From the NCBI GenBank assembly GCA_934096805.1, contig CAKOMW010000001.1:371712-435711 (forward strand): 64,000 nucleotides of DNA. The letters run 5' to 3'. Position 1 is the stretch's first letter. Every line of letters starts with the position of its first letter. The position numbers and the translations under genes are program-made. Of this stretch, positions 1 through 64,000 are shown one piece after another. The stretch comes from an uncultured Bacilli bacterium (GTDB lineage Bacteria; Bacillota_I; Bacilli_A; RF39; UBA660). The notes below the pieces were generated by a model. The model was not told the origin of the DNA. It searched no databases and saw nothing but the letters and a program-made list of their open reading frames with translations.

Positions 1-1672
1 ATTATAGTTAGTAGTTGTTGTAATAATTCGTTTGTTTTAGGAATTATTATTTTTTCGTCGTAGAAGTCGGCATTTATGTCTTCGTTAGTTAAAAATATTG
101 TGTAGGCTCCACGAGCTTTTACTTCTTTTATGTTGCTTATTGTTTTTTCTGTTAGTTCTTCGTCGGTAGATATGGCTATTACTGGAGTATTTTCTTCGAT
201 TAAGGAAATGGTTCCGTGTTTTAGTTCTCCGGCTTGATAAGCAACGCTATTTATGTAAGATATTTCTTTTAGTTTTAATGATCCTTCCATGCACATTGCG
301 TAGTCTATTCCTCTTCCTATGAAGAAGATATTTTTTTGTTTATATATTTTTTTTGCTATTTCTTTGTATTCATTTTTGTTTATTAAGTTTTCTATTTGTT
401 TTGGTATTTCTTCTATGTATTTGTCTAAGTTAATATTTGCTAAATACATTGTTAAAGCAATGAATACTGTTACTTGTGCTAGGTATGCTTTGGTTGTTGC
501 GACAGCGATTTCGCATCCGGCTTTGGTGTAGATTACATATTTTGATTCTCTTGCGATACTTGATGAAACAACGTTTACAATGCTTAGGGTGTCAATATTT
601 TTTTCTTTTGCTTTTCTTAGGGCTGCTAGTGTGTCTGCTGTTTCACCTGATTGTGATACGAGGATTACTAGGGTGTTTTCGTTTTCGAATGTTTTTTCAT
701 ATCTATATTCGCTTGCTACTTGGATATATACGGGTATGTTTGCATATTTTTCTATTAGGAATTTACCTATTAGTCCAGCATGATAAGCGGAACCGCATGC
801 TACAATGTGAATGTTTGTATATTTTTTTAGATCTGGGATGTTTTGGAAGTTGTTTTCTATACAATTGTTTATTGTTTTTTTGAATGTTTCTGGTTCTTCG
901 TTTATTTCTTTTAGCATGAAATGTTCGTATTTTCCTTTGATGCTTGATTCATAGTCTCCTTCGTATTCATTTATTTCTTTTTCTGTTTCTTTTAGGTCTT
1001 TGTTGTATACGATTATGTCATTGTTTCCTATTTTTGCTATGTCATAATCGTCTAGGATGATATATTTATTTGTATATTTTAGAATAGCTGGAACGTCTGA
1101 TGCTATGTAGTTTTCTTCTTTACCTTTGGCTACGATTAGAGGACTAGATTTTCTAATTGCATATAGGTGTTCTTGGTCGTCTTCGCATATTATTCCAAAT
1201 GCGTATGATCCTTTTAGGATTTTTGTTAGTTTATTTAATGATTTTAGAATATCTTTTTCTTGTTTGTAGATATAGTCTAAGTATGCACAGGCAACTTCGG
1301 TGTCGGTGTCACTTTTAAAGTTATAGTTATTTTTTATTAGTTCTTCTTTTAGGGGAATATAGTTTTCTATTATTCCATTGTGAACTATAGTGAATTTTCC
1401 TACTTTATGAGGGTGAGCATTTGTCTTTGTTGGGTGTCCATGAGTAGCCCATCTAGTGTGACCGATTGCTAGGTTTGACTTTATATCTTTTTCTAGTTTA
1501 CTTTTTAGATTTTTGATTCTTCCTGTTTCTTTTGTTATTATTAATTTATTATCTTTGATATATGCGATTCCAGCTGAGTCATAGCCTCTGTATTCTAAGT
1601 TTTCTAAACCTTCGATTACAGTTGTTATTGCGTTTTCATTTTTTCCTTTGTATCCTACTATTCCACACATAT
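1..1672 (-). CDS. glmS: Glutamine--fructose-6-phosphate aminotransferase GlmS, partial (C-terminus runs off the window start)
   Basis: The reverse-strand reading ends at 1672 with N-terminal MCGIVGY (Ntn Cys2 amidotransferase), followed by SIS-domain-like sequence. The 3' end is truncated by the window edge. Confidence 0.8.
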
Positions 1673-1685
1673 TATACCTTCTTTC

Positions 1686-2228
1686 TTATTTATAGTTGTC
1701 TGCTTTTACTTCCATAAAGCTTTTTTTATGGTTGCAGACTGGACATACTTCTTTAGCTTTTGTTCCGATGTATACGTGTCCGCAGTTGCGACATATCCAC
1801 ATTTTTTCATCGTCTTTTTGGAAGATTTTATCGTCTTCTAAATTTTTTAATAGGGTTAAGTATCTTTCTTCGTGTTCTTTTTCTATTTTTCCAACTTCTT
1901 CGAAGAGATAGGCTATTCTTTCGAATCCTTCTTCTTTTGCTGTTTTGGCGAATTCTTCATACATTGTAGTCCATTCGTAGTTTTCTCCGTTTGCAGCGTC
2001 TTTTAGGTTTTCTAATGTTTTTGGTATTTCACCGTTATTTAGTTCTTTGAACCATAGTTTGGCATGTTCTTTTTCGTTGTTGGCAGTTTCTTCGAAAATT
2101 GCTGCGATTTGTTCATATCCATCTTTTCTTGCTTGTGAAGCATAGTAAGTGTATTTGTTCCTTGCTTGTGATTCTCCAGCGAATGCTGTTAATAGATTTT
2201 TTTCTGTTTTTGTTCCTTTTAATTCCAT
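1686..2228 (-). CDS. rbr: Rubrerythrin (ferritin-like diiron domain plus C-terminal rubredoxin-like CxxC...CxxC)
   Basis: 180 aa ORF. It has ferritin-like E..EH motifs and a C-terminal CRNCGH...CPVCNH. It lies 13 bp upstream of the glmS start. Confidence 0.8.
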
Positions 2229-2309
2229 ATTTTTTCACTCCTTTGCCATAATTATATTAATTGGCTTATATTTATATTATCATTATCTTGTTAAATAATC
2301 AATGTTTTG

Positions 2310-2346
2310 TTGATTTTGAATAAAAAAAAGAGGTCTATTTGACCTC
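2310..2346 (-). terminator. Intrinsic terminator of clpB (hairpin gaggtc-N5-gacctc followed by a U-run on the minus strand)
   Basis: Perfect 6-bp stem at 2330-2346 overlapping the clpB stop codon. On the minus strand it is followed by TTTTTTTTATT. Confidence 0.6.
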
Positions 2347-4428
2347 GATTTGATTGTTTATGAAATCGAATGTTATGGTTTGTTTTGGTTTTATTTCTCC
2401 TTTTATTATTAGGTGTGCTAAAGGTTCTTCGATTTCTTTTGAGATTACTCTTTTTAATGGTCTTGCTCCAAATGCTTTATCGTATCCTAATTCTACTAGA
2501 TAGTCTTTGGCTTTTGGTGTTATTTCAATTTTTATTTGTTTATCGCTTAGTCTTTGTTCTGTTGTTTCTATTAGTTTGTCTAGTATTTCGTACATTACAT
2601 CTTTAGTTAATTCATTAAAGATTATTATTTCGTCGATACGATTAATAAATTCTGGTTTTAAGACTTGTTTTAGTTCTTTTATTACTTCATCTTTTTTGTT
2701 TTCTATGATGTGGTCGCTTCCGATGTTTGAGGTCATGATGATGATTGTGTTTTTAAAGTCTACTGTTCTACCGTTAGAGTCGGTTATTCTACCATCGTCT
2801 AGGATTTGTAATAGTAGATTTAGGACTTCGGGATGGGCTTTTTCTATTTCATCGAATAGAACAATGCTGTAAGGATTTCTTCTTACGGCTTCGGTTAATT
2901 GTCCTCCTTCGTCGTATCCTACGTATCCTGGGGGAGAGCCAATTAATCTTGATGTTGAGAATTTTTCCATGTATTCAGACATGTCTATTCTTATCATGTG
3001 TTTTTCGTCGTCAAATAGTTCATAAGCTAGGGTTTTTGCGACTTCGGTTTTACCAACTCCGGTTGGCCCTAGAAACATGAAAGAACCGATTGGTTTGTTA
3101 GGGTCTTTAATGCCACTTCTTGATTTTATGATTGCTTCTGCTACTAGGTGTAAGGCTTCGTCTTGTCCTTTTACTCTTTTTTTCATGTTTTTTTCTAGGT
3201 TTAGGAGTTTTTCTTTTTCGCTGTTGATTAATTTACTTACAGGAATATTAGTCCATTTTGCTACTACTTCAGCAACTTTTTCTTCGGTTACGGTTTCGCT
3301 TAGGATTTGATTTGTTGTTTGTTTTCTTTTTTCTTCAAGTTGATGTTCCAGTTTTGGAATAGTTCCGTGTTTTAATCTTGCAGCAGTTTCTAAGTCGTAG
3401 TTGCTTTCGGCTTGTTCTAGTTCAAATTTTTTATTTTCTAGCTCTTGTTTTAATTCTTTTATTTCATTGTTTGTTTTCTTTTCTTCTTCCCATTTTGTTT
3501 TTAGGGTTTGTTCTTGTTCTTTTAGGGTTTTTAATTGTTCATTTATTTTGTTTATTCGTTGTTTTGAAAGATCATCTTTTTCTTTTTTTAGAGCTTGTTT
3601 TTCTATTTCTAGACGCATGATGTTTCTTGTTAGTTCATCTAGTTCATTTGGAACTGAATCCATTTGTACTCTTATGGTTGCACATGCTTCGTCAATTAGA
3701 TCGATGGCTTTGTCTGGTAAGTATCTATCTGTTATGTATCTATTTGACATGGTAGCTGCTTTTATTAGAGCTTTGTCTTGGATTGTTACTCCATGGTGTA
3801 TTTCGAATCTTTCTTTTAGGCCTCTTAGGATGGTGATGGTGTCTTCGACTGATGGTTCACTTATTTTTACTTTTTGGAATCTTCGTTCAAGGGCTCCATC
3901 TTTTTCAATGTATTTTCTATATTCATTTAGGGTTGTTGCTCCGATTACATGAATTTCACCACGAGCAAGCATTGGTTTTAAGATGTTTGATGTATCCATT
4001 GCACCGTCTGCTTGGCCTGAGCTTACAATGGTGTGGATTTCGTCGATAAACATTATTATTTGTCCGTTTGATTTTTTAACTTCGTTTAGGACGTTTTTTA
4101 GTCTTTCTTCGAATTCTCCACGGTATTTGGCTCCGGCGATTAATGCAGCCATGTCTAGTTCCCAAATAATTTTGTCTTTTAAGCATGCTGGGATATCATT
4201 TTTTACGATTCTTTGCGCTAATCCTTCGATGATGGCTGTTTTACCGACACCTGGTTCTCCGATTAGAACAGGGTTGTTTTTAGTTTTTCTAGATAGAATT
4301 CTTGTTATGTTTCTTATTTCTTCGTCTCTACCTATTACAGGGTCCATTTTTCCTTGTTTTACTTGTTCGTTTATATTTCGTCCATATTTTTCTAATGGAT
4401 TTTTTTCTTCCTCATATTTCATGTTCAT
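2335..4428 (-). CDS. clpB: AAA+ chaperone ClpB, short form lacking the N-terminal domain
   Basis: 697 aa with two Walker A sites ([16 protein letters not shown]) and a long coiled-coil M-domain between the nucleotide-binding domains. The protein starts directly at NBD1. Confidence 0.85.
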
Positions 4429-4461
4429 AAATATTACCTCCTTTTAAATATTCATATCTAT

Positions 4462-4489
4462 ATTATAACACTTTTTTAGCACTTGTCAA
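4462..4489 (-). promoter_or_regulatory. Sigma-A type promoter for clpB (TTGACA-16-TATAAT on the minus strand)
   Basis: The minus strand reads ttgacaagtgctaaaaaagtgttataat. The -35 and spacer overlap the CIRCE element. Confidence 0.55.
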
Positions 4490-4502
4490 TAGAGAGTGCT
4501 AA
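4476..4502. promoter_or_regulatory. CIRCE element (HrcA operator) TTAGCACTT-N9-GAGTGCTAA
   Basis: 9-bp inverted repeat with a 9-bp spacer and one mismatch to the consensus TTAGCACTC-N9-GAGTGCTAA. It sits between the divergent clpB and mscL genes and overlaps the clpB promoter. Confidence 0.8.
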
Positions 4503-4585
4503 TTTTATTTATTTTTTTTCTATTTTATATTATGTGCTTTATTGCTTTTATTATTTAAATATTGTATACTTTATTTGGTGATATT

Positions 4586-4981
4586 ATGAAGAAATTTTTT
4601 GATGAATTTAAGAAGTTTATAGAACGTGGAAATGTTATTGATTTAGCAGTTGGGGTTGTAATAGGTAGTGCTTTTTCAAAGATTGTTTCTAGCTTGGTTA
4701 ATGATTTGTTTATGCCTGTTATTGGTATTATTATTGGAGGTCATGATTTTTCTAGTCTTAGTTTAAAAGTTGGTGATGCAACGATTAAGTATGGTTCTTT
4801 AATACAGAATATAGTTGATTTTTTAATTATTGCATTTTGTATATTTTTATTTGTTAAGATTATTAATAGATTTTTTGCTAAAAAGAATGATGTTAAGGAT
4901 GATGATATTGTTAAAAAGAGTGAAGAGATTGTACTTCTTGAAGAAATTAGAGATTTGCTAAAAAAGGATGTAGTGAAGTGA
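4586..4981 (+). CDS. mscL: Large-conductance mechanosensitive channel MscL
   Basis: [30 protein letters not shown]... is the typical MscL N-terminus and TM1. The ORF track begins at 4562, but the conserved start is M at 4586. Confidence 0.8.
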
Positions 4982-4982
4982 T

Positions 4983-5663
4983 TTGATGGAACAGGAAAAG
5001 ATTGGAAAATTTATAAAGAAAATAAGGATTGATAATGGTTTTACACAGAAAGAATTTGCTGATAAATTGGGGGTTACTTATCAAGCAGTTAGTAAGTGGG
5101 AGAATGGTAAAAATATTCCAGATATTATGATTCTTAAACTGATTAGTAAAGAATTTAATGTTAATATTGATGATTTGTTGGAGGGAAGAGAGTCTAAAAA
5201 GGAGTTTAATTTTAAAGTGCTTTTTATTGTACTTGGAATTTGTTTTGGTTTGTTTTTTTTGTTTTTTATATTTTTTCATGATGATGATTTTAGATTTAAG
5301 ACGTTGTCTTCTTCTTGTAGTGATTTTAATATTTCTGGTAGTATTTCTTATAACAAAGAGAAGTCTTCGATATATATATCTAATATAGACTATTGTGGTG
5401 GTAATGATATTAATAAGTATAAACTTATTACTTGTGATTTGTATGAGAAGCATGGTGATGTTACGGTTAAGGTTAAGGAATGTGATTATGATAATAATAA
5501 GAATGTTACTTTGGAGGAGTTTTTAAAAGGAGTAAGGTTTGTTACTTCTGATTATCGTAATGTTTGTAAGGATTTGAATATGTATATTGAGATTAATGCT
5601 TTTTTAGATAATGGTAAGTCTATTAATTATAAGATACCGCTTAATTTAGAGGATTGTAAATAA
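4983..5663 (+). CDS. XRE-family HTH (HTH_3) membrane-anchored regulator with an extracytoplasmic domain
   Basis: N-terminal FTQKEFADKLGVTYQAVSKWENGKNIP helix-turn-helix, a single TM segment (LFIVLGICFGLFFLFFIFF), and a C-terminal Cys-containing domain. Confidence 0.6.
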   Translation: MMEQEKIGKFIKKIRIDNGFTQKEFADKLGVTYQAVSKWENGKNIPDIMILKLISKEFNVNIDDLLEGRESKKEFNFKVLFIVLGICFGLFFLFFIFFHDDDFRFKTLSSSCSDFNISGSISYNKEKSSIYISNIDYCGGNDINKYKLITCDLYEKHGDVTVKVKECDYDNNKNVTLEEFLKGVRFVTSDYRNVCKDLNMYIEINAFLDNGKSINYKIPLNLEDCK

Positions 5664-5744
5664 CTCAACTTATGGTTTAGTGTTTTCAACTTCTTTTTTA
5701 TTGCATTTTTATGATTTATTTTTTATACTGGTTTTGGTGATGTT

Positions 5745-6857
5745 ATGAAAGTTTATTTAGATTATAGTGCTACTACATGTGTGGATCCTGATGTTCTTGA
5801 ACGTTTTAACTATGTGGTAGAGAATTTTTATGCTAATCCTAATTCTAGTCATGATATGGGTAGGGGGTGTAATGAACTTATTTCGTCTAGTGTTTCTAGT
5901 ATATGTGATTTTTTTGGAATTTCTTCTGATGAGATTGTTTTTACTAGTGGTGCTAGTGAGGCTAATAATACTGTTTTGAAGGGACTTACTTCTGGTAATG
6001 AAATTATTACTACTAAGTTGGAGCATTCATCAATATATGGACCTTGTAGTTATTTGCAAAAGTTAGGTTATAAGGTGTTTTTTGTTCCTCTTGATAGTGA
6101 TGGAATTGTTGATATTGATTGTTTGGAAAAGATGATTAATTCTAATACAGCGCTTGTATCTATTGGTTGTGTTAATAGTGAAGTTGGTCTTAGACAGCCT
6201 ATTGAAGAAATTGGTCTTATGTTAAAAAAGTATCCTCATGTTTTGTTTCATAGTGATATTACGCAGGCTGTTTCTAAAGTGAAGATTGATTTGACTAATG
6301 TTGATATGGCTAGTTTTTCAGGGCATAAGTTCTTTTGTTTTAAAGGTATTGGTGGTTTAATAAAGAAAAAGGATGTTAAGCTTGTTCCTTTGATTCATGG
6401 GGGTAAGAGTACTTCTGTTTACAGGAGTGGAACTCCTTCGACGGAACTTATTTGTGCACTTTCTTGTGCTTTTGATTTGATTTCTGATATGGATTCTAGG
6501 ATTTCTTATGTACATAATCTTAATAAAAAGATTAGAAAGCATGTTTCTTTATATGATAAGATTCTTATTAATAGCAATGATTTTTGTATTGATAATATAT
6601 TGAATATTAGTTTTGTGGGGAAGGATGCAAATGTCATTTTGAAGTATTTTTCTGATAGAGGTATTTATATTTCGACAAAGACGGCATGTAGTAGTGATGC
6701 TAGTTATTCGCTTTGTATTTATGAACTTTATGGTGATAAGAGCAGAGCCAGTTCAAGTGTTAGAATAAGTCTTTCTTATAAGACAACTTTGGATGAAGTT
6801 GATTATTTTCTTAAAGTATTAGATTGTTTAATGGAGGAATACGATGAAGTTAATTAA
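5745..6857 (+). CDS. Class V aminotransferase / cysteine desulfurase (NifS/IscS-like)
   Basis: 370 aa. SGHKF pyridoxal-lysine motif, fold type I PLP architecture, and RSGT near the C-terminus. Confidence 0.7.
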   Translation: MKVYLDYSATTCVDPDVLERFNYVVENFYANPNSSHDMGRGCNELISSSVSSICDFFGISSDEIVFTSGASEANNTVLKGLTSGNEIITTKLEHSSIYGPCSYLQKLGYKVFFVPLDSDGIVDIDCLEKMINSNTALVSIGCVNSEVGLRQPIEEIGLMLKKYPHVLFHSDITQAVSKVKIDLTNVDMASFSGHKFFCFKGIGGLIKKKDVKLVPLIHGGKSTSVYRSGTPSTELICALSCAFDLISDMDSRISYVHNLNKKIRKHVSLYDKILINSNDFCIDNILNISFVGKDANVILKYFSDRGIYISTKTACSSDASYSLCIYELYGDKSRASSSVRISLSYKTTLDEVDYFLKVLDCLMEEYDEVN

Positions 6858-7119
6858 AATTACGGCAGGATGGTGTATGTCTTGTATTATTATGAATGAT
6901 TTGCTTGATAGTGTCTTATCTGATTGTAATGTTTTGTTTGATGTTGTTAATGTTGATTATGATTTTGATACTGAATTAGTGGAAAAGTTTAACGTTGGTG
7001 ATGTACTTCCTGTTTATATTATTGTGGATGATGATAGAGAAATGGGACGTATTGTTGGTGAAGTTAGTGAGGATAAGCTTGTCTCATTTTTAAAGGATAA
7101 TGGTGGTATTTATGAATAA
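6844..7119 (+). CDS. Small thioredoxin-fold protein with an atypical CMSC active site
   Basis: ITAGWCMSC aligns with the WCGPC region of thioredoxins, and the rest follows the Trx fold. It overlaps the end of the desulfurase gene. Confidence 0.5.
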   Translation: MKLIKITAGWCMSCIIMNDLLDSVLSDCNVLFDVVNVDYDFDTELVEKFNVGDVLPVYIIVDDDREMGRIVGEVSEDKLVSFLKDNGGIYE

Positions 7120-7948
7120 AAGATTTGTGTTTTTAGTAATTGTTTTTTTTATGATGTTTGTTCCTACTTTGGTTTTTGGACTTGATTCTTCTTATGCTGT
7201 TGATACAGGTATTTTTGGTGTTGTTAGTGCTAAGGATGTTTCGCTTCCAATATTTTCTATTTTGGTGGGGGCAGTTGATGGTTTTAATCCTTGTGCAATG
7301 TGGATACTTGTTTTTCTAATTACGATGATGTTTTCAATGCATGATAGAAAGAAAATGTGGATACTTGGATTAACTTTTATTTTTACAAGTGGTTTTGTTT
7401 ATCTTTGTTTTATGCTTTCATGGCTTAGTTTAGCAAGTTTTTTATCGGGGATTACTTTAGTTAGATTTTTAATTGCTTGTTTTGCTATTGTGTTTGGAAT
7501 GGTTAATATTTATAGGTATGTTAAGAGTTTGAGTAGTGATGTTGGATGTGATGTTACTGATAAGTCTAAGAGAATTAAGATTATGGATAAGATTAAGAAA
7601 ATTGTTAATGAAAAAAAGTTTTTTTTGGCAATTTTAGGTGTAATGTTGCTTGCTTTTTCGGTTAATTTGATTGAGCTTCTTTGTTCTTTAGGACTTCCAG
7701 TTATGTTTACTAATGTGCTTGCTCTTAATGACTTGAGTGTTTTAGAATATGCATTTTATATTGGTTTATATTTGATTTTCTTTTTAATTGATGATATATT
7801 AGTATTTGTTATAGCTATGAAGACTTTGAAGATTAAGGGGATTTCTAATAAATATACTAAGTATTCTCATCTTATTGGAGGATTAATAATGGTTTTATTA
7901 GGGCTTTTAATGGTTTTGAAGCCTGAGTGGTTAATGTTTAATTTTTAG
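7100..7948 (+). CDS. Polytopic membrane protein, CcdA/DsbD-like thiol-disulfide transfer candidate
   Basis: 6 or more TM helices with conserved Cys inside TM segments (GFNPCAMW and ELLCSLGLP). It is flanked by two thioredoxin-like genes. Confidence 0.4.
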   Translation: MVVFMNKRFVFLVIVFFMMFVPTLVFGLDSSYAVDTGIFGVVSAKDVSLPIFSILVGAVDGFNPCAMWILVFLITMMFSMHDRKKMWILGLTFIFTSGFVYLCFMLSWLSLASFLSGITLVRFLIACFAIVFGMVNIYRYVKSLSSDVGCDVTDKSKRIKIMDKIKKIVNEKKFFLAILGVMLLAFSVNLIELLCSLGLPVMFTNVLALNDLSVLEYAFYIGLYLIFFLIDDILVFVIAMKTLKIKGISNKYTKYSHLIGGLIMVLLGLLMVLKPEWLMFNF

Positions 7949-7962
7949 GAAGTGATGGTAGT

Positions 7963-8430
7963 ATGAAGAAAAGTACAGAGATTATTTTTGTGATTTTAAC
8001 TATTTTATTACTTGGAGTTATTGTTTATTTTTCTTTTTTTAATGAAAAGAAGATTGATAATGTTGTGAATAAAAATGCAACTTTGGAGAATATAAAAAAG
8101 ACTGATGGAATGGTTAATGTTTATTTGTTTTATGGAAGGGAATGTCCTCATTGCGAAAAGTTAATGGAATATTTTGATAATATTAATGATAAGTATGGTG
8201 AACTTTTTAATCTTTATGGTTTTGAAGTATGGCATGATGGCAATAATCCTAATATAATGAAGGATTTTAGTTCTGCGATTGGTGATGATCTTGGTGGAGT
8301 TCCTTATTATATAATTGGGGATGAGTCTTTTGTTGGTTATAATTATACTTATGATGAAAAGATTGTTAAGGCTATAAAGAAGTATGCTAAGAGTGGTAGC
8401 GATGTTTATTTTGATAAGATAAAGAAGTAA
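7963..8430 (+). CDS. Membrane-anchored extracytoplasmic thioredoxin-like oxidoreductase (CPHC motif)
   Basis: N-terminal signal anchor, then YGRECPHCEKL, the CxxC motif of the DsbA/Bdb/Etrx type. Confidence 0.6.
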   Translation: MKKSTEIIFVILTILLLGVIVYFSFFNEKKIDNVVNKNATLENIKKTDGMVNVYLFYGRECPHCEKLMEYFDNINDKYGELFNLYGFEVWHDGNNPNIMKDFSSAIGDDLGGVPYYIIGDESFVGYNYTYDEKIVKAIKKYAKSGSDVYFDKIKK

Positions 8431-8526
8431 TTGGTTTACTTCTTTTTACATATAATTATTATAATTATAGTTCTTTTCTTTAAAATTGTGGTACAATATT
8501 GTTAAGCGTTATTTGCGGGGTGATTT

Positions 8527-9582
8527 ATGAAGAAAAGAAGATATTTTTTATCGTTTTTATTATTTTTTATCCTTTTTTTAATAACTTATTTTTGGATATT
8601 TAGATGTTATGATTTTAAATTTCTTATTGATTCTTTGAAATTGTGTAACATTAAGTATATATTGTTTGCTATTTTATCAATGTTTATGTTTCCTTTGTTT
8701 GAGGCAATATTTTTAAAGAGTATAGCACGGAATATGGGGATTGAAATGAGTTTTTATAAAGCTCTAGGCTATGTTTTTACGGAGATATATTTTTCGGGAA
8801 TTACACCCTCTTCGATGGGTGGACAGCCTGTTCAGATGTATGAGATGAATAGGGATGGTATTGAATATTATAAATCTAGTATTATTGTTTTGCTTAATAC
8901 AGTTATTTATAAGTGTACACTGGTATTTTTGCTTATTTTGTCTTTGATATTTTTTGGATCTTATATATTTAGTTATTCTACTTTATTTAATGTTCTTGTT
9001 TTAATTGGTTTTGTTATGAATGTTTTGATAATTCTTTTTTTTATAAGTTTGGTTTATTCTAAAAAGACTATTGATTCTACAAGGAAAATTTTTATGTGGT
9101 TTGTGAATAGGTTTAAGTTTATAAAAAATAAAGAGGTTATTTTTGAAAGGTTTGATAAAACTGTTTTGAAGTATAATGATTTAAGTGATTTTACAAGGAA
9201 GAAACCTTTTATTTTTGTCAAGTCTTTTATGATACTTTTAATGCAAAGAATTAGTTTTCTTTTAGTTAGTTATTTTATATATAAATCTTTTGGGCTTGAT
9301 GGTTTTAGTATATTTTTGGTTATTGCTTTTCAGGTTTGTATCGTGATGGCTGGAGACTTTATTCCTACTCCTGGTGGAGTGATGGTGTATGAAGGTATAA
9401 TTTTATCTATTAATGAGCTTTTATATGGAGAAGAGCTTGCTCTTTCTTCGATGTTACTTCAAAGGAGTATTAATTTTTATTTATTGATATTAATTAGTTT
9501 TATAATTTATTTAGTTTTTCATTATGATAAGAAAAGGAGAAAAAGGAAGGAGAAGATTTTGAATGAAAAAAAATATAGTTAA
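8527..9582 (+). CDS. Flippase-like membrane protein (lysylphosphatidylglycerol synthase TM-region family, UPF0104)
   Basis: 8 TM segments and the motif ITPSSMGGQPVQMYEM, typical of the LPG_synthase_TM / MprF N-terminal flippase domain. Confidence 0.55.
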   Translation: MKKRRYFLSFLLFFILFLITYFWIFRCYDFKFLIDSLKLCNIKYILFAILSMFMFPLFEAIFLKSIARNMGIEMSFYKALGYVFTEIYFSGITPSSMGGQPVQMYEMNRDGIEYYKSSIIVLLNTVIYKCTLVFLLILSLIFFGSYIFSYSTLFNVLVLIGFVMNVLIILFFISLVYSKKTIDSTRKIFMWFVNRFKFIKNKEVIFERFDKTVLKYNDLSDFTRKKPFIFVKSFMILLMQRISFLLVSYFIYKSFGLDGFSIFLVIAFQVCIVMAGDFIPTPGGVMVYEGIILSINELLYGEELALSSMLLQRSINFYLLILISFIIYLVFHYDKKRRKRKEKILNEKKYS

Positions 9583-10441
9583 TATGGTACAAGGTTTTTG
9601 TATGGCTCTTGCTGATAGTGTTCCTGGTATATCTGGGGGGACTGTTGCTTTTATCCTTGGTTTTTATGAAAAGTTTATTAATAGTGTTAATGCTATTGTT
9701 ACTAAGGGTGAAGATAAGAAAAAAGCGTTTTCGTTTTTGTTTAAATTAGGTATAGGATGGGCAATTGGAATGGCTCTTGCAGCGATTGTTTTGTCTAAGC
9801 TTTTTGAGGATCATATATATAGTGTTAGTTCACTTTTTATAGGGTTTATAGTGTTTGCAATTCCAATAATTATAAAGGAAGAGAAAAATACATTGAAAGG
9901 TAAGTATGGATATTTAATTTATTCTCTTATAGGAATAGCAATTGTTTCTTTGATTACTTATTTTAATCCTACTGGTGGAGGGAGTAATGTTGACCTTACT
10001 AATCTTAATCCTTTATTGTGTTTGTATGTGTTTATGGCTGGGGTTATTGCAATTTCCGCTATGGTGGTTCCTGGTATATCAGGTTCGACACTTTTGCTTA
10101 TTTTTGGTCTTTATGTACCTATTATTACTTCGATTAGTGAGGTGTTGCATTTTAATTTTGGCTTTTTACCTATTTTAATAGTATTTGGTTTTGGAGTTAT
10201 TACAGGATTGTTGCTTGTTGTTAAACTGATAAAGAAGGCTCTTGATAAGTATAGGGCTGAGACTATTTATATGGTGCTTGGTCTTATGGTTGGTTCAATA
10301 TATGCAATTATTATGGGTCCTACTAGTCTTAGTGTTCCTAAGGAAGCAATGAGTTTTGGTACTTTTAGTATTTTGTTCTTTATTTTTGGAGGTATTATTG
10401 TTTATGGACTTGAAGTTTTAAAAAGAAAACTTGATAAGTAG
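9563..10441 (+). CDS. DUF368 family membrane protein (polyprenyl-phosphate transporter family)
   Basis: Duplicated VPGISGGT / VPGISGST motifs characteristic of DUF368. Confidence 0.65.
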   Translation: MKKNIVNMVQGFCMALADSVPGISGGTVAFILGFYEKFINSVNAIVTKGEDKKKAFSFLFKLGIGWAIGMALAAIVLSKLFEDHIYSVSSLFIGFIVFAIPIIIKEEKNTLKGKYGYLIYSLIGIAIVSLITYFNPTGGGSNVDLTNLNPLLCLYVFMAGVIAISAMVVPGISGSTLLLIFGLYVPIITSISEVLHFNFGFLPILIVFGFGVITGLLLVVKLIKKALDKYRAETIYMVLGLMVGSIYAIIMGPTSLSVPKEAMSFGTFSILFFIFGGIIVYGLEVLKRKLDK

Positions 10442-10536
10442 TTTCATATTGGCACTTTTTAGTGCCTTTTTCTATGGGAAAATATTTTGTACATTGTGAT
10501 TTTATTTGCATATATTATGATAGCAGGAGGTGTATT

Positions 10537-11151
10537 ATGAATTTAGAGAGATGTTTTAATCCAAATGGTAATGTTGATGATATTAATAAAGTTAATTGTT
10601 TTTATATAGGTGTTCCTGGGACAAGGGGACAAAAAGGCGAAAAAGGAGATGTTGGTCCAAAGGGAGATAAAGGTGATATTGGACCTCAAGGTGAGAAAGG
10701 TGAAAAAGGTGATGCTGGAGAGTTAGTGCCTTCTTCGACTGAGGCTATGTTTGCGACTGGTTTTGTTGATAAAGATGATAATGGGGTAATGGAGTTTGAT
10801 ACGCCATGGCTTATACCCAGTGATTCTGCAATTTTTAAAAATGTGAGTAATACAGGAGTTGGAATTGTTTCTGGTATTTATGAGATTGTTGTGTCTGGTT
10901 TGATAAGAGAAGCTGATGACACACATGGGGCGGAGGTTTATCTTGCTAATAGTGAGGGCTCGGCAATTAAGGATTTAACCTTTGAACTAAAAGCAGGTTA
11001 TGGAAAACAAATGTATTTTTCGAAGAGCATTGCTTTTAGGTTTGAAAGTGATACGATTTTAAGTTTGAATGTTAATTTACTTGGTGATTTGGGGACTTCA
11101 AGTGTTGTTGTTGAAAATGTTAATTTAGTTATGAAGAAGATTCATGAATAG
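10537..11151 (+). CDS. Collagen-like triple-helix repeat protein with a BclA/C1q-like C-terminal domain
   Basis: Twelve GXY triplets (GVPGTRGQKGEKGDVGPKGDKGDIGPQGEKGEKGDAGE) followed by a ~150 aa beta-rich domain. An AGGAGGTG RBS precedes the ATG at 10537; the ORF track starts earlier at 10462. Confidence 0.6.
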   Translation: MNLERCFNPNGNVDDINKVNCFYIGVPGTRGQKGEKGDVGPKGDKGDIGPQGEKGEKGDAGELVPSSTEAMFATGFVDKDDNGVMEFDTPWLIPSDSAIFKNVSNTGVGIVSGIYEIVVSGLIREADDTHGAEVYLANSEGSAIKDLTFELKAGYGKQMYFSKSIAFRFESDTILSLNVNLLGDLGTSSVVVENVNLVMKKIHE

Positions 11152-11736
11152 AATGTTTTAAAGAAATTAATTAAAATTACTTGTATAAAGATTAAATAGG
11201 TAGTATATTATATATAAAGAAGCACGTTCTTTAAACGTCGATTTCATGTGTATACAAGTTGCGACGTTTCTCTATATCAGAGAGACGTCGCTTTAGTTAT
11301 TAATTAAACATTTAGATTAATCTATAGATGATAATTAATAAAAAAAGGATTATAATAAGCAGAATGCTAATCAAGTCGTTTTTTTTACTCATTATACATC
11401 ACCTCGCTTTCATAGAAAGTGAAGCCGACGCCCAAAGATACGTGCATGATACAAGTATAAAGTATATGAATACACAATGCAAATGAGTAAAAATGGCATT
11501 TGGTATAAAAAATAGTATTCAATTTTAAAAATTGTCTTAGGGAAAAATAACTTTTGATATAAAAGGGGATACTAAAAAGTATTATTTTGTATAAATTGAA
11601 AAAAATTCTTGAAAAAGAAGTTTTTTTGTTATAGAATTAACTTATAAGAAACTAAGAGAGGAGGAAGAAATTTTGTAATAAACATACATATGTTTGTGAA
11701 ATTTCTGAATTTTTTATGATAAACAAATATTCGTCT

Positions 11737-11747
11737 GGGGGGGGGGG
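11737..11747 (+). repeat. Homopolymeric G11 tract (candidate slipped-strand phase-variation switch)
   Basis: Eleven consecutive G in an otherwise ~28% GC region. It lies between an upstream ATG (11716) and the body of the 11792 surface-protein ORF. Confidence 0.9.
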
Positions 11748-11791
11748 TCAATACTACTAACCCTATAAATAAAAAAAGAAAGGTATTATAT

Positions 11792-13318
11792 TTGATAGCT
11801 TTATCAATGTTTAGTATAGGGATAATAACACTAAGCACTTATGCGTTATATAATAGTGAGTTAGTGACAGGTGAAAACACTATAAAATCAGGACAGGTAA
11901 AAATGAGTTATACTGAAGTAAATGAATTGGCTTTAAATAATGCGTTACCTATGAAAGATGAAGAAGGGAAAAATCTTAATGATTACTTTGATTTTACTGT
12001 GTCATCATGGATAAAAACAAATGCTAATGATAGTACAGAAAGAAAATTAAATTATAATATAGTAATAGAAATGATATCAATGTATATTAATGGAATGGAA
12101 ATACAAGAAGGAAATGATTATTATGTCCCAGGAAAACTTTTATCAGATTATATGTATAAAGTGTATTTAACTACTTTAGATGATAATGGTAATGAAACAG
12201 AAATAACAGAACCAATGACAATTGAAGAGTTAAATAATTATATTATTAAGTCTCAAGAAGAAACATTTAAAAATGGTAAAGCTCAAGTAGATACAAAATA
12301 TAGACTAAGGATATGGGTAGACTATAATTATGATGTAAATATATATAAAACTTTTAATGAAAATGACAATGGATTTACCGTAGATAGTGTAGGCTATAAA
12401 TTTAGAGTAAATGTAAATACAAATAAGATAGAACAACAAGAAATGATACCAATACTTAATATTCCATTGGGAAAAGATAAAACAATAAAAGTAACTCATG
12501 AAATAGATGATACTTTACAAGTAGATAATAAGTTTGCAACAGAATATAGATATACAGGTAAGAATCCTAATAATTATGTTTTATTTAATAATGAATTATG
12601 GAGAATAATAGGAGTAATACCTACTGAAGATACTTCTGGTAATGTAGAAAATAGATTAAAAATAATAAGAACTGAATCGATAGGAAATAAGAAATGGAAT
12701 AGTTGTGAATATACTGTCAAAAATTCTATTTATACTTGCAATGATTCTGGTAAATATTTAAATGATTGGACTGGTGCAACTTTAAATACATATTTAAATA
12801 ATGATTATTATAATACATTAACAAGTGATGCCAAAAACATGATAGGAACAACAAAGTATTATCTTGGAGGATATAGTGGTATAAATATAACATCTGATGT
12901 AATGTGGCAATATGAAAGAAAGAATGATACAAATAGAACAGAATATTATTATGGAACAAACCCAGTAATGCAAAATGATGCATCAAAAAAGATAGCGCTA
13001 ATGTATGCAAGCGATTATGGATATGCTTCAAGTAATGTATGTAAATCTGTCGTTACCAGCATAGGAGCATATGATTCATCTTTTTGCACCTCAACAAATT
13101 GGTTATATTCTGGTTCTGATGAATGGTTACTTCCGCAGAGTTCAGGCGATTCCAGCTATGCTTTCAGTGTGGATTCGACTAACGGTGTCGATAACTACTA
13201 CAACCTAGTCTACATAGACGAGTATACGGTCCGCCCAGTCCTTTATCTGTCATCTAACGTAAAGATTTCAGGTGGAAATGGGACTTCGGAACAACCATAT
13301 CAACTTAGTATCAGTTGA
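11792..13318 (+). CDS. Secreted surface protein, paralog A: TasA/SipW-type N-terminal signal region plus C-terminal DUF1566/Lcl-like C-type-lectin-fold domain. A-rich foreign composition.
   Basis: N-terminal LSTYALYNSELVTGENTIKSGQV resembles the TasA/camelysin AFNDIKS...GTLDL region. The C-terminus ends ...EWLLPQSS...YTVRPVLYL (DUF1566-like). The last ~40 codons switch to NNC codons. The TTG start at 11792 is the ORF-track call; an alternative ATG at 11716 becomes in-frame with G10. Confidence 0.6.
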   Translation: MIALSMFSIGIITLSTYALYNSELVTGENTIKSGQVKMSYTEVNELALNNALPMKDEEGKNLNDYFDFTVSSWIKTNANDSTERKLNYNIVIEMISMYINGMEIQEGNDYYVPGKLLSDYMYKVYLTTLDDNGNETEITEPMTIEELNNYIIKSQEETFKNGKAQVDTKYRLRIWVDYNYDVNIYKTFNENDNGFTVDSVGYKFRVNVNTNKIEQQEMIPILNIPLGKDKTIKVTHEIDDTLQVDNKFATEYRYTGKNPNNYVLFNNELWRIIGVIPTEDTSGNVENRLKIIRTESIGNKKWNSCEYTVKNSIYTCNDSGKYLNDWTGATLNTYLNNDYYNTLTSDAKNMIGTTKYYLGGYSGINITSDVMWQYERKNDTNRTEYYYGTNPVMQNDASKKIALMYASDYGYASSNVCKSVVTSIGAYDSSFCTSTNWLYSGSDEWLLPQSSGDSSYAFSVDSTNGVDNYYNLVYIDEYTVRPVLYLSSNVKISGGNGTSEQPYQLSIS

Positions 13319-13358
13319 GAGTTTTTGAACGAGTCTGCAAGGTAAAATCTTGCGACGA

Positions 13359-13400
13359 GTAATTGAAGAAGAAGTTTTTTGTTTTCTTCTTTTCTTTTTT
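13359..13400 (+). terminator. Intrinsic terminator downstream of paralog A
   Basis: Stem aagaagaa / ttcttctt with a T-rich tail. Confidence 0.5.
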
Positions 13401-13435
13401 CTTTGTTTATTATATAATGGTGGTGAGGTGATACG

Positions 13436-14194
13436 ATGAGGGCACTTATAACTGGGGCTGGTTCTGGGATTGGTCGAGAAATGGCTATTTATTTGGATAG
13501 TATTTCTTATGAGCTAATACTTGTTGATAAGGATGGTTCTTCTTTGGAAAAGTTGAAGTCTGATTTAAAGAATGATCATAAGTTTATTGTTACTGATCTT
13601 TGTGATTTGAAGAAAGTTAAGGATTTATATATTATTACACGTAAGGATAATATTGATATGCTTATTAATAATGCTGGTTTTGGATTTTATGGTGATTATA
13701 ATTCTTGTGATTTACTTACGGAGCTTGATATGATTAATGTTAATGTTGTTGCTGTTCATGTGCTTACTCGTATGTTTTTAAAGGATATGGTTAAGAAGGA
13801 TAAGGGTTATATTTTGAATGTTGCTTCTAGTGCTGGGTTGCTTCGTGGTGGTCCTTTAATGAGTTGTTATTATGGTACTAAGGGTTATGTTGTTGATTTT
13901 ACGTGTGCTCTTTATGAAGAGCTTCGTAGGAATAAATCTCATGTTGTTGTTTCTTGTTTGTGTCCTGGGCCTGTTAGTACTAATTTTAATAAGGTAGCTG
14001 GTGTTAATTTTAATATTAAGTCTCTTTCTGCTTGTGGTGTTGCTCGTTATGGGCTTAAGAAGATGTATTTGGATAAGAAGCTTATTATTGTTCCTGGTTT
14101 TTGGGTTAGGGTTGGCGTTTTCGTTAGTAGGTTTTTGCCTGTTAAGTGGCTTCTTAGAATAACTTATAATATTCAAAGGAAAAAGGGTAGATAG
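13436..14194 (+). CDS. Short-chain dehydrogenase/reductase (SDR)
   Basis: N-terminal TGAGSGIG Rossmann motif and the NNAG and Y..K catalytic pattern. Confidence 0.75.
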   Translation: MRALITGAGSGIGREMAIYLDSISYELILVDKDGSSLEKLKSDLKNDHKFIVTDLCDLKKVKDLYIITRKDNIDMLINNAGFGFYGDYNSCDLLTELDMINVNVVAVHVLTRMFLKDMVKKDKGYILNVASSAGLLRGGPLMSCYYGTKGYVVDFTCALYEELRRNKSHVVVSCLCPGPVSTNFNKVAGVNFNIKSLSACGVARYGLKKMYLDKKLIIVPGFWVRVGVFVSRFLPVKWLLRITYNIQRKKGR

Positions 14195-14195
14195 A

Positions 14196-14948
14196 ATGAA
14201 GTATTTTATTAAATTTTCGTATGATGGCTCTTGTTTTTCTGGTTTTCAAAGACAAAAGGGTCTTAGAACCGTGCAGAGTGTAATGGAAGAGTGTCTTACT
14301 TCTTTGAATAATGGCAATTTTGTTAGTTTATGTGCTTCTGGTAGAACTGATAAGGGGGTTCATGCTAGAGGGCAGTGTGCCCATTTTTGTCTTGATGTTG
14401 ATGTTAAGTTATATAATTTAAAAAAATATCTTAATAAGTGTTTTAATGGAGAAATATATGTATTGGATGTTTTTTTGGTTGATGATGGTTTTCATGCTAG
14501 GTATGATGTTTTGTCTAAGACTTATTGTTATTATATAAATATGGGAGAATTTAATCCTTGTATGAGAAATTATGTTCTTCAGTATAATAGAGCTTTGGAT
14601 GTTTCTTTGATGAAAGAGGCTTCTTTGGTATTTTTAGGAGAACATGATTTTAGAAGTTTTTGTTTTGATTCTAAAAGTCAGGATAATTGTGTTAGGACTA
14701 TTTATGATGTAAATATAAGTGTCAATGATTGTATAGTCGAGATTAGGTTTACAGGTAATGGTTTTCTTAGAAAAATGGTGAGAAATATGGTTTCTGTGCT
14801 TCTTTTGGTTGGCTCTGGAAAGATTAATTGTTCTGATGTTGTTAGTATACTTGAATGTCAAGAAAAGTCGTATAATGTCAAATGCGTGTCTTCTTGTGGA
14901 CTTTATCTTGACAATGTAGTTTACGGTGGTGAATTTGATGAGTTATAG
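14196..14948 (+). CDS. truA: tRNA pseudouridine(38-40) synthase TruA
   Basis: YDGSCFSGFQRQ and the GRTDKGVHA catalytic Asp motif. Confidence 0.8.
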   Translation: MKYFIKFSYDGSCFSGFQRQKGLRTVQSVMEECLTSLNNGNFVSLCASGRTDKGVHARGQCAHFCLDVDVKLYNLKKYLNKCFNGEIYVLDVFLVDDGFHARYDVLSKTYCYYINMGEFNPCMRNYVLQYNRALDVSLMKEASLVFLGEHDFRSFCFDSKSQDNCVRTIYDVNISVNDCIVEIRFTGNGFLRKMVRNMVSVLLLVGSGKINCSDVVSILECQEKSYNVKCVSSCGLYLDNVVYGGEFDEL

Positions 14949-15693
14949 GTTTTCTTCTGATACTCTTATTCATTCTTGTGGGTTTAATTTGTATTCTTTT
15001 TATAATATTTTAAAGAACGGGATTATGTCTTATTCTTATGCAAAAGAGAATGGGTTTGTTGTTGATAGAAATTATTATGGTTCTAATTTGGATGATATGA
15101 TTTCTTGTGTTAGATATTTGTATGTTAATGATTCTATAGAGGATGGCGCTTATAATGCTCATGTGAAGAATGGACTTTCTTTTATTTTGGAGGATGTTTC
15201 TTTTGTTTATGACAAAGGTGATAGATTTATTCATCGTTATGATGAAGTTTTGGTTAAGGATTATATTGATGTTTCTAGGATTAAAGGAGTTCTTGTTCCT
15301 GATTTTTATAAAGATTTTGATGTTTGTGATTTAGAGTTTATTAGAAGGGATTCTACTAGTTATTCTTTAATTCTTAGGAATGTTTCTAATATGCTTTCTT
15401 TTATTGGTTCTCTTGGAGGTAGTGTTAATAAGTCATTGTATGATGATTGTTTTAGGGAGCTTTATTATATTAATGAGGCTTTTAGGAATAGTTCTTCTTC
15501 GGATAAAGAGGTTCTTCGTGATGATTTTGTTTGTGTTATTGATGATTTGAATTATTTGATTGGTACTGATTTTGCTAGAGTTTTTAAGAATATTATTGGT
15601 AAGGATGAAGTTTCTCTTATTGATGTTGTTGATTATTTTAGGGGTGATTTACCTATTTATTATTTGGGGAATAGTGTTTCTTTGAAGAAGTAA
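14926..15693 (+). CDS. Hypothetical protein
   Basis: 255 aa ORF with host-like composition and no recognisable motif. The start is uncertain; it overlaps the truA end. Confidence 0.35.
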   Translation: MVNLMSYRFSSDTLIHSCGFNLYSFYNILKNGIMSYSYAKENGFVVDRNYYGSNLDDMISCVRYLYVNDSIEDGAYNAHVKNGLSFILEDVSFVYDKGDRFIHRYDEVLVKDYIDVSRIKGVLVPDFYKDFDVCDLEFIRRDSTSYSLILRNVSNMLSFIGSLGGSVNKSLYDDCFRELYYINEAFRNSSSSDKEVLRDDFVCVIDDLNYLIGTDFARVFKNIIGKDEVSLIDVVDYFRGDLPIYYLGNSVSLKK

Positions 15694-15708
15694 TAATATT
15701 TTCTTTGA

Positions 15709-16185
15709 TTGTTTCGTATACTATTAAGGGTGATTTGTATGAATTATAAAAAGCTTATTGTTAGTATTTTGATTCCTGTTATTCTTGGTAGTTTGATTGG
15801 TGTTCTTATTGATACTTCTTCGTATGGGTATTTGCTTAAACCTGCTTTGTCTCCACCGTCTTGGTTGTTTCCTGTTATGTGGACTGTTCTTTATATTTTG
15901 ATGGGTATTTCTAGTTATTTAGTTTCTAGAGATGCTGGTTCTTCTGATGCACTTTCTGTTTATGGGTTACAACTTTTTGTTAATTTAATGTGGTCTATTA
16001 TATTTTTTGTATTTAATTTTTATTTAGTTTCGTTTGTTTGGCTTTTAATTTTAGATGCTTTGGTTATTTATATGATTTTTAAATTTTATAAGATTAATAG
16101 GGTTTCGGCTTATTTACAGTTTCCTTATTTGATTTGGATATTGTTTGCTAGTTATTTGAATCTTGGTATTTATATTTTGAATTAA
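15709..16185 (+). CDS. tspO: TspO/MBR family tryptophan-rich sensory protein
   Basis: LKPALSPPSWLFPVMWTVLYILMG is the TspO signature. It has 5 TM helices. The likely start is M at 15739. Confidence 0.7.
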   Translation: MFRILLRVICMNYKKLIVSILIPVILGSLIGVLIDTSSYGYLLKPALSPPSWLFPVMWTVLYILMGISSYLVSRDAGSSDALSVYGLQLFVNLMWSIIFFVFNFYLVSFVWLLILDALVIYMIFKFYKINRVSAYLQFPYLIWILFASYLNLGIYILN

Positions 16186-16211
16186 AAAAATAGAGTTTTT
16201 GTTTTATTACT

Positions 16212-16523
16212 CTATTTTTTAATGTTGTTTAATTCTTCTTCAACTTTTTTGATTGTTCTTTTTAAAGTTTCTACATCAATATAGTTTTCTGTGAATGGGT
16301 GACCTCCACTTTTGGTTTGTTTGCTATTTATGTTGATAGTGACACCTTTTATTTTTTCTTCTATATCTTGTTGGATGGCAGCGGTTGTGCATAGAACTTG
16401 TCCAAGTAATACAAACCAGTTTCCTATAGCATTTTGTTCATTGGCTGTTAAGTCGTCTGTTATGGCTAAGGCTATGGCAAAACAAATAGTTGTCCAAAGT
16501 TTGGTGTCGTTAGAGTTTTTCAT
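16212..16523 (-). CDS. Hypothetical small protein
   Basis: 103 aa ORF in host-like orientation. It has an N-terminal hydrophobic segment and a C-terminal coiled coil. Confidence 0.3.
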   Translation of the reverse strand: MKNSNDTKLWTTICFAIALAITDDLTANEQNAIGNWFVLLGQVLCTTAAIQQDIEEKIKGVTININSKQTKSGGHPFTENYIDVETLKRTIKKVEEELNNIKK

Positions 16524-16589
16524 ACTTAATTTTATAAATTTTTCTATATTTTATTAATAATTGTGTTATAATTTTATTATAGGAAGTAG

Positions 16590-16907
16590 GTGTTAAATAT
16601 GGATTTGCTTGTTTTGGTTTTGCTTGTTGTTATTGTTGGTATTTTTTTCCGTGATACTAAGCGTTTGGTTTATTTGATTGGGATACTTGAATTGTTTTTT
16701 AGACTTGTTCATCATATTGGTGATTTGCTTGGAATAGCTGTTTTTAACAATTTTGTTGATAAGTATATTCCTAATTCTATTTTTACTATTATTTCTGGTC
16801 ACACTAATGGGGTGCTTTGTACAGTGCTTTCATTTGTGGTTGTTGGGATATTGGTGATGTTTTTGTTTTATCTTATTAAGTATTTTTTTAAAGCAAAGAA
16901 GTTATAG
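16590..16907 (+). CDS. Hypothetical small membrane protein
   Basis: 105 aa with three predicted TM segments. Confidence 0.3.
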   Translation: MLNMDLLVLVLLVVIVGIFFRDTKRLVYLIGILELFFRLVHHIGDLLGIAVFNNFVDKYIPNSIFTIISGHTNGVLCTVLSFVVVGILVMFLFYLIKYFFKAKKL

Positions 16908-17125
16908 TTTTATTTTGTTTTTTTTGTATATGTATATGATTGTTAGTATGATTAAGGTACCGATTATTGTTATTTCAACGGTGTCTTTTTTTTCTTGGTG
17001 AATTACTTGTTCTACTTCGTTGTAAGCATTTATTGTTAATGGAATAATTAATAATCCTAGGATGGTTAATTTTTTTAATAATTTTTTGATAATATCACTC
17101 TCTTTTCTATTTAATTATATTTTTT

Positions 17126-19459
17126 TTGTTTTTTTTGATGAAAGTTGAGGATTTTTTTTATTTTTTTTGTTTTATATATATGGAGGGTGATATTGTGTTA
17201 GAGGTAAAGAATGTCTTTAAGTGTTATAAAACTGGGAATTTTGTTCAAAGAACTCTGGATAATGTTAGTGTTAAGTTTAGGAGGAGTGAGTTTGTTTCAA
17301 TACTTGGTACTTCTGGTAGCGGAAAGACTACTTTTCTTAATATTCTTGGTGGTTTGGATAATTATGATAGTGGGGATTTGATTATAAATGGGAAGTCTAC
17401 GAAAAGATTTAAGGATAAGAATTGGGATATTTATAGAAATAATTCGGTTGGTTTTATTTTTCAGAATTATAATTTAATTCCTCATATTAGGGTGATTGAT
17501 AATGTTTGTCTTGCAATGACTATTAGTGGTGTTAGCAGAAGGGAGCGTAAAAAGAGGACTCTTGCAGTTTTGTCTAGGGTTGGTCTTTTGAAGCATGCTT
17601 ATAAAAAACCTAGTGAGCTTTCTGGTGGACAGATGCAGAGGGTTGCTATTGCTAGAGCTTTGGTTAATGATCCAGATATTATTTTGGCTGATGAGCCTAC
17701 TGGGGCACTTGATTTTTCAACTAGTTTGCAAATAATGGATTTGATTAAGGAGATTTCTAGAGATAAGCTGGTTATTATGGTTACTCATAATGGTGATATT
17801 GCTAGGAATTATTCTAATAGAATTATTAGGCTTAAAGATGGAAAGATTGTTGATGATAGTAATCCTTATTTTGGTGATTTTGATGGTGTTTATAACTTTC
17901 GTAAAACGTCGATGTCATTTTTTACTGCTCTTAAGTTGTCGTTTGCTAATATTTTTACGAAAAAGAAAAGGACTTTGCTTACTTCGTTTGCTTCTTCGAT
18001 TGGGATAGTTGGTATTGCACTTATTCTTTCTATTTCTAATGGTTTTGGGGAAAAGATTAATGAATTTGAAAGGAATTCTTTGTTGCAGATGCCTATTACT
18101 GTTTCTAATGGGGTTATTGATACTTCAGATTGGTCTGGTAATAATGATTCTTCTTCGATTGGTGAGTATACTAGCAAAAAGATGGTTATTCCTCGTGATG
18201 ATTCTTCTTTTACACATGTTAATAGAATTACTGATGATTATGTTTCTTATATTAATGATATTGATGAGATTTTACTTAGTGGTGTTTCATATCAAAGAGA
18301 TGCTTTTATTAATGTTGTTTATAAAGCCGATGATTCTTATAGATATGTTGATAATAATAGAGATGGAGTTTCTTCTTTTTGGAATGTTTTTCCTGATAAT
18401 TCTTTGAATGGAAGTTTTTTGGATAATTATGATGTTTTGGCAGGCGAAGTTAATGCTGATGTTGCAGGGTTTATTTTGGTTGTTGATGAATACAATCAAG
18501 TTTCTTCTGATGTTCTTAGAGCTCTTGGTTTTTCTACTGATGTTAGTTTTAGTGATATATTGTCTTTAAAGTATCGTGTTGTTTTTAATGATGATTTTTA
18601 TTATGAGAATGATGGTTATTTTTTTGCTTCTTCTGATTATGAGGCTATGTATAATAGTGATAATAGTATTAATGTGTTTATTCAGGCTATTGTTCGTCCG
18701 AAAAAGGGAAGAGAGTTGGTTTCTTCTTCGGGAATTTTTTATACTTCTTCTTTGATTGATAAAGTGATAAGTGTTAATAAAGATTCTTTGATAGTTAAGA
18801 AGCAGAGAGAGTCTTCTTATAGTGTTTTAAGTTTGGATAATTCTTTTTCTTCTTTTAGTAGGAATAATATTCTTTCTTATTTAGGTGATGATGTTACTCC
18901 TTCTGGAATAATGCTTTATCCAAGTGATTTTGATGCAAAGGAGAAGATAGTTTCGTATTTGGATAAGTATAATGATAATAAGAATTTTTCTGATAAGATT
19001 TTTTATACTGATATGGCTTATATGATTAGTTCTCTTTCTGATGGTATAATATCGGCGATTACGATTGTTCTTGTTTCGTTTAGTTCTATTTCTCTTGTGG
19101 TTTCTAGTATTATGATTGGCATTATTACTTATATTAGTGTTTTGGAGCGTACTCGTGAGGTTGGGATACTTCGGGCTCTTGGGGCGAGGAAGAGGGATAT
19201 AACTAGAGTGTTTAATGCTGAAACTTTTATAATTGGTGCTTGTAGTGGGTGTATTGGAATAGGAATTACTGTTTTTTTAAATGTTTTTGTTAATAAAATT
19301 ATTTATAAATTTACGGAGCTTTCTGGTGTTTCTAGGCTTGATTGGTTTCATGCAACTGTGCTTATTATTGTTAGTATTTTTCTTACTTTAATTGGAGGAT
19401 ATATTCCGGCAAGATTGGCTAGTAAAAAGAGCCCAGTTGTGGCTCTTAGGAGTGAATAA
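17126..19459 (+). CDS. ABC transporter with fused ATP-binding and FtsX-type permease domains (MacB family)
   Basis: Walker A GTSGSGKTT, signature LSGGQMQR and Walker B ILADEPT. The C-terminal FtsX domain has 4 TM segments and a large periplasmic loop. The probable true start is GTG ~17195 behind a GGAGGG RBS. Confidence 0.8.
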   Translation: MFFLMKVEDFFYFFCFIYMEGDIVLEVKNVFKCYKTGNFVQRTLDNVSVKFRRSEFVSILGTSGSGKTTFLNILGGLDNYDSGDLIINGKSTKRFKDKNWDIYRNNSVGFIFQNYNLIPHIRVIDNVCLAMTISGVSRRERKKRTLAVLSRVGLLKHAYKKPSELSGGQMQRVAIARALVNDPDIILADEPTGALDFSTSLQIMDLIKEISRDKLVIMVTHNGDIARNYSNRIIRLKDGKIVDDSNPYFGDFDGVYNFRKTSMSFFTALKLSFANIFTKKKRTLLTSFASSIGIVGIALILSISNGFGEKINEFERNSLLQMPITVSNGVIDTSDWSGNNDSSSIGEYTSKKMVIPRDDSSFTHVNRITDDYVSYINDIDEILLSGVSYQRDAFINVVYKADDSYRYVDNNRDGVSSFWNVFPDNSLNGSFLDNYDVLAGEVNADVAGFILVVDEYNQVSSDVLRALGFSTDVSFSDILSLKYRVVFNDDFYYENDGYFFASSDYEAMYNSDNSINVFIQAIVRPKKGRELVSSSGIFYTSSLIDKVISVNKDSLIVKKQRESSYSVLSLDNSFSSFSRNNILSYLGDDVTPSGIMLYPSDFDAKEKIVSYLDKYNDNKNFSDKIFYTDMAYMISSLSDGIISAITIVLVSFSSISLVVSSIMIGIITYISVLERTREVGILRALGARKRDITRVFNAETFIIGACSGCIGIGITVFLNVFVNKIIYKFTELSGVSRLDWFHATVLIIVSIFLTLIGGYIPARLASKKSPVVALRSE

Positions 19460-19489
19460 TTAAAAAATGCAAGTTTTTGTTCTTGCATT

Positions 19490-19990
19490 TTATATGTGTC
19501 TTATTTTTGCTTTTGGTTCTGATGTGACATTGTAAATTTCTTTTAGGGTTTCGGTCATATCTTTGTATATGTTTATAGCTTCTTCATAGTTTTTGTTTTT
19601 GATGTTGTCAATGGCTTGGTGTATTCTTAAGTATAACATGCTGTTTGCAATTATTTTGTTTTGTTCATCTTGGTATAAATTTTTTGATATTTCTGGTCCG
19701 ATTGCGTTGTATTCATCTAGCAGAGGTGTGTATTTTGGATTATTTTTCATTATGGTGTCTCTAAAGTTTCTTAGGGTTTCTAGAATATGACCATGATCTT
19801 CTTGTCCTAAAATATCACACATTGCTGTTGTAAGGTAACAGTTTGATTCTTTTTTGTTTTGGAAGTCGTTGTTACAACTTCTTTCGTCTGGTTTTACGTA
19901 GATGTGTTTTTTTGTACATCTAAATCCTCTCCAATTTTGGTCTTTTTCGTCTAGCCACACACAGTCTGAGCATTCCCATGGATATCCCAT
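19490..19990 (-). CDS. Hypothetical cytoplasmic Cys-rich protein (N-terminal CxxC cluster plus helical domain)
   Basis: 166 aa. Six Cys in the first 60 residues (WECSDCVW...FRC...SC...NC...MC...HGH). Confidence 0.3.
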   Translation of the reverse strand: MGYPWECSDCVWLDEKDQNWRGFRCTKKHIYVKPDERSCNNDFQNKKESNCYLTTAMCDILGQEDHGHILETLRNFRDTIMKNNPKYTPLLDEYNAIGPEISKNLYQDEQNKIIANSMLYLRIHQAIDNIKNKNYEEAINIYKDMTETLKEIYNVTSEPKAKIRHI

Positions 19991-20074
19991 AATATCAATC
20001 CTTTCTTTGTTTCTTGTTTTGATAGTTTAACATATTTTTTTGTTTTTGTAAATATTATTAAGGGGTGATGTTTT

Positions 20075-20569
20075 ATGAAAGATTGTAGATATGTTGATGA
20101 TGACTTTATTCTTAAGTATGAAGTTATTGATGATAAAATAAGGGTTTATTATAGTGATGGACGTTTTGTTGATTATTGTTATTGTGCGTCTTTGGAGAAG
20201 GAACTTTTGGAGGTTTTAAAGAAACAGCTTTATCAAAATGTAATGTTTAAGGATATGAGAAAAAGAGATGGAGTTTTGTCTAAGGGACTTTTTTATGTTT
20301 TGTTTTTAGGGACTTTTGTTTCTTTTTCTTGTTTATATGATAGTTTTTCTGTTTCTGATTTATTGGCTTTTCTTGGTTTTTTAGGTTTTAGTGTTGGTGA
20401 TTTTGTTTATTTTATAAAGAATGATAAACTTTTTAAGGAGATTTTAAAGGAAGAGTATTATATAGATAATATGGATTTATTTGATGATATAGTTGGTGTT
20501 AATGATCTTGATAATTTTAGTTTTAATGATTTAGTAGATATTAAAAAGGGGCTTGTTAAGAAAAAATAA
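20075..20569 (+). CDS. Hypothetical membrane protein, paralog 1 of a tandem pair
   Basis: N-terminal ILKYEVIDDKIRVYYSDGRF motif shared with the next ORF, followed by TM helices. Confidence 0.35.
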   Translation: MKDCRYVDDDFILKYEVIDDKIRVYYSDGRFVDYCYCASLEKELLEVLKKQLYQNVMFKDMRKRDGVLSKGLFYVLFLGTFVSFSCLYDSFSVSDLLAFLGFLGFSVGDFVYFIKNDKLFKEILKEEYYIDNMDLFDDIVGVNDLDNFSFNDLVDIKKGLVKKK

Positions 20570-20592
20570 AAGGGATATAATGTTGTTGAGGG

Positions 20593-21294
20593 ATGTCTAT
20601 GATTAATTGTAATGATAATAGAAATAATGAAGCTTTTATAAAGTATTATGAGGTTTATGATGATGTTATTAAGTTTTATACAAAAGATGGAGTTTTTACT
20701 ATTTTGAATACTTCAGATAATGTTAAGAGACTTGATAATATTATGGATGGACAAGCACTTGGCAATATTAGTTGTCTTAAGAGTAGGATCAAAGAATTGC
20801 TTTTTGGTATACCTTTTTTACCTTATTTTGGTTATTTTTTAGGAGATTCTTTTTCTTCTCTTGCTTCGTCTTTTGATGGTGGTAATCTTTTTGTGTTTGG
20901 GGCTAGTTTGGCAGCGCTTGCTACTGATGTTTATTATGTTACTTCTCGTGGTGGAATGATAAAAGAGAGTGTTAAGGATAAATTCTATATTCAAAATATT
21001 GATTATATAAATAATTATATAAATGATGAAAATATTAGATCAATGTTTCCTAATTTGGATTCTTATTTGGATGAAGATGGTAAGATTAAATTGTCAATGA
21101 ATGATGTTGATGGGATGAGTTTGGTTGATTTAAAATCTTTTAAAATTGTCATAGATAATATTGTCGATAAAAGTAAGAATACTGATATTGTTGATGGTTT
21201 TGATGTTAAAGAGCAGGATTTGGATTCTTTAAATGATAATTCTTCTTTAAAATTTGACGAAAAAAGTAGTAATAAAAAAAGATTTAGGAAATAG
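20593..21294 (+). CDS. Hypothetical membrane protein, paralog 2 of a tandem pair
   Basis: N-terminal FIKYYEVYDDVIKFYTKDGVF plus TM region, followed by an acidic C-terminal extension. Confidence 0.35.
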   Translation: MSMINCNDNRNNEAFIKYYEVYDDVIKFYTKDGVFTILNTSDNVKRLDNIMDGQALGNISCLKSRIKELLFGIPFLPYFGYFLGDSFSSLASSFDGGNLFVFGASLAALATDVYYVTSRGGMIKESVKDKFYIQNIDYINNYINDENIRSMFPNLDSYLDEDGKIKLSMNDVDGMSLVDLKSFKIVIDNIVDKSKNTDIVDGFDVKEQDLDSLNDNSSLKFDEKSSNKKRFRK

Positions 21295-21309
21295 ATTGGA
21301 GTTGTATTT

Positions 21310-21822
21310 ATGAGTTTTGATGATGTTGTTGGTTCAAGAAGGAGTATTAGAAAGTATACTTCAGAGGATGTTAGTGATGTTGATATTCGAAAAATAGTAG
21401 AGTGTGGGATTTTGGCTCCTTCCGCTAAAAACAGACAACCTTGGAGGATAAAGGTGGTTTCTGATGATTTGAAGGATAAGATTGCTTTTTTTTTAGAAAG
21501 TAAAAAAAGTGATGATGATATTAGTATTTCGCATACTGCTGGTGTGATAAAGGAGGCTAAAAGACTTATTTTAGTATTTGCAGTTGATGGTTATGATAAG
21601 AATGATGTTTTGTCAATTGGGGCTTTTATAGAGAATATGTGTTTGAAGGCTACTGATATGGGGCTTGGTAGCTTGTGGATTGCAAATACAGATAAGGTTA
21701 ATGATTTGATTAAGGATTATTTTGATGTTTCAATGGATTTGATTTCTTGTGTGGCGATTGGGCATAAGAATCAAAATCCTCATGCAAGGCCAAGGATGAG
21801 TTTGGAGGAAATTGTTTTGTAG
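21310..21822 (+). CDS. Nitroreductase-family flavoprotein
   Basis: RRSIRKYTSEDV...ILAPSAKNRQPW is the classic nitroreductase N-terminal motif. Confidence 0.7.
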   Translation: MSFDDVVGSRRSIRKYTSEDVSDVDIRKIVECGILAPSAKNRQPWRIKVVSDDLKDKIAFFLESKKSDDDISISHTAGVIKEAKRLILVFAVDGYDKNDVLSIGAFIENMCLKATDMGLGSLWIANTDKVNDLIKDYFDVSMDLISCVAIGHKNQNPHARPRMSLEEIVL

Positions 21823-21879
21823 CACGATGTGCTATTTTTTTTGTTTTTTCATATAATTTATTGTTAGTATTTTAGGGGT

Positions 21880-23070
21880 GTGAGTTTTATGAATTATAAA
21901 GTTGCTATTAATCCGGTTGGTGGTGGTAGCGACACTGGTTTGGTTGCTTCTGGTGTTACTGAAAAGGATATTTCTTTATTGGTTTCTCGTTATATAAAAA
22001 AGAGGCTTGATGAACTTGGAATAGAGAATGTTATTACAAGGGATACGGATAATGATTTGAGTTTGGAGTCTAGAGTTAATTTTATTAATAGTAGTTTGGG
22101 TTTAACGGATGATGTGATTGTGATTACTAATGGTCTTTCTGATTCTTCGATTGATGGTGTGGAGATTATATATGCGCTTAGAGATAGTAATCGTTTTGCA
22201 AAAATTTTGGCTGAGCAGTTTGCTAATAGTGGGATTGATGTTAATAAGTATTATCAGCTTAGAATGGAGGAAGATACGGCGCTTGATAGTGATTATATAA
22301 TAAGGAATACTGGTGATAGTGAAAGTGTTATTATTAATTATGCTAGTATTAAGGATAGTGATGGTCTTTCTGATTTTGTTAAAAATTATGAGGATTATGG
22401 GGAAGCAGTGGTAAGAGCAATTGCTATTTATACTAAGAGCGATTATGTTCCTACTGCTAAAGGCGATTATTATACTGTTAAGAAAGGGGATAGTTTGTAT
22501 AGTATTGCGAGAGCGTATGATATTTCTGTTTCTGATTTGAAGAATGCAAATAATCTTACTAGTAATGTTTTGTCGATTGGTCAAGTGCTTAAAATTCCTG
22601 ATATTGTAGAGAAGGGAGATACAAGTGTTTATTATGTTAAGAAAGGCGATACTTTGTATGGAATAGCAAAAAATTATGGTGTTAGTGTTGATGAGATAAA
22701 AAAGCTTAATGATCTTAGTGGTAATAATTTGACAATTGGTCAAGAGTTGCTTATTCCTGGTCTTTCTAGTGGAAGTGTTCCTAGTGTTAATGTTTATACT
22801 GTTGTGAAGGGAGATAGTTTGTATAAAATCGCTAATTTGTATGGTGTTAGTGTTGATGAATTGAAGAGTGCAAATAATCTTACTAGTAGTGTTATTTCAA
22901 TTGGACAACAGTTGGTGATACCTAGTGGGTCTTCAAAGACTTATGTGGTGAAGCGTGGGGATACTTTATATGGCATTGCTAGGGATAATAATACAACTGT
23001 TGATAGGTTAAAAGAGCTTAATGGCCTTAGTGGAAATACGCTTTCGGTAGGCCAGGTTCTTAAGTTATGA
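21880..23070 (+). CDS. N-acetylmuramoyl-L-alanine amidase (Amidase_3) with five C-terminal LysM repeats
   Basis: N-terminal Amidase_3-like domain, then 5 copies of Y.VKKGDTLY.IA..Y.VSV..L...N.L. Confidence 0.75.
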   Translation: MSFMNYKVAINPVGGGSDTGLVASGVTEKDISLLVSRYIKKRLDELGIENVITRDTDNDLSLESRVNFINSSLGLTDDVIVITNGLSDSSIDGVEIIYALRDSNRFAKILAEQFANSGIDVNKYYQLRMEEDTALDSDYIIRNTGDSESVIINYASIKDSDGLSDFVKNYEDYGEAVVRAIAIYTKSDYVPTAKGDYYTVKKGDSLYSIARAYDISVSDLKNANNLTSNVLSIGQVLKIPDIVEKGDTSVYYVKKGDTLYGIAKNYGVSVDEIKKLNDLSGNNLTIGQELLIPGLSSGSVPSVNVYTVVKGDSLYKIANLYGVSVDELKSANNLTSSVISIGQQLVIPSGSSKTYVVKRGDTLYGIARDNNTTVDRLKELNGLSGNTLSVGQVLKL

Positions 23071-23165
23071 TGTGGTTATTGATTTTAAAGTATAAGGGTT
23101 TTGACTTAATGTTGAAATCTTTTTTTGATATATGAAAAGTTAATTAAAAAAATAATAAAAAGCAA

Positions 23166-23194
23166 TTGATACAGCAACAAATGTTTGGTACAAT
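23166..23194 (+). promoter_or_regulatory. Promoter TTGATA-17-TGgTACAAT (extended -10) driving the small leader ORF and the DinD-like gene
   Basis: Near-consensus -35, 17-bp spacer, and TG-extended -10. Confidence 0.5.
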
Positions 23195-23218
23195 GTATAA
23201 CAAGGGAGGTTGGTAAAA

Positions 23219-23293
23219 ATGAGTAGTATAGAAGAATATAAAGAAAAAAAATTTGAGGATATAATAGAATTATTTAAATTTGAAGTGAATTAG
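23219..23293 (+). CDS. Small ORF (24 aa, MSSIEEYKEKKFEDIIELFKFEVN) with a strong RBS, immediately upstream of the DinD-like gene
   Basis: GGGAGG RBS 8 nt upstream of the ATG. A-rich island composition. The function is unknown. Confidence 0.3.
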   Translation: MSSIEEYKEKKFEDIIELFKFEVN

Positions 23294-23303
23294 GAGGTTA
23301 TAA

Positions 23304-24155
23304 ATGAATCAGGATAAAATGCATTTAATTAACAAAATTTTTAATAATGAAACAATAAGAACTGTATGGGATAAAGAAGATGAAAAATATTATATTAGTG
23401 TTGTTGATATAGTAGGAGTTTTATCAGAAAGTGAAAATCCTAGAAATTATTGGAAAGTGTTAAAACACAGATTAAAAAAAGATGGGAATGAGTCGGTTAC
23501 AAATTGTAACCAACTGAAATTAAAGTCTTCAGATGGTAAATATTATAATACTGATGTAGTTGATATTGAGGGTATGTTTAGATTAATTGAATCTATTCCT
23601 AGTAAAAATGCTGAACCAATAAAAGGATGGTTAGCTAAATTAGGAAGTGAAAGAATTGATGAAGTATTTGACCCATCACTTGCAGCTCAAAGAGCTATAG
23701 ATATATATCGCGCTAAAGGTTATGATGAAAAATGGATTGCTAAGAGATTAAAAGGAATTCAAGATAGAAAAGAATTAACTGATATTTGGCAAGAAAATGG
23801 TATAACTGATGGTAAAGAATATGCTATATTAACCAATGAAATCTATAAAGAATGGTCTGGTATGACTGCAAAAGAGTATAAACAATATAAAGGACTTCGT
23901 AAAGAGTCTTTAAGAGATAATATGGATAATATTGAAATAATATTAACTGATTTATCAGAAGAAACTACAAAAAGATTTTCAGAAAAACATAAACCACAGG
24001 GTTTAGAGCAAAATAAAGAAGTTGCTAGAATGGGTGGACATGCAGCAAAAGTAGCAAGGGAATATATAGAAAGAAATCTGGGAGAATCTGTTGTTACTAA
24101 ACAAAATAGATTAAATTATGAATATAAAGATGAAATAAAAATTGAAATTAAATAA
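23304..24155 (+). CDS. Bro-N domain protein, DNA-damage-inducible protein D (DinD)-like / phage antirepressor-like
   Basis: The N-terminus has the Bro-N pattern (..WDKEDEKYYISVVDIVGVL...MFRLIESIPSKNAEPIKGWLAKLG) and a C-terminal helical domain. The A-rich composition is atypical for the host. Confidence 0.55.
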   Translation: MNQDKMHLINKIFNNETIRTVWDKEDEKYYISVVDIVGVLSESENPRNYWKVLKHRLKKDGNESVTNCNQLKLKSSDGKYYNTDVVDIEGMFRLIESIPSKNAEPIKGWLAKLGSERIDEVFDPSLAAQRAIDIYRAKGYDEKWIAKRLKGIQDRKELTDIWQENGITDGKEYAILTNEIYKEWSGMTAKEYKQYKGLRKESLRDNMDNIEIILTDLSEETTKRFSEKHKPQGLEQNKEVARMGGHAAKVAREYIERNLGESVVTKQNRLNYEYKDEIKIEIK

Positions 24156-24394
24156 GTGAGCAACAAATGAAAAATAGAAAAGATATGGTGTTACAATTGA
24201 TGATGATGGTTTTTTATAGGAAGTAGATGTGTGAATTAGAAAGAAAGATTATCACAATTAGAAAAGATGAAGGAAAAAAGTTAGTTTATTTGGTAAAATT
24301 AAAAGTAGTTACACTTTAATAATTTTTGATTGTAAACTATTTGTAATAATTAGGTAAATAGTATTTTATTATTTTGGTTTTTGTCAAATACTTT

Positions 24395-24416
24395 GTCAAC
24401 TTCTTGTAAAGTTGAC
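24395..24416. promoter_or_regulatory. Perfect 8-bp inverted repeat GTCAACTT-N6-AAGTTGAC upstream of parC (candidate operator)
   Basis: Palindrome 36 bp upstream of the parC start. It overlaps a TTGACC -35-like hexamer and is preceded by a TTGTCAA direct repeat. Confidence 0.4.
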
Positions 24417-24451
24417 CTTTTTTCGTTTATAATATATATGGATGTGATTAC

Positions 24452-27052
24452 ATGAAAAATATAATAGAGAAGATATATGATTATTCTTTGGAAGAAATAA
24501 TGGGAGAGCGTTTTGGGAGATATTCTAAATATATTATTCAAGATCGTGCTATTCCAGATGTTCGTGATGGGTTAAAGCCTGTACAAAGAAGAATCCTTTA
24601 TGCAATGTATATTGGTAAAAATACATATGATAAACCATATAGAAAGAGTGCAAAGACTGTTGGGGATGTTATAGGTTCTTTCCATCCACATGGTGATAGT
24701 TCTATATATGATGCTATGGTTAGGATGTCTCAGGATTGGAAGATGAAAAATCCTTATATTGATATGCATGGTAATAATGGTTCAATTGATGGTGATAGTC
24801 CGGCAGCATACCGTTATACTGAAGCTCGTCTTTCTAAAATATCTAATGAGCTTTTAAAGGATATTGATAAAAATACAGTGTTATTTGCTCCAAATTTTGA
24901 TGATACTATTATGGAGCCTACTGTACTTCCAGCGAAGTTTCCTAATTTACTTGTTAATGGTACTACTGGTATAAGTGCTGGTTATGCTACTAATATACCA
25001 CCACATAATTTAGGTGAAGTAATTGATGCTACTATTAAGAGGATTGATAGTCCTAATTGCAGGGTTGAAACTTTACTTGATATAGTAAAGGGTCCTGATT
25101 TTCCTACTGGTGGTATTGTTTTTGATAAAAAGGGTATTTATAATGCCCTTACTACTGGTAAAGGCAAGGTAATTGTACGTTCTAAAGTAGTTGAGGAAAA
25201 AGAAAAGGGTAAACTTACATTGGTGGTAACGGAAATACCTTATGAAGTTTTAAAGACTAATATTGTTAGAAAAATAGATGAGATTAGAATAGATAAAAAA
25301 ATTGATGGTATTCTTGAGGTAAGGGATGAGTCTGATAAAGATGGTCTTAGGATTGCTATTGATATAAAGAAGGATGCTAATAAGGAGTTAATTCTTAATT
25401 ATTTGTATAAGAATACTGATCTTCAGGCTTCTTATAATTATAATATGATTGCGATTGTTAAGAGAAGACCTAAACTTCTTTCTTTGATGGATATTCTTGA
25501 TGCTTATATTGATCATTTAAGGAGTGTTATTCTTTCGAGGACTAGGTTTGATTTAGAGCATGCTAAAAAGAGGTATCATATTGTTGAAGGTCTAATTAAA
25601 GCTATTTCTATTTTAGATGAAGTTATTGCATGCATTCGTAAGAGTAAAAACAAAAGTGATGCTAAGGATAACTTGGTTAAAGAGTTTGGTTTTACTTTGG
25701 AACAAGCTGAGGCTATTGTAGTTTTACAACTTTATAGGCTTACTAATACGGATATTGCACTTCTTGAGGAAGAACTTGCTAATCTTAAGTTGATAATTGA
25801 GGGACTTACAAAGATTATTAATGAAGAAGATGCTTTAAAGGATGTTATGAAGAGTGAACTTAGAAAGATTAAGAAAGAGTATGATGTTGTTCGTAAGACT
25901 GAAATAGTGGATGAAGAGATTGAAATTAAGATTGATATGGAAGCGATGATACCTAAAGAGGATGTTGTTACTTTGATTACTAAGGATGGTTATGTTAAGA
26001 GGACTAGCAGGAGAGGTTATCTTGCTAATAGTGAGGATCCTCTTCTTAAAGAGAATGATTATGTTATTGGACTTTATGAACAAAATACACTTGATACATT
26101 GCTTATATTTACTAATTTAGGTAATTATATATATTTGCCGGTTCATGAAATACCTGATATTAAGTGGAAACAACTTGGTAAGCATATAAGTAATATAGTA
26201 AAGGTTCAAGAGAATGAAGTTGTTATTGGTGCTATTCCTGTTAGTGATTTTAGTAAAGGTTTTGATGTTGTTTTGACTAGCAAGAATGGTATGATTAAAA
26301 AAACTAATTTGGAAGATTTTAAAGTTAGTCGTTATTCTAAGCCTATTTCTTGTATGAAACTTAAGGATGATGATGAAGTTGTTAGTGTGTTCTTATCTTT
26401 ATATAATGATATTTTAGTGGCAACTGGTAAATGTTATAGTCTATGGTTTGATGTTAGTGAGGTGCCTTGTTCGGGAATTAAATCAAGTGGTGTTAAGGCT
26501 ATTTCTCTTAAAGATGATTATGTTGTTTCTAGTGTTAATTTTAATAGGGATTTAGAGTATGTTTCAGTGTTTACTGATAAGGGAACAGCAAAAAGAGTTA
26601 AACTTAGTGAGTTTGAAAAGGGTAGTCGTGCAAGACGTGGTCTTATGATTCTTAGAGAGGTTAAGACTAATCCTTATCGTGTTGTTTCAGTGTTTGTGAA
26701 TGATAAGTGTAATTTTGGAATTAAGTCTTCTTCTGGTATTTCATTTGTTAAGAGTACTGAGCTTAGTATTTGTGATAGGTATCAGACTGGTTCTTCAGTT
26801 TGCCGTGATCAAGTTCTTGATGTGTTTATGGTTAATGGTTTGAAAAAGAGAGATGATGAGAAGATCAGTGTCTCTAAAAACGATGAGAGTGAAGTTCTTG
26901 ATGATATTGATTCTAATGTTACAAATGATGGAATTGAGGGTTTGAATGATATTAATTCTAAGAAGAAGTCTGATATCAATGAGTATGGTCATCAAATGTC
27001 TTTGCTTGAGATAGATGATGAATTAAAAAGAATTGATGATATTATTAACTAA
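24452..27052 (+). CDS. parC: Type IIA topoisomerase subunit A, ParC-like (topoisomerase IV A; no GyrA-box seen)
   Basis: [14 protein letters not shown] with the active-site Tyr region. The C-terminal beta-pinwheel domain lacks a QRRGGKG GyrA box, and there is an acidic C-terminal tail. Confidence 0.65.
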
Positions 27053-27252
27053 TGTAAAGTTTTGTAAAAATGTGTAAAGCTTAAAAAATATACTAATTTT
27101 AATATTTTGTTTTATAAAGGGATGTCAATTTTTAAAATTGTCTAGGGCAATTTTGGGGATTGGTGTCTTTTTTCTTTGTGAAATGTTAATAATGGCGATT
27201 TTACTTGTGTTTTTTAATAGGTTATATTTTGGATGAAGGGAGGTGATGGATT

Positions 27253-28134
27253 TTGGGTATATTTCCATCAAGGCAATGTGTTCTTAGTGTTTCTGCAATA
27301 AGGGATCTTTCTTATACTTGTGATAGAAGAAGGGATGGCTATAAGATTCCAATTGTTTCTTCTTTGATGTTTAATGCAATGTTTAATAATGTTTCTAGAA
27401 AGAATTATATTTGTTATTTTATGGCTAGTCTTTTTAATGTTTCTTATGAAGAAATCTTTGATAGTATTTGTTTTGTTAAAGATAGGATTAGTTTTTATTG
27501 TTATGATAGGGATTCTTTGGTTGATTATATTTGTAAAATTAATGGTGAAGTTATTGGGATTCGTATTTGTGTTTGTGAAAGTTCATTTGATATGAAACGT
27601 TTTGTTCAATCTGGAGTGGATATGTCTGTTTTGACAGAAAGACCTTATGATAGAATATTTCAAATTAGTATTAATAATTATACTTTTTCTGGTAATGCTA
27701 GTAGTCTTCATTGTAGTTATTTTGGAAATGATAAGTGTTTTACTTATTCTATTTATTTACCTTTTATCAGGAGAAAGTGTTATAACTATGAAGAACTTGA
27801 GGATTTTGAAAAAGCTATGTTGGTTTTTAATGAAACTAGTTCTTTGATTCTTGATAGGGTTTGTGATAGGGAAATCTTTAAGGAGTATGTTTCTTGTGCT
27901 ATAGATGTTAGTAAGAATGAAATTTCTAGTTTGTATGATGATATTGTTTATCTTAATGAACAGCATTTGTATTATCTTAAGGAAGCTAGGGATGTTTTTT
28001 ATGAGGATGGTGTTAAAGATGGTTCTTATGAAATGGCAAAGAATATTGCTAGTAGTTTGTTTTCTAGTGGTGTTGATGAGTTGACGGTTTCTAAGTGTAC
28101 GGGAATTTCTTTTGATGATATTTTAGATGATTAA
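27253..28134 (+). CDS. Hypothetical Cys-rich protein with an Rpn/YhgA-family-like C-terminal motif
   Basis: The C-terminal EDGVKDGSYEMAKNIASSLFSSGVDELTVSKCTGISFDDI matches the E-G-x3-G-x4-A-x2-L-x3-G-x6-I-x3-TG(L/I)S-x-E/D-I repeat of the Rpn family. The N-terminal PD-(D/E)xK motifs are not clear. TTG start behind a GGGAGGTG RBS. Confidence 0.35.
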   Translation: MGIFPSRQCVLSVSAIRDLSYTCDRRRDGYKIPIVSSLMFNAMFNNVSRKNYICYFMASLFNVSYEEIFDSICFVKDRISFYCYDRDSLVDYICKINGEVIGIRICVCESSFDMKRFVQSGVDMSVLTERPYDRIFQISINNYTFSGNASSLHCSYFGNDKCFTYSIYLPFIRRKCYNYEELEDFEKAMLVFNETSSLILDRVCDREIFKEYVSCAIDVSKNEISSLYDDIVYLNEQHLYYLKEARDVFYEDGVKDGSYEMAKNIASSLFSSGVDELTVSKCTGISFDDILDD

Positions 28135-28182
28135 AAAAACAGTGTGTATTTTTTGATGGTTTCATCTTTAATACATACTGTT

Positions 28183-29091
28183 TTAAATTATTTTTGTTTT
28201 TAGGATTCTTGAGGTGTTGGAAAAGTTTAATTTCGCTACGTTTGTTAGGACTTCTTTTCCATATTTTTCTACTAGTTCTTGTCCTATTTCATCTACTTTT
28301 GTTCCTGCTCCTTTAGGAATTGGTAAATGATATTTGTCACATATTTTATCGAATTCTTCTAGAAAAATGTATCTACTTATGATTGATGAGCATGCTACAG
28401 CAAGATTTTTATCTTCGGCTTTTGTCATAAAAGTAATGCCTTTTAGAATGTTTGGTAGTTCTTTTATGTATTCGTAGTATCTTTTTTCTTTAGTGAATTC
28501 ATCGATTATTATGTAGTCTATTTCATCATTTATTTCGTTTTTTAGAGAGCTTAAAGCATTGTTATGCATAATTGCTTTTATTTTATTCATATTTGTGTCT
28601 TTGCTGTGTCTTTCGTTATATTCAGTGTTTTTTAGAATTAGACTTTTATATTTTATTTTTTTTATTATTTTGGGTGCTATTTTTCTTATTTGGTCGTCGG
28701 TTAGTTTTTTGGAGTCAGCAACTTTTAATTCTTTTAGATAAGGGATATCTTTTTTGTTTACGTATGATGCTGTTACAACGATTGGTCCAAAGTAATCTCC
28801 AGTTCCTACTTCATCGGAACCGATGGAGGAGCAGGTCATATATTTGTCGTATTGTTCGCTGTTTTCATTTTTATCTTTATTTGTTTCGGTTAGTTCGGTC
28901 CACATGTTGGCGTCTATATCAGCGCTTGTTCCTTGGAACATTACTTTACCGGAATTATACATTGTTATGATGGTGTCCATTTCTTGGGCTTGGAAGATGG
29001 CATATGGTGGTGTTTTCTCTCTTAGTTTATCTTTGTAGTATTCTATCATTTTTTGTTTTGTTTCTTCGTTTACTTTTATTACAACGTTCAT
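28183..29091 (-). CDS. rnhC: Ribonuclease HIII
   Basis: N-terminal RNase HIII-specific domain, then RNase HII-like catalytic core with GSDEVGTGDYFGP. Confidence 0.8.
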   Translation of the reverse strand: MNVVIKVNEETKQKMIEYYKDKLREKTPPYAIFQAQEMDTIITMYNSGKVMFQGTSADIDANMWTELTETNKDKNENSEQYDKYMTCSSIGSDEVGTGDYFGPIVVTASYVNKKDIPYLKELKVADSKKLTDDQIRKIAPKIIKKIKYKSLILKNTEYNERHSKDTNMNKIKAIMHNNALSSLKNEINDEIDYIIIDEFTKEKRYYEYIKELPNILKGITFMTKAEDKNLAVACSSIISRYIFLEEFDKICDKYHLPIPKGAGTKVDEIGQELVEKYGKEVLTNVAKLNFSNTSRILKTKII

Positions 29092-29222
29092 TTATATCAC
29101 CAAATTAATTGTACTAAAAAGTGATATTTTTGTAAAGAAGTTTTGCTTTGTTGTTTTAGAAATGATATTATTGATATAGGTATATTTTTAAATATTATGT
29201 ATAATTTTGAAGGGAGCTTTTT

Positions 29223-29936
29223 ATGAGTAAGAGAAAAAAGAAGAGTGGTAGTCCTTTTTTAGTGGCTATTATGTTAACTATTTGTATTTTTGTTTTTTAT
29301 TATTATGATGATGTTTCTTCATTCTTGGGATTTAATGATGAAGTGGTGTCTTATAGTCTTGATAGTATTCCGGATTATAATGGTAAGGCTTATGTTTATA
29401 TTAATAATAATGTTCCTGATTTTTCTTCTTTTCCTTCGTCTTCTTTTCAATTTTATAGTAATTTAGATGCTCTTGGTAGGAGTGGTTATGCTTATGCTAA
29501 TATTGGAAGGGATTTGATGCCTACAGAGAAGAGGGGTAAAATTGGAATGATTAAGCCTAGTGGTTGGCATACGGTTAAGTATGATATTGTTGATGGTAAG
29601 TATTTATATAATAGATGTCATTTGATTGGATATCAACTTACGGGGCAAAATGCGAATGAAAAGAATTTGATTACTTGTACAAGGCAGATGAATGTTGGAG
29701 CAATGTTGGAGTTTGAAAATAAGGTTGCTTCTTATATAAAGGAAACTTCGAATAATGTGCTTTATAGAGTTACACCGGTATATGATGGTGATAACTTACT
29801 TGCTAGTGGAGTTGTTATGGAAGGGTATTCTCCTTCTGATAAGGGTGCAGGTATTAAGTTTAATGTGTTTGTTTATAATGTTCAGGATGGTATAGATATA
29901 GATTACAAAACTGGAGATAGTAAACTTAAGAATTAG
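29223..29936 (+). CDS. Membrane-anchored DNA/RNA non-specific endonuclease (EndA/NucA family)
   Basis: N-terminal TM anchor, then ...YNRCHLIGYQL...N... (the RGH-type beta-beta-alpha-Me nuclease motif). Confidence 0.7.
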   Translation: MSKRKKKSGSPFLVAIMLTICIFVFYYYDDVSSFLGFNDEVVSYSLDSIPDYNGKAYVYINNNVPDFSSFPSSSFQFYSNLDALGRSGYAYANIGRDLMPTEKRGKIGMIKPSGWHTVKYDIVDGKYLYNRCHLIGYQLTGQNANEKNLITCTRQMNVGAMLEFENKVASYIKETSNNVLYRVTPVYDGDNLLASGVVMEGYSPSDKGAGIKFNVFVYNVQDGIDIDYKTGDSKLKN

Positions 29937-29952
29937 TTTTTAGGAGGATTTT

Positions 29953-30465
29953 ATGGAAACTGATATAAAAGCATATGATTTGTTTTGGGATTTGTATAAG
30001 AAGAATGATTCTTTTAGAAGTGTTGTTGATTCTGGTATGTCAAGTAACATGGTTAATTTTTTTGATGATGATTTGTGGGATAAGATTAAGTCACAGAATT
30101 TTATTTCTTATGATGATAGAATGAAAGAGTTTGTTGATATGTTTCTCTTAGGGTATAATATTGGTAATTGTGTTGGTGCTTCTAGACAACTTAGTTATTC
30201 GTTTAATGATGTTGATATAGTTTCAGGGGTGTTGCCTATTATCAAAGGAACTTTAAATGCAGAAAAAGAGGGAGGTCATTGTTGGCTTGAGAATGATTGT
30301 TTTATAATTGATACTTCTTTGATGCTTGTTATTGATAAATCACTTCGTGATGATTTTGGTTATATTGAGGAGAATAGGATTACTAAGGAAAGTCTTAGAA
30401 GATCTCAGGTTTATCAAGCTAGAAAAGATTTTGTTAATGATAATGAACTTCGTAGAAAAAAATAA
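29953..30465 (+). CDS. Hypothetical cytoplasmic protein immediately downstream of the nuclease (possible nuclease inhibitor/immunity protein)
   Basis: 170 aa, no signal peptide, translationally coupled position. No recognisable motif. Confidence 0.3.
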   Translation: METDIKAYDLFWDLYKKNDSFRSVVDSGMSSNMVNFFDDDLWDKIKSQNFISYDDRMKEFVDMFLLGYNIGNCVGASRQLSYSFNDVDIVSGVLPIIKGTLNAEKEGGHCWLENDCFIIDTSLMLVIDKSLRDDFGYIEENRITKESLRRSQVYQARKDFVNDNELRRKK

Positions 30466-30476
30466 AAGAACTATTA

Positions 30477-31052
30477 CTATTTGGTTTTATTTAGTTCTTT
30501 TTCTATTATTTGTTTTATTTCTTTTATAGCAATTTCTAAGTTGTTATTTGTTATGATGTAGTCGTATTCATTTTTGAATGAAATCTCGTATTCTGCTTTG
30601 TTTATTCTTTCTTCGATTACTTTAGCATTATCAGTTTGTCTTTGTAGTAGTCTTTTTTTTAATTCTTGGATATCTGGAGGACAAATAAAGATTAGGATTG
30701 TTTCGTTGTATTCATTTTGAATGTTAAGGGCTCCTTTGACGTCTATTTCTAGAATTATATTTGTTCCTTGGTTTAGTTTTTCAATTACTTTGTTTTTTGG
30801 TGTTCCATAAAAGATGCCTTTGTAGACTTCAGCATATTCTAAGAAATTGTTTTCTTTTATATTTTTTATGAATTCTTCTTTAGTTACGAAGTAGTAGTCT
30901 ATTTTGTTTTTTTCATTTTCTCTTTTTTTTCTGGTGGTCATTGATATTGAGTACCAAAAGTTTTCATATGTTTTTAATATTTCGTTTCTTATTGTGGTTT
31001 TTCCGACTCCGGATGGTCCGGATATAACGAATAGTTTTCCTTTGTTTTTCAT
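30477..31052 (-). CDS. gmk: Guanylate kinase
   Basis: GPSGVGKTT P-loop and conserved guanylate kinase pattern. Confidence 0.85.
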   Translation of the reverse strand: MKNKGKLFVISGPSGVGKTTIRNEILKTYENFWYSISMTTRKKRENEKNKIDYYFVTKEEFIKNIKENNFLEYAEVYKGIFYGTPKNKVIEKLNQGTNIILEIDVKGALNIQNEYNETILIFICPPDIQELKKRLLQRQTDNAKVIEERINKAEYEISFKNEYDYIITNNNLEIAIKEIKQIIEKELNKTK

Positions 31053-31198
31053 ATTTAGTATCGTTCCTTTCTGAATTTAATTTTTTTTATTTCTTTTTTG
31101 ATAATTATAAAGCTATTTTAATAAAAAGAAAAGTAAATCTTTGTATTTTTTGTTATTTTTGGTATAATGGTTATTGATAGAAGATAGAGGTGTTGTTA

Positions 31199-34134
31199 TG
31201 TACTTAAAGGAAATTAAAATCTCAGGTTTTAAATCTTTTGCAGATAAAATAAATCTTAGTTTGGATGATAATATTACTTGTGTTGTAGGACCAAATGGTA
31301 GTGGTAAGAGTAATATTGTTGATGCTGTAAGATGGGTTTTAGGGGAGCAGTCTATAAAGTCTCTTCGTGGTAGTAGTAATATGACTGATGTTATATTTTC
31401 TGGTTCTAAGACAAGAAAGCCTCTTAATTTAGCATCGGTTTCTTTGGTGTTTGATAATAGTGATTCTTATATAAAGGTTCCTTATTCTGAAATTTCTGTT
31501 ATACGTAAGGTTTATAGAAGTGGAGAAAATGAGTATTATATAAATAATGAAAAGTGTCGTTTAAAAGATATTAATGATTTATTCCTTGATAGTGGAATGG
31601 GTAAGTATGCTTTTAATATTATATCTCAGGGTGAAGTTGGTAAAATACTTAGTGATTCTCCAATTGATAGACGTTTTATTATTGAAGAGGCTGCGGGTGT
31701 TTTGAAGTATAAAAAAAGAAAAGAAGAAGCTCTTAGAAAGCTTGATAAGACTAATGATAATTTAATTAGAATTAGAGATATTATTGGTGAGCTTGAGGTA
31801 CAGCTTGAACCTTTGAAGATACAAAGTGAAGAAGCTAGTAAGTTTTTAGAAGTAAAGGAAAAGTTAGAGAATGTAGAAATTGCTCTTATTGCTAATGATT
31901 TAGAGGAGCTTAATAATTCTTATAAGGATACGCTTTTTGATATTGAAAGGATTCAGAATGAAATAGTTTCTAAGAATACGGATATTTCTAAATGGGATGT
32001 TAGTATTTCTAATAGTAAAGAGCTTCTTGATAAGTATAATGTTTCTTTTGTTGATTTAAATAATAAGTTATTTTCTTTGGTTAAGGAAGAGGAAAGACTT
32101 AATGGAGAAAAGAATATTATTCGTGAACGTAGTAAGTATGATAGTGAAGATTCTAAGGTTCATGAAAATATTGCTAATTTAAAGGAGGAAAAGTTACAGC
32201 TTAATAATAGGCTTCTTTCGGTTAAGACTGATATTGGTATTTTGGATAAGAATTTGGAAGAACTTAATGATTTTATTTCTTCGATTAATGAAAAAATAAG
32301 GGTTGCTAGCTTAAAAAGAAATGATTTAGAAAAGGATGTTTATCTTAAGAATAAGAGGGTTAATGAAATTTCTTATAGAATTAATTCTTTGAATGATTAT
32401 ATCGAGCAGGGAGGTAATATTTCTTCGAATGCTAAGAGAGTTTTGTCTAATCCAAAGCTTAAGGGTGTTCATAATGTTATTTCAAAACTTATTTCTATAG
32501 ATGATAAGTATGGTCTTAGTTTAGAGGTTGCTCTTGGTGGAGCAAAGGATTATGTGGTTGTTGATAATCCAGGGGTTGCTAAGAGTGCGATTAATTATTT
32601 AAAGGATAATAATTTGGGTAGGGTTACTTTTTATCCTCTTGATGTAATAAAAGCAAGACATGTTGATAAGGATGTTCTTGATTTACTAAGTAAAGAGAAT
32701 GGTTTTATAGGAGTATTGGCAGATTTTGTTACTTATGATGATTTATATAGAAATGTTATTTATAATCAATTAGGTAATGTTTTGTTGGCTACTGATATCG
32801 ATAGTGCTAATGCAATAAGTAAAAAGATTAACAATAGATATAGAATTGTTACTTTAACTGGTGAAGTTATTAATGTTGGTGGTTCAATTACTGGAGGTAA
32901 GGTTAATAGTAAGTCAGTTATTTCTTATAGACATGATTTACAGAGTCTTACTTTTGAGAAAGAGAAACTTTTAAAGGAAATTGATCTTGTTAATGATTCA
33001 ATTAAGGGTCTTTTGGATGATGAGAAAAGTAATCAGGTTTTGATTATTGAAAAGGAAAAGGAAAAGATTCTTCTTAAGGAAGAGAAGGATAGTAAGCTTA
33101 ATTCTTTTGCTTTGTATAAGAAAAAGTATGAAGGTATTAGTCTTGAACTTAGTAACTTAGAGGATTTATCTAGTGCAGGTTTGCATGAATTAGAGGATAA
33201 GATTATTAACAAGTATTATGATGTTTTAAAGGAAAAGGAAGAGTTAGAAAAACAAATTTCTTTGTCTAATCAAAAGATTGATGCTTTAAAGAATGAGATT
33301 AGTGAGGCTGAAGCTTCTTATAGGCTTGATAGTCAAGGTGTTAGGTCTTTGGAAAGCGATTTAAAGAGTTTAGAGATTAAGAATTCTAAGATTAGTGTTA
33401 AGATGGATAATATGCTTAATATTCTTAGTGATAATTATGCAATTACTTTTGAAAAGGCTAGAAGTAATTATGTTCTTGATATTTCTGTTGATGTTGCAAG
33501 GCGTCAAGTTAATGAACTTAAGAGTACTTTAAAGGGTATTGGAACAGTTAATCTTGGTGCGATTGAAGAGTATGATAGACTTTCTACAAGGCATGATTTT
33601 TTGAGTAAACAGACTGTTGATTTGGAGGAGGCTGCTTCGGCGCTTCTTAAAATAATTGATGAACTTGATTATGTTATGAAAGATGAATTTATTAAAACTT
33701 TTAAACAGATTCAAGTTGAGTTTAATAGTGTTTTCAAGGAACTTTTTGGAGGAGGAGAAGCAAGGCTAGAGCTTACTGATAAGAGTAATGTTTTAGAGAC
33801 TGGTATTGATATAATGGTTACTCCTCCGGGAAAGAAACTTTCTACTATTTCGCTTTTGTCTGGTGGAGAAAAAACACTTACAGCGATTAGTTTACTTTTT
33901 GCAGTTTTGAATATTAAAAAAATACCTTTTTGTATTTTTGATGAAATTGAGGCTGCTCTTGATGAGGCGAATGTTGCAAGGATTGGACAGTATTTTAAGA
34001 AGTATGTTGGTAAGACACAACTTATTATAATTACACATAAGAAGAAAACTATGGAGTATGCTGATATACTTTATGGTATTACGATGCAAGAATCTGGAGT
34101 TTCTAAACTTGTTAGTGTTAAGTTGGTTGATTAG
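31199..34134 (+). CDS. smc: Chromosome segregation protein SMC
   Basis: N-terminal Walker A GPNGSGKSN, long coiled coils with a hinge (ISIDDKYGLSLEVALGG), and C-terminal LSGGEKTL plus Walker B. The likely start is ATG 31199 (MYLKEIKISGFKSF). Confidence 0.85.
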
Positions 34135-34221
34135 AATGATTAATTTCATTCTTTTTTTATGTTCTTCTTTATTCGACATTTATTTCATTTTTTATTTTGT
34201 AGAATAGATGTGGTGATAGTA

Positions 34222-34686
34222 ATGAGAGGAAAATTTTTAATACCAATTGTTTTTTCAATTGTAATAGGGTTCTTTTTTGGGAGGGTGTTTTTTAATTCAT
34301 ATGATGATTCTTTAGTTACGGCTTCTTCTTATGGGGAAAAGGTTTATTTTATACAAAAAGGTGTTTATTCTTCTTTGGATGATTTAAAGAAAAATAATTC
34401 TGATTATAAGAGTTTTCTGTATCTTAAAGAGTCTGATGGGTATCATTTGTATATTGGAATAACAAAAAATGAAAATATTGCTAAAAAAATTAAGGAATTT
34501 TATGAAAAATCTAATATTAATATATATGTAAGTGAAAAATATATTAATAATACGAGTTTTATATCAACTCTTTCAGAATATGATAAGTTGATTGATGTAG
34601 CTTCTCTTAATAGTTTTGTTGACTTACAAAAAATTGTTATATCAAATTATAAGGAGATGGTACTTAATGGGGAGGAATCTAATTAA
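34222..34686 (+). CDS. Hypothetical membrane-anchored protein
   Basis: Single N-terminal TM helix plus a ~130 aa domain. The ORF track starts at 34159; M at 34222 fits better. Confidence 0.3.
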   Translation: MRGKFLIPIVFSIVIGFFFGRVFFNSYDDSLVTASSYGEKVYFIQKGVYSSLDDLKKNNSDYKSFLYLKESDGYHLYIGITKNENIAKKIKEFYEKSNINIYVSEKYINNTSFISTLSEYDKLIDVASLNSFVDLQKIVISNYKEMVLNGEESN

Positions 34687-35368
34687 GGAGTTGCCTGTTA
34701 GTGAAAGGCCTAGAGAAAGGATGCTAAAGTGTGGTGCTAATTCTTTATCTAATTCGGAGTTACTTGCTATTATACTTAAGACAGGTGTTAGTGGTAGTAG
34801 TGTTTATGATTTAGCAAATGATGTTTTAAAAAAGGTTGGTGATATTTCTAATCTTAGTACTGTTAGCGTACAGGAGCTTATGTCTATTAATGGAATAGGT
34901 TGTGCTAAGGCACTTGAGGTTATGGCTTCAATTGAGCTTGGTAAGAGGGTGTTTTTTTCTAGTAGTAAGTTTTTAGAAAAGTTTAGTAATAGTAATGATG
35001 TTTATTCTAAGAATAAGTATTTGTTTTATGGAAAAAAGCAGGAGTATTTTTATTGCTTGTATTTGGATTCAAAAAAAGAGTTAATAGAAAGGAAGTTGTT
35101 ATTTATGGGAACAATTAATAAGAGTATAGTTCATCCAAGGGAAATATTTAAGGAAGCTTATCGTTTGTCTGCTTCATCTATTGTTTGTATGCATAATCAT
35201 CCTAGTGGAGATAAGATGCCTAGTATGGATGATATTATTTTGACTAATGCTTTAGTGGAGATAGGAAGGCTTCAACAAATACCAATTGTTGATCATATGA
35301 TATTTACGGATAATAGTTATTATAGTTTTTATGAGAATGGGGTTTTAGGAAATGAAAAGAGTCTATAA
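34667..35368 (+). CDS. radC: RadC-like JAB/MPN domain protein (UPF0758)
   Basis: HNHPSGD JAMM motif. Sits in the conserved position upstream of mreC. The start at 34667 has an AAGGAG RBS. Confidence 0.8.
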   Translation: MGRNLIKELPVSERPRERMLKCGANSLSNSELLAIILKTGVSGSSVYDLANDVLKKVGDISNLSTVSVQELMSINGIGCAKALEVMASIELGKRVFFSSSKFLEKFSNSNDVYSKNKYLFYGKKQEYFYCLYLDSKKELIERKLLFMGTINKSIVHPREIFKEAYRLSASSIVCMHNHPSGDKMPSMDDIILTNALVEIGRLQQIPIVDHMIFTDNSYYSFYENGVLGNEKSL

Positions 35369-36128
35369 AATTGTTTTGGTTATTATTCTTGTTTTAGGAT
35401 TGTTTTTCTTGTTTAGTGATAGGTTATTTCTTGGTAATAATCCTTTTAAGCAAGTTTATAAAGTGATGATTATTCCTGTTTCTAAGTTGTCTAATTCTTT
35501 TAATGATATTAGGAATTATAAGAGTATTAGTGCTCTTAATAAAAAGTTAGAAAAAGATAATATTTTACTTAATAGTACTTTGGATAAGAATAGTGCTTTG
35601 GAGGAAGAGAATAAAGAACTTAAATCTTTGATGGATCTTTCTTATGAGTCACAGAATAAGGTTTTTGCTAGGGTTATATCTAGGAATAGATTGTATTTTT
35701 TTGATACTTTTATTATATCTCGAGGAAGTGGTTCTGGTATTTCTTTATCTGATGCTGTTTTGTGTAGTGAGGGACTTGTTGGACGGGTTATTTCTATTAG
35801 TAAGAATTATGCTACGGTTAGAATGATTACTAGTAATTATGATGATAATAAATTGTCTGTTGTTATTAAGGGCAAAAAGAATGTTAATGGAGTTGTTAAA
35901 GAGTATAAGAATGGTTATTTACTTATTGATGGTGTTGATAATTATAATAAAGTTTTAGTAGGAGATAAGGTTTATACATCTGGTCTTGGTCTTATGTCTC
36001 GTGGTTTTTATGTGGGAGAAGTTTCTAAGGTTGTTTTAGATAGTTATGGAATAAGTAATTTGGTTTATGTGAAGCCTGTTTCTTCTCTTTCTAATATTAA
36101 TTATGTGATGGTGGTTTCTAATGATTAG
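35352..36128 (+). CDS. mreC: Rod shape-determining protein MreC
   Basis: N-terminal TM and coiled coil, then a beta-rich domain. Conserved radC-mreC-mreD order. Confidence 0.75.
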   Translation: MKRVYKIVLVIILVLGLFFLFSDRLFLGNNPFKQVYKVMIIPVSKLSNSFNDIRNYKSISALNKKLEKDNILLNSTLDKNSALEEENKELKSLMDLSYESQNKVFARVISRNRLYFFDTFIISRGSGSGISLSDAVLCSEGLVGRVISISKNYATVRMITSNYDDNKLSVVIKGKKNVNGVVKEYKNGYLLIDGVDNYNKVLVGDKVYTSGLGLMSRGFYVGEVSKVVLDSYGISNLVYVKPVSSLSNINYVMVVSND

Positions 36129-36573
36129 TGTTTTTATTCTTATAGTTGTTTCTTTTGTTCTTGATTTGTTTTTAGGAAATGTGTTTTATGGATTGGTTCC
36201 AATGTTTATTGTTTGTATTATTCCTTTTATGTCTTTTGTTTCATCTAAGTATAAGTTGTTTTTGTTTTTAATTGTTGGTTTTTTTATGGATATATTGTTT
36301 AGTGATGTTCTTTTTATAAATATTATTTTTTTCTTTATTATGTATTTTATAAAGTTTAAGAAAGGGTTGCTTTATATGATTTTTTCTTGTTTATTTGTTT
36401 ATGTTTTTTATATTTTGTATCTTTTTGGGGTTTTAAGTGTTTTAGGATATGGTTTTTATTTTTCTAAGTTGTTTTCTTTTACTTGGTATTCTTTTGTTAT
36501 TAATGTATTTTATATATTTTTTTCTTGTTTAGTATTTGGTCGTAATTTGGATGATAAAAAGAGTTTATATTAA
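36121..36573 (+). CDS. mreD: Rod shape-determining protein MreD
   Basis: Small polytopic membrane protein directly following mreC. Confidence 0.65.
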   Translation: MISVFILIVVSFVLDLFLGNVFYGLVPMFIVCIIPFMSFVSSKYKLFLFLIVGFFMDILFSDVLFINIIFFFIMYFIKFKKGLLYMIFSCLFVYVFYILYLFGVLSVLGYGFYFSKLFSFTWYSFVINVFYIFFSCLVFGRNLDDKKSLY

Positions 36574-36594
36574 TTCTTTTTTTCATATAATTTT

Positions 36595-37218
36595 ATGGGT
36601 GATATTATGTATGAGTATAAGAGTGTTAATAAGTATCTTCAAAAGAATGGGAAAAGGAAGAAGGAAAGAAGGGGTTTTAAGGGGTTTTTGTATAGTGTTT
36701 TTATTAAATTACTTATTTGTATTTTAATAGTTCTTGCGGTTTTAATTATTGTTAAGATTGATAAGAAGAGTAGTGGAAAGATTAATTCGTTTTTATATGA
36801 GAATAATATTAATTTTTCGAGGATAAATAAGTGGTATAATGAACATTTTGGTGATGTTTTGCCTAATTCTTCTAAGGCGATTAGTAATGCTACACCAGTT
36901 TTTAGTGAGAGTTTAGATTATAGTGGCGCAAATATATATAAAGATGGTGTTAGTTTGGCGGTTGCTAGTTCTTATTTGGTGCCTATATTAGGGGATGGAA
37001 TTGTTGTTTTTAGTGGAACTAAAGATGGTTATGGAAATACTGTTATTGTTCAACAAAGTGATGGGATTGATGTTTGGTATGGAAATATAGCTAATTGCAA
37101 TGTTAAGTTATATGATTATGTATCAAAGGGTGAGTTTTTGGGAGAAGTTAATAATAAGCTTTATTTAGTTTTTCAAAAGGATGGGAAGTATTTAGATTAT
37201 AAGAACTATATTTCGTAA
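36595..37218 (+). CDS. spoIVFA: Membrane-anchored degenerate M23/LytM-domain protein, SpoIVFA-like
   Basis: C-terminal LytM fold (GDGIVVFSGTKDGYGNTVIVQQSDGIDVWYGNI) lacking the catalytic His residues, as in SpoIVFA. It precedes an S2P protease gene. Confidence 0.5.
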   Translation: MGDIMYEYKSVNKYLQKNGKRKKERRGFKGFLYSVFIKLLICILIVLAVLIIVKIDKKSSGKINSFLYENNINFSRINKWYNEHFGDVLPNSSKAISNATPVFSESLDYSGANIYKDGVSLAVASSYLVPILGDGIVVFSGTKDGYGNTVIVQQSDGIDVWYGNIANCNVKLYDYVSKGEFLGEVNNKLYLVFQKDGKYLDYKNYIS

Positions 37219-37243
37219 GTTTTATATACATCCTCTTACGGTT

Positions 37244-37951
37244 TTGCTTTTGATACTTGTTATTTTTACAGGTCTTTTTAAGGAATTTTTGTTAGTTTTT
37301 TCAATTATTATTATTCATGAATTGGGGCATTTATTTAGTGCTGTTTATTATAAGTGGAATATTGATAAGATAAGTATATATCCTTATGGAGGGTGTGTTA
37401 GTTTTAATGAGAAGTTAAATAGACCTATTAGGGAAGAGTTTATTATTTTAATAATGGGTCCTTTGGTACAAGTGTTTTATTTATTGGTGTTTTATTTATT
37501 TTTTAGATTTGGTTTTGTTTCTTTTAAGACTTTTGTTTTGTTTAAGACTTATAATTTTACACTTCTTTGTTTTAATTTGTTACCTATTTATCCTCTTGAT
37601 GGAGGGAGGATTGTTAATTTGTTGTTTAACTTTTTTTTACCTTATAGGAAGTGTAATTTTTTAATAATAGTTATTTCTATTTTGTTTATATTTATTGTTA
37701 TTGTTAATTGTTCTAGTGTTAATTTGGTTATGATGATGGTATTTGTATTGTCTGAAGTTTTTGTTTTTATTAAACAACAAGATTATTTATATAATAAGTT
37801 TTTGCTTGAAAGGTTTCTTTTTAATTTTTCTTTTTATAGAGTTAGGGTTATAAAGAATAAGAATAATTTTTATAGGGGTAAGAGGCATGTGCTTTATAAT
37901 AATTTTAAATATGTTACGGAAAAGGAGTATTTAAAGGGGAGGTATAGATGA
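37244..37951 (+). CDS. spoIVFB: Site-2 protease, M50 family (SpoIVFB-like intramembrane metalloprotease)
   Basis: HELGH inside TM helix 1 and an LDGG motif (IYPLDGGRIV) in a later TM helix. Confidence 0.7.
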   Translation: MLLILVIFTGLFKEFLLVFSIIIIHELGHLFSAVYYKWNIDKISIYPYGGCVSFNEKLNRPIREEFIILIMGPLVQVFYLLVFYLFFRFGFVSFKTFVLFKTYNFTLLCFNLLPIYPLDGGRIVNLLFNFFLPYRKCNFLIIVISILFIFIVIVNCSSVNLVMMMVFVLSEVFVFIKQQDYLYNKFLLERFLFNFSFYRVRVIKNKNNFYRGKRHVLYNNFKYVTEKEYLKGRYR

Positions 37952-39117
37952 AAAGGGTTATATTTCTAATGATTGTTATACTTTTAGGTGCTTTGTATCT
38001 TAATTATGATGGGGATACTAAGAAGAGTGATAATGTGCCTACTTCGGATTCTTCGATGAAGGGGGTATTTGTTTCTTATATTGATTATGCAAGTTTGAAG
38101 GGGAAAGAGGTTAAGGAACAAAAGAATATTATTAATGAAATGGTTAATAATGTTTCATATTTTGGTTTTAATACAGTTATATTACAAGTTAGGGCTTTTT
38201 CTGATGCAATCTATGATTCTTCTTATTTTCCTTTGTCTAGTGTGATGGCTTATGATGAACAAGGGGTTTTGTTTGATGTTTTATCTTATTTTATTGAGAA
38301 ATGTAATAATAAGGATATTTTAGTTTATGCATGGATTAATCCTTATAGGATTTCTAATGATGGGGATAAGAGTAAAATTAGTAAAAATGCTAGTTATTAT
38401 AAGTGGCTTGATACAAATAAAATTGGAGTATATGATAATGGGATTTATTTTAATCCGGCGGATTCTGATGTTTTAGAGCTTATTTTGAATGGGGTTTCAG
38501 AGATAGTTAAGAATTATAAGGTTGCTGGTGTTTTATATGATGATTATTTTTATCCTAATGATGTAATAGATATGCAGAATTATGAGGATTATAAGGGTGA
38601 GCTTTCTTTGAATTCGTATAGGGTTAATAATATTAGTAATTTGCTTAAGGAGTCTTATCTTAGGGTAAAGAGTATTAATAAGGATGTTTTGTTTGGGATT
38701 AGTCCTTCTGGTAATGTGGAGAATAATCTTAATTATGAATATTTAGATATTAAGAATGTTTTAAAGGATAAGTATTTGGATTTTATAATGCCTCAGCTTT
38801 ATTATGGGTTTAATAATCAGAATAAACCTTATATGAAAGTGCTTAAGGAATGGAGTGGTCTTAATGTTAATAAGATAGATTTATATGTAGCTCTTTCTTT
38901 GTATAAGTCTGGTATGGTTGATACTTATGCTGGTAATGGTAAGGATGAGTGGGTTTCTAATAGTGATATTATTAAGAGACAGGTTCTTTCTTCTTCAGTT
39001 GTTAATGATTATAGTGGTTTTGTTATTTTTAGGTATGAATATTTGTTTGAGATTTTTGATAATGATAATTTAGTTTCTGAGGTTAATGGTTTACAGAAGA
39101 TAATGAATATTAAATAA
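37948..39117 (+). CDS. Glycoside hydrolase-like family 10 (GHL10, YngK-like) lipoprotein/secreted protein
   Basis: Signal peptide, then FGFNTVILQVRAFSDAIYDS... typical of GHL10 TIM-barrel proteins. Confidence 0.55.
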   Translation: MKRVIFLMIVILLGALYLNYDGDTKKSDNVPTSDSSMKGVFVSYIDYASLKGKEVKEQKNIINEMVNNVSYFGFNTVILQVRAFSDAIYDSSYFPLSSVMAYDEQGVLFDVLSYFIEKCNNKDILVYAWINPYRISNDGDKSKISKNASYYKWLDTNKIGVYDNGIYFNPADSDVLELILNGVSEIVKNYKVAGVLYDDYFYPNDVIDMQNYEDYKGELSLNSYRVNNISNLLKESYLRVKSINKDVLFGISPSGNVENNLNYEYLDIKNVLKDKYLDFIMPQLYYGFNNQNKPYMKVLKEWSGLNVNKIDLYVALSLYKSGMVDTYAGNGKDEWVSNSDIIKRQVLSSSVVNDYSGFVIFRYEYLFEIFDNDNLVSEVNGLQKIMNIK

Positions 39118-39191
39118 TTTTTTGGATATTTTATTTACACTTTTCATTAATTTTGATATAATTTGTGTTAGAATATGAGGAGTTGAATTTG

Positions 39192-41123
39192 ATGAAGAAA
39201 AGTATTTATTATTTATTTATATTTGGATTTTTATTTTTTGTATTTAGTTTTAGTGTTAATGCTTTAGAAGCTAGTATGAGTGTAAAATGTAATACTTTGA
39301 AGCTTAATGGTAGCTCTACTTGTAAAGTTTATGCAAATATAAGTGGAGGAGGTCTTGAAGGTGTTAGTGTTTCTTCGTTAGAGATTGTTTCTGGTGATGA
39401 TGTTGTTGCTATTGCGGAAACTTTTAAGGCTAATGATAATAGATTTTCTGCGGGAAAGAATGTGTATTTAGGTACTTTTAAGATAAAGTCTTTGGGAAAG
39501 AATGGTACAGGTAAAGTTAATTTAAAGCTTGTTGCTAGGAGTGATCCAGGGCAAGCTACTGTTACTCTTAGTCCTAAGACGGGAGTTGTGGCAACGTTTA
39601 ATGTTTTGTCTTCGGTTGCAACACTTTCTAGTATAAGTGTTAATGATGCTCCGATTAATGGTTTTGATAGCAATGTTTATTCTTATAAACTTAGTGGAAT
39701 TACTACTAGTAGTGTAAAGGTGTCTGCGCTTGGTAGTCTTTCTAGTGTAAAGGTAAGTGGTGCTGGTACTCATAAGTTGAAATGTGGTAATAATACTGTT
39801 GTTTTAAATACTGTTTCACAGGATAAGAGTAAAAAGTTAAAATATACACTTACTATTAATAGAACTTGTGATGATAATACAACTTTAAAGAATATAGTTT
39901 TATCTAGTGGTACTTTGGCTCCTGCTTTTAGTGCTAGTACAACTGATTATAAAGTTAATGTTGATTCTAAGACTGAAAATATTACAATTAATGTTGATAA
40001 AGGTAGTGAAGGGCAAAAAATAAGTGGTCTTGTTAATAATAAAAAGCTTGCTTTTGGTGATAATACTTTTAAGATAAAGGTTACTAGTGAAAAGGGTTCT
40101 AGTAGGACTTATAAGATTATAGTTAATCGTGCTGATGATAGGTCTAATAATGCGCTTTTGTCCACTCTTACTTTAGATAGTGGTAAGCTTAATTTTGATA
40201 AGAATGTATTTAATTATGAAGTTAAGGTTTTAAATACTGTAGAAAAAATTAATGTTGTTGCTAATGCAGAGGATGCAAAGGCTAAGGTTGATGTTACTAA
40301 TCCTGATACTTTGAAAGAGGGAGAAAATAACATAGTAGTTAAGGTAACTGCTGAGAATGGTTCAACACAAGAGTATACGATAAAGGTTAATAGACTTAAA
40401 GCTGGAGAAGTTATGGGGGATAATCCTAATATAAAGTTACTTACTATTACAGGTTATACTATTAATTTTAATCCTCTTACGACTAGTTATAATTTAAAGA
40501 TTGATAATAAGACTGATAGTTTAGGAATTAATGTTATAATGGAAGAAGATGGTGCAACTTATTTAATTAGTGGAAATGAAAACTTAAAAGATGGTTCGGT
40601 TATTGTTATTGATACTACTTCTTTAGATGGAACTAAGAATACTTATAAGATTATTATTGAAAAGAGTAATACTGATTTTTATATTCTTATTGGGGCTGGA
40701 GTGCTTCTTGTTGGAAGTCTTAGTGCTATTATAGCGATAATGGTTAAAAAGAGAAAAGGTAAGAATAATGGTATTATGGATTCTATAGGTAGTAGTGCTG
40801 GTAGTGTGGATGCATCAAAGAGTGATGTTGTGGAAGAGGTTAATCCAATTCAAGAAGAACCTGTAGAAGGTGGTGACTTTGGTAAGAGTAAGGGTTGGTT
40901 TAGAAAGCATAAGAGTGTACCTAAGAATGAAGTCATGTCTTTTGAAGAATTAAAGAAATATGATCCTACTAATAAAGGGAATGGTATTGTAGGTAGATCT
41001 GCTCCATCAGAAGAGTATGAAAGGGTAGAAATTACTGAGGATCAAACTAAACAATGTCCTAAGTGTGGACATAGAATTAATTTTTCTGCTAAAGTGTGTC
41101 CTTATTGTGATAAAGAGTTTTAA
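39192..41123 (+). CDS. Surface protein with multiple cadherin-like beta-sandwich repeats, a TM anchor and a C-terminal zinc-ribbon tail
   Basis: Signal peptide, then repeats of L(S/T)L..G.L.P.F.....Y.V (Cadherin-like pfam12733 pattern). TM helix YILIGAGVLLVGSLSAIIAIMV, then a C-terminal CPKCGH...CPYCDKEF. Confidence 0.6.
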   Translation: MKKSIYYLFIFGFLFFVFSFSVNALEASMSVKCNTLKLNGSSTCKVYANISGGGLEGVSVSSLEIVSGDDVVAIAETFKANDNRFSAGKNVYLGTFKIKSLGKNGTGKVNLKLVARSDPGQATVTLSPKTGVVATFNVLSSVATLSSISVNDAPINGFDSNVYSYKLSGITTSSVKVSALGSLSSVKVSGAGTHKLKCGNNTVVLNTVSQDKSKKLKYTLTINRTCDDNTTLKNIVLSSGTLAPAFSASTTDYKVNVDSKTENITINVDKGSEGQKISGLVNNKKLAFGDNTFKIKVTSEKGSSRTYKIIVNRADDRSNNALLSTLTLDSGKLNFDKNVFNYEVKVLNTVEKINVVANAEDAKAKVDVTNPDTLKEGENNIVVKVTAENGSTQEYTIKVNRLKAGEVMGDNPNIKLLTITGYTINFNPLTTSYNLKIDNKTDSLGINVIMEEDGATYLISGNENLKDGSVIVIDTTSLDGTKNTYKIIIEKSNTDFYILIGAGVLLVGSLSAIIAIMVKKRKGKNNGIMDSIGSSAGSVDASKSDVVEEVNPIQEEPVEGGDFGKSKGWFRKHKSVPKNEVMSFEELKKYDPTNKGNGIVGRSAPSEEYERVEITEDQTKQCPKCGHRINFSAKVCPYCDKEF

Positions 41124-41188
41124 AAGTACTTGAAAAAGTGCTTTTTTTTTATTATAATTATTTTAGAATAGACTATGGAGGTTAGATT

Positions 41189-42748
41189 ATGCCAGTTAGA
41201 GAAAAGTTTGATAGTTTTAAAAAGGATAATCCTTTGTTTAGAGATGTAAAAGAGTATAATAAGTATTTATTAATGTTGATTAGTGTTTCTATATTAGTAC
41301 TTACTGGGGTTATTTCTTATTTTGTAAGTGGTTCTTATGCTAGATGGAATATGGTTGTGGAGTCTAGTAACATATTGAAGTTAGGGGTTAAAAGTCTTAA
41401 TTTGGATGAAAGTGGTGCTAACAAGCCTGAACTTACAAGTAATATGATACCGGTTTATTATGATAATACAAGTAGTAGTTGGAAGAAAGCTGATGAAAAT
41501 AATAGGGATGAAGCTTATAAGTGGTATGATTATGATAGTAAAATGTGGGCAAATGCTGTAACTGTTACAGAAGCTAATAGAGATACTTATTTGAAAGCAA
41601 GCGCAGGTACAGAAATACCAATGGATGATATAAATACAATGTGGGTATGGATACCAAGATATACATATACATATCTGAAAACTAATACACCAGAAGAAAT
41701 AAAGATAAAGTTTGAGAAGGGAATAGAAAGCACAGGTACAATAAAGTGTACTGATAATGTATCAGGAAGTGGAACAACATCACAAACATGTACAGATACA
41801 ACAAATGGAGGTTTAAAAGCAGGAACAAGTACATATACCCATCCAGCTTTCACATTTGGAGATACAGAACTAACAGGATTATGGGTAGGTAAGTTTGAGA
41901 GTAGTGCAACAACAATACCAACAAGTGCTTCAACAACAGAATCTACAGTAATAATAAAACCAAATGTCCAATCATTAAGATATAAAACAGTATCATATCA
42001 ATTTAGAGATGCAAGACAAATGGAGAAAGCAAATAATGTATATGGCTTTTCACAAAGTAATAACACAACATTTAATTGGAATGGTAATTTAACTGGAGAT
42101 ATCAATAATATAGATATACATATGATGAAGAATACAGAATGGGGAGCAGTAACATATTTATATCATTCAAAATATGGAAGATGTACTTCTGGTACTTGTG
42201 TAGAATTAACAATAAATAACTGTAGTACATATACAACAGGAATAGGAGCAGATACAGTAAGTGCTAATGAGTCTTCGATAACATGTACGACAAATAAGAA
42301 TAAATATAATGGAGAAAGCGGAGTAAAAGCAAGTACAACAGGAAATGTATATGGTGTGTATGACATGTCTGGAGGCACATGGGAATATACAATGGGCAAT
42401 ATGGTAAATTCATCTAATCAATTTTATACATCAAGTGCAAGTAATTGGAGTACAACAACATATCCATTATCAAAGTACTATGATAGTTATACATATAATA
42501 CTGATGAAGCAACATATTCAAAAGGAAGGTTAGGAGATGCAACAATAGAAATGAGTCCTTCATCTAGTTCTACTACTTCATGGTATTCAGATTATGCCTT
42601 CTTCCCATACTCGAACATGACTTGGTTCCTACGTGGGGGTGGCTACAGTAATGGTACGGGTGTGGGTGCTTTCTCCTTTGGATTTGGCAATGGTTCTGCG
42701 CTCAACTTCCGCTCGTTTCGGGTTTCTCTTGGCGTTCAGGCCTCTTAA
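41189..42748 (+). CDS. Secreted protein, paralog B: SipW/TasA-type signal-anchor plus C-terminal FGE-sulfatase-like C-type-lectin-fold domain (candidate DGR variable protein)
   Basis: N-terminal ...GSYARWNMVVESSNILKLG after a hydrophobic anchor. The C-terminal GNVYGVYDMSGGTWEYT ... RGGGYSNG ... NFRSFRVS matches the FGE-sulfatase signature motifs (G.YDM.GN.WEW, RGGS., GFR). The last ~45 codons are GC-rich NNC/NNT. A GGAGGT RBS precedes the start. Confidence 0.65.
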   Translation: MPVREKFDSFKKDNPLFRDVKEYNKYLLMLISVSILVLTGVISYFVSGSYARWNMVVESSNILKLGVKSLNLDESGANKPELTSNMIPVYYDNTSSSWKKADENNRDEAYKWYDYDSKMWANAVTVTEANRDTYLKASAGTEIPMDDINTMWVWIPRYTYTYLKTNTPEEIKIKFEKGIESTGTIKCTDNVSGSGTTSQTCTDTTNGGLKAGTSTYTHPAFTFGDTELTGLWVGKFESSATTIPTSASTTESTVIIKPNVQSLRYKTVSYQFRDARQMEKANNVYGFSQSNNTTFNWNGNLTGDINNIDIHMMKNTEWGAVTYLYHSKYGRCTSGTCVELTINNCSTYTTGIGADTVSANESSITCTTNKNKYNGESGVKASTTGNVYGVYDMSGGTWEYTMGNMVNSSNQFYTSSASNWSTTTYPLSKYYDSYTYNTDEATYSKGRLGDATIEMSPSSSSTTSWYSDYAFFPYSNMTWFLRGGGYSNGTGVGAFSFGFGNGSALNFRSFRVSLGVQAS

Positions 42749-42844
42749 GCCTATTTAATATAAAGTTTAATATAATAAGATATAATATTTAAAAAGGGTT
42801 CTAATGACTCTTTTTTTTCATATAATTTTTTAGGAGGAATAGTT

Positions 42845-43342
42845 ATGATTAATAAGCAGGGTTTATGGTTTTTAACTTTATTTAGTTTAGTATTGGTGCT
42901 TAGTGTTTATTATATTACAATGCCTAATGAGGTGTTTACTAATAGTGGTACTTTGTCTAATACTAAGAAGACTACTGAGGTTAATAAGGAAGTAAAGGAA
43001 TCTAATTATATTGCTACTTTGAAGATTGAGCTTGATGATAAGAGGAATGAATCTTTGAAGGAGTATGAGTCTATTTTGTCTAATAGTTCTTCTAGTACTG
43101 ATGATAAGAATAAGGCTTATGAGGGAATTAAGGATATTAATTCTACTAAGGCTCTTGAGGAGGGGATTGTTTCTCTTATTAAGAGTGAATTAGGACTTAA
43201 TAGTTTTGTAGAGGTTAAGTCTACTTCGGTATCGGTTGTTGTTGATAAGAAGGATCATGATGTTAAACTTGCTAATAAGATTATGAATTTGGTTCAGGGG
43301 GAGTTTAATGATTATGTAAGTGTTTCTGTTAAATTTTCTTGA
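42845..43342 (+). CDS. Membrane-anchored sporulation-associated protein (SpoIIIAH/YhcN-like fold candidate)
   Basis: N-terminal TM, acidic linker, and a C-terminal domain (...VEVKSTSVSVVVDKKDHDVKLANKIMNLVQGEF...) that resembles YscJ/SpoIIIAH-type domains. Confidence 0.3.
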   Translation: MINKQGLWFLTLFSLVLVLSVYYITMPNEVFTNSGTLSNTKKTTEVNKEVKESNYIATLKIELDDKRNESLKEYESILSNSSSSTDDKNKAYEGIKDINSTKALEEGIVSLIKSELGLNSFVEVKSTSVSVVVDKKDHDVKLANKIMNLVQGEFNDYVSVSVKFS

Positions 43343-43379
43343 TTTTTTCACGTTTTCTTTGTTTGTATCATAAAATATT

Positions 43380-43631
43380 ATGGATAATATAAAACCACCC
43401 AATCTGAAAGTGAGGGAATGCTTTTTGAAAAAATCTATACTTACAAAGAGAGAAAAAGAAGTGTTTGAGTTATTGATTTTGAATAAGACTACTAAGGAAA
43501 TTGCTAGTAAGCTTAATATTAGTGAAAAGACTGTAAGAAATCATATTTCCAATGCTATGCAGAAACTTGGGGTTAAAGGACGAGCTGCTGCAGTTGTAGA
43601 ACTTTTGAAATTAAAGGAATTATCACTATAA
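43380..43631 (+). CDS. gerE: GerE-like LuxR-family HTH transcription regulator
   Basis: LTKREKEVFELLILNKTTKEIASKLNISEKTVRNHISNAMQKLGVKGRAAAVVELLKLKEL is nearly co-linear with Bacillus GerE. The true start may be an internal GTG/TTG near 43410-43425. Confidence 0.75.
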   Translation: MDNIKPPNLKVRECFLKKSILTKREKEVFELLILNKTTKEIASKLNISEKTVRNHISNAMQKLGVKGRAAAVVELLKLKELSL

Positions 43632-43667
43632 CATGTGCTAAAGGCACATGTTTTTTCATATTATTAA

Positions 43668-44603
43668 TTGGTGAAGTTTATGTTTTGGAAGAAGTCTATT
43701 AATAAGATATTTTTTACTACTTTGATTGTTTTTATTTGTTTTATTATGTATAGTTTTAATTTGACTGATTATGATAGTTCTAGTAGTGGTGGGATTTCTT
43801 CTAATGTTAATTTGTATACTGTTAATAATGATTCTTATGTTTCTATGACTAGTGTTTTTCTTGATAGTGATAGTTTGGAGGATAAGGTTCGTGATGTTCT
43901 TGATATAATGGTTGTTGATAGTAATAAGAGTGCACTTTTACCTAGTTATTTTAATCCTATTCTTCCTAAGAATACTAAGGTTTTGGATGTTGTTTTTGAT
44001 GGAGATGTTTTGAAGATTTATTTTTCTTCAGAGCTTATGGATATAACTAGTGAACAGTCGGAGAAAATGATTGAGTCTATTACTTATACTTTGCTTGGTT
44101 TTGATGAGGTTGTTGGGGTAGAGATTTATGTTTCTGGTTCTTTGCTTAAGTATGTTCCTAATACTAATAAAAAGTTGCCAGCGGTTCTTACTTCTTCTTA
44201 TGGGGTTAATAAAAGTTATGATCTTAGTAGTAATATGGATATTAAAAGGATTTTGCTTTATTATTATACGATGAATAATGATTCTTATTATTTGATTCCT
44301 GTTACTAAGTATGTTAATGATAAGAGGGAGAAGGTTGAGATTATTATTGAGGAGTTGTCTGGTTTTATTTATCATGATAATTTGGTTTCGATGCTTAGTA
44401 ATAATATTAGGCTTGTTGATTATAAGGTTTCTTCGGATAGGATTTCTTTGGTTTTTGATGAGGGATTTACTTCTTTTTCTGATATAATGGTTAAGCCTTT
44501 GTTTTGTTCAATTTTTGCTAATTATGATGTTGATTTTGTTGATATTAGTGTTAATGAGGATAAAATTTTAGAAAAAAGTAAAAAAGATATTGAAAATTAT
44601 TAA
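43668..44603 (+). CDS. gerM: GerMN-domain germination/sporulation protein GerM-like
   Basis: Signal anchor plus two GerMN-like repeats. Adjacent to gerE. Confidence 0.55.
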   Translation: MVKFMFWKKSINKIFFTTLIVFICFIMYSFNLTDYDSSSSGGISSNVNLYTVNNDSYVSMTSVFLDSDSLEDKVRDVLDIMVVDSNKSALLPSYFNPILPKNTKVLDVVFDGDVLKIYFSSELMDITSEQSEKMIESITYTLLGFDEVVGVEIYVSGSLLKYVPNTNKKLPAVLTSSYGVNKSYDLSSNMDIKRILLYYYTMNNDSYYLIPVTKYVNDKREKVEIIIEELSGFIYHDNLVSMLSNNIRLVDYKVSSDRISLVFDEGFTSFSDIMVKPLFCSIFANYDVDFVDISVNEDKILEKSKKDIENY

Positions 44604-44635
44604 ATTTTGTTGTATAATTAAATGGCATTTGAGGA

Positions 44636-44712
44636 TGTCCTGGTAGCTCAGCTGGATAGAGCATCGGCCTTCTAAGCCGGCGGTCAGGGGTTCGAATCCC
44701 TTCCAGGACGCC
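44636..44712 (+). tRNA. tRNA-Arg (anticodon TCT)
   Basis: Manually folded cloverleaf. Acceptor gtcctgg/ccaggac, D-arm gctc...gagc, anticodon loop cttCTaa, T-arm agggg-ttcgaat-ccctt, encoded CCA. Confidence 0.85.
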
Positions 44713-44716
44713 ATTT

Positions 44717-44793
44717 CCGGAGAGTGGCTCAACTTGGTAGAGCACTTGGTTTGGGACCAAGGGGTTGCAGGTTCAAATCCTGTCTCTCCGACC
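44717..44793 (+). tRNA. tRNA-Pro (anticodon TGG)
   Basis: Acceptor cggagag/ctctccg, anticodon stem cttgg/ccaag with loop ttTGGga, T-loop ttcaaat, encoded CCA. Confidence 0.85.
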
Positions 44794-44862
44794 ATTTTTG
44801 TTTATTAACCCGTTTGGGTTTTTTTCTTTGGTTGCAAATGTTTTTGTTTTGTGTTATAATTT

Positions 44863-45363
44863 TTGAGGTGGTTATGTGTGAAAAGTGAGTATTATAATAT
44901 AGTTAATGATATTATTAATAATAAAGATTATATGAGACTTAAGTCTGAGGTTCATCATTATAGTTATGAGAGATATTCTCATTGTATTGATGTTTCTTAT
45001 AAAGTTTATAGGGTTTGTAAAAGGCTTCATTTAGATTATGTTAGTGCGACTCGTGCTGCGGTTGTTCATGATTATTTTTTTAATGAAGAGTTTTCTGATA
45101 AGAGTAAGTTTTATAGAATAACTCATCATTATGAAAAGGCTCTTGCCAATGCTTGTGAAATTACTTCTTTATCTTCGAAGGAAAAAAATATTATTAGTTC
45201 TCATATGTTTCCTATCGGTGGTGTTCTTCCTAGATGCTTAGAGAGTGTTATTGTTGATTTGATTGATGATGTTGTGGCGCTTAAAGAGGTTGTTTCTTGT
45301 AGATATCATTTAATTAAGAATGTTGCTTATTGTTTAGTTGTTTGTGTTCTTTTTTGGAAATAG
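44863..45363 (+). CDS. HD-domain phosphohydrolase family protein
   Basis: H...HD pattern (HCIDVSYK ... VVHDYFF). The probable start is GTG 44878 behind a GAGGTGG RBS. Confidence 0.5.
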   Translation: MRWLCVKSEYYNIVNDIINNKDYMRLKSEVHHYSYERYSHCIDVSYKVYRVCKRLHLDYVSATRAAVVHDYFFNEEFSDKSKFYRITHHYEKALANACEITSLSSKEKNIISSHMFPIGGVLPRCLESVIVDLIDDVVALKEVVSCRYHLIKNVAYCLVVCVLFWK

Positions 45364-45372
45364 TTTCTTTTT

Positions 45373-45449
45373 GTCCTCGTAGCTCAGCAGGATAGAGCAA
45401 TTGCCTCCTAAGCAATAGGTCGGAAGTTCGAATCTTCTCGAGGACGCCA
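45373..45449 (+). tRNA. tRNA-Arg (anticodon CCT)
   Basis: Acceptor gtcctcg/cgaggac, anticodon stem attgc/gcaat with loop ctCCTaa, T-loop ttcgaat, encoded CCA. Confidence 0.85.
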
Positions 45450-45490
45450 TATAAAAAAATAAGAGAAAAGCATTTATTTGTTTTTCTCTT

Positions 45491-46189
45491 TTAATTTTTT
45501 CTTCCTAGATATTCTATTGATATTGTTACTAAAGGATTTGTAAAGTATGAAGAGGATGCTATATTATTTAAATCTGGTGTATTTAAATATATTGATTTTT
45601 TACCTAGGTTTTCGAAATAATATGTATTTTGTGTATTTTCTACTGATAATATTCCTTGTGCTATTGTTTGATGGGATATGTTATCTTTTGACCAAGTGCT
45701 TGCACCAATATAAATATTGTCAGTGTTGGCTAATTTTAGTCCTATTGATATGATATCTTCGTCTTTGTTGAAATTTTGTTCTTTTTTAGTGTAGGCTTGA
45801 ATGATGAATGTTATTTTGTAGTATCCTATTTTGTTAAAATTTATGGTTTGCTTATTGTTTAAGGTTATTATGTTTTGATAGTTTATTTCTTCTCTGTCGA
45901 TAGGGATTTTTTCGTTTGGTTTTATTTCTATTTCTTGTCCAGAGTTGAATTTTACGAGGTTAGCTGATTTTATTGTTTCTTGTCCTCCTTTTGGGATTAT
46001 AAAGTCTAGAATGTGATTGTTTCCTTGTGGTGTATCGATTACTTTTGCATCTTCGTATGGGTCGGCGGTTATGGTGTTTCTAATTGTTATTTTATCGGCG
46101 TCTCCTTTAGGACCTTTTGGTCCTTGAGGACCTAGAATGCCAATGTAGGCTGGTAAGTTTTTCTTTTTGGTTGGATTACATTTTTTCAT
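45491..46189 (-). CDS. Short collagen-like repeat protein with a BclA/C1q-like C-terminal domain
   Basis: GILGPQGPKGPKGD GXY run after a basic N-terminus, then a ~190 aa beta-rich domain. Confidence 0.45.
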   Translation of the reverse strand: MKKCNPTKKKNLPAYIGILGPQGPKGPKGDADKITIRNTITADPYEDAKVIDTPQGNNHILDFIIPKGGQETIKSANLVKFNSGQEIEIKPNEKIPIDREEINYQNIITLNNKQTINFNKIGYYKITFIIQAYTKKEQNFNKDEDIISIGLKLANTDNIYIGASTWSKDNISHQTIAQGILSVENTQNTYYFENLGKKSIYLNTPDLNNIASSSYFTNPLVTISIEYLGRKN

Positions 46190-46430
46190 ATTTTTCTCCT
46201 TTCATTATATTTTATTTTAATTTTTTTTATTTGTGGCAACGAATATCTTATTAATGGTTGATTTTTTAATAAAGAGTCTTGTTTTTTAGGGAAATGTTTG
46301 GTTGTAATGGTGTTTTTTGATGAAATGTTTTTGTTTAGAGGTCTTACTTTTTTTGAAAAAATTTTTATTTTTTTAGAAAAATATTTCTTTTTTTTATTTA
46401 ATGTTATATAATGTACTTAGAGGTGATAGT

Positions 46431-47108
46431 ATGAAAAGTTTTTCAAATATTTTATGGGGTATAGTGTTGGTATTGCTTGGTCTTGTTTTTGGACTTAATG
46501 CGATTGGAGTTACTGATATTAATTTGTTTTTTGATGGTTGGTGGACTCTTATTATAATTATTCCTTGTTTTATTAATTTGTTTCATGATGATGAAAAGAT
46601 TGGTAGTTTAATTGGGGTGTGTATTGGTGTTTTCTTGCTTTTGGGGTGTCAAGGGATTATTGATTTTTCTTTGATATGGAAACTTATTGTACCTATTGTT
46701 CTTGTTGTTATAGGGCTTTCTATGTTGTTTAAAAATAGTGTTAAGGATAAGATTAAGAAAGAGATTGGTTCAATTAATAAGAAGAGTAATAATAAAGAAT
46801 ATAGTGCTTGTTTTTCTGGTACTGATTTAGATTTTTCTAATGAGGAGTTTCGTGGATGTGATTTGAATGCTTCTTTTGGTGGTATTAAGTGTGATTTAAG
46901 GAAGAGTAAGATTAAAAAAGATGCTGTTATTAATGCATTTAGTGTTTTTGGTGGTATTACTATTTTTGTTCCTGATGATGTTAATGTAAAGATTGTTTCT
47001 AGTTCAATATTTGGTGGAGTTTCTGGCAAAGGTAGGGATGTTTCTTCTGATGCCAAGACTGTTTATATTAATGCTAGTTGTTTGTTTGGGGGTGTTGAGA
47101 TTAAATGA
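46431..47108 (+). CDS. LiaF-like (DUF2154) membrane protein, cell-envelope stress module
   Basis: N-terminal multi-TM region and a C-terminal toastrack-like domain with repeated FGG..I motifs (FGGIKCDL, FGGITIFV, FGGVSGKG, FGGVEI). Confidence 0.55.
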   Translation: MKSFSNILWGIVLVLLGLVFGLNAIGVTDINLFFDGWWTLIIIIPCFINLFHDDEKIGSLIGVCIGVFLLLGCQGIIDFSLIWKLIVPIVLVVIGLSMLFKNSVKDKIKKEIGSINKKSNNKEYSACFSGTDLDFSNEEFRGCDLNASFGGIKCDLRKSKIKKDAVINAFSVFGGITIFVPDDVNVKIVSSSIFGGVSGKGRDVSSDAKTVYINASCLFGGVEIK

Positions 47109-47899
47109 ATGGTTTGCAAAAGTTAGTTAAGTATTTTGCTGTTGCTCTTGCTTGTTTTTTAATTGTTAGTATTATTTCTATTGCTGTTTCTTTTATGGCT
47201 TCTTTGGGAGATGTTTTTAGTAATAAGATTGAGCCTAGGACTAGTGTTAATCTTGATAATTATTCAAGTTATCTAGATGTTGATGTTTCTTCTAGTTCTT
47301 TAGAGATAAGAAGTGGGGATAGTTTTTTAGTTAGTTCCACTTCTGATGATGTTTCAGTTGTTTCTGATGATGAAAAGATTGTTATAAAGGAAAAGAAGGG
47401 GTTTAATTTTAATAAGGATAATTTGGTGATTGTTACTGTTCCTTATGATTATTCTTTTGATTTTGTTTCTATTTCTGTTGGGGTAGGTAAGGTCAAGATT
47501 GCTGAGCTTGTTACTGATAAGTTTTATTGTGATATGGGTATTGGTAGTGCTGTTATAGAGAGGTTAAACGTTAAAGATGAGGCTGTTATTGATGGAGGAA
47601 TTGGCAAGATTAGAATTAATGATGGTGTTTTGAATAATTTTAATTATGATATGGGTATTGGTGCTGTTATTATTAATTCTAAAGTGACTGGTAAGAGTGA
47701 GATTGATGGAGGAATTGGAGATATTTCTCTTAAGTTACTTGATAGTGCTTCTTCTTATACTTTTGATGTTTCTAGTGGTATTGGTTCTGTTTATCTTAAT
47801 GGTTCCGTTATAAAGGGGGATACTGTTTCTGGTAACGGAGTTAATGATATTTCGGTTTCTAGTGGTATCGGTTCGATTAAGATTGATACTTTAGAGTAA
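47105..47899 (+). CDS. DUF4097 / putative adhesin beta-helix (toastrack) protein
   Basis: Signal anchor, then repeated G(I/V)G...(I/V) beta-strand motifs (MGIGSAVI, GGIGKIRI, MGIGAVII, GGIGDISL, SGIGSVYL, SGIGSIKI). Confidence 0.55.
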   Translation: MNGLQKLVKYFAVALACFLIVSIISIAVSFMASLGDVFSNKIEPRTSVNLDNYSSYLDVDVSSSSLEIRSGDSFLVSSTSDDVSVVSDDEKIVIKEKKGFNFNKDNLVIVTVPYDYSFDFVSISVGVGKVKIAELVTDKFYCDMGIGSAVIERLNVKDEAVIDGGIGKIRINDGVLNNFNYDMGIGAVIINSKVTGKSEIDGGIGDISLKLLDSASSYTFDVSSGIGSVYLNGSVIKGDTVSGNGVNDISVSSGIGSIKIDTLE

Positions 47900-47936
47900 T
47901 AAAAAAAAGAGATTTTTCTTTGAGAAATTTTCTCTT

Positions 47937-48677
47937 TTATTTTTGTCTTTTTTTTGCTTCTTGTACGAGAGTTTTGAATATTTCGTTGTCTTTCATTAGT
48001 TCTGGGTGGAAATGGAGTCCAATGATGAAGTGGCTTTTCTTTTTGTATTCAATTATTTCCTTAACGTTATCGTTTGCAATAGCGGTTATTTTAAAATCGC
48101 TTCCGGTGTGTTTAAAGTCAAAGTTATGCATGCTTGGAACAGATAGTTTTTCTTTTTTGTATATTTGATATGCTAATGACTGTTTGTCGATGATGGTTAT
48201 TTCGTGGGTTAGGTCATCATAGTTTGTTTTTAGTTTAGTGTCGTTGTTGTGAATGTTGTTTGGTTCTAGTTCTTGGAGTAGTGTGTTATTGTATTTCTTT
48301 TTAAGGTTTATGTATATTTCTTCGTATGTTTTGGTTTTGTTTTCTTCTTTTGTTGCTTCTTCTTTAATACAACTGTAGATGTTTATTGCTTCGGCACCTA
48401 GACATATTCCTAGAAGGGGTTTATTGTTTCTTATAGCATAGTCGATTATTTTGTAGACGTATTTTTGAACTTTGTTGCCTCCTTGAATTATGAAGGCGTC
48501 GTATATTTCAAGGTTTTTATCGTTTATAGTGTTGTCGTTTAGTAAGATTCCAGTTGGTATTGCGTTTTCTTCTAGTATTTTTTCAGCGTAGATTGATGTG
48601 TATTTGAAGTATTTATCGTATGGGTCTTTTGATTCTTCGATGTAGTTTGGTACGATTCCAATAATAGTTTTTTTCAT
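47937..48677 (-). CDS. Class I glutamine amidotransferase-like / peptidase C26 (gamma-glutamyl hydrolase family)
   Basis: GICLGAEAINIY nucleophile elbow, with HFHPE toward the C-terminus. Confidence 0.65.
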   Translation of the reverse strand: MKKTIIGIVPNYIEESKDPYDKYFKYTSIYAEKILEENAIPTGILLNDNTINDKNLEIYDAFIIQGGNKVQKYVYKIIDYAIRNNKPLLGICLGAEAINIYSCIKEEATKEENKTKTYEEIYINLKKKYNNTLLQELEPNNIHNNDTKLKTNYDDLTHEITIIDKQSLAYQIYKKEKLSVPSMHNFDFKHTGSDFKITAIANDNVKEIIEYKKKSHFIIGLHFHPELMKDNEIFKTLVQEAKKRQK

Positions 48678-48910
48678 ATGTTTCTCCTTTTGTTTTTCAT
48701 TTATTATATATTTTTTTGATGTTTTTGAAATGGAGTTTATATCTATTTTGTCCTTTTTTGTATTATGTTTTGTCTTTTTTCATTTTTCATCTTATCATAG
48801 ATGTTTTTTGTTTGCAATTGTTTTATATTTTTTTTAATTTTTGCTTTTGTTTTTTCATATATTTTGTTAGAATTAAGATAGAATATATAAGATAAGAGGA
48901 GGCGTATATT

Positions 48911-51529
48911 ATGAAGTATGTTTATAGTTTTAAAGAAGGAAACAAGGATATGAAGAATGTTCTTGGAGGGAAAGGTGCTAATCTAGCAGAAATGGTTAGT
49001 TTGGGGCTTCCTGTTCCTATGGGGTTTACGGTATCGTGTGATGCTTGTTTGAAATATTATGAGGATGAAATGAGTATTAGTTCTAATATTTGTGATGAAA
49101 TATTTTTGCAAATAAGTGAACTTGAAAAACATACTGGTAAGAAGTTTGGAGATTATACTAATCCGCTTTTGGTTAGTGTTAGGAGTGGTGCAAGGGTTAG
49201 TATGCCAGGTATGATGGATACTGTTTTGAATCTTGGTCTTAATGATTTGGTTGTTGAAAATTTTAGTGAAGTTGTTGATAATCCAAGGTTTATTTATGAT
49301 AGTTATCGTCGTTTTATTCAGATGTTTGCTGATGTTGTAAAGGGTTTTGATAGGTCTTTATTTGAAGAGATTCTTGATAAGGTTAAGAGCGAAAAGGATG
49401 TAGCTGATGATGCAATGCTTTCGGTTGATGATTTAAAGGTTGTTGTTGCTCTTTTCCTTGATTTATATGAAAAGCTTGATGGTGATTATTTTCCACAGGA
49501 TCCAAAGGAACAACTTATGGAGGCTATAAAGGCGGTTTTTAGATCTTGGAATAATGAAAGGGCTATATTTTATCGTAAAATGAATGATATACCTGATTCT
49601 TGGGGAACTGCGGTTAATGTACAAGAAATGGTTTATGGTAATTTGAATAATGATTCTGGTACAGGAGTCGCTTTTACAAGGAATCCTGCGACAGGGGATA
49701 ATAAGTTGTTTGGTGAGTATTTAATGAATGCTCAAGGAGAAGATGTGGTTGCTGGTATTCGTACTCCTTCAGATATTACTACTTTGAATGATGTTATGCC
49801 TGATTGTTATAAGGAATTTTGTGATATTTGTAAGGTTCTTGAAAATCATTATAGGGATATGCAGGATATGGAGTTTACAATTGAAAATAAAAAGCTTTAT
49901 ATTTTACAAACTAGGAGTGGTAAGAGGACTGGTGCAGCAGCGGTTAAGATTGCGGTTGATTTAGTTAATGAAGGACTTATTACAAAAGAAGAGGCTCTTA
50001 TGAGGGTTGATGGTAAACTTCTTGATCAATTGCTTCATAAAACGTTTGATACTTCTTCTTTAAAAAATGGAAAGGTTATTGCTAAGGGTTTAGCGGCTTC
50101 TCCTGGAGCTTCTTATGGAAAGGTTGTTTTTGATGTTAACGATATTGTTAATAAAGATGATGATTATATATTGGTGAAATTAGAGACTTCTCCTGAAGAT
50201 ATTGAGGGAATGGCTATTTGTAATGGAATTCTTACTGTTCGTGGTGGAATGACTTCGCATGCTGCTGTTGTTGCAAGGGGTATGGGTACTTGTTGTGTTT
50301 GTGGTTGTGAAGAATTAGTTATTGATAGTGCTTCAAAAACTTTGACAACTGGTTCTTCGATTGTTGTTAAAGAAGGGGATTATATTAGTTTGGATGGTTC
50401 GACAGGTATGGTTTATCTTGGGAAGATTGATACTGTTGATCCGGCAATTGGTGGTGATTTTAAAACTTTTATGTCTTGGGCTGATGATGTAAAGAAGCTG
50501 GAAGTTAGAACTAATGCGGATAATGGGCGTGATGCTCGTGTTGCCAGAGATTTTGGGGCATGTGGTATTGGACTTTGTCGTACTGAGCATATGTTCTTTG
50601 ATGAAGAGAGAATATTTAATTTTAGAAAGATGATTGTAGCGGATACTGTTTCGGAAAGAGAGGCTGCTCTTGAACTTATTCTTCCTTATCAAAAGCAGGA
50701 CTTTATGGACTTGTTTAGGGAAATGGATGGATATCCTGTTACGATTAGGTTTTTAGATCCACCTTTACATGAATTTTTACCTAATAAAGAGGATGAGATT
50801 GCTACTTTGGCGAATGATCTTAGTGTTTCTGTTTCTTTTCTTAAAAATAAGATTGATAGTTTAAAAGAGTTTAATCCAATGATGGGGCATCGGGGATGTA
50901 GGCTGTCTATTACGTATCCTGAGATTGTTGCTATGCAAACGAAGGCTGTTTGTTTGGCAGCGATTGAGTGTATGAAGGATGGAATTTCGGTTAAGCCTCA
51001 TATAATGATTCCTTTGGTTGGGGATGTTAATGAGTTTAAGTATTTGAAGGATATTATTGCACCTTTATTTGATTCTTTGCTTTTGGAACATAATGTTTCT
51101 TTGGATTATAAGATTGGAACAATGATTGAGATACCTCGTGCTGCTCTTACTGCTGATGAGATTGCTAAGGAAGCTGATTTCTTCTCGTTTGGTACGAATG
51201 ATCTTACTCAAATGACTTATGGTTTCTCACGTGATGATGCTTCAAAATTTTTGAATTGTTATTATGATAAAAAGATATTTTTAAATGATCCATTTGTTAG
51301 GCTTGATATTAATGGTGTTGGTGAGCTTATTAAGATTGCGACTGCTAAAGCTAGGAGTGTTAATCCGAAAATTGATCTTGGTATATGTGGTGAGCATGGT
51401 GGAGAAGAGACTAGTATTAAGTTTTGTAATGATTTAGGTCTTAATTATGTTTCTTGTAGTCCTTATCGTGTGCCTATTGCTCGTCTTGCTGCTGCTAAGG
51501 CTGCGATAATGGAGAATGATAATAAATAG
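48911..51529 (+). CDS. ppdK: Pyruvate, phosphate dikinase
   Basis: 872 aa. N-terminal ATP-grasp region, central phosphohistidine domain (GGMTSHAAVVARG), and C-terminal PEP-utilising TIM barrel (CGE...GLNYVSCSPYRV). Confidence 0.9.
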   Translation: MKYVYSFKEGNKDMKNVLGGKGANLAEMVSLGLPVPMGFTVSCDACLKYYEDEMSISSNICDEIFLQISELEKHTGKKFGDYTNPLLVSVRSGARVSMPGMMDTVLNLGLNDLVVENFSEVVDNPRFIYDSYRRFIQMFADVVKGFDRSLFEEILDKVKSEKDVADDAMLSVDDLKVVVALFLDLYEKLDGDYFPQDPKEQLMEAIKAVFRSWNNERAIFYRKMNDIPDSWGTAVNVQEMVYGNLNNDSGTGVAFTRNPATGDNKLFGEYLMNAQGEDVVAGIRTPSDITTLNDVMPDCYKEFCDICKVLENHYRDMQDMEFTIENKKLYILQTRSGKRTGAAAVKIAVDLVNEGLITKEEALMRVDGKLLDQLLHKTFDTSSLKNGKVIAKGLAASPGASYGKVVFDVNDIVNKDDDYILVKLETSPEDIEGMAICNGILTVRGGMTSHAAVVARGMGTCCVCGCEELVIDSASKTLTTGSSIVVKEGDYISLDGSTGMVYLGKIDTVDPAIGGDFKTFMSWADDVKKLEVRTNADNGRDARVARDFGACGIGLCRTEHMFFDEERIFNFRKMIVADTVSEREAALELILPYQKQDFMDLFREMDGYPVTIRFLDPPLHEFLPNKEDEIATLANDLSVSVSFLKNKIDSLKEFNPMMGHRGCRLSITYPEIVAMQTKAVCLAAIECMKDGISVKPHIMIPLVGDVNEFKYLKDIIAPLFDSLLLEHNVSLDYKIGTMIEIPRAALTADEIAKEADFFSFGTNDLTQMTYGFSRDDASKFLNCYYDKKIFLNDPFVRLDINGVGELIKIATAKARSVNPKIDLGICGEHGGEETSIKFCNDLGLNYVSCSPYRVPIARLAAAKAAIMENDNK

Positions 51530-51682
51530 ATTTTGTTTTTCTTGATGTTTTTGGACGTGAGAGTATTATTGTTTTATAAAAGTGATTAACTTCATCAAAT
51601 GATGGAGTTTTTTACTATTTTTTTCATATTTTTTTCTTGTAATTATATAATTATAATGATATAATTGTTTTGTTAGTTTGTT

Positions 51683-51756
51683 GGGGCTATAGCCAAGTGG
51701 TAAGGCATGGGTCTGCAAAACCTTGAGCACCGGTTCAAATCCGGTTAGCCCCTCCA
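51683..51756 (+). tRNA. tRNA-Cys (anticodon GCA)
   Basis: Co-linear with Bacillus tRNA-Cys. Acceptor ggggcta/tagcccc, D-arm gcc-aagtggtaa-ggc, anticodon loop ctGCAaa, T-arm accgg-ttcaaat-ccggt, encoded CCA. An intrinsic terminator follows at 51768-51797. Confidence 0.85.
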
Positions 51757-52140
51757 TAAGATATTTAATCGAACTTTTTAGTTCGTTTTTTTTACATAAA
51801 TTTATGATGGTCGAATAGTGGTCGAATTGATAAAAAAATTGAAAAATAATTATAAGAATTTAAAAAAATAAAAACAAAAAAGAAAAAAATGATGTTTTGA
51901 TAATTAAGGCCATTATCTATGTTTAGTGTTATTTGAGATAGAGCTTTTTATTATCGATTCTGTATTGTCTGACATTATTCTTAATTTCTGTTTGAATTTC
52001 TTGTATAATGTTTAAATTGTTTTTAGAAATTTGATTATAATGATATTGTCATCAAATTATTATATTATGGATGCTACATTCGTTGATAATGATGCTTTTT
52101 TATGATATAATTTGTTTATATTTAGGTGTTGGTGATTTAA

Positions 52141-53232
52141 ATGAATAGAAAAGTAGTAATTATTATTTTTTTGTGTTGTTTTTTTTCTTTTGGTTTGAAT
52201 GTATATGCTACAGGCGGTGCTTTAAGAAAAAATACAATTAAGACTTGTTCTAATGGAATAACTTATGGACTTCATAGTGATGGAAAAGGTGGAACACATT
52301 GGCACAAGGCAATAACGAATGGAAAAAATTATTATCCAGATGGTTCTGCTTTGTCTGCTGACCCTTGTCCTAATTCTAAGGTTAATAAAGGAACAGCTGG
52401 GAAAACTTCTACTAAAAGAGTAACGAAGTCTGGTGTTTCAAAGGAAACATCAAAGAAAAAAAGTGATAAACAATCTATTAGAAAATCTAAAACTAGTAAA
52501 AACGGTATTAAAAAAAGTGAATCTAAGAAAATGAATGCTACTTTAGCAAAAAAAAGTGTTGATTCTAAAGGAGTAACGAATGATTCAAATAAACAGAAAG
52601 CTAAAGTACAGGAAAGTAGTGATGCTACTTTAAAAAGTGTTGTTATTAATGGTGATGATATTGTTGTTTCGGAAAAAATGAGTTATAGCACTTTTGCAGC
52701 AAAGGTTGATGTAAGTGCTATAGCTAATGATAGTAAGGCTAGTATAAAGATGAGTAATGCTGATTTAAATATTGGAAATAACTTGTTGTTAATAAATGTT
52801 GTTGCTCCTGATGGTACAAAAAAAGAATATGGGATAAATGTATTTAAAAAACGAAATTTTATTGAAGAATTTGTTATTGATTCGTCAAAGTTGATTTTTC
52901 GAAACAATGAGGCAACTTATTCTGTTCTTAAAGGAGAATCTTCTTTTAAGTATTCGTATAAATTAAGTGATAAGAGTGCTGATTTAGTTGTCTTTCATAA
53001 TGGTGTTATGGTTGATAAAATAGAAGATTTAAAGGACAATGATGTTTTAAAGTTGATTGTTATGTGTGATGATGTTGTTGAAAATACTTATGAGGTAAAA
53101 ATAGAGGAGTTATCTTTATTGGGTACTATCTTTGTGTATGGGCTGACTATTGGATTGTTGTTATCTCCTATTGCTTTAGTTATTTATTTATATTTAAGAA
53201 TACGGAAAAAGAAAAAAATCAAGAATTCTTAA
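52141..53232 (+). CDS. Lysine-rich secreted protein with a cadherin-like beta-sandwich domain and a C-terminal TM anchor
   Basis: Signal peptide, an HSDGKGGTHWH motif, a K/S-rich low-complexity linker, a cadherin-like domain (LKSVVINGDDIVV...EYGINVFK), and a C-terminal TM plus KKKK tail. A-rich island composition. Confidence 0.45.
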   Translation: MNRKVVIIIFLCCFFSFGLNVYATGGALRKNTIKTCSNGITYGLHSDGKGGTHWHKAITNGKNYYPDGSALSADPCPNSKVNKGTAGKTSTKRVTKSGVSKETSKKKSDKQSIRKSKTSKNGIKKSESKKMNATLAKKSVDSKGVTNDSNKQKAKVQESSDATLKSVVINGDDIVVSEKMSYSTFAAKVDVSAIANDSKASIKMSNADLNIGNNLLLINVVAPDGTKKEYGINVFKKRNFIEEFVIDSSKLIFRNNEATYSVLKGESSFKYSYKLSDKSADLVVFHNGVMVDKIEDLKDNDVLKLIVMCDDVVENTYEVKIEELSLLGTIFVYGLTIGLLLSPIALVIYLYLRIRKKKKIKNS

Positions 53233-53320
53233 TTTTTTACATATTTTTTTCTTTGGTTTTCTATTTTTGAAACTTATATGTGTGTTGGTGTTTCTTTTAG
53301 TTTATGGTTTTTATGTAAAA

Positions 53321-53348
53321 AAAAGTACGAGTTGTTTTTCGTACTTTT
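53321..53348. terminator. Hairpin AAAAGTACG-N10-CGTACTTTT (bidirectional terminator; copy A of a repeated hairpin flanking fic)
   Basis: Perfect 9-bp inverted repeat overlapping the fic stop codon. Confidence 0.6.
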
Positions 53349-53883
53349 ATTCATTTGTTTCATAATAATATGATGTTTCGATACCTTTGAATATGGTTTC
53401 TAGAGAAGTATCTTCGGTTAAGTTATTTTTAATTAAAGTTTTTATTTCTAAAGTGTTAATTGGGCTTCTTTCCATTGCCTGTAAGTATAGTTTTTTGTCT
53501 ATGTTTTCCCAGTTTACTATTTTGTTTTGTCTTTTTTTAAGAATTAAATCTAACCATATTCTTGTGCTTCTTCCGTTTCCTTCTAGAAAAGGATGGGCAA
53601 TGTTCATTTCTACGTATTTATCTATGATTTCATCTATGGTTGTTTCGCTCATTGTTTCAATTTTTTTTAGTATTTCTTTCAGGTATAGAGTGTTTGCGAA
53701 TCTGAAGCTTCCTTTTGAAATATTTTCTTTTCTGATTTCTCCAGCAAAGTCGTATATGTTGTTGAAGATGTATTTGTGTATTTGTTGTAATCCTCTTGTT
53801 GTTCCAATTTCTATATTGCTAATGTCGTTACTTTTGAATAGTTTTTTGGCATTTTCTAGACTTTGTCTATCAGTTTCATTCAT
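53347..53883 (-). CDS. fic: Fic/Doc family protein (AMPylating toxin-like)
   Basis: Canonical Fic motif [12 protein letters not shown]. 178 aa, A-rich island composition, flanked by tRNA genes. Confidence 0.8.
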
Positions 53884-53929
53884 TTTATCACCACACTTTT
53901 AAATTTTAGTGTTTATTAATTACTTTGAT

Positions 53930-53954
53930 AAAAGTACGATTTTTTCGTACTTTT
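53930..53954. terminator. Hairpin AAAAGTACG-N7-CGTACTTTT (copy B of the repeated hairpin; terminator for tRNA-Trp)
   Basis: Same 9-bp arms as the 53321-53348 hairpin with a different loop. Confidence 0.55.
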
Positions 53955-53995
53955 TATTTATATTCTCTATTTTATTAGAGTTTGTTTCTAATTAA

Positions 53996-54069
53996 TGGCA
54001 GGGGTAGCAGGAGTTGAACCCACATCAGCGGTTTTGGAGACCGTTATTCTACCATTGAACTATACCCCT
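53996..54069 (-). tRNA. tRNA-Trp (anticodon CCA)
   Basis: The reverse complement folds with acceptor aggggta/tacccct, D-arm gttc-aatggta-gaat, anticodon loop ctCCAaa, T-loop ttcaact, encoded CCA. Confidence 0.8.
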
Positions 54070-54124
54070 GTGTCTAGTTAATTATATCATATAAATGTAA
54101 ATATTAAAACTATTTTTTGAAAAA

Positions 54125-54583
54125 TTGCATATGTTTTTTATGGGTGATGTATTTTTGAGTATAATAAAATATTCTACTAAAGAGAGAAATCTTTTGGCTA
54201 GACTTATGAGGGCTGAGGCTCTTGGAGAAGGTGATTTGGGAATGTTAATGGTTGGTAATGTTATTGTTAATCGTGCTCTTGCTGATTGCCTTACTTTTAA
54301 AAAGATAAGAACTATTACTGATGTTGTTTATCAGAGTCCTGGTGGTTTTGTTGGCGTTAATTCTTCTTTATTTGTTGGTAATCCTACTGCTAAGGAGATA
54401 AGTTTAGCTAATAGAATTTTGAGGGGAGAGTATTATCATCCTGCTACTAATGCTTTATGGTTTTATGCTCCGAAAAAGGATGAGTCTTGTGTTGCTCTTT
54501 GGTATGATCAAAGAAATTCAGGCAGATATAAGAATCATTGTTTTTATATTCCTCAGGCTGGTGTTTGTAGAGAAATTCATTAA
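54125..54583 (+). CDS. sleB: SleB-type cell wall hydrolase domain protein
   Basis: LARLMRAEALGEG...VGNVIVNR...YQSPGGF...WFY is the Hydrolase_2 (SleB/CwlJ) signature. Confidence 0.7.
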   Translation: MHMFFMGDVFLSIIKYSTKERNLLARLMRAEALGEGDLGMLMVGNVIVNRALADCLTFKKIRTITDVVYQSPGGFVGVNSSLFVGNPTAKEISLANRILRGEYYHPATNALWFYAPKKDESCVALWYDQRNSGRYKNHCFYIPQAGVCREIH

Positions 54584-54604
54584 AATAATTCACTGTTTGG
54601 TGAA

Positions 54605-55807
54605 TTATTTTTTAGGTATTAGTAGAATTTGTCCAATTGCAAGGGTGTCATTGTTTAAATTGTTTAGTTTAATTATATCGTTTATTGGAACGCCATATTG
54701 GTTGGATATTTTCCATAGACTGTCGCCACTTTTTACAGTGTATTTTTCATAGTCTTCTTGTTCTGGTATGTTTAGTTTTTGTCCTATTTTTAACATATTA
54801 GTAGATAGGTTGTTTAGTGTTTTTAGTTTGTCTACAGAAATGTTGAATTTTTTAGCGATACTCCATAGACTGTCTCCTCTTTGAACGATGTAAATATTTT
54901 GACTGTCGTCTGTTTCTTTGGTTTCTTCTTTTTTGGTTGGTATAAGAATTTGTTGTCCGATTGTGAGTACTGTTGTTCCTAGGTTGTTTAAGGTTACTAA
55001 ATCATTTACGCTTATACCGTATTTGTTAGCGATGCTCCATAGGCTGTCTCCTTTTTCTACGGTGTATATGGTGTAGTCTTCTTTTGATGTTGTTGGTATG
55101 ATAAGTTTTTGTCCTATTTGTAGAATGTTGCTTGTTAGATTGTTTGCATTTTTAAGTTGTTCTACTGAGATGTTGTATTTGTTAGCAATACTATATAGAC
55201 TGTCTCCTTTTTTAACGATGTATTGGTTGCTTGTTTGTGGTGGAGTATATGGAACATTTATGTAATCAGTTAATGCTTTTACTACTGCTTCTGCATAGTC
55301 TTCTAGATTGTTTTGTAATTGATATACATCGTCTTTTGGACTGTCTATAAAGCCATATTCTAGTAATAGAGATTGTAAGTTACCTGTGTCTCTTATGATG
55401 AAGTAGTAGTCTTTGCTAGGGTTTTCTGGTAATCTTCTTTGATAGGCTCCTCGAATGTTTTGTCCTTGTTTTGCTATTTCGCTTAAAATGTTTGTTGCTA
55501 GGGTATCATCGTTTCTTAAAGCATATACTATCTCAGCTCCGTCTCCACCACCGGCGTTTATGTGGTTTGATATAAGTATTACATCTGATCTGTTACCAAA
55601 TGCATTCATTATTCTATTTATTCTTTCTTTTCGATCTAATGTTTCGTCTGTTGTTCTTGTTATTTTTACTGGAACACCTAGTTCGTTTAATCTATTGTAT
55701 ATATAAAGGGCTGCTTCTAGTGTGAAGTCTTTTTCTTGAAGGCCGTTTGCTACTGCTCCTGGGTCAACACCACCGTGTCCGGCGTCTATAACTATTTTAT
55801 AATTCAT
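54605..55807 (-). CDS. N-acetylmuramoyl-L-alanine amidase (Amidase_3) with five LysM repeats; paralog of 21880-23070
   Basis: N-terminal IDAGHGG Amidase_3 start, then 5 LysM repeats (Y.V.KGDSLWSIA.KY..SV..L..LN.L). Confidence 0.8.
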   Translation of the reverse strand: MNYKIVIDAGHGGVDPGAVANGLQEKDFTLEAALYIYNRLNELGVPVKITRTTDETLDRKERINRIMNAFGNRSDVILISNHINAGGGDGAEIVYALRNDDTLATNILSEIAKQGQNIRGAYQRRLPENPSKDYYFIIRDTGNLQSLLLEYGFIDSPKDDVYQLQNNLEDYAEAVVKALTDYINVPYTPPQTSNQYIVKKGDSLYSIANKYNISVEQLKNANNLTSNILQIGQKLIIPTTSKEDYTIYTVEKGDSLWSIANKYGISVNDLVTLNNLGTTVLTIGQQILIPTKKEETKETDDSQNIYIVQRGDSLWSIAKKFNISVDKLKTLNNLSTNMLKIGQKLNIPEQEDYEKYTVKSGDSLWKISNQYGVPINDIIKLNNLNNDTLAIGQILLIPKK

Positions 55808-55972
55808 TTAAATCACCTAGATTATTTTATGTTTGTTTGTGTTTTTTGTGACTTTGTCTATTTGTATGAAATGTTTTAGTGGTTTTCTTGTTATTTTTGT
55901 AAAATGAAATGTGGTTTAGGCTTGTATTATTCTTGTTTTTTAATATATAATATTATTAAGGAAGTGATATTG

Positions 55973-56686
55973 GTGATTGGAATAGTTGATGCTTGTATAA
56001 TAGGTATTATATTGGTATTTGGGGTTGCTGGTTTAAGGAATGGTTTTTTTAAACAGGTTGTTATAACGATTGGTACAATATTGTTATTTGTGTTGTCTTA
56101 TTATCTTAAAGATTTTGTTGCTGATTTTTTGAGTTATCATTTACCGTTTTTTAGTTTTGGTGGTGATTTAACTGGTCTTGTTTCTTTGAATATAATAATG
56201 TATCAACTTATTGGTTTTATTTTGGTTTTTGTAGTGCTTTCTATAGCGTTTATTATTTTAGTGAAGATTACTGGTATTTTAGAGAAGGTTTTAAAGTTTA
56301 CGATTGTTCTTGGGATACCATCGAAGATATTAGGTTTTATAGTTGGTCTTATTGAAGGATATGTTATTGTGTTTATATTACTTTTCTTTTTACATCAACC
56401 TATAGTTAATATTGGAGTTTTGGGTGATTCTAAGTTTATGAATCCAGTTTTATCTTCTTCTCCAGTTTTATCTAATGTAGTTTCTGATACGAATGATGTT
56501 GTAAATGAAGTTTATGGTTTAGTTGATGATTATACTAAGGATAAGGATGTTCATAAGTTTAATGTTAAGTCAATTGATGTTATGTTAAAGTATGATGTTA
56601 TTGATGCTTATTATATGGATAAATTGATTGAAAAAGATAAGATTGATATACCTGGTATTACCATGGTTGTTGATAAATATCGTTAG
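55973..56686 (+). CDS. cvpA: CvpA family membrane protein (colicin V production protein-like)
   Basis: 4 TM helices in CvpA-like arrangement. GTG start behind an AAGGAAGTGA RBS; the ORF track starts earlier at 55904. Confidence 0.5.
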   Translation: MIGIVDACIIGIILVFGVAGLRNGFFKQVVITIGTILLFVLSYYLKDFVADFLSYHLPFFSFGGDLTGLVSLNIIMYQLIGFILVFVVLSIAFIILVKITGILEKVLKFTIVLGIPSKILGFIVGLIEGYVIVFILLFFLHQPIVNIGVLGDSKFMNPVLSSSPVLSNVVSDTNDVVNEVYGLVDDYTKDKDVHKFNVKSIDVMLKYDVIDAYYMDKLIEKDKIDIPGITMVVDKYR

Positions 56687-56696
56687 GAGGAATATT

Positions 56697-56993
56697 ATGT
56701 TAAAGTATTTAGAAAGTGAAAAGTTTAATGATGTTATTAGTGATGGTTTAGTTTTAGTTGATTTTTATGCGGAGTGGTGTGGTCCTTGTAAGATGCTTAC
56801 TCCAGTTCTTGAAAGGTTGGCTACTGATTATGATATAGTTAAGGTTGATGTTGATAAGCATGATTTTCTTGCTAGGGAGTATGGAATTATGTCTGTTCCG
56901 TCACTTATTGTTTTTCGTGATGGGGAAGTGGTTGATAAAATGATAGGTTTTATGTCTTATGAGGATATAAAGGATGTTTTGGATAGAGCATAG
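56697..56993 (+). CDS. trxA: Thioredoxin
   Basis: VLVDFYAEWCGPCKMLTPVLE is the canonical WCGPC active site. A GGAGGAA RBS precedes the start. Confidence 0.85.
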   Translation: MLKYLESEKFNDVISDGLVLVDFYAEWCGPCKMLTPVLERLATDYDIVKVDVDKHDFLAREYGIMSVPSLIVFRDGEVVDKMIGFMSYEDIKDVLDRA

Positions 56994-57069
56994 GCTCTTT
57001 TTTTCTTCTTTTTCTTGAAGTTTTAATTTGTTTATTGTATAATTTTATTAAGATATTGAGGGATGATTT

Positions 57070-58296
57070 ATGAGAAAGATATTTACTAGTATTGATATTG
57101 GAACAAATGAAATTAAGATTGTTACAGTTGAAAAATTTAATAATAAATTTAATGTTTTAGCTGCTTCATCAGTTAAGTCTTTTGGTGTTAGACAAGGTTT
57201 AATAGTGGATGCAGGGTTGGTTAGTTCTGCGATAAAAAAATGTATAAAAGATAATGAAAGTAAGCTTGGAGTAAAAATTACTTCAGTTATTGCTATTGTT
57301 CCATCTAATAATATTGAAATATCTATGAAAACTGGTAAAGTTAATGCAAATGGTGATATGATTAATGGTGATGTTATTTTTGATTGTATTGAAAATTCGC
57401 TTAAGGGAGAAAAAATGCCTAATATGGAGATTGTTAATGTTTCTCCGATTGAGTTTAGAATAGATGGTAAGAAGAAAGTTAAGAATCCTCTTGGACTTGA
57501 TGGGGAAGTTTTGGAGTCTAAAAATATTGTTTGTTTTGTTCCAAAGAAGAATGTGTATTCTGTTGTAAGTGTTATAGAAAATTTGAATATTCAAGTGACA
57601 GATATTATTATTTCTTCAATAGGGGATTATTATTCAATTAAGAATAAAGAACTTGATTCTAAAGTTGGTGCAATTGTTAATATTGGTGAGGAAAAGACTG
57701 TTGTTTCTATATTTAATAAGGGAATTATAATGAGTGAATCAATTATGTCAATTGGATCTCGTTTGATTGATTCGGAACTTGTTTTTAATTATAAAATTGA
57801 TGAAAAAGAAGCTATTAATATTAAGAATACTTTTGCTGTTGCTAGTAGAAGATATGCTGATGGAGAAGAGGTTTATGAGTTTGTTAATAAAGCTTCGAAT
57901 AAAGTTGAAATTAATCAGTACCAACTTGCTGAACTTTTGGAAGCTAATTTGGTAGAAATGTTGAAAAGTATAAAAAATGAGATAAATGACTTAACAAAAC
58001 GTGAAATTAATTATATAATAGTAACTGGGGGAGTTACTTCGATGTTGGGATTTAATTCTTTGGTTGAAGAACTTTATGGTAGATATAGTGGTGTTATGAA
58101 TCTTCCTGTTATAGGAATTAGGAATAATAAATATTCTACTTCATATGGTGCGATTAAGTATTTTTGTGAAAAGCTTGATTTGAGAGAGAAAGATTATACT
58201 ATGTTTAGTGAAGAAATGATAAATGAATTAACACAAGTAAGAAAGAAAATAGGGGCAAGTAGTGTGTTAAGCAAAGTATTTAAACTGTTTGATTAA
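57070..58296 (+). CDS. ftsA: Cell division protein FtsA
   Basis: Actin-like ATPase (IDIGTNEIKIV N-terminus) immediately upstream of ftsZ. Confidence 0.85.
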   Translation: MRKIFTSIDIGTNEIKIVTVEKFNNKFNVLAASSVKSFGVRQGLIVDAGLVSSAIKKCIKDNESKLGVKITSVIAIVPSNNIEISMKTGKVNANGDMINGDVIFDCIENSLKGEKMPNMEIVNVSPIEFRIDGKKKVKNPLGLDGEVLESKNIVCFVPKKNVYSVVSVIENLNIQVTDIIISSIGDYYSIKNKELDSKVGAIVNIGEEKTVVSIFNKGIIMSESIMSIGSRLIDSELVFNYKIDEKEAINIKNTFAVASRRYADGEEVYEFVNKASNKVEINQYQLAELLEANLVEMLKSIKNEINDLTKREINYIIVTGGVTSMLGFNSLVEELYGRYSGVMNLPVIGIRNNKYSTSYGAIKYFCEKLDLREKDYTMFSEEMINELTQVRKKIGASSVLSKVFKLFD

Positions 58297-58308
58297 GGAG
58301 ATGAGATA

Positions 58309-59391
58309 ATGTTTGATATGTCGATGGTGGATCAATTAGCGAAGATAAAAGTAGTAGGAGTTGGTGGTGGCGGTTGTAACGCTATTAACCGAATGATTGA
58401 AGCTGGGGTTCGTGGGGTTGAGTTTATTGTAGTTAATACTGATGCTCAGGTGCTTAATGCATCTAAAGCGGATATAAAGATTCAATTAGGACATGGACTT
58501 GGTGCTGGTGCTAAGCCTGAAATAGGTAAGGAAACAGCGATTAAAGCTAAGAAAGAAATAGAAGAATCTTTAAAAGGTGCCGATATGGTGTTTGTTACAT
58601 GTGGAATGGGTGGAGGTACTGGAACTGGTGCTGCACCAGTTATTGCTGAGATTGCACAAAATTTAGGTGCTTTAACTGTTGCTATTGTAACACGTCCATT
58701 TTCTTTTGAAGGTAAGAGAAGAATGGATAATGCTTTAGCAGGTATTGAAGAATTAAAGAAAAGTGTTGATACTTTGATAGTTATACCTAATGATAGATTG
58801 AGAGAAATTATAGATAAATCTACTTCAATGCTTGATGCATTTAAGGAAGTAGATAATGTACTTCTTCGTGGAGTTCAATCTATATCTGATTTAATTGCAG
58901 TAGTAGGATTGGTAAACTTGGATTTTGCGGATATTAGGTCAGTTATGGAAAAATCGGGTAATGCCATTATTGGTATTGGTATTGGTATGGGAGAAGATAG
59001 AGCTATTGAAGCTGCAAAGCAAGCTGTTTCGTCTCCACTTCTTGAAACTTCAATTCATGGTGCTACTGATGCTATTATAAATATTACTGGTGGTGCTAAT
59101 TTGACATTGTTTGAAGCAGAACAAGCTGCTGAAGTTGTGCGTGCTGCTGCTAATACTGATATAAATGCTATATTTGGTTCTGTTATTAATGAAAATCTTA
59201 CTGATGAAGTTATTGTTACAGTAATTGCTACTGGTTTTGATAAGAAGTCTAAAAAGCAACCTTTGTATAATCAAATTAATCAAACTAAGAGATCTGATAC
59301 TACGTATGATTTAGATGATGATGACAGTGCTTCGACTCCATTTGAACCTACTGAAATAGAAATTCCAACATTTATGCATAAGAATTTTTAG
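58309..59391 (+). CDS. ftsZ: Cell division GTPase FtsZ
   Basis: [13 protein letters not shown] and [13 protein letters not shown] tubulin signature motifs. Confidence 0.95.
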
Positions 59392-59552
59392 TTTGTAATA
59401 TTTCTAATATTTAGTTATAGTTTTTAAATGAAATTTAAAAAAGTGCTTAAGAGAAAACTTGTTTTTTCTCTTTTGTTTTGGATTTAATTTTAAAAAATGG
59501 TCGTTTGACTTCTGTTTTTCTTTCCTTTATAGTGAGTTTCGGAGGTGATAAT

Positions 59553-60569
59553 GTGACTGTTTTAACAAAGAAAAGACTAAAGCCAATGATGAGTATTGAT
59601 GATATGATTATTAGTCTTAAGGCTAAAAATATTAAGTTTAATTATATTAGTGAAGATGAGGTTAAAAATTATTTGATGTTTAATAATAGTTATTATAATG
59701 TGTTGAGTTATGAGGGGAATTTTATGAAGTATCCTAGTCCAGCAGGAAAGTATGAAGGAATGTTTATTGATTTAGATTTTGCTTATTTAAAGGATATGTC
59801 TATTATTGATTTAAGGGTGAGGTTTCTTCTTTTAGATATGATTTTAGATATAGAACATTATCTAAAGTTAAGAATACTTAATATGATGTATGCTATAGAA
59901 CAAGAAGATGGCTATAGAGTAGTTAATTTATATTTAGAAAATGATTATAATAATGAAAAAAGATTACATTCTAGTATAAGGAAGAAAGCTTTTAATAGTT
60001 ATTATAGAAAGATGTTTTCTGATATTGATATGGATGATGATAAGAAACTAGAAGATATACCTATATGGGATTTTTTAGAGATAGCAACACTGGGTGAGCT
60101 TGTAGATTTTTATGATTTTTTTACAAAAGAATATGACTTGAAAATTGATAAAGAATATGTTCATATACTTAGAGATATAGTAAGATTAAGAAACGCTGCC
60201 GGACATAATACCAATGTTTTAACTGACTTAGGAGAAAGTGATAAGCCTCAAAGGCCACATATGCATGTAATTAGGTATTTAGATAGGTGTGGAATACGAT
60301 TGAGGGCTAGATATAAAAGATTATCTAACTCAAAAATAAGACAGATTACATATACACTTTATATGTTTAATAAAATAGTAACAAGTGAAGGAGTGAAGAA
60401 AAAGATAAATAAAAAAATAAACTACTTGTTTTATAAGAGGATACCTAAGAACAAAGATTATTATAAGAATAATGATTTATTAAAGTCTATTTATTATTAT
60501 TTTGATAAGATAATAAGTATTGATTATAATCCAAAAAAATCTGAAAGAAATTTCAGAAAAAAGGCTTGA
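59553..60569 (+). CDS. Abi_2 family abortive-infection protein (AbiD/AbiF-like)
   Basis: ~340 aa with Abi_2-like conserved blocks (LMFNNSYYNVLSYEGNF ... LRNAAGHN). The likely start is GTG 59553 behind a GGAGGTG RBS; the ORF track starts at 59478. Confidence 0.6.
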   Translation: MTVLTKKRLKPMMSIDDMIISLKAKNIKFNYISEDEVKNYLMFNNSYYNVLSYEGNFMKYPSPAGKYEGMFIDLDFAYLKDMSIIDLRVRFLLLDMILDIEHYLKLRILNMMYAIEQEDGYRVVNLYLENDYNNEKRLHSSIRKKAFNSYYRKMFSDIDMDDDKKLEDIPIWDFLEIATLGELVDFYDFFTKEYDLKIDKEYVHILRDIVRLRNAAGHNTNVLTDLGESDKPQRPHMHVIRYLDRCGIRLRARYKRLSNSKIRQITYTLYMFNKIVTSEGVKKKINKKINYLFYKRIPKNKDYYKNNDLLKSIYYYFDKIISIDYNPKKSERNFRKKA

Positions 60570-61050
60570 CTATGCTAACACAATATGTTATATTAAATGC
60601 ATAGGGAAAAAAACGTTAAATCGTTTTTTGTAAGATAGCTATTATCGGTAGCGGTCTATTTTTTTGTCTTGATAATCAATAAACATTGGTTATGATTTTA
60701 ATAAAATTAATAAAATAATTGGAGAAAAAGGTGTGAATAATTAGCGAAAAATGCTTGACTGTGTTAACACTATGTGTTATATTAGATACATAGGGAAAAA
60801 AACGTTTTAACGTTTTTTGTAAGATAGCTATTATCGGTAGCGGTCTATTTTTTTGCTTTAATAATCGATAAATGTTGGTTATAGTTTTAATAAAGTAATT
60901 AAAGAAAAGCACTTGACTATATCAACACAGTATGTTATATTATATTTGTTAGTAAAAAAACGTTTTAACATTTTTTGTAAGACAGCTATTTTCGGATAGG
61001 GGTCTATTTTTTTGTTTTGATTGATTTTTTCTTTTTTTCGTGATATAATA
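60565..61050 (+). repeat. Three tandem ~160-190 bp repeat units (starts 60565, 60754, 60912). Each has a sigma-A-like promoter (TTGACT-17-TATATT), then a short transcript with conserved hairpins and a U-tract (putative small RNA array)
   Basis: Direct-repeat units share cttgact...tatgttatatta...atagggaaaaaaacgtt(t)aa(t/a)cgttttttgtaagatagctattatcggtagcggtctatttttttg. Hairpin 1 is AAAAAACG-loop-CGTTTTTT. A second hairpin (ATAATC(A/G)A / TTGGTTAT) is shared by copies 1-2 with a compensatory difference (A-U in copy 1, G-U in copy 2). Copy 3 is degenerate and leads into the next gene. Confidence 0.7.
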
Positions 61051-61075
61051 AAGCAACTTTTAAGGGGGCTTTTTT

Positions 61076-62305
61076 ATGTATAGTTTTACAGAAAATAATG
61101 GTAAGATTTGTGTATATTGTACTGATAATGATGAAGAGATTGTTTTAGATATTGATGAAGTAACTAGTGATGTTATTTTATGTTTGTTTAGGGATAGAGA
61201 TAAGAATATATTTACTAATTATTCTGATTTATGGACTGATGTTACTAAGCGTTTTATTGAAAAGTTAAATGATTTTGAGATAGTTATTAATGTTGATGAT
61301 CATAGTTCTTTTTTAGATTTTGTTTCTGATTTTGATAAGGGTGTTTTGGATAATATTTATGTTAATTATCAAAGTTCTTCTGCTACTTGTAATTTTTTTG
61401 ATTATAAGAATATGATGGATAAGATTAATTTTATTGTGTCTTCAATTAATGATTATGATTTGTCTTGTATGGAAATTATTATGGTTGTATATGATATTGT
61501 TAAGGCTTATAAGTATGGTAATTTGTCTTTTGATGATTATACTGTTTCTAGAGCTCTTCATAATGTTGTTAAAAATGATAGTTGTGTTTGTGCGGGTTTT
61601 AGTAATTATTTTAATTTTTTACTTAATGAGCTTGGTGTTAAGAGTGATGTTTTAATGCTTAAGAGAAAAGATAGTAATATTGGACATCAAAGAAGTTTTA
61701 TTTATGTTGATGATGATAAGTATGATGTTAATGGAATATTTTTGTTTGATCCTACTTTTGATTGTAATAGAAATGTTGATTATATAAATAATTATAATTA
61801 TTTTATGCAAAGTGCTGGTTTTTTTAAATATATTGATGGTGGTAGAATGATTTATGATGAGATTTATAAGTCTCATGATTTGTATAAGGTTTTAGATTAT
61901 AAAAAGTTGGATATTGATAATATTGATACTTTAGAATGGTTTAAAATACTTAGTGTAGTTAGATATCTTAATAGATTTACTGGTGCAGAGGATAAGGGGA
62001 TTAGTTTTGATGCTAATGTATATAAAGAAGATTTAAATAAGTATTATAATCTTTTGAATCAATGTTTAGGGTATGAAGATTTTATAAGGCTTTTATATAA
62101 TGTTAGGAATGTAGAGTATGACATGGGTATTATAGATGAGAAAGTGTCCAAAGAAGAGGTTATTGAGGTTTGTTATAGTAAGTATTGTAAGATGTTTAAA
62201 AGAATTAAACAGGATGATAAGCTTAGTTATTTTAAATTACTTTTTAGATTAAGTGATTTTGATAGTTTATTTGATGAGGTTAAGGTTAAGATAAGAGAAA
62301 AATAA
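61076..62305 (+). CDS. Cytoplasmic transglutaminase-like cysteine protease superfamily protein
   Basis: Cys-His-Asp core in canonical order and spacing: CVCAGFS (Cys), IGHQRSFIYV (His), FLFDPTFD (Asp), matching the G.C..F.....GIP.R...G....H.W.E.......DPT pattern of the TGase-like fold. Confidence 0.5.
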   Translation: MYSFTENNGKICVYCTDNDEEIVLDIDEVTSDVILCLFRDRDKNIFTNYSDLWTDVTKRFIEKLNDFEIVINVDDHSSFLDFVSDFDKGVLDNIYVNYQSSSATCNFFDYKNMMDKINFIVSSINDYDLSCMEIIMVVYDIVKAYKYGNLSFDDYTVSRALHNVVKNDSCVCAGFSNYFNFLLNELGVKSDVLMLKRKDSNIGHQRSFIYVDDDKYDVNGIFLFDPTFDCNRNVDYINNYNYFMQSAGFFKYIDGGRMIYDEIYKSHDLYKVLDYKKLDIDNIDTLEWFKILSVVRYLNRFTGAEDKGISFDANVYKEDLNKYYNLLNQCLGYEDFIRLLYNVRNVEYDMGIIDEKVSKEEVIEVCYSKYCKMFKRIKQDDKLSYFKLLFRLSDFDSLFDEVKVKIREK

Positions 62306-62403
62306 AAAATGTTTAATTTGGGTTAAAAATAAAGTGAAAGTACTTTATTTTTTTTTGGTTTCTTGTTATAATTTAAATAGTATAGGATACAAGGAGTGAT
62401 ACT

Positions 62404-64000
62404 TGTGAGGAAAAATATTACTAAAGATGATATAAAAAAGATGTTACCTGCTTTAGTAGTGTTATTTATTTTAATAGCATTAGGTACATATGCTTTTGAT
62501 AAAGTTGATTTACTTGGTAAACAAAATTTAGGAATAGTTGCTAATGAAGAGGTGGCTTTAAGGCTTGTTGAGGGGGAACAAGATTTTAAAGTAGGGAATA
62601 CTCCTCTTAGTGATAGTGCTGGGAAGGCTCAGACTACTTATTATGAGTTTAATGTAGAAGGGGTTTCTAATGTTGTATATAATTTAGATTATTATTTGTA
62701 TTTGATACCTAAAAATGGTGGTAATACAGTTGATGCTTCTTTTGTTAAACTTTATCTTACTAAAGTGGTTAATAATTCTGAGACAGTAGTGGTTGATGTT
62801 ACTACTTTAGATAAGTTAAAGGATTTTGGATTTAATAAGTTAGTTACAAATAGCACTTTTAATTTTACTAGTAATAGTAAGACTACTAAAACAGATACAT
62901 ATAGATTAAGAGTTTGGTTAGCTGAAGGTGCTACTGATAATGAAGAAACGGCTCCTGATGTAAAAGAAACTGATGATGGTCTTAATATTAAGGCTATATC
63001 AGGAGGGTATAGTTTTAGTATGGGTGTTAGTTCATATAAGATTGGTGAACCTAATAAACCAGAGTTAACTAGTAATATGATACCTGTGTATTATGATAGT
63101 ACGAATGCAGTATGGAAAAAAGCAGATAGTAGTAATACAAATGAAACATATAAATGGTATGATTATGATAATAAAATGTGGGCAAATGCTGTGACTGTTA
63201 CTGAAACTAATAGAGATACTTATTTGAAAGCGAATGCAGGAACAGAAATAAATATGAATGATATAAATACAATGTGGGTATGGATACCAAGATATACATA
63301 TACATATTTAAATACAAATACACCAGAGGAGATAAAGATAAAGTTTGAAAATGGAACAGAAAGTCATGGTACAATAAAGTGTACTGATGCAGTAACAGGA
63401 AATGGCACAACATCCCAAACATGTACAGATACAACAAATGGAAGTTTAAAAGCAGGAACCAGTACATATACACATCCAGCTTTTACATTTGGAGATACAG
63501 AATTAACAGGATTATGGGTAGGAAAGTTTGAGAGTAGTGCAACAGAAATACCAACATCATCATCTACAACAGAATCAACAATTATAATAAAACCAAATGT
63601 CCAGTCATTAAGATATAAAGCAGTATCATATTTCTTTCGCGATGCCCGACAAATGGAGAAAACAAGTAATGTATATGGTTTTCCACAAAGTAGTAGTACA
63701 ACATTTAACTACAACGGTAATTTAACTGGAGACACAAATAATATAGATATACATATGATGAAGAATACAGAATGGGGAGCAGTAACATATTTATATCATA
63801 GTAAATATGGAAGATGTACAAACGGTTCATGTGAAGAAATAACAATAAATAATTGTATTAATATGACAACAGGAATAGGAGCAGACACAGTAAGTGCAAG
63901 CAGGTCTGATACAACATGTACAACAGATAAGAATAAATATAATGGAGAGAGTGGAGTAAAAGCATCAACCACTGGAAATGTATATGGTGTGTACGACATG
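62404..64000 (+). CDS. Secreted protein, paralog C (partial, runs off the window end): TasA/SipW-type N-terminal region plus the same FGE-sulfatase-like lectin-fold core as 41189-42748
   Basis: GTG start behind an AAGGAG RBS. N-terminal LGTYAFDKVDLLGKQNLGIVANEEVAL resembles the TasA N-terminus. From NKPELTSNMIPVYYD to NVYGVYDM it is visibly almost identical to paralog B (only scattered residue and base differences, 63054-64000 vs 41419-42367). Confidence 0.6.

Follow-up and report, generated by a model that had tools for sequence, protein, structure and literature searches.

The window analysed here is a stretch of 64,000 nt from the genome of an uncultured Bacilli bacterium, and near its end a compact two-part cassette (positions 59505-61014, with all of its features on the + strand) is inserted between ftsZ and a conserved neighbour gene of 409 codons. 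The first part is a gene of the Abi_2 (AbiD/AbiF) family at 59553-60569, which starts with GTG and encodes a 338-aa predicted HEPN RNase toxin. Its predicted promoter lies at 59505-59533 (TTGACT-17-TATAGT), and the promoter scan and the sequence together give a 5′ UTR of about 15-20 nt ending in the ribosome-binding site GGAGGTG, which leaves no space for an upstream ncRNA; around the gene start (59350-59700) no Rfam family was matched, RF03085 included. The family assignment of the original prediction was borne out by a match to Pfam PF07751 (Abi_2) of 72.1 bits against a cut-off of 25.6 (E 9e-20) and by the best PADLOC model, which is AbiD (1e-15).

The protein carries the HEPN Rx4-6H motif as R213-N-A-A-G-H218, which aligns with the RNxxAH of phiC2 AbiF, and R213, N214, A215, H218 and N219 are invariant across 13 homologues with identities down to 56%. 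Its predicted fold is a helical HEPN fold of the AbiF/Cas13 kind, with the PbAbiF-AbiFr complex (PDB 8vz6) as the best structural match and Cas13 proteins as the next neighbours. AbiF-type HEPN proteins have recently been proposed as the ancestors of Cas13, and a 5′ ncRNA with the abiF motif is known to restrain them. The model is moderately confident (pLDDT 68), a Foldseek search of the PDB with it gave no match, and sequence searches with the protein did not reach 8vz6 directly; as far as this model goes, an AbiF-like HEPN protein is supported.

The second part of the cassette consists of three small RNA units. A direct-repeat search recovered one family of three 157-nt copies, 60558-60714, 60747-60903 (87%) and 60905-61061 (62%), spaced by 189 and 158 nt and opened by CTTGACT at 60565, 60754 and 60912, exactly where three direct repeats had been predicted. 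Each copy also has the promoter claimed for it, TTGACT-17-TATATT with a TG extension, a pattern that matched in none of 100 shuffled sequences. For unit 1 it lies at 60566-60594 (TTGACT-17-TG-n-TATATT), and the promoter scan places those of units 2 and 3 at 60755-60783 and 60913-60941. The TGA stop codon of the Abi_2 gene (60567-60569) sits within the -35 hexamer of unit 1, and no terminator separates the two, so that transcripts of the Abi gene should likewise have unit 1 at their 3′ end.

Copy 1 of the sRNA (60598-60666) is matched by our covariance model R1 with 69.1 bits (E 4e-11). Its predicted transcript spans approximately 60601-60665 and forms hairpin 1 from AAAAAACG/CGUUUUUU, a GUA linker and hairpin 2 from AGAU.GCUAUU/GGUAGC.GUCU followed by U7, with a fold of -13.9 kcal/mol (z -2.9). 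Copy 2 (60787-60855; 66.7 bits, fold -14.5 kcal/mol) is of the same unit type, alpha, and units 1 and 2 are 91% identical across promoter and RNA. Copy 3 (60945-61014) is of type beta, with an AGU-A7 5′ end, a hairpin 2 of the form GACAGC...GGGGUC and one broken pair (C-A) in hairpin 1. All units thus fold into an A-rich/U-rich hairpin and a second stem before U7, in agreement with the hairpins and U-tract originally described, the predicted RNA being about 65 nt long; the z-scores of single-sequence folds are modest (-2.9, -2.0 and -0.5). The second hairpins went undetected in a simple terminator scan of the region, and their internal mismatch is the probable cause. Most copies of the family have a start codon close to where transcription is predicted to begin, and a small leaderless ORF was therefore considered; it is ruled out, as this codon is absent in 9 of 47 sequences, the frames shift with a 1-nt indel in the U-run, and the peptides, anywhere between 6 and over 22 aa in length, show no conservation.

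Copy 3 had been regarded as degenerate and as reading into the next gene, and both points call for revision. Its R1 score of 68.7 bits is close to that of copy 1, it shares 89% identity with unit 2 of a related strain (locus L023), which makes it a distinct conserved unit type, and the arrays at L008, L010 and L018 contain its beta-type features too. Nor need it read through, since it has its own hairpin and U7 ending at about 61013 and the 409-aa gene has its own promoter (61021-61049, + strand, TTGATT-17-TATAAT by promoter scan).

The product of this neighbour gene does belong by fold to the transglutaminase-like cysteine protease superfamily, having the papain-like transglutaminase core and a conserved Cys-His-Asp triad, as had been predicted from its sequence. 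This fold, the same-strand adjacency of the genes and the distance of only 60 nt from the last unit are what would favour a three-component defence module, where the protease is a second effector under control of the RNA array. We consider such a module extremely improbable, because homologues of the 409-aa protein (40-43% identity) follow ftsZ directly, after a gap of 78 nt, in related genomes that have neither Abi gene nor RNA, and the -10/RBS region of the gene here resembles that in these cassette-free genomes. The covariance model found no match at the cassette-free ftsZ loci, only 25 homologues exist in total, and the four contexts retrieved (L104-L107) are all ftsZ neighbourhoods; conversely, none of the Abi_2 and RNA cassettes at other loci has the 409-aa gene as a neighbour. 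The gene is therefore a neighbour only and stands outside the Abi_2 and RNA system.

The tie between the RNA and Abi_2 genes was followed across genomes from both sides. Starting from the RNA, we scanned one genome for each of 185,579 species with a degenerate but strict RNA pattern, which diverged free-standing copies would escape, and found 16 loci, all in metagenome-assembled genomes of gut “Bacilli bacterium”. An Abi_2 ORF or its remnant lies just upstream on the same strand in 13 of them, including one (L012) where gene and RNA are parted only by an IS insertion, and the other three lie at contig ends. Starting from the protein, by which the metagenomic loci were chosen, we collected 62 homologues of nearly full length and an identity of 52% or higher, of which 59 have at least 120 nt of downstream sequence. 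The covariance model matched at all 59, with the RNA starting 21-63 nt past the last Abi codon in 58 and an IS insertion accounting for the exception; no intact Abi gene without the RNA was found among these 59 loci. An R1 search of the whole window and of 665 kb of loci gave no further credible match. In these searches the RNA occurs essentially only beside Abi_2; it is the dedicated partner of this Abi_2 clade.

A single RNA copy is the rule (54 of the 59 family loci), and other genomes also contain arrays of 2-5 units. The unit length is 158-189 bp in this window and 114 bp in L008 and L018, and within arrays there are two or three unit types of distinct sequence, which differ chiefly in hairpin 2. 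The genes that surround the Abi_2 and RNA cassettes are diverse, namely ftsZ, a sigma factor with argS, a Metallophos gene, HipA_C with RM genes, an Rnf-type gene, AbiE-like genes and rlmN, and the cassette moves as one unit. This layout, with the RNA 3′ of the gene, is also seen at more distant Abi_2 genes. At L009 and L011 an intact RNA gene stands beside an Abi remnant of 70-90 aa, and at six more loci the Abi ORF is split and the RNA intact; this order of decay, where the toxin is lost and the RNA kept, fits a toxin-antitoxin pair. Trans action of the RNA is plausible on the basis of L061, where one copy lies on either side of the Abi gene, and of the IS that separates gene and RNA at L012.

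The structure of the RNA is supported by covariation. Among 47 distinct RNA sequences, paired cells make up 93% and both partners have changed at 6 pairs; the covariation score of 0.304 compares with 0.192 for shuffles, none of 500 reaching 0.304, and with at most 0.082 for slid controls. Both hairpins covary, RNAalifold independently recovers the same two, and the U-G pairs are compatible with the + strand only. The single-stranded motifs GYAAG and CUAUUU are conserved in the family. In the fold of the L012 RNA we also observed a possible extra stem between a 5′ UGCAA and the UUGCA after hairpin 1, which was omitted from the covariance model because it competes with the registers of hairpin 1 and shows no informative covariation. 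Upstream of the RNA, TTGACA/T, a spacer of 17-18 nt and TATATT are kept in 60 of 60 distinct regions, 59 of them with the TG extension, and such a promoter is found at the 3′ end of 56 of 72 Abi_2 genes versus 4 of 346 other ORFs.

Two other explanations of the units were weighed. They might be cis-acting 3′ elements of the Abi mRNA, i.e., a terminator or stabiliser combined with restart promoters, with no functional RNA in trans, given that the unit begins at the stop codon, that the second hairpin and U-tract are terminator-like and that the S. aureus sRNA Sau-5971 has been described as processed from the SA0355 3′ UTR (PMC3386247). However, a private near-consensus promoter is retained throughout, hairpin 1, GYAAG and CUAUUU are conserved well past what a terminator needs, units multiply to several copies and persist intact next to toxin remnants, and copies are found upstream of the gene (L061) or survive beyond an IS (L012), so we regard this explanation as improbable. 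Still less probable is a base-pairing regulator, whether an antisense RNA of Abi translation in the manner of type I systems or a hitch-hiking riboregulator of other genes. The RNA is small, promoter-driven and terminator-ended as many trans-acting sRNAs are, but its sequence changes are compensatory within the hairpins with no seed preserved, and it accompanies the Abi gene through different hosts and contexts. An antisense RNA acting on Abi translation is rejected on the energies of duplexes between the sRNA and the translation-initiation region of its cognate Abi gene, which at 7 loci are no better than those of shuffled RNAs (z -1.6 to +1.0).

A 2025 study describes Abi_2/AbiF proteins that pair with an ncRNA antitoxin (PMC12373285), and the Cell 2025 work on AbiF reports, according to its summaries, the same kind of pair (PMC12737573, PMC13064643); to this extent the original claim that the combination is not a described system does not stand. 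The C. difficile AbiFCd-RCd22 and Prevotellaceae PbAbiF-AbiFr (8vz6) systems share the protein family (Pfam Abi_2) with the cassette here and have the HEPN RNxxxH motif at a near-identical position (R213/H218 here, R210/H215 in PbAbiF, R202/H207 in AbiFCd), although the identity to phiC2 AbiF is only about 25%. They also share a short structured, tightly linked ncRNA ending in a terminator and a small cassette found in mobile or defence contexts. The RNAs themselves differ: that of AbiF is an attenuating 5′ leader of the toxin mRNA, a position taken from the literature (PMC12373285, PMC13064643) and from Rfam scans of phiC2 and of plasmid relatives of PbAbiF, whereas the RNA here lies 3′ with its own consensus promoter and has a different two-hairpin architecture that can be amplified to 2-5 units. 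The abiF motif RF03085 gave no match in the window at gathering score or E<=10 and none at gathering score in six related loci. As a positive control it was found 5′ of the gene in phiC2, L111 and L112, and weakly in L113, with a second copy 3′ of the gene in L111. Identity of our RNA with the abiF motif is thus ruled out, and the analogy to AbiF is one of protein family and gene linkage, not of RNA homology. The repeats and the region upstream of Abi_2 gave nothing in Rfam 15 at gathering score or E<=10 beyond chance matches such as ctRNA_pT181 (23 bits against a cut-off of 56), and viral contig scans with the RNA pattern or with PbAbiF gave no matches. What stands of the claimed novelty is that this RNA, its self-promoted 3′ position and its arrays were found neither in Rfam 15 nor in the accessible literature, which for the Cell 2025 AbiF paper consists of summaries.

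The locus also resembles classical type III toxin-antitoxin systems (ToxIN, AbiQ-antiQ, CptIN), where tandem RNA repeats adjoin an Abi-system endoribonuclease toxin and the design of the locus builds an excess of RNA over toxin. In those systems repeats of approximately 35-40 nt lie upstream of the toxin under one promoter and form a precursor transcript, which the toxin cuts, while a terminator sets the ratio (PMC12373285). In contrast, the units described here measure 114-189 bp, lie downstream of the gene and have a promoter and terminator each, and the toxin fold is HEPN, not ToxN/AbiQ. [quoted passage not shown] The cassette also differs from type VI CRISPR-Cas13, as there are neither spacers nor CRISPR repeat architecture here, each protein has one HEPN motif and each unit has a promoter.

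Linkage and covariation demonstrate a structured partner RNA; they suit any obligate RNA partner equally and do not decide between an inhibitor and an activator. By analogy with the AbiF systems, we consider it probable that the Abi_2 HEPN RNase and its 3′ sRNA array form an AbiF-ncRNA (type III-like) toxin-antitoxin system with the RNA as antitoxin. The originally proposed resemblance to RNA antitoxins is therefore upheld by linkage, covariation and the HEPN protein as regards the RNA and Abi_2, and fails as regards the transglutaminase-like gene as second effector. The opposite direction, where the RNase would need the RNA as its cofactor, sensor or activator, much as with a crRNA or tracrRNA, and arrays would supply isoforms of differing specificity, is suggested by the Cas13 proteins as fold neighbours and by the distinct unit types within arrays, whose hairpin 2 varies most. 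It appears unlikely to us: the units have no variable spacer-like segment and differ only by allelic variation within shared hairpins, the loci where the toxin has decayed and the RNA is intact suit an antitoxin better, and in both characterised AbiF relatives the ncRNA neutralises toxicity (PMC12373285, PMC12737573).

With the RNA as antitoxin, the sRNA would bind an Abi_2 dimer and keep its HEPN site inactive; we infer binding, toxicity and neutralisation from the AbiF analogy. The strong private promoter of each unit should drive its transcription, and together with unit multiplication it would keep the RNA in excess. Phage infection or stress may then stop the RNA supply or displace the RNA, and the freed RNase would presumably be toxic and lead to cell arrest, that is, abortive infection.

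A positional counterpart is found in S. aureus, where Sau-5971 (also RsaL, srn_0880, S109; Rfam RF02397) is likewise a structured sRNA preceded by a promoter. It follows an Abi_2 gene (Pfam 6e-23) directly on its 3′ side, in the same orientation, and shares the purine-rich GGAAA 5′ end. Being Northern-validated and highly expressed (PMC5826253, PMC3386247), it demonstrates that RNAs at this place are indeed produced, and RF02397 matches the S. aureus locus (L110) with 117 bits. Sau-5971 differs in its length of about 96 nt and its three hairpins, the Abi protein is only 28% identical to the one here, RF02397 has no match in the window, and R1 gives a weak, non-significant match at the Sau-5971 position (14.6 bits, E 1.2). 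The accessible literature on Sau-5971 gives neither a function nor an Abi link for it, and no publication that connects Abi_2 or Sau-5971 with a toxin-antitoxin role turned up in literature searches. We tentatively suggest, as a possibility that we rate below even, a large unrecognised branch of AbiD/F (Abi_2) HEPN proteins whose partner sRNA comes from a self-promoted gene placed immediately behind the stop codon and able to form arrays of 2-5 heterogeneous units, with the purine-rich GGAAA start kept across clades, an A-rich/U-rich first hairpin in most, and a design spanning gut Bacilli, gut phages and streptococcal satellites. Were such a branch real, the orphan Sau-5971/RsaL would gain its first function, as antitoxin of SA0355, and the arrays, with their distinct RNA genes adjoining a Cas13-ancestor-like protein, would represent natural RNA-array formation beside a HEPN effector outside CRISPR.

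This locus and approximately 100 related ones indicate a second RNA-partner solution within the AbiF-type protein family, in which the partner RNA is structurally different, lies 3′ with a private promoter and is sometimes arrayed, as opposed to the 5′ abiF-motif ncRNA. If confirmed, it would broaden what counts as a type III-like toxin-antitoxin system, and the covariance model could be used to annotate many AbiD matches now taken as “single-gene” as two-component systems. It would also offer an explanation for the difficulty of cloning such Abi genes alone, suggest a function for a validated, unexplained sRNA of S. aureus, and provide natural material on the origin of RNA arrays beside HEPN nucleases.

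The Abi_2 open reading frame (59553-60569, forward strand) follows ftsA (57070-58296) and ftsZ (58309-59391) in AT-rich chromosomal DNA whose nearest database relatives are MAGs of uncultured gut 'Bacilli bacterium', and it opens with a GTG start codon behind a GGAGGTG ribosome-binding site. Its product matches Pfam Abi_2 at 72 bits (cut-off 25.6) and also the PADLOC AbiD model. A repeat search recovered a 157-nt unit in direct repeat at 60558-60714, 60747-60903 (87%) and 60905-61061 (62%). Each unit starts with CTTGACT, carries a TTGACT-17-TATATT promoter with a TG extension, of a type that had no match in shuffled sequence, and forms two hairpins, the first A-rich/U-rich and the second with a mismatch and a U7 tail; on these points the original prediction of three promoter-bearing repeats was accurate. 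The -35 hexamer of unit 1 (60566-71) contains the TGA stop codon (60567-60569), the gene and this unit have no terminator between them, and the gene's 5′ UTR leaves no room for an RNA.

The first clue to a wider association was given by three Abi homologues elsewhere, each with one promoter-plus-RNA unit directly after the stop codon: the 92% relative shares the synteny of the window, the 64% relative is flanked by a sigma-factor gene and an argS T-box, and the 60% relative belongs to a defence island that also contains HipA_C and restriction genes. At the related locus L002, a T-box leader (6167-6347, 115 bits) stands before argS immediately after the Abi_2 and sRNA cassette, which shows that the cassette was inserted between the sigma-factor gene and a housekeeping leader. 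We then approached the linkage from both sides. Scanning one genome per species (185,579 species) with a degenerate RNA pattern returned 16 loci, and for 13 of these an HMM built from the Abi homologues detected an Abi_2 ORF or its remnant close by on the 5′ side of the RNA and in its orientation. One of the 13 is L012, where an IS separates the two; the other three matches are at contig ends. Searching metagenomes with the Abi alignment gave 80 loci at 33-91% identity, these related loci being drawn from metagenome assemblies. From 47 distinct RNA sequences we built the covariance model R1 and applied it to 99 loci (665 kb) and to the window. Every credible match adjoins an Abi_2 gene; within the 64-kb window there was none outside the Abi_2 locus. 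A near-full-length Abi protein of at least 52% identity is encoded at 62 loci, 59 of which have at least 120 nt downstream, and the RNA is present in all 59, with the R1 match starting 21-63 nt past the last codon in 58. The exception is L012, whose IS (1481-2431, carrying an oppositely oriented gene for a 316-aa transposase) lies exactly between the Abi_2 gene and the sRNA; it changes the last residues of the Abi_2 protein, and the RNA gene survives whole at a distance of 1.2 kb. Co-occurrence of the repeat with Abi_2 genes in other genomes is thus seen both RNA-first (13/16) and protein-first (59/59), and because both tests tie the RNA to Abi_2, the alternative of a generic promoter/terminator unit unrelated to Abi genes is ruled out. 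The window also holds five tRNA genes found by Rfam (three clustered at 44637-45446, and 51683-51753 and 53999-54069); near the cluster, R1 gave only chance-level matches to AT-rich hairpins at 45452-45502 (E ~0.5, R1 E-values being rough owing to a shortened calibration).

The two-hairpin structure shows standard pairs in 93% of 856 alignment cells, but many of the RNA sequences are closely related so that cell counts overstate independent events, and the six pairs changed on both sides are the safer figure. Hairpin 1 has C-G/U-A and G-C/A-U among these double changes, both at its top, and an example from hairpin 2 is G-C/U-G/C-G/A-U. The covariation score of 0.304 compares with 0.192 ± 0.007 in shuffles (0/500 reach 0.304) and at most 0.082 in slid-partner controls, and RNAalifold recovers both hairpins with no structure supplied. 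Since the frequent U-G pairs would be C-A on the opposite strand, the RNA runs in the direction of the gene. The promoter (TTGACA/T, 17-18-nt spacer, TATATT) is kept in 60/60 distinct upstream regions, with the TG extension in 59, and in 58 the -10 ends 3 nt ahead of the R1 model start. Of 72 distinct Abi_2 3′ ends, 56 have a promoter of this kind between -40 and +63 relative to the stop codon, as against only 4 of 346 other ORFs of those loci. Judged by its sequence, the conserved unit encodes a structured RNA that reads from the + strand and has a private promoter. A reading of the units as small genes was rejected: 9 of 47 have no start codon, the putative peptides are unrelated in length, and clades differ in frame because of a 1-nt indel in the U-run. 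Antisense regulation of the Abi ribosome-binding region was also discarded, as duplex energies at seven loci equalled those of shuffled RNAs.

A single unit is present in 54 of the 59 loci. The window has three, spaced 189 and 158 nt apart; L023 (91% Abi) likewise has three, L018 has four, L008 has five with a 114-nt period, L010 has at least three at a contig end, and L061 has two, one on each side of the gene (2759-2828 and 4027-4096). In L061 the upstream copy is furnished with a promoter and a terminator of its own, an argument that it is not critical where a unit stands in relation to the gene. The three closest strains differ in array make-up: alpha-alpha′-beta in the window, alpha-beta-gamma in L023 and gamma alone in L001, with an identical downstream flank in all three. 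The third copy in the window had been called degenerate; with 68.7 bits against R1 and 89% identity to L023 unit 2, it is a conserved second unit type and not a decayed copy.

The transglutaminase-like gene that follows (61076-62305) had been proposed as a second effector of the module. Its 409-aa product, cytoplasmic and conserved right after ftsA-ftsZ in a group of gut Bacilli, matches neither Pfam nor PADLOC and has only 25 homologues in 5.8 billion proteins. In related genomes, a 78-nt spacer separates ftsZ from the homologues behind it (40-43% identity), within a retained amidase-CvpA-thioredoxin-ftsA-ftsZ neighbourhood from which the Abi gene and RNA are absent, and the -10/RBS sequence before the gene is recognisably the same in these cassette-free genomes. 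The Abi_2 and RNA cassette (~59.5-61.0 kb) is thus an insertion between the ftsZ terminator and the promoter of the 409-aa gene, which makes the latter a bystander and speaks against the effector role. Its fixed place beside division genes hints that the protein might have a division-related role. Downstream of it, the window (62405-64000, running off the end) and L001 (7503-11014) encode large proteins that carry a membrane helix at the N terminus and contain Thr/Asn-rich repeats; for these, Pfam gave only a sub-threshold P3-capsid-like match (E 0.016); large proteins at the same position in related genomes have no Pfam match or a weak DUF6273 only.

Abi_2/AbiF proteins have been described in type III-like toxin-antitoxin systems, where a ncRNA binds and blocks the HEPN dimer (PMC12373285, PMC12737573). 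R213, N214, A215, H218 and N219 are invariant among 13 homologues of the window protein, and R213...H218 forms the HEPN Rx4H motif, whose placement closely follows that of the catalytic residues of the Prevotellaceae PbAbiF (R210/H215) and C. difficile AbiFCd (R202/H207) (PMC12373285). When profiles were compared, the AbiF of C. difficile phage phiC2 matched at 82.6% probability, the alignment ending at the RNxxAH motif; PDB sequence searches, and Foldseek on the AlphaFold model (pLDDT 68), returned no match. The same Rfam scan found the abiF motif RF03085 5′ of the gene in four comparison loci, namely phiC2 (37.6 bits), a Phocaeicola massiliensis plasmid carrying a close PbAbiF relative (400-436, 59 bits), a B. 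fragilis plasmid (40 bits) and an Acetobacter plasmid (29 bits, below cut-off), and nowhere in the window. A further copy just 3′ of the gene on the P. massiliensis plasmid (1427-1486, 44 bits) may be a duplicate of the partner RNA or go with a different gene. The two hairpins of the window look nothing like the abiF consensus, which is a GC-rich stem interrupted by a CAAAU internal loop. The window locus therefore resembles the published AbiF-ncRNA design in protein family and in tight linkage to an RNA but, with no RF03085 and a short 5′ UTR, lacks two of its defining features, the RNA motif and the 5′ attenuator position. From ToxIN-type systems it differs in unit size, position, a promoter per unit and toxin fold. 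An earlier published mention of 3′ RNAs beside AbiF genes may exist.

Abi_2 clades of 33-43% identity likewise have, at the stop codon, a promoter and after it a structured, terminator-ended RNA whose first hairpin resembles hairpin 1 of the window. This hairpin is AGGAAAGAUG...CAUUUUU in the 41% clade (RNA ~140 nt) and GGAAAAAGA...UCUUUU in the 35% clade (~89 nt), and both clades often have two tandem promoter-bearing units. Their 3′ sRNAs (e.g., L071:3832-4218, L083:2991-3370, L086:3886-4252) share a GGAAA start and an A/U-rich first hairpin, and look like separate RNA families. One 33% relative, L101, matches R1 directly (39 bits, rough E 9e-6). The same layout occurs at 25-29% identity in S. 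aureus, a streptococcal satellite prophage and a human-gut phage; the likeness shown is one of position and architecture. The S. aureus RNA (L110:2162-2257, directly 3′ of an Abi_2 gene with a promoter at its end) is Rfam sau-5971 (RF02397, 117 bits); the record, OR844992.1, is filed as 'phage' and is a chromosomal fragment with a convergent rpsR/ssb neighbourhood. Sau-5971 (RsaL, srn_0880) is a Northern-validated, highly expressed bona fide sRNA from the SA0355 3′ region (PMC5826253, PMC3386247). The literature searched holds no function or Abi link for it, and it may be the RNA partner of the adjoining Abi_2 gene.

The RNA of the window family could act as an activating cofactor of its Abi_2 protein. 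The pattern of decay bears on the direction of the effect: an intact RNA gene lies beside a 70-90-aa Abi remnant in two loci (L009 and L011), a split Abi ORF accompanies an intact RNA in six (assembly errors being possible), and among the 59 loci no intact Abi gene is without the RNA, which supports an antitoxin role beyond analogy. The orphan units (L009:3490-3862, L011:3243-3574) keep intact promoters beside short C-terminal remnants; genes downstream of the L009 RNA resemble, by eye, an AbiEi/AbiEii pair. By analogy with AbiF, and with added support from this decay pattern, the best-supported reading is that of a HEPN toxin held inactive by its own 3′-encoded sRNA, in which the strong private promoter would keep the RNA in excess over the toxin and the extra units of some strains would raise that excess further.
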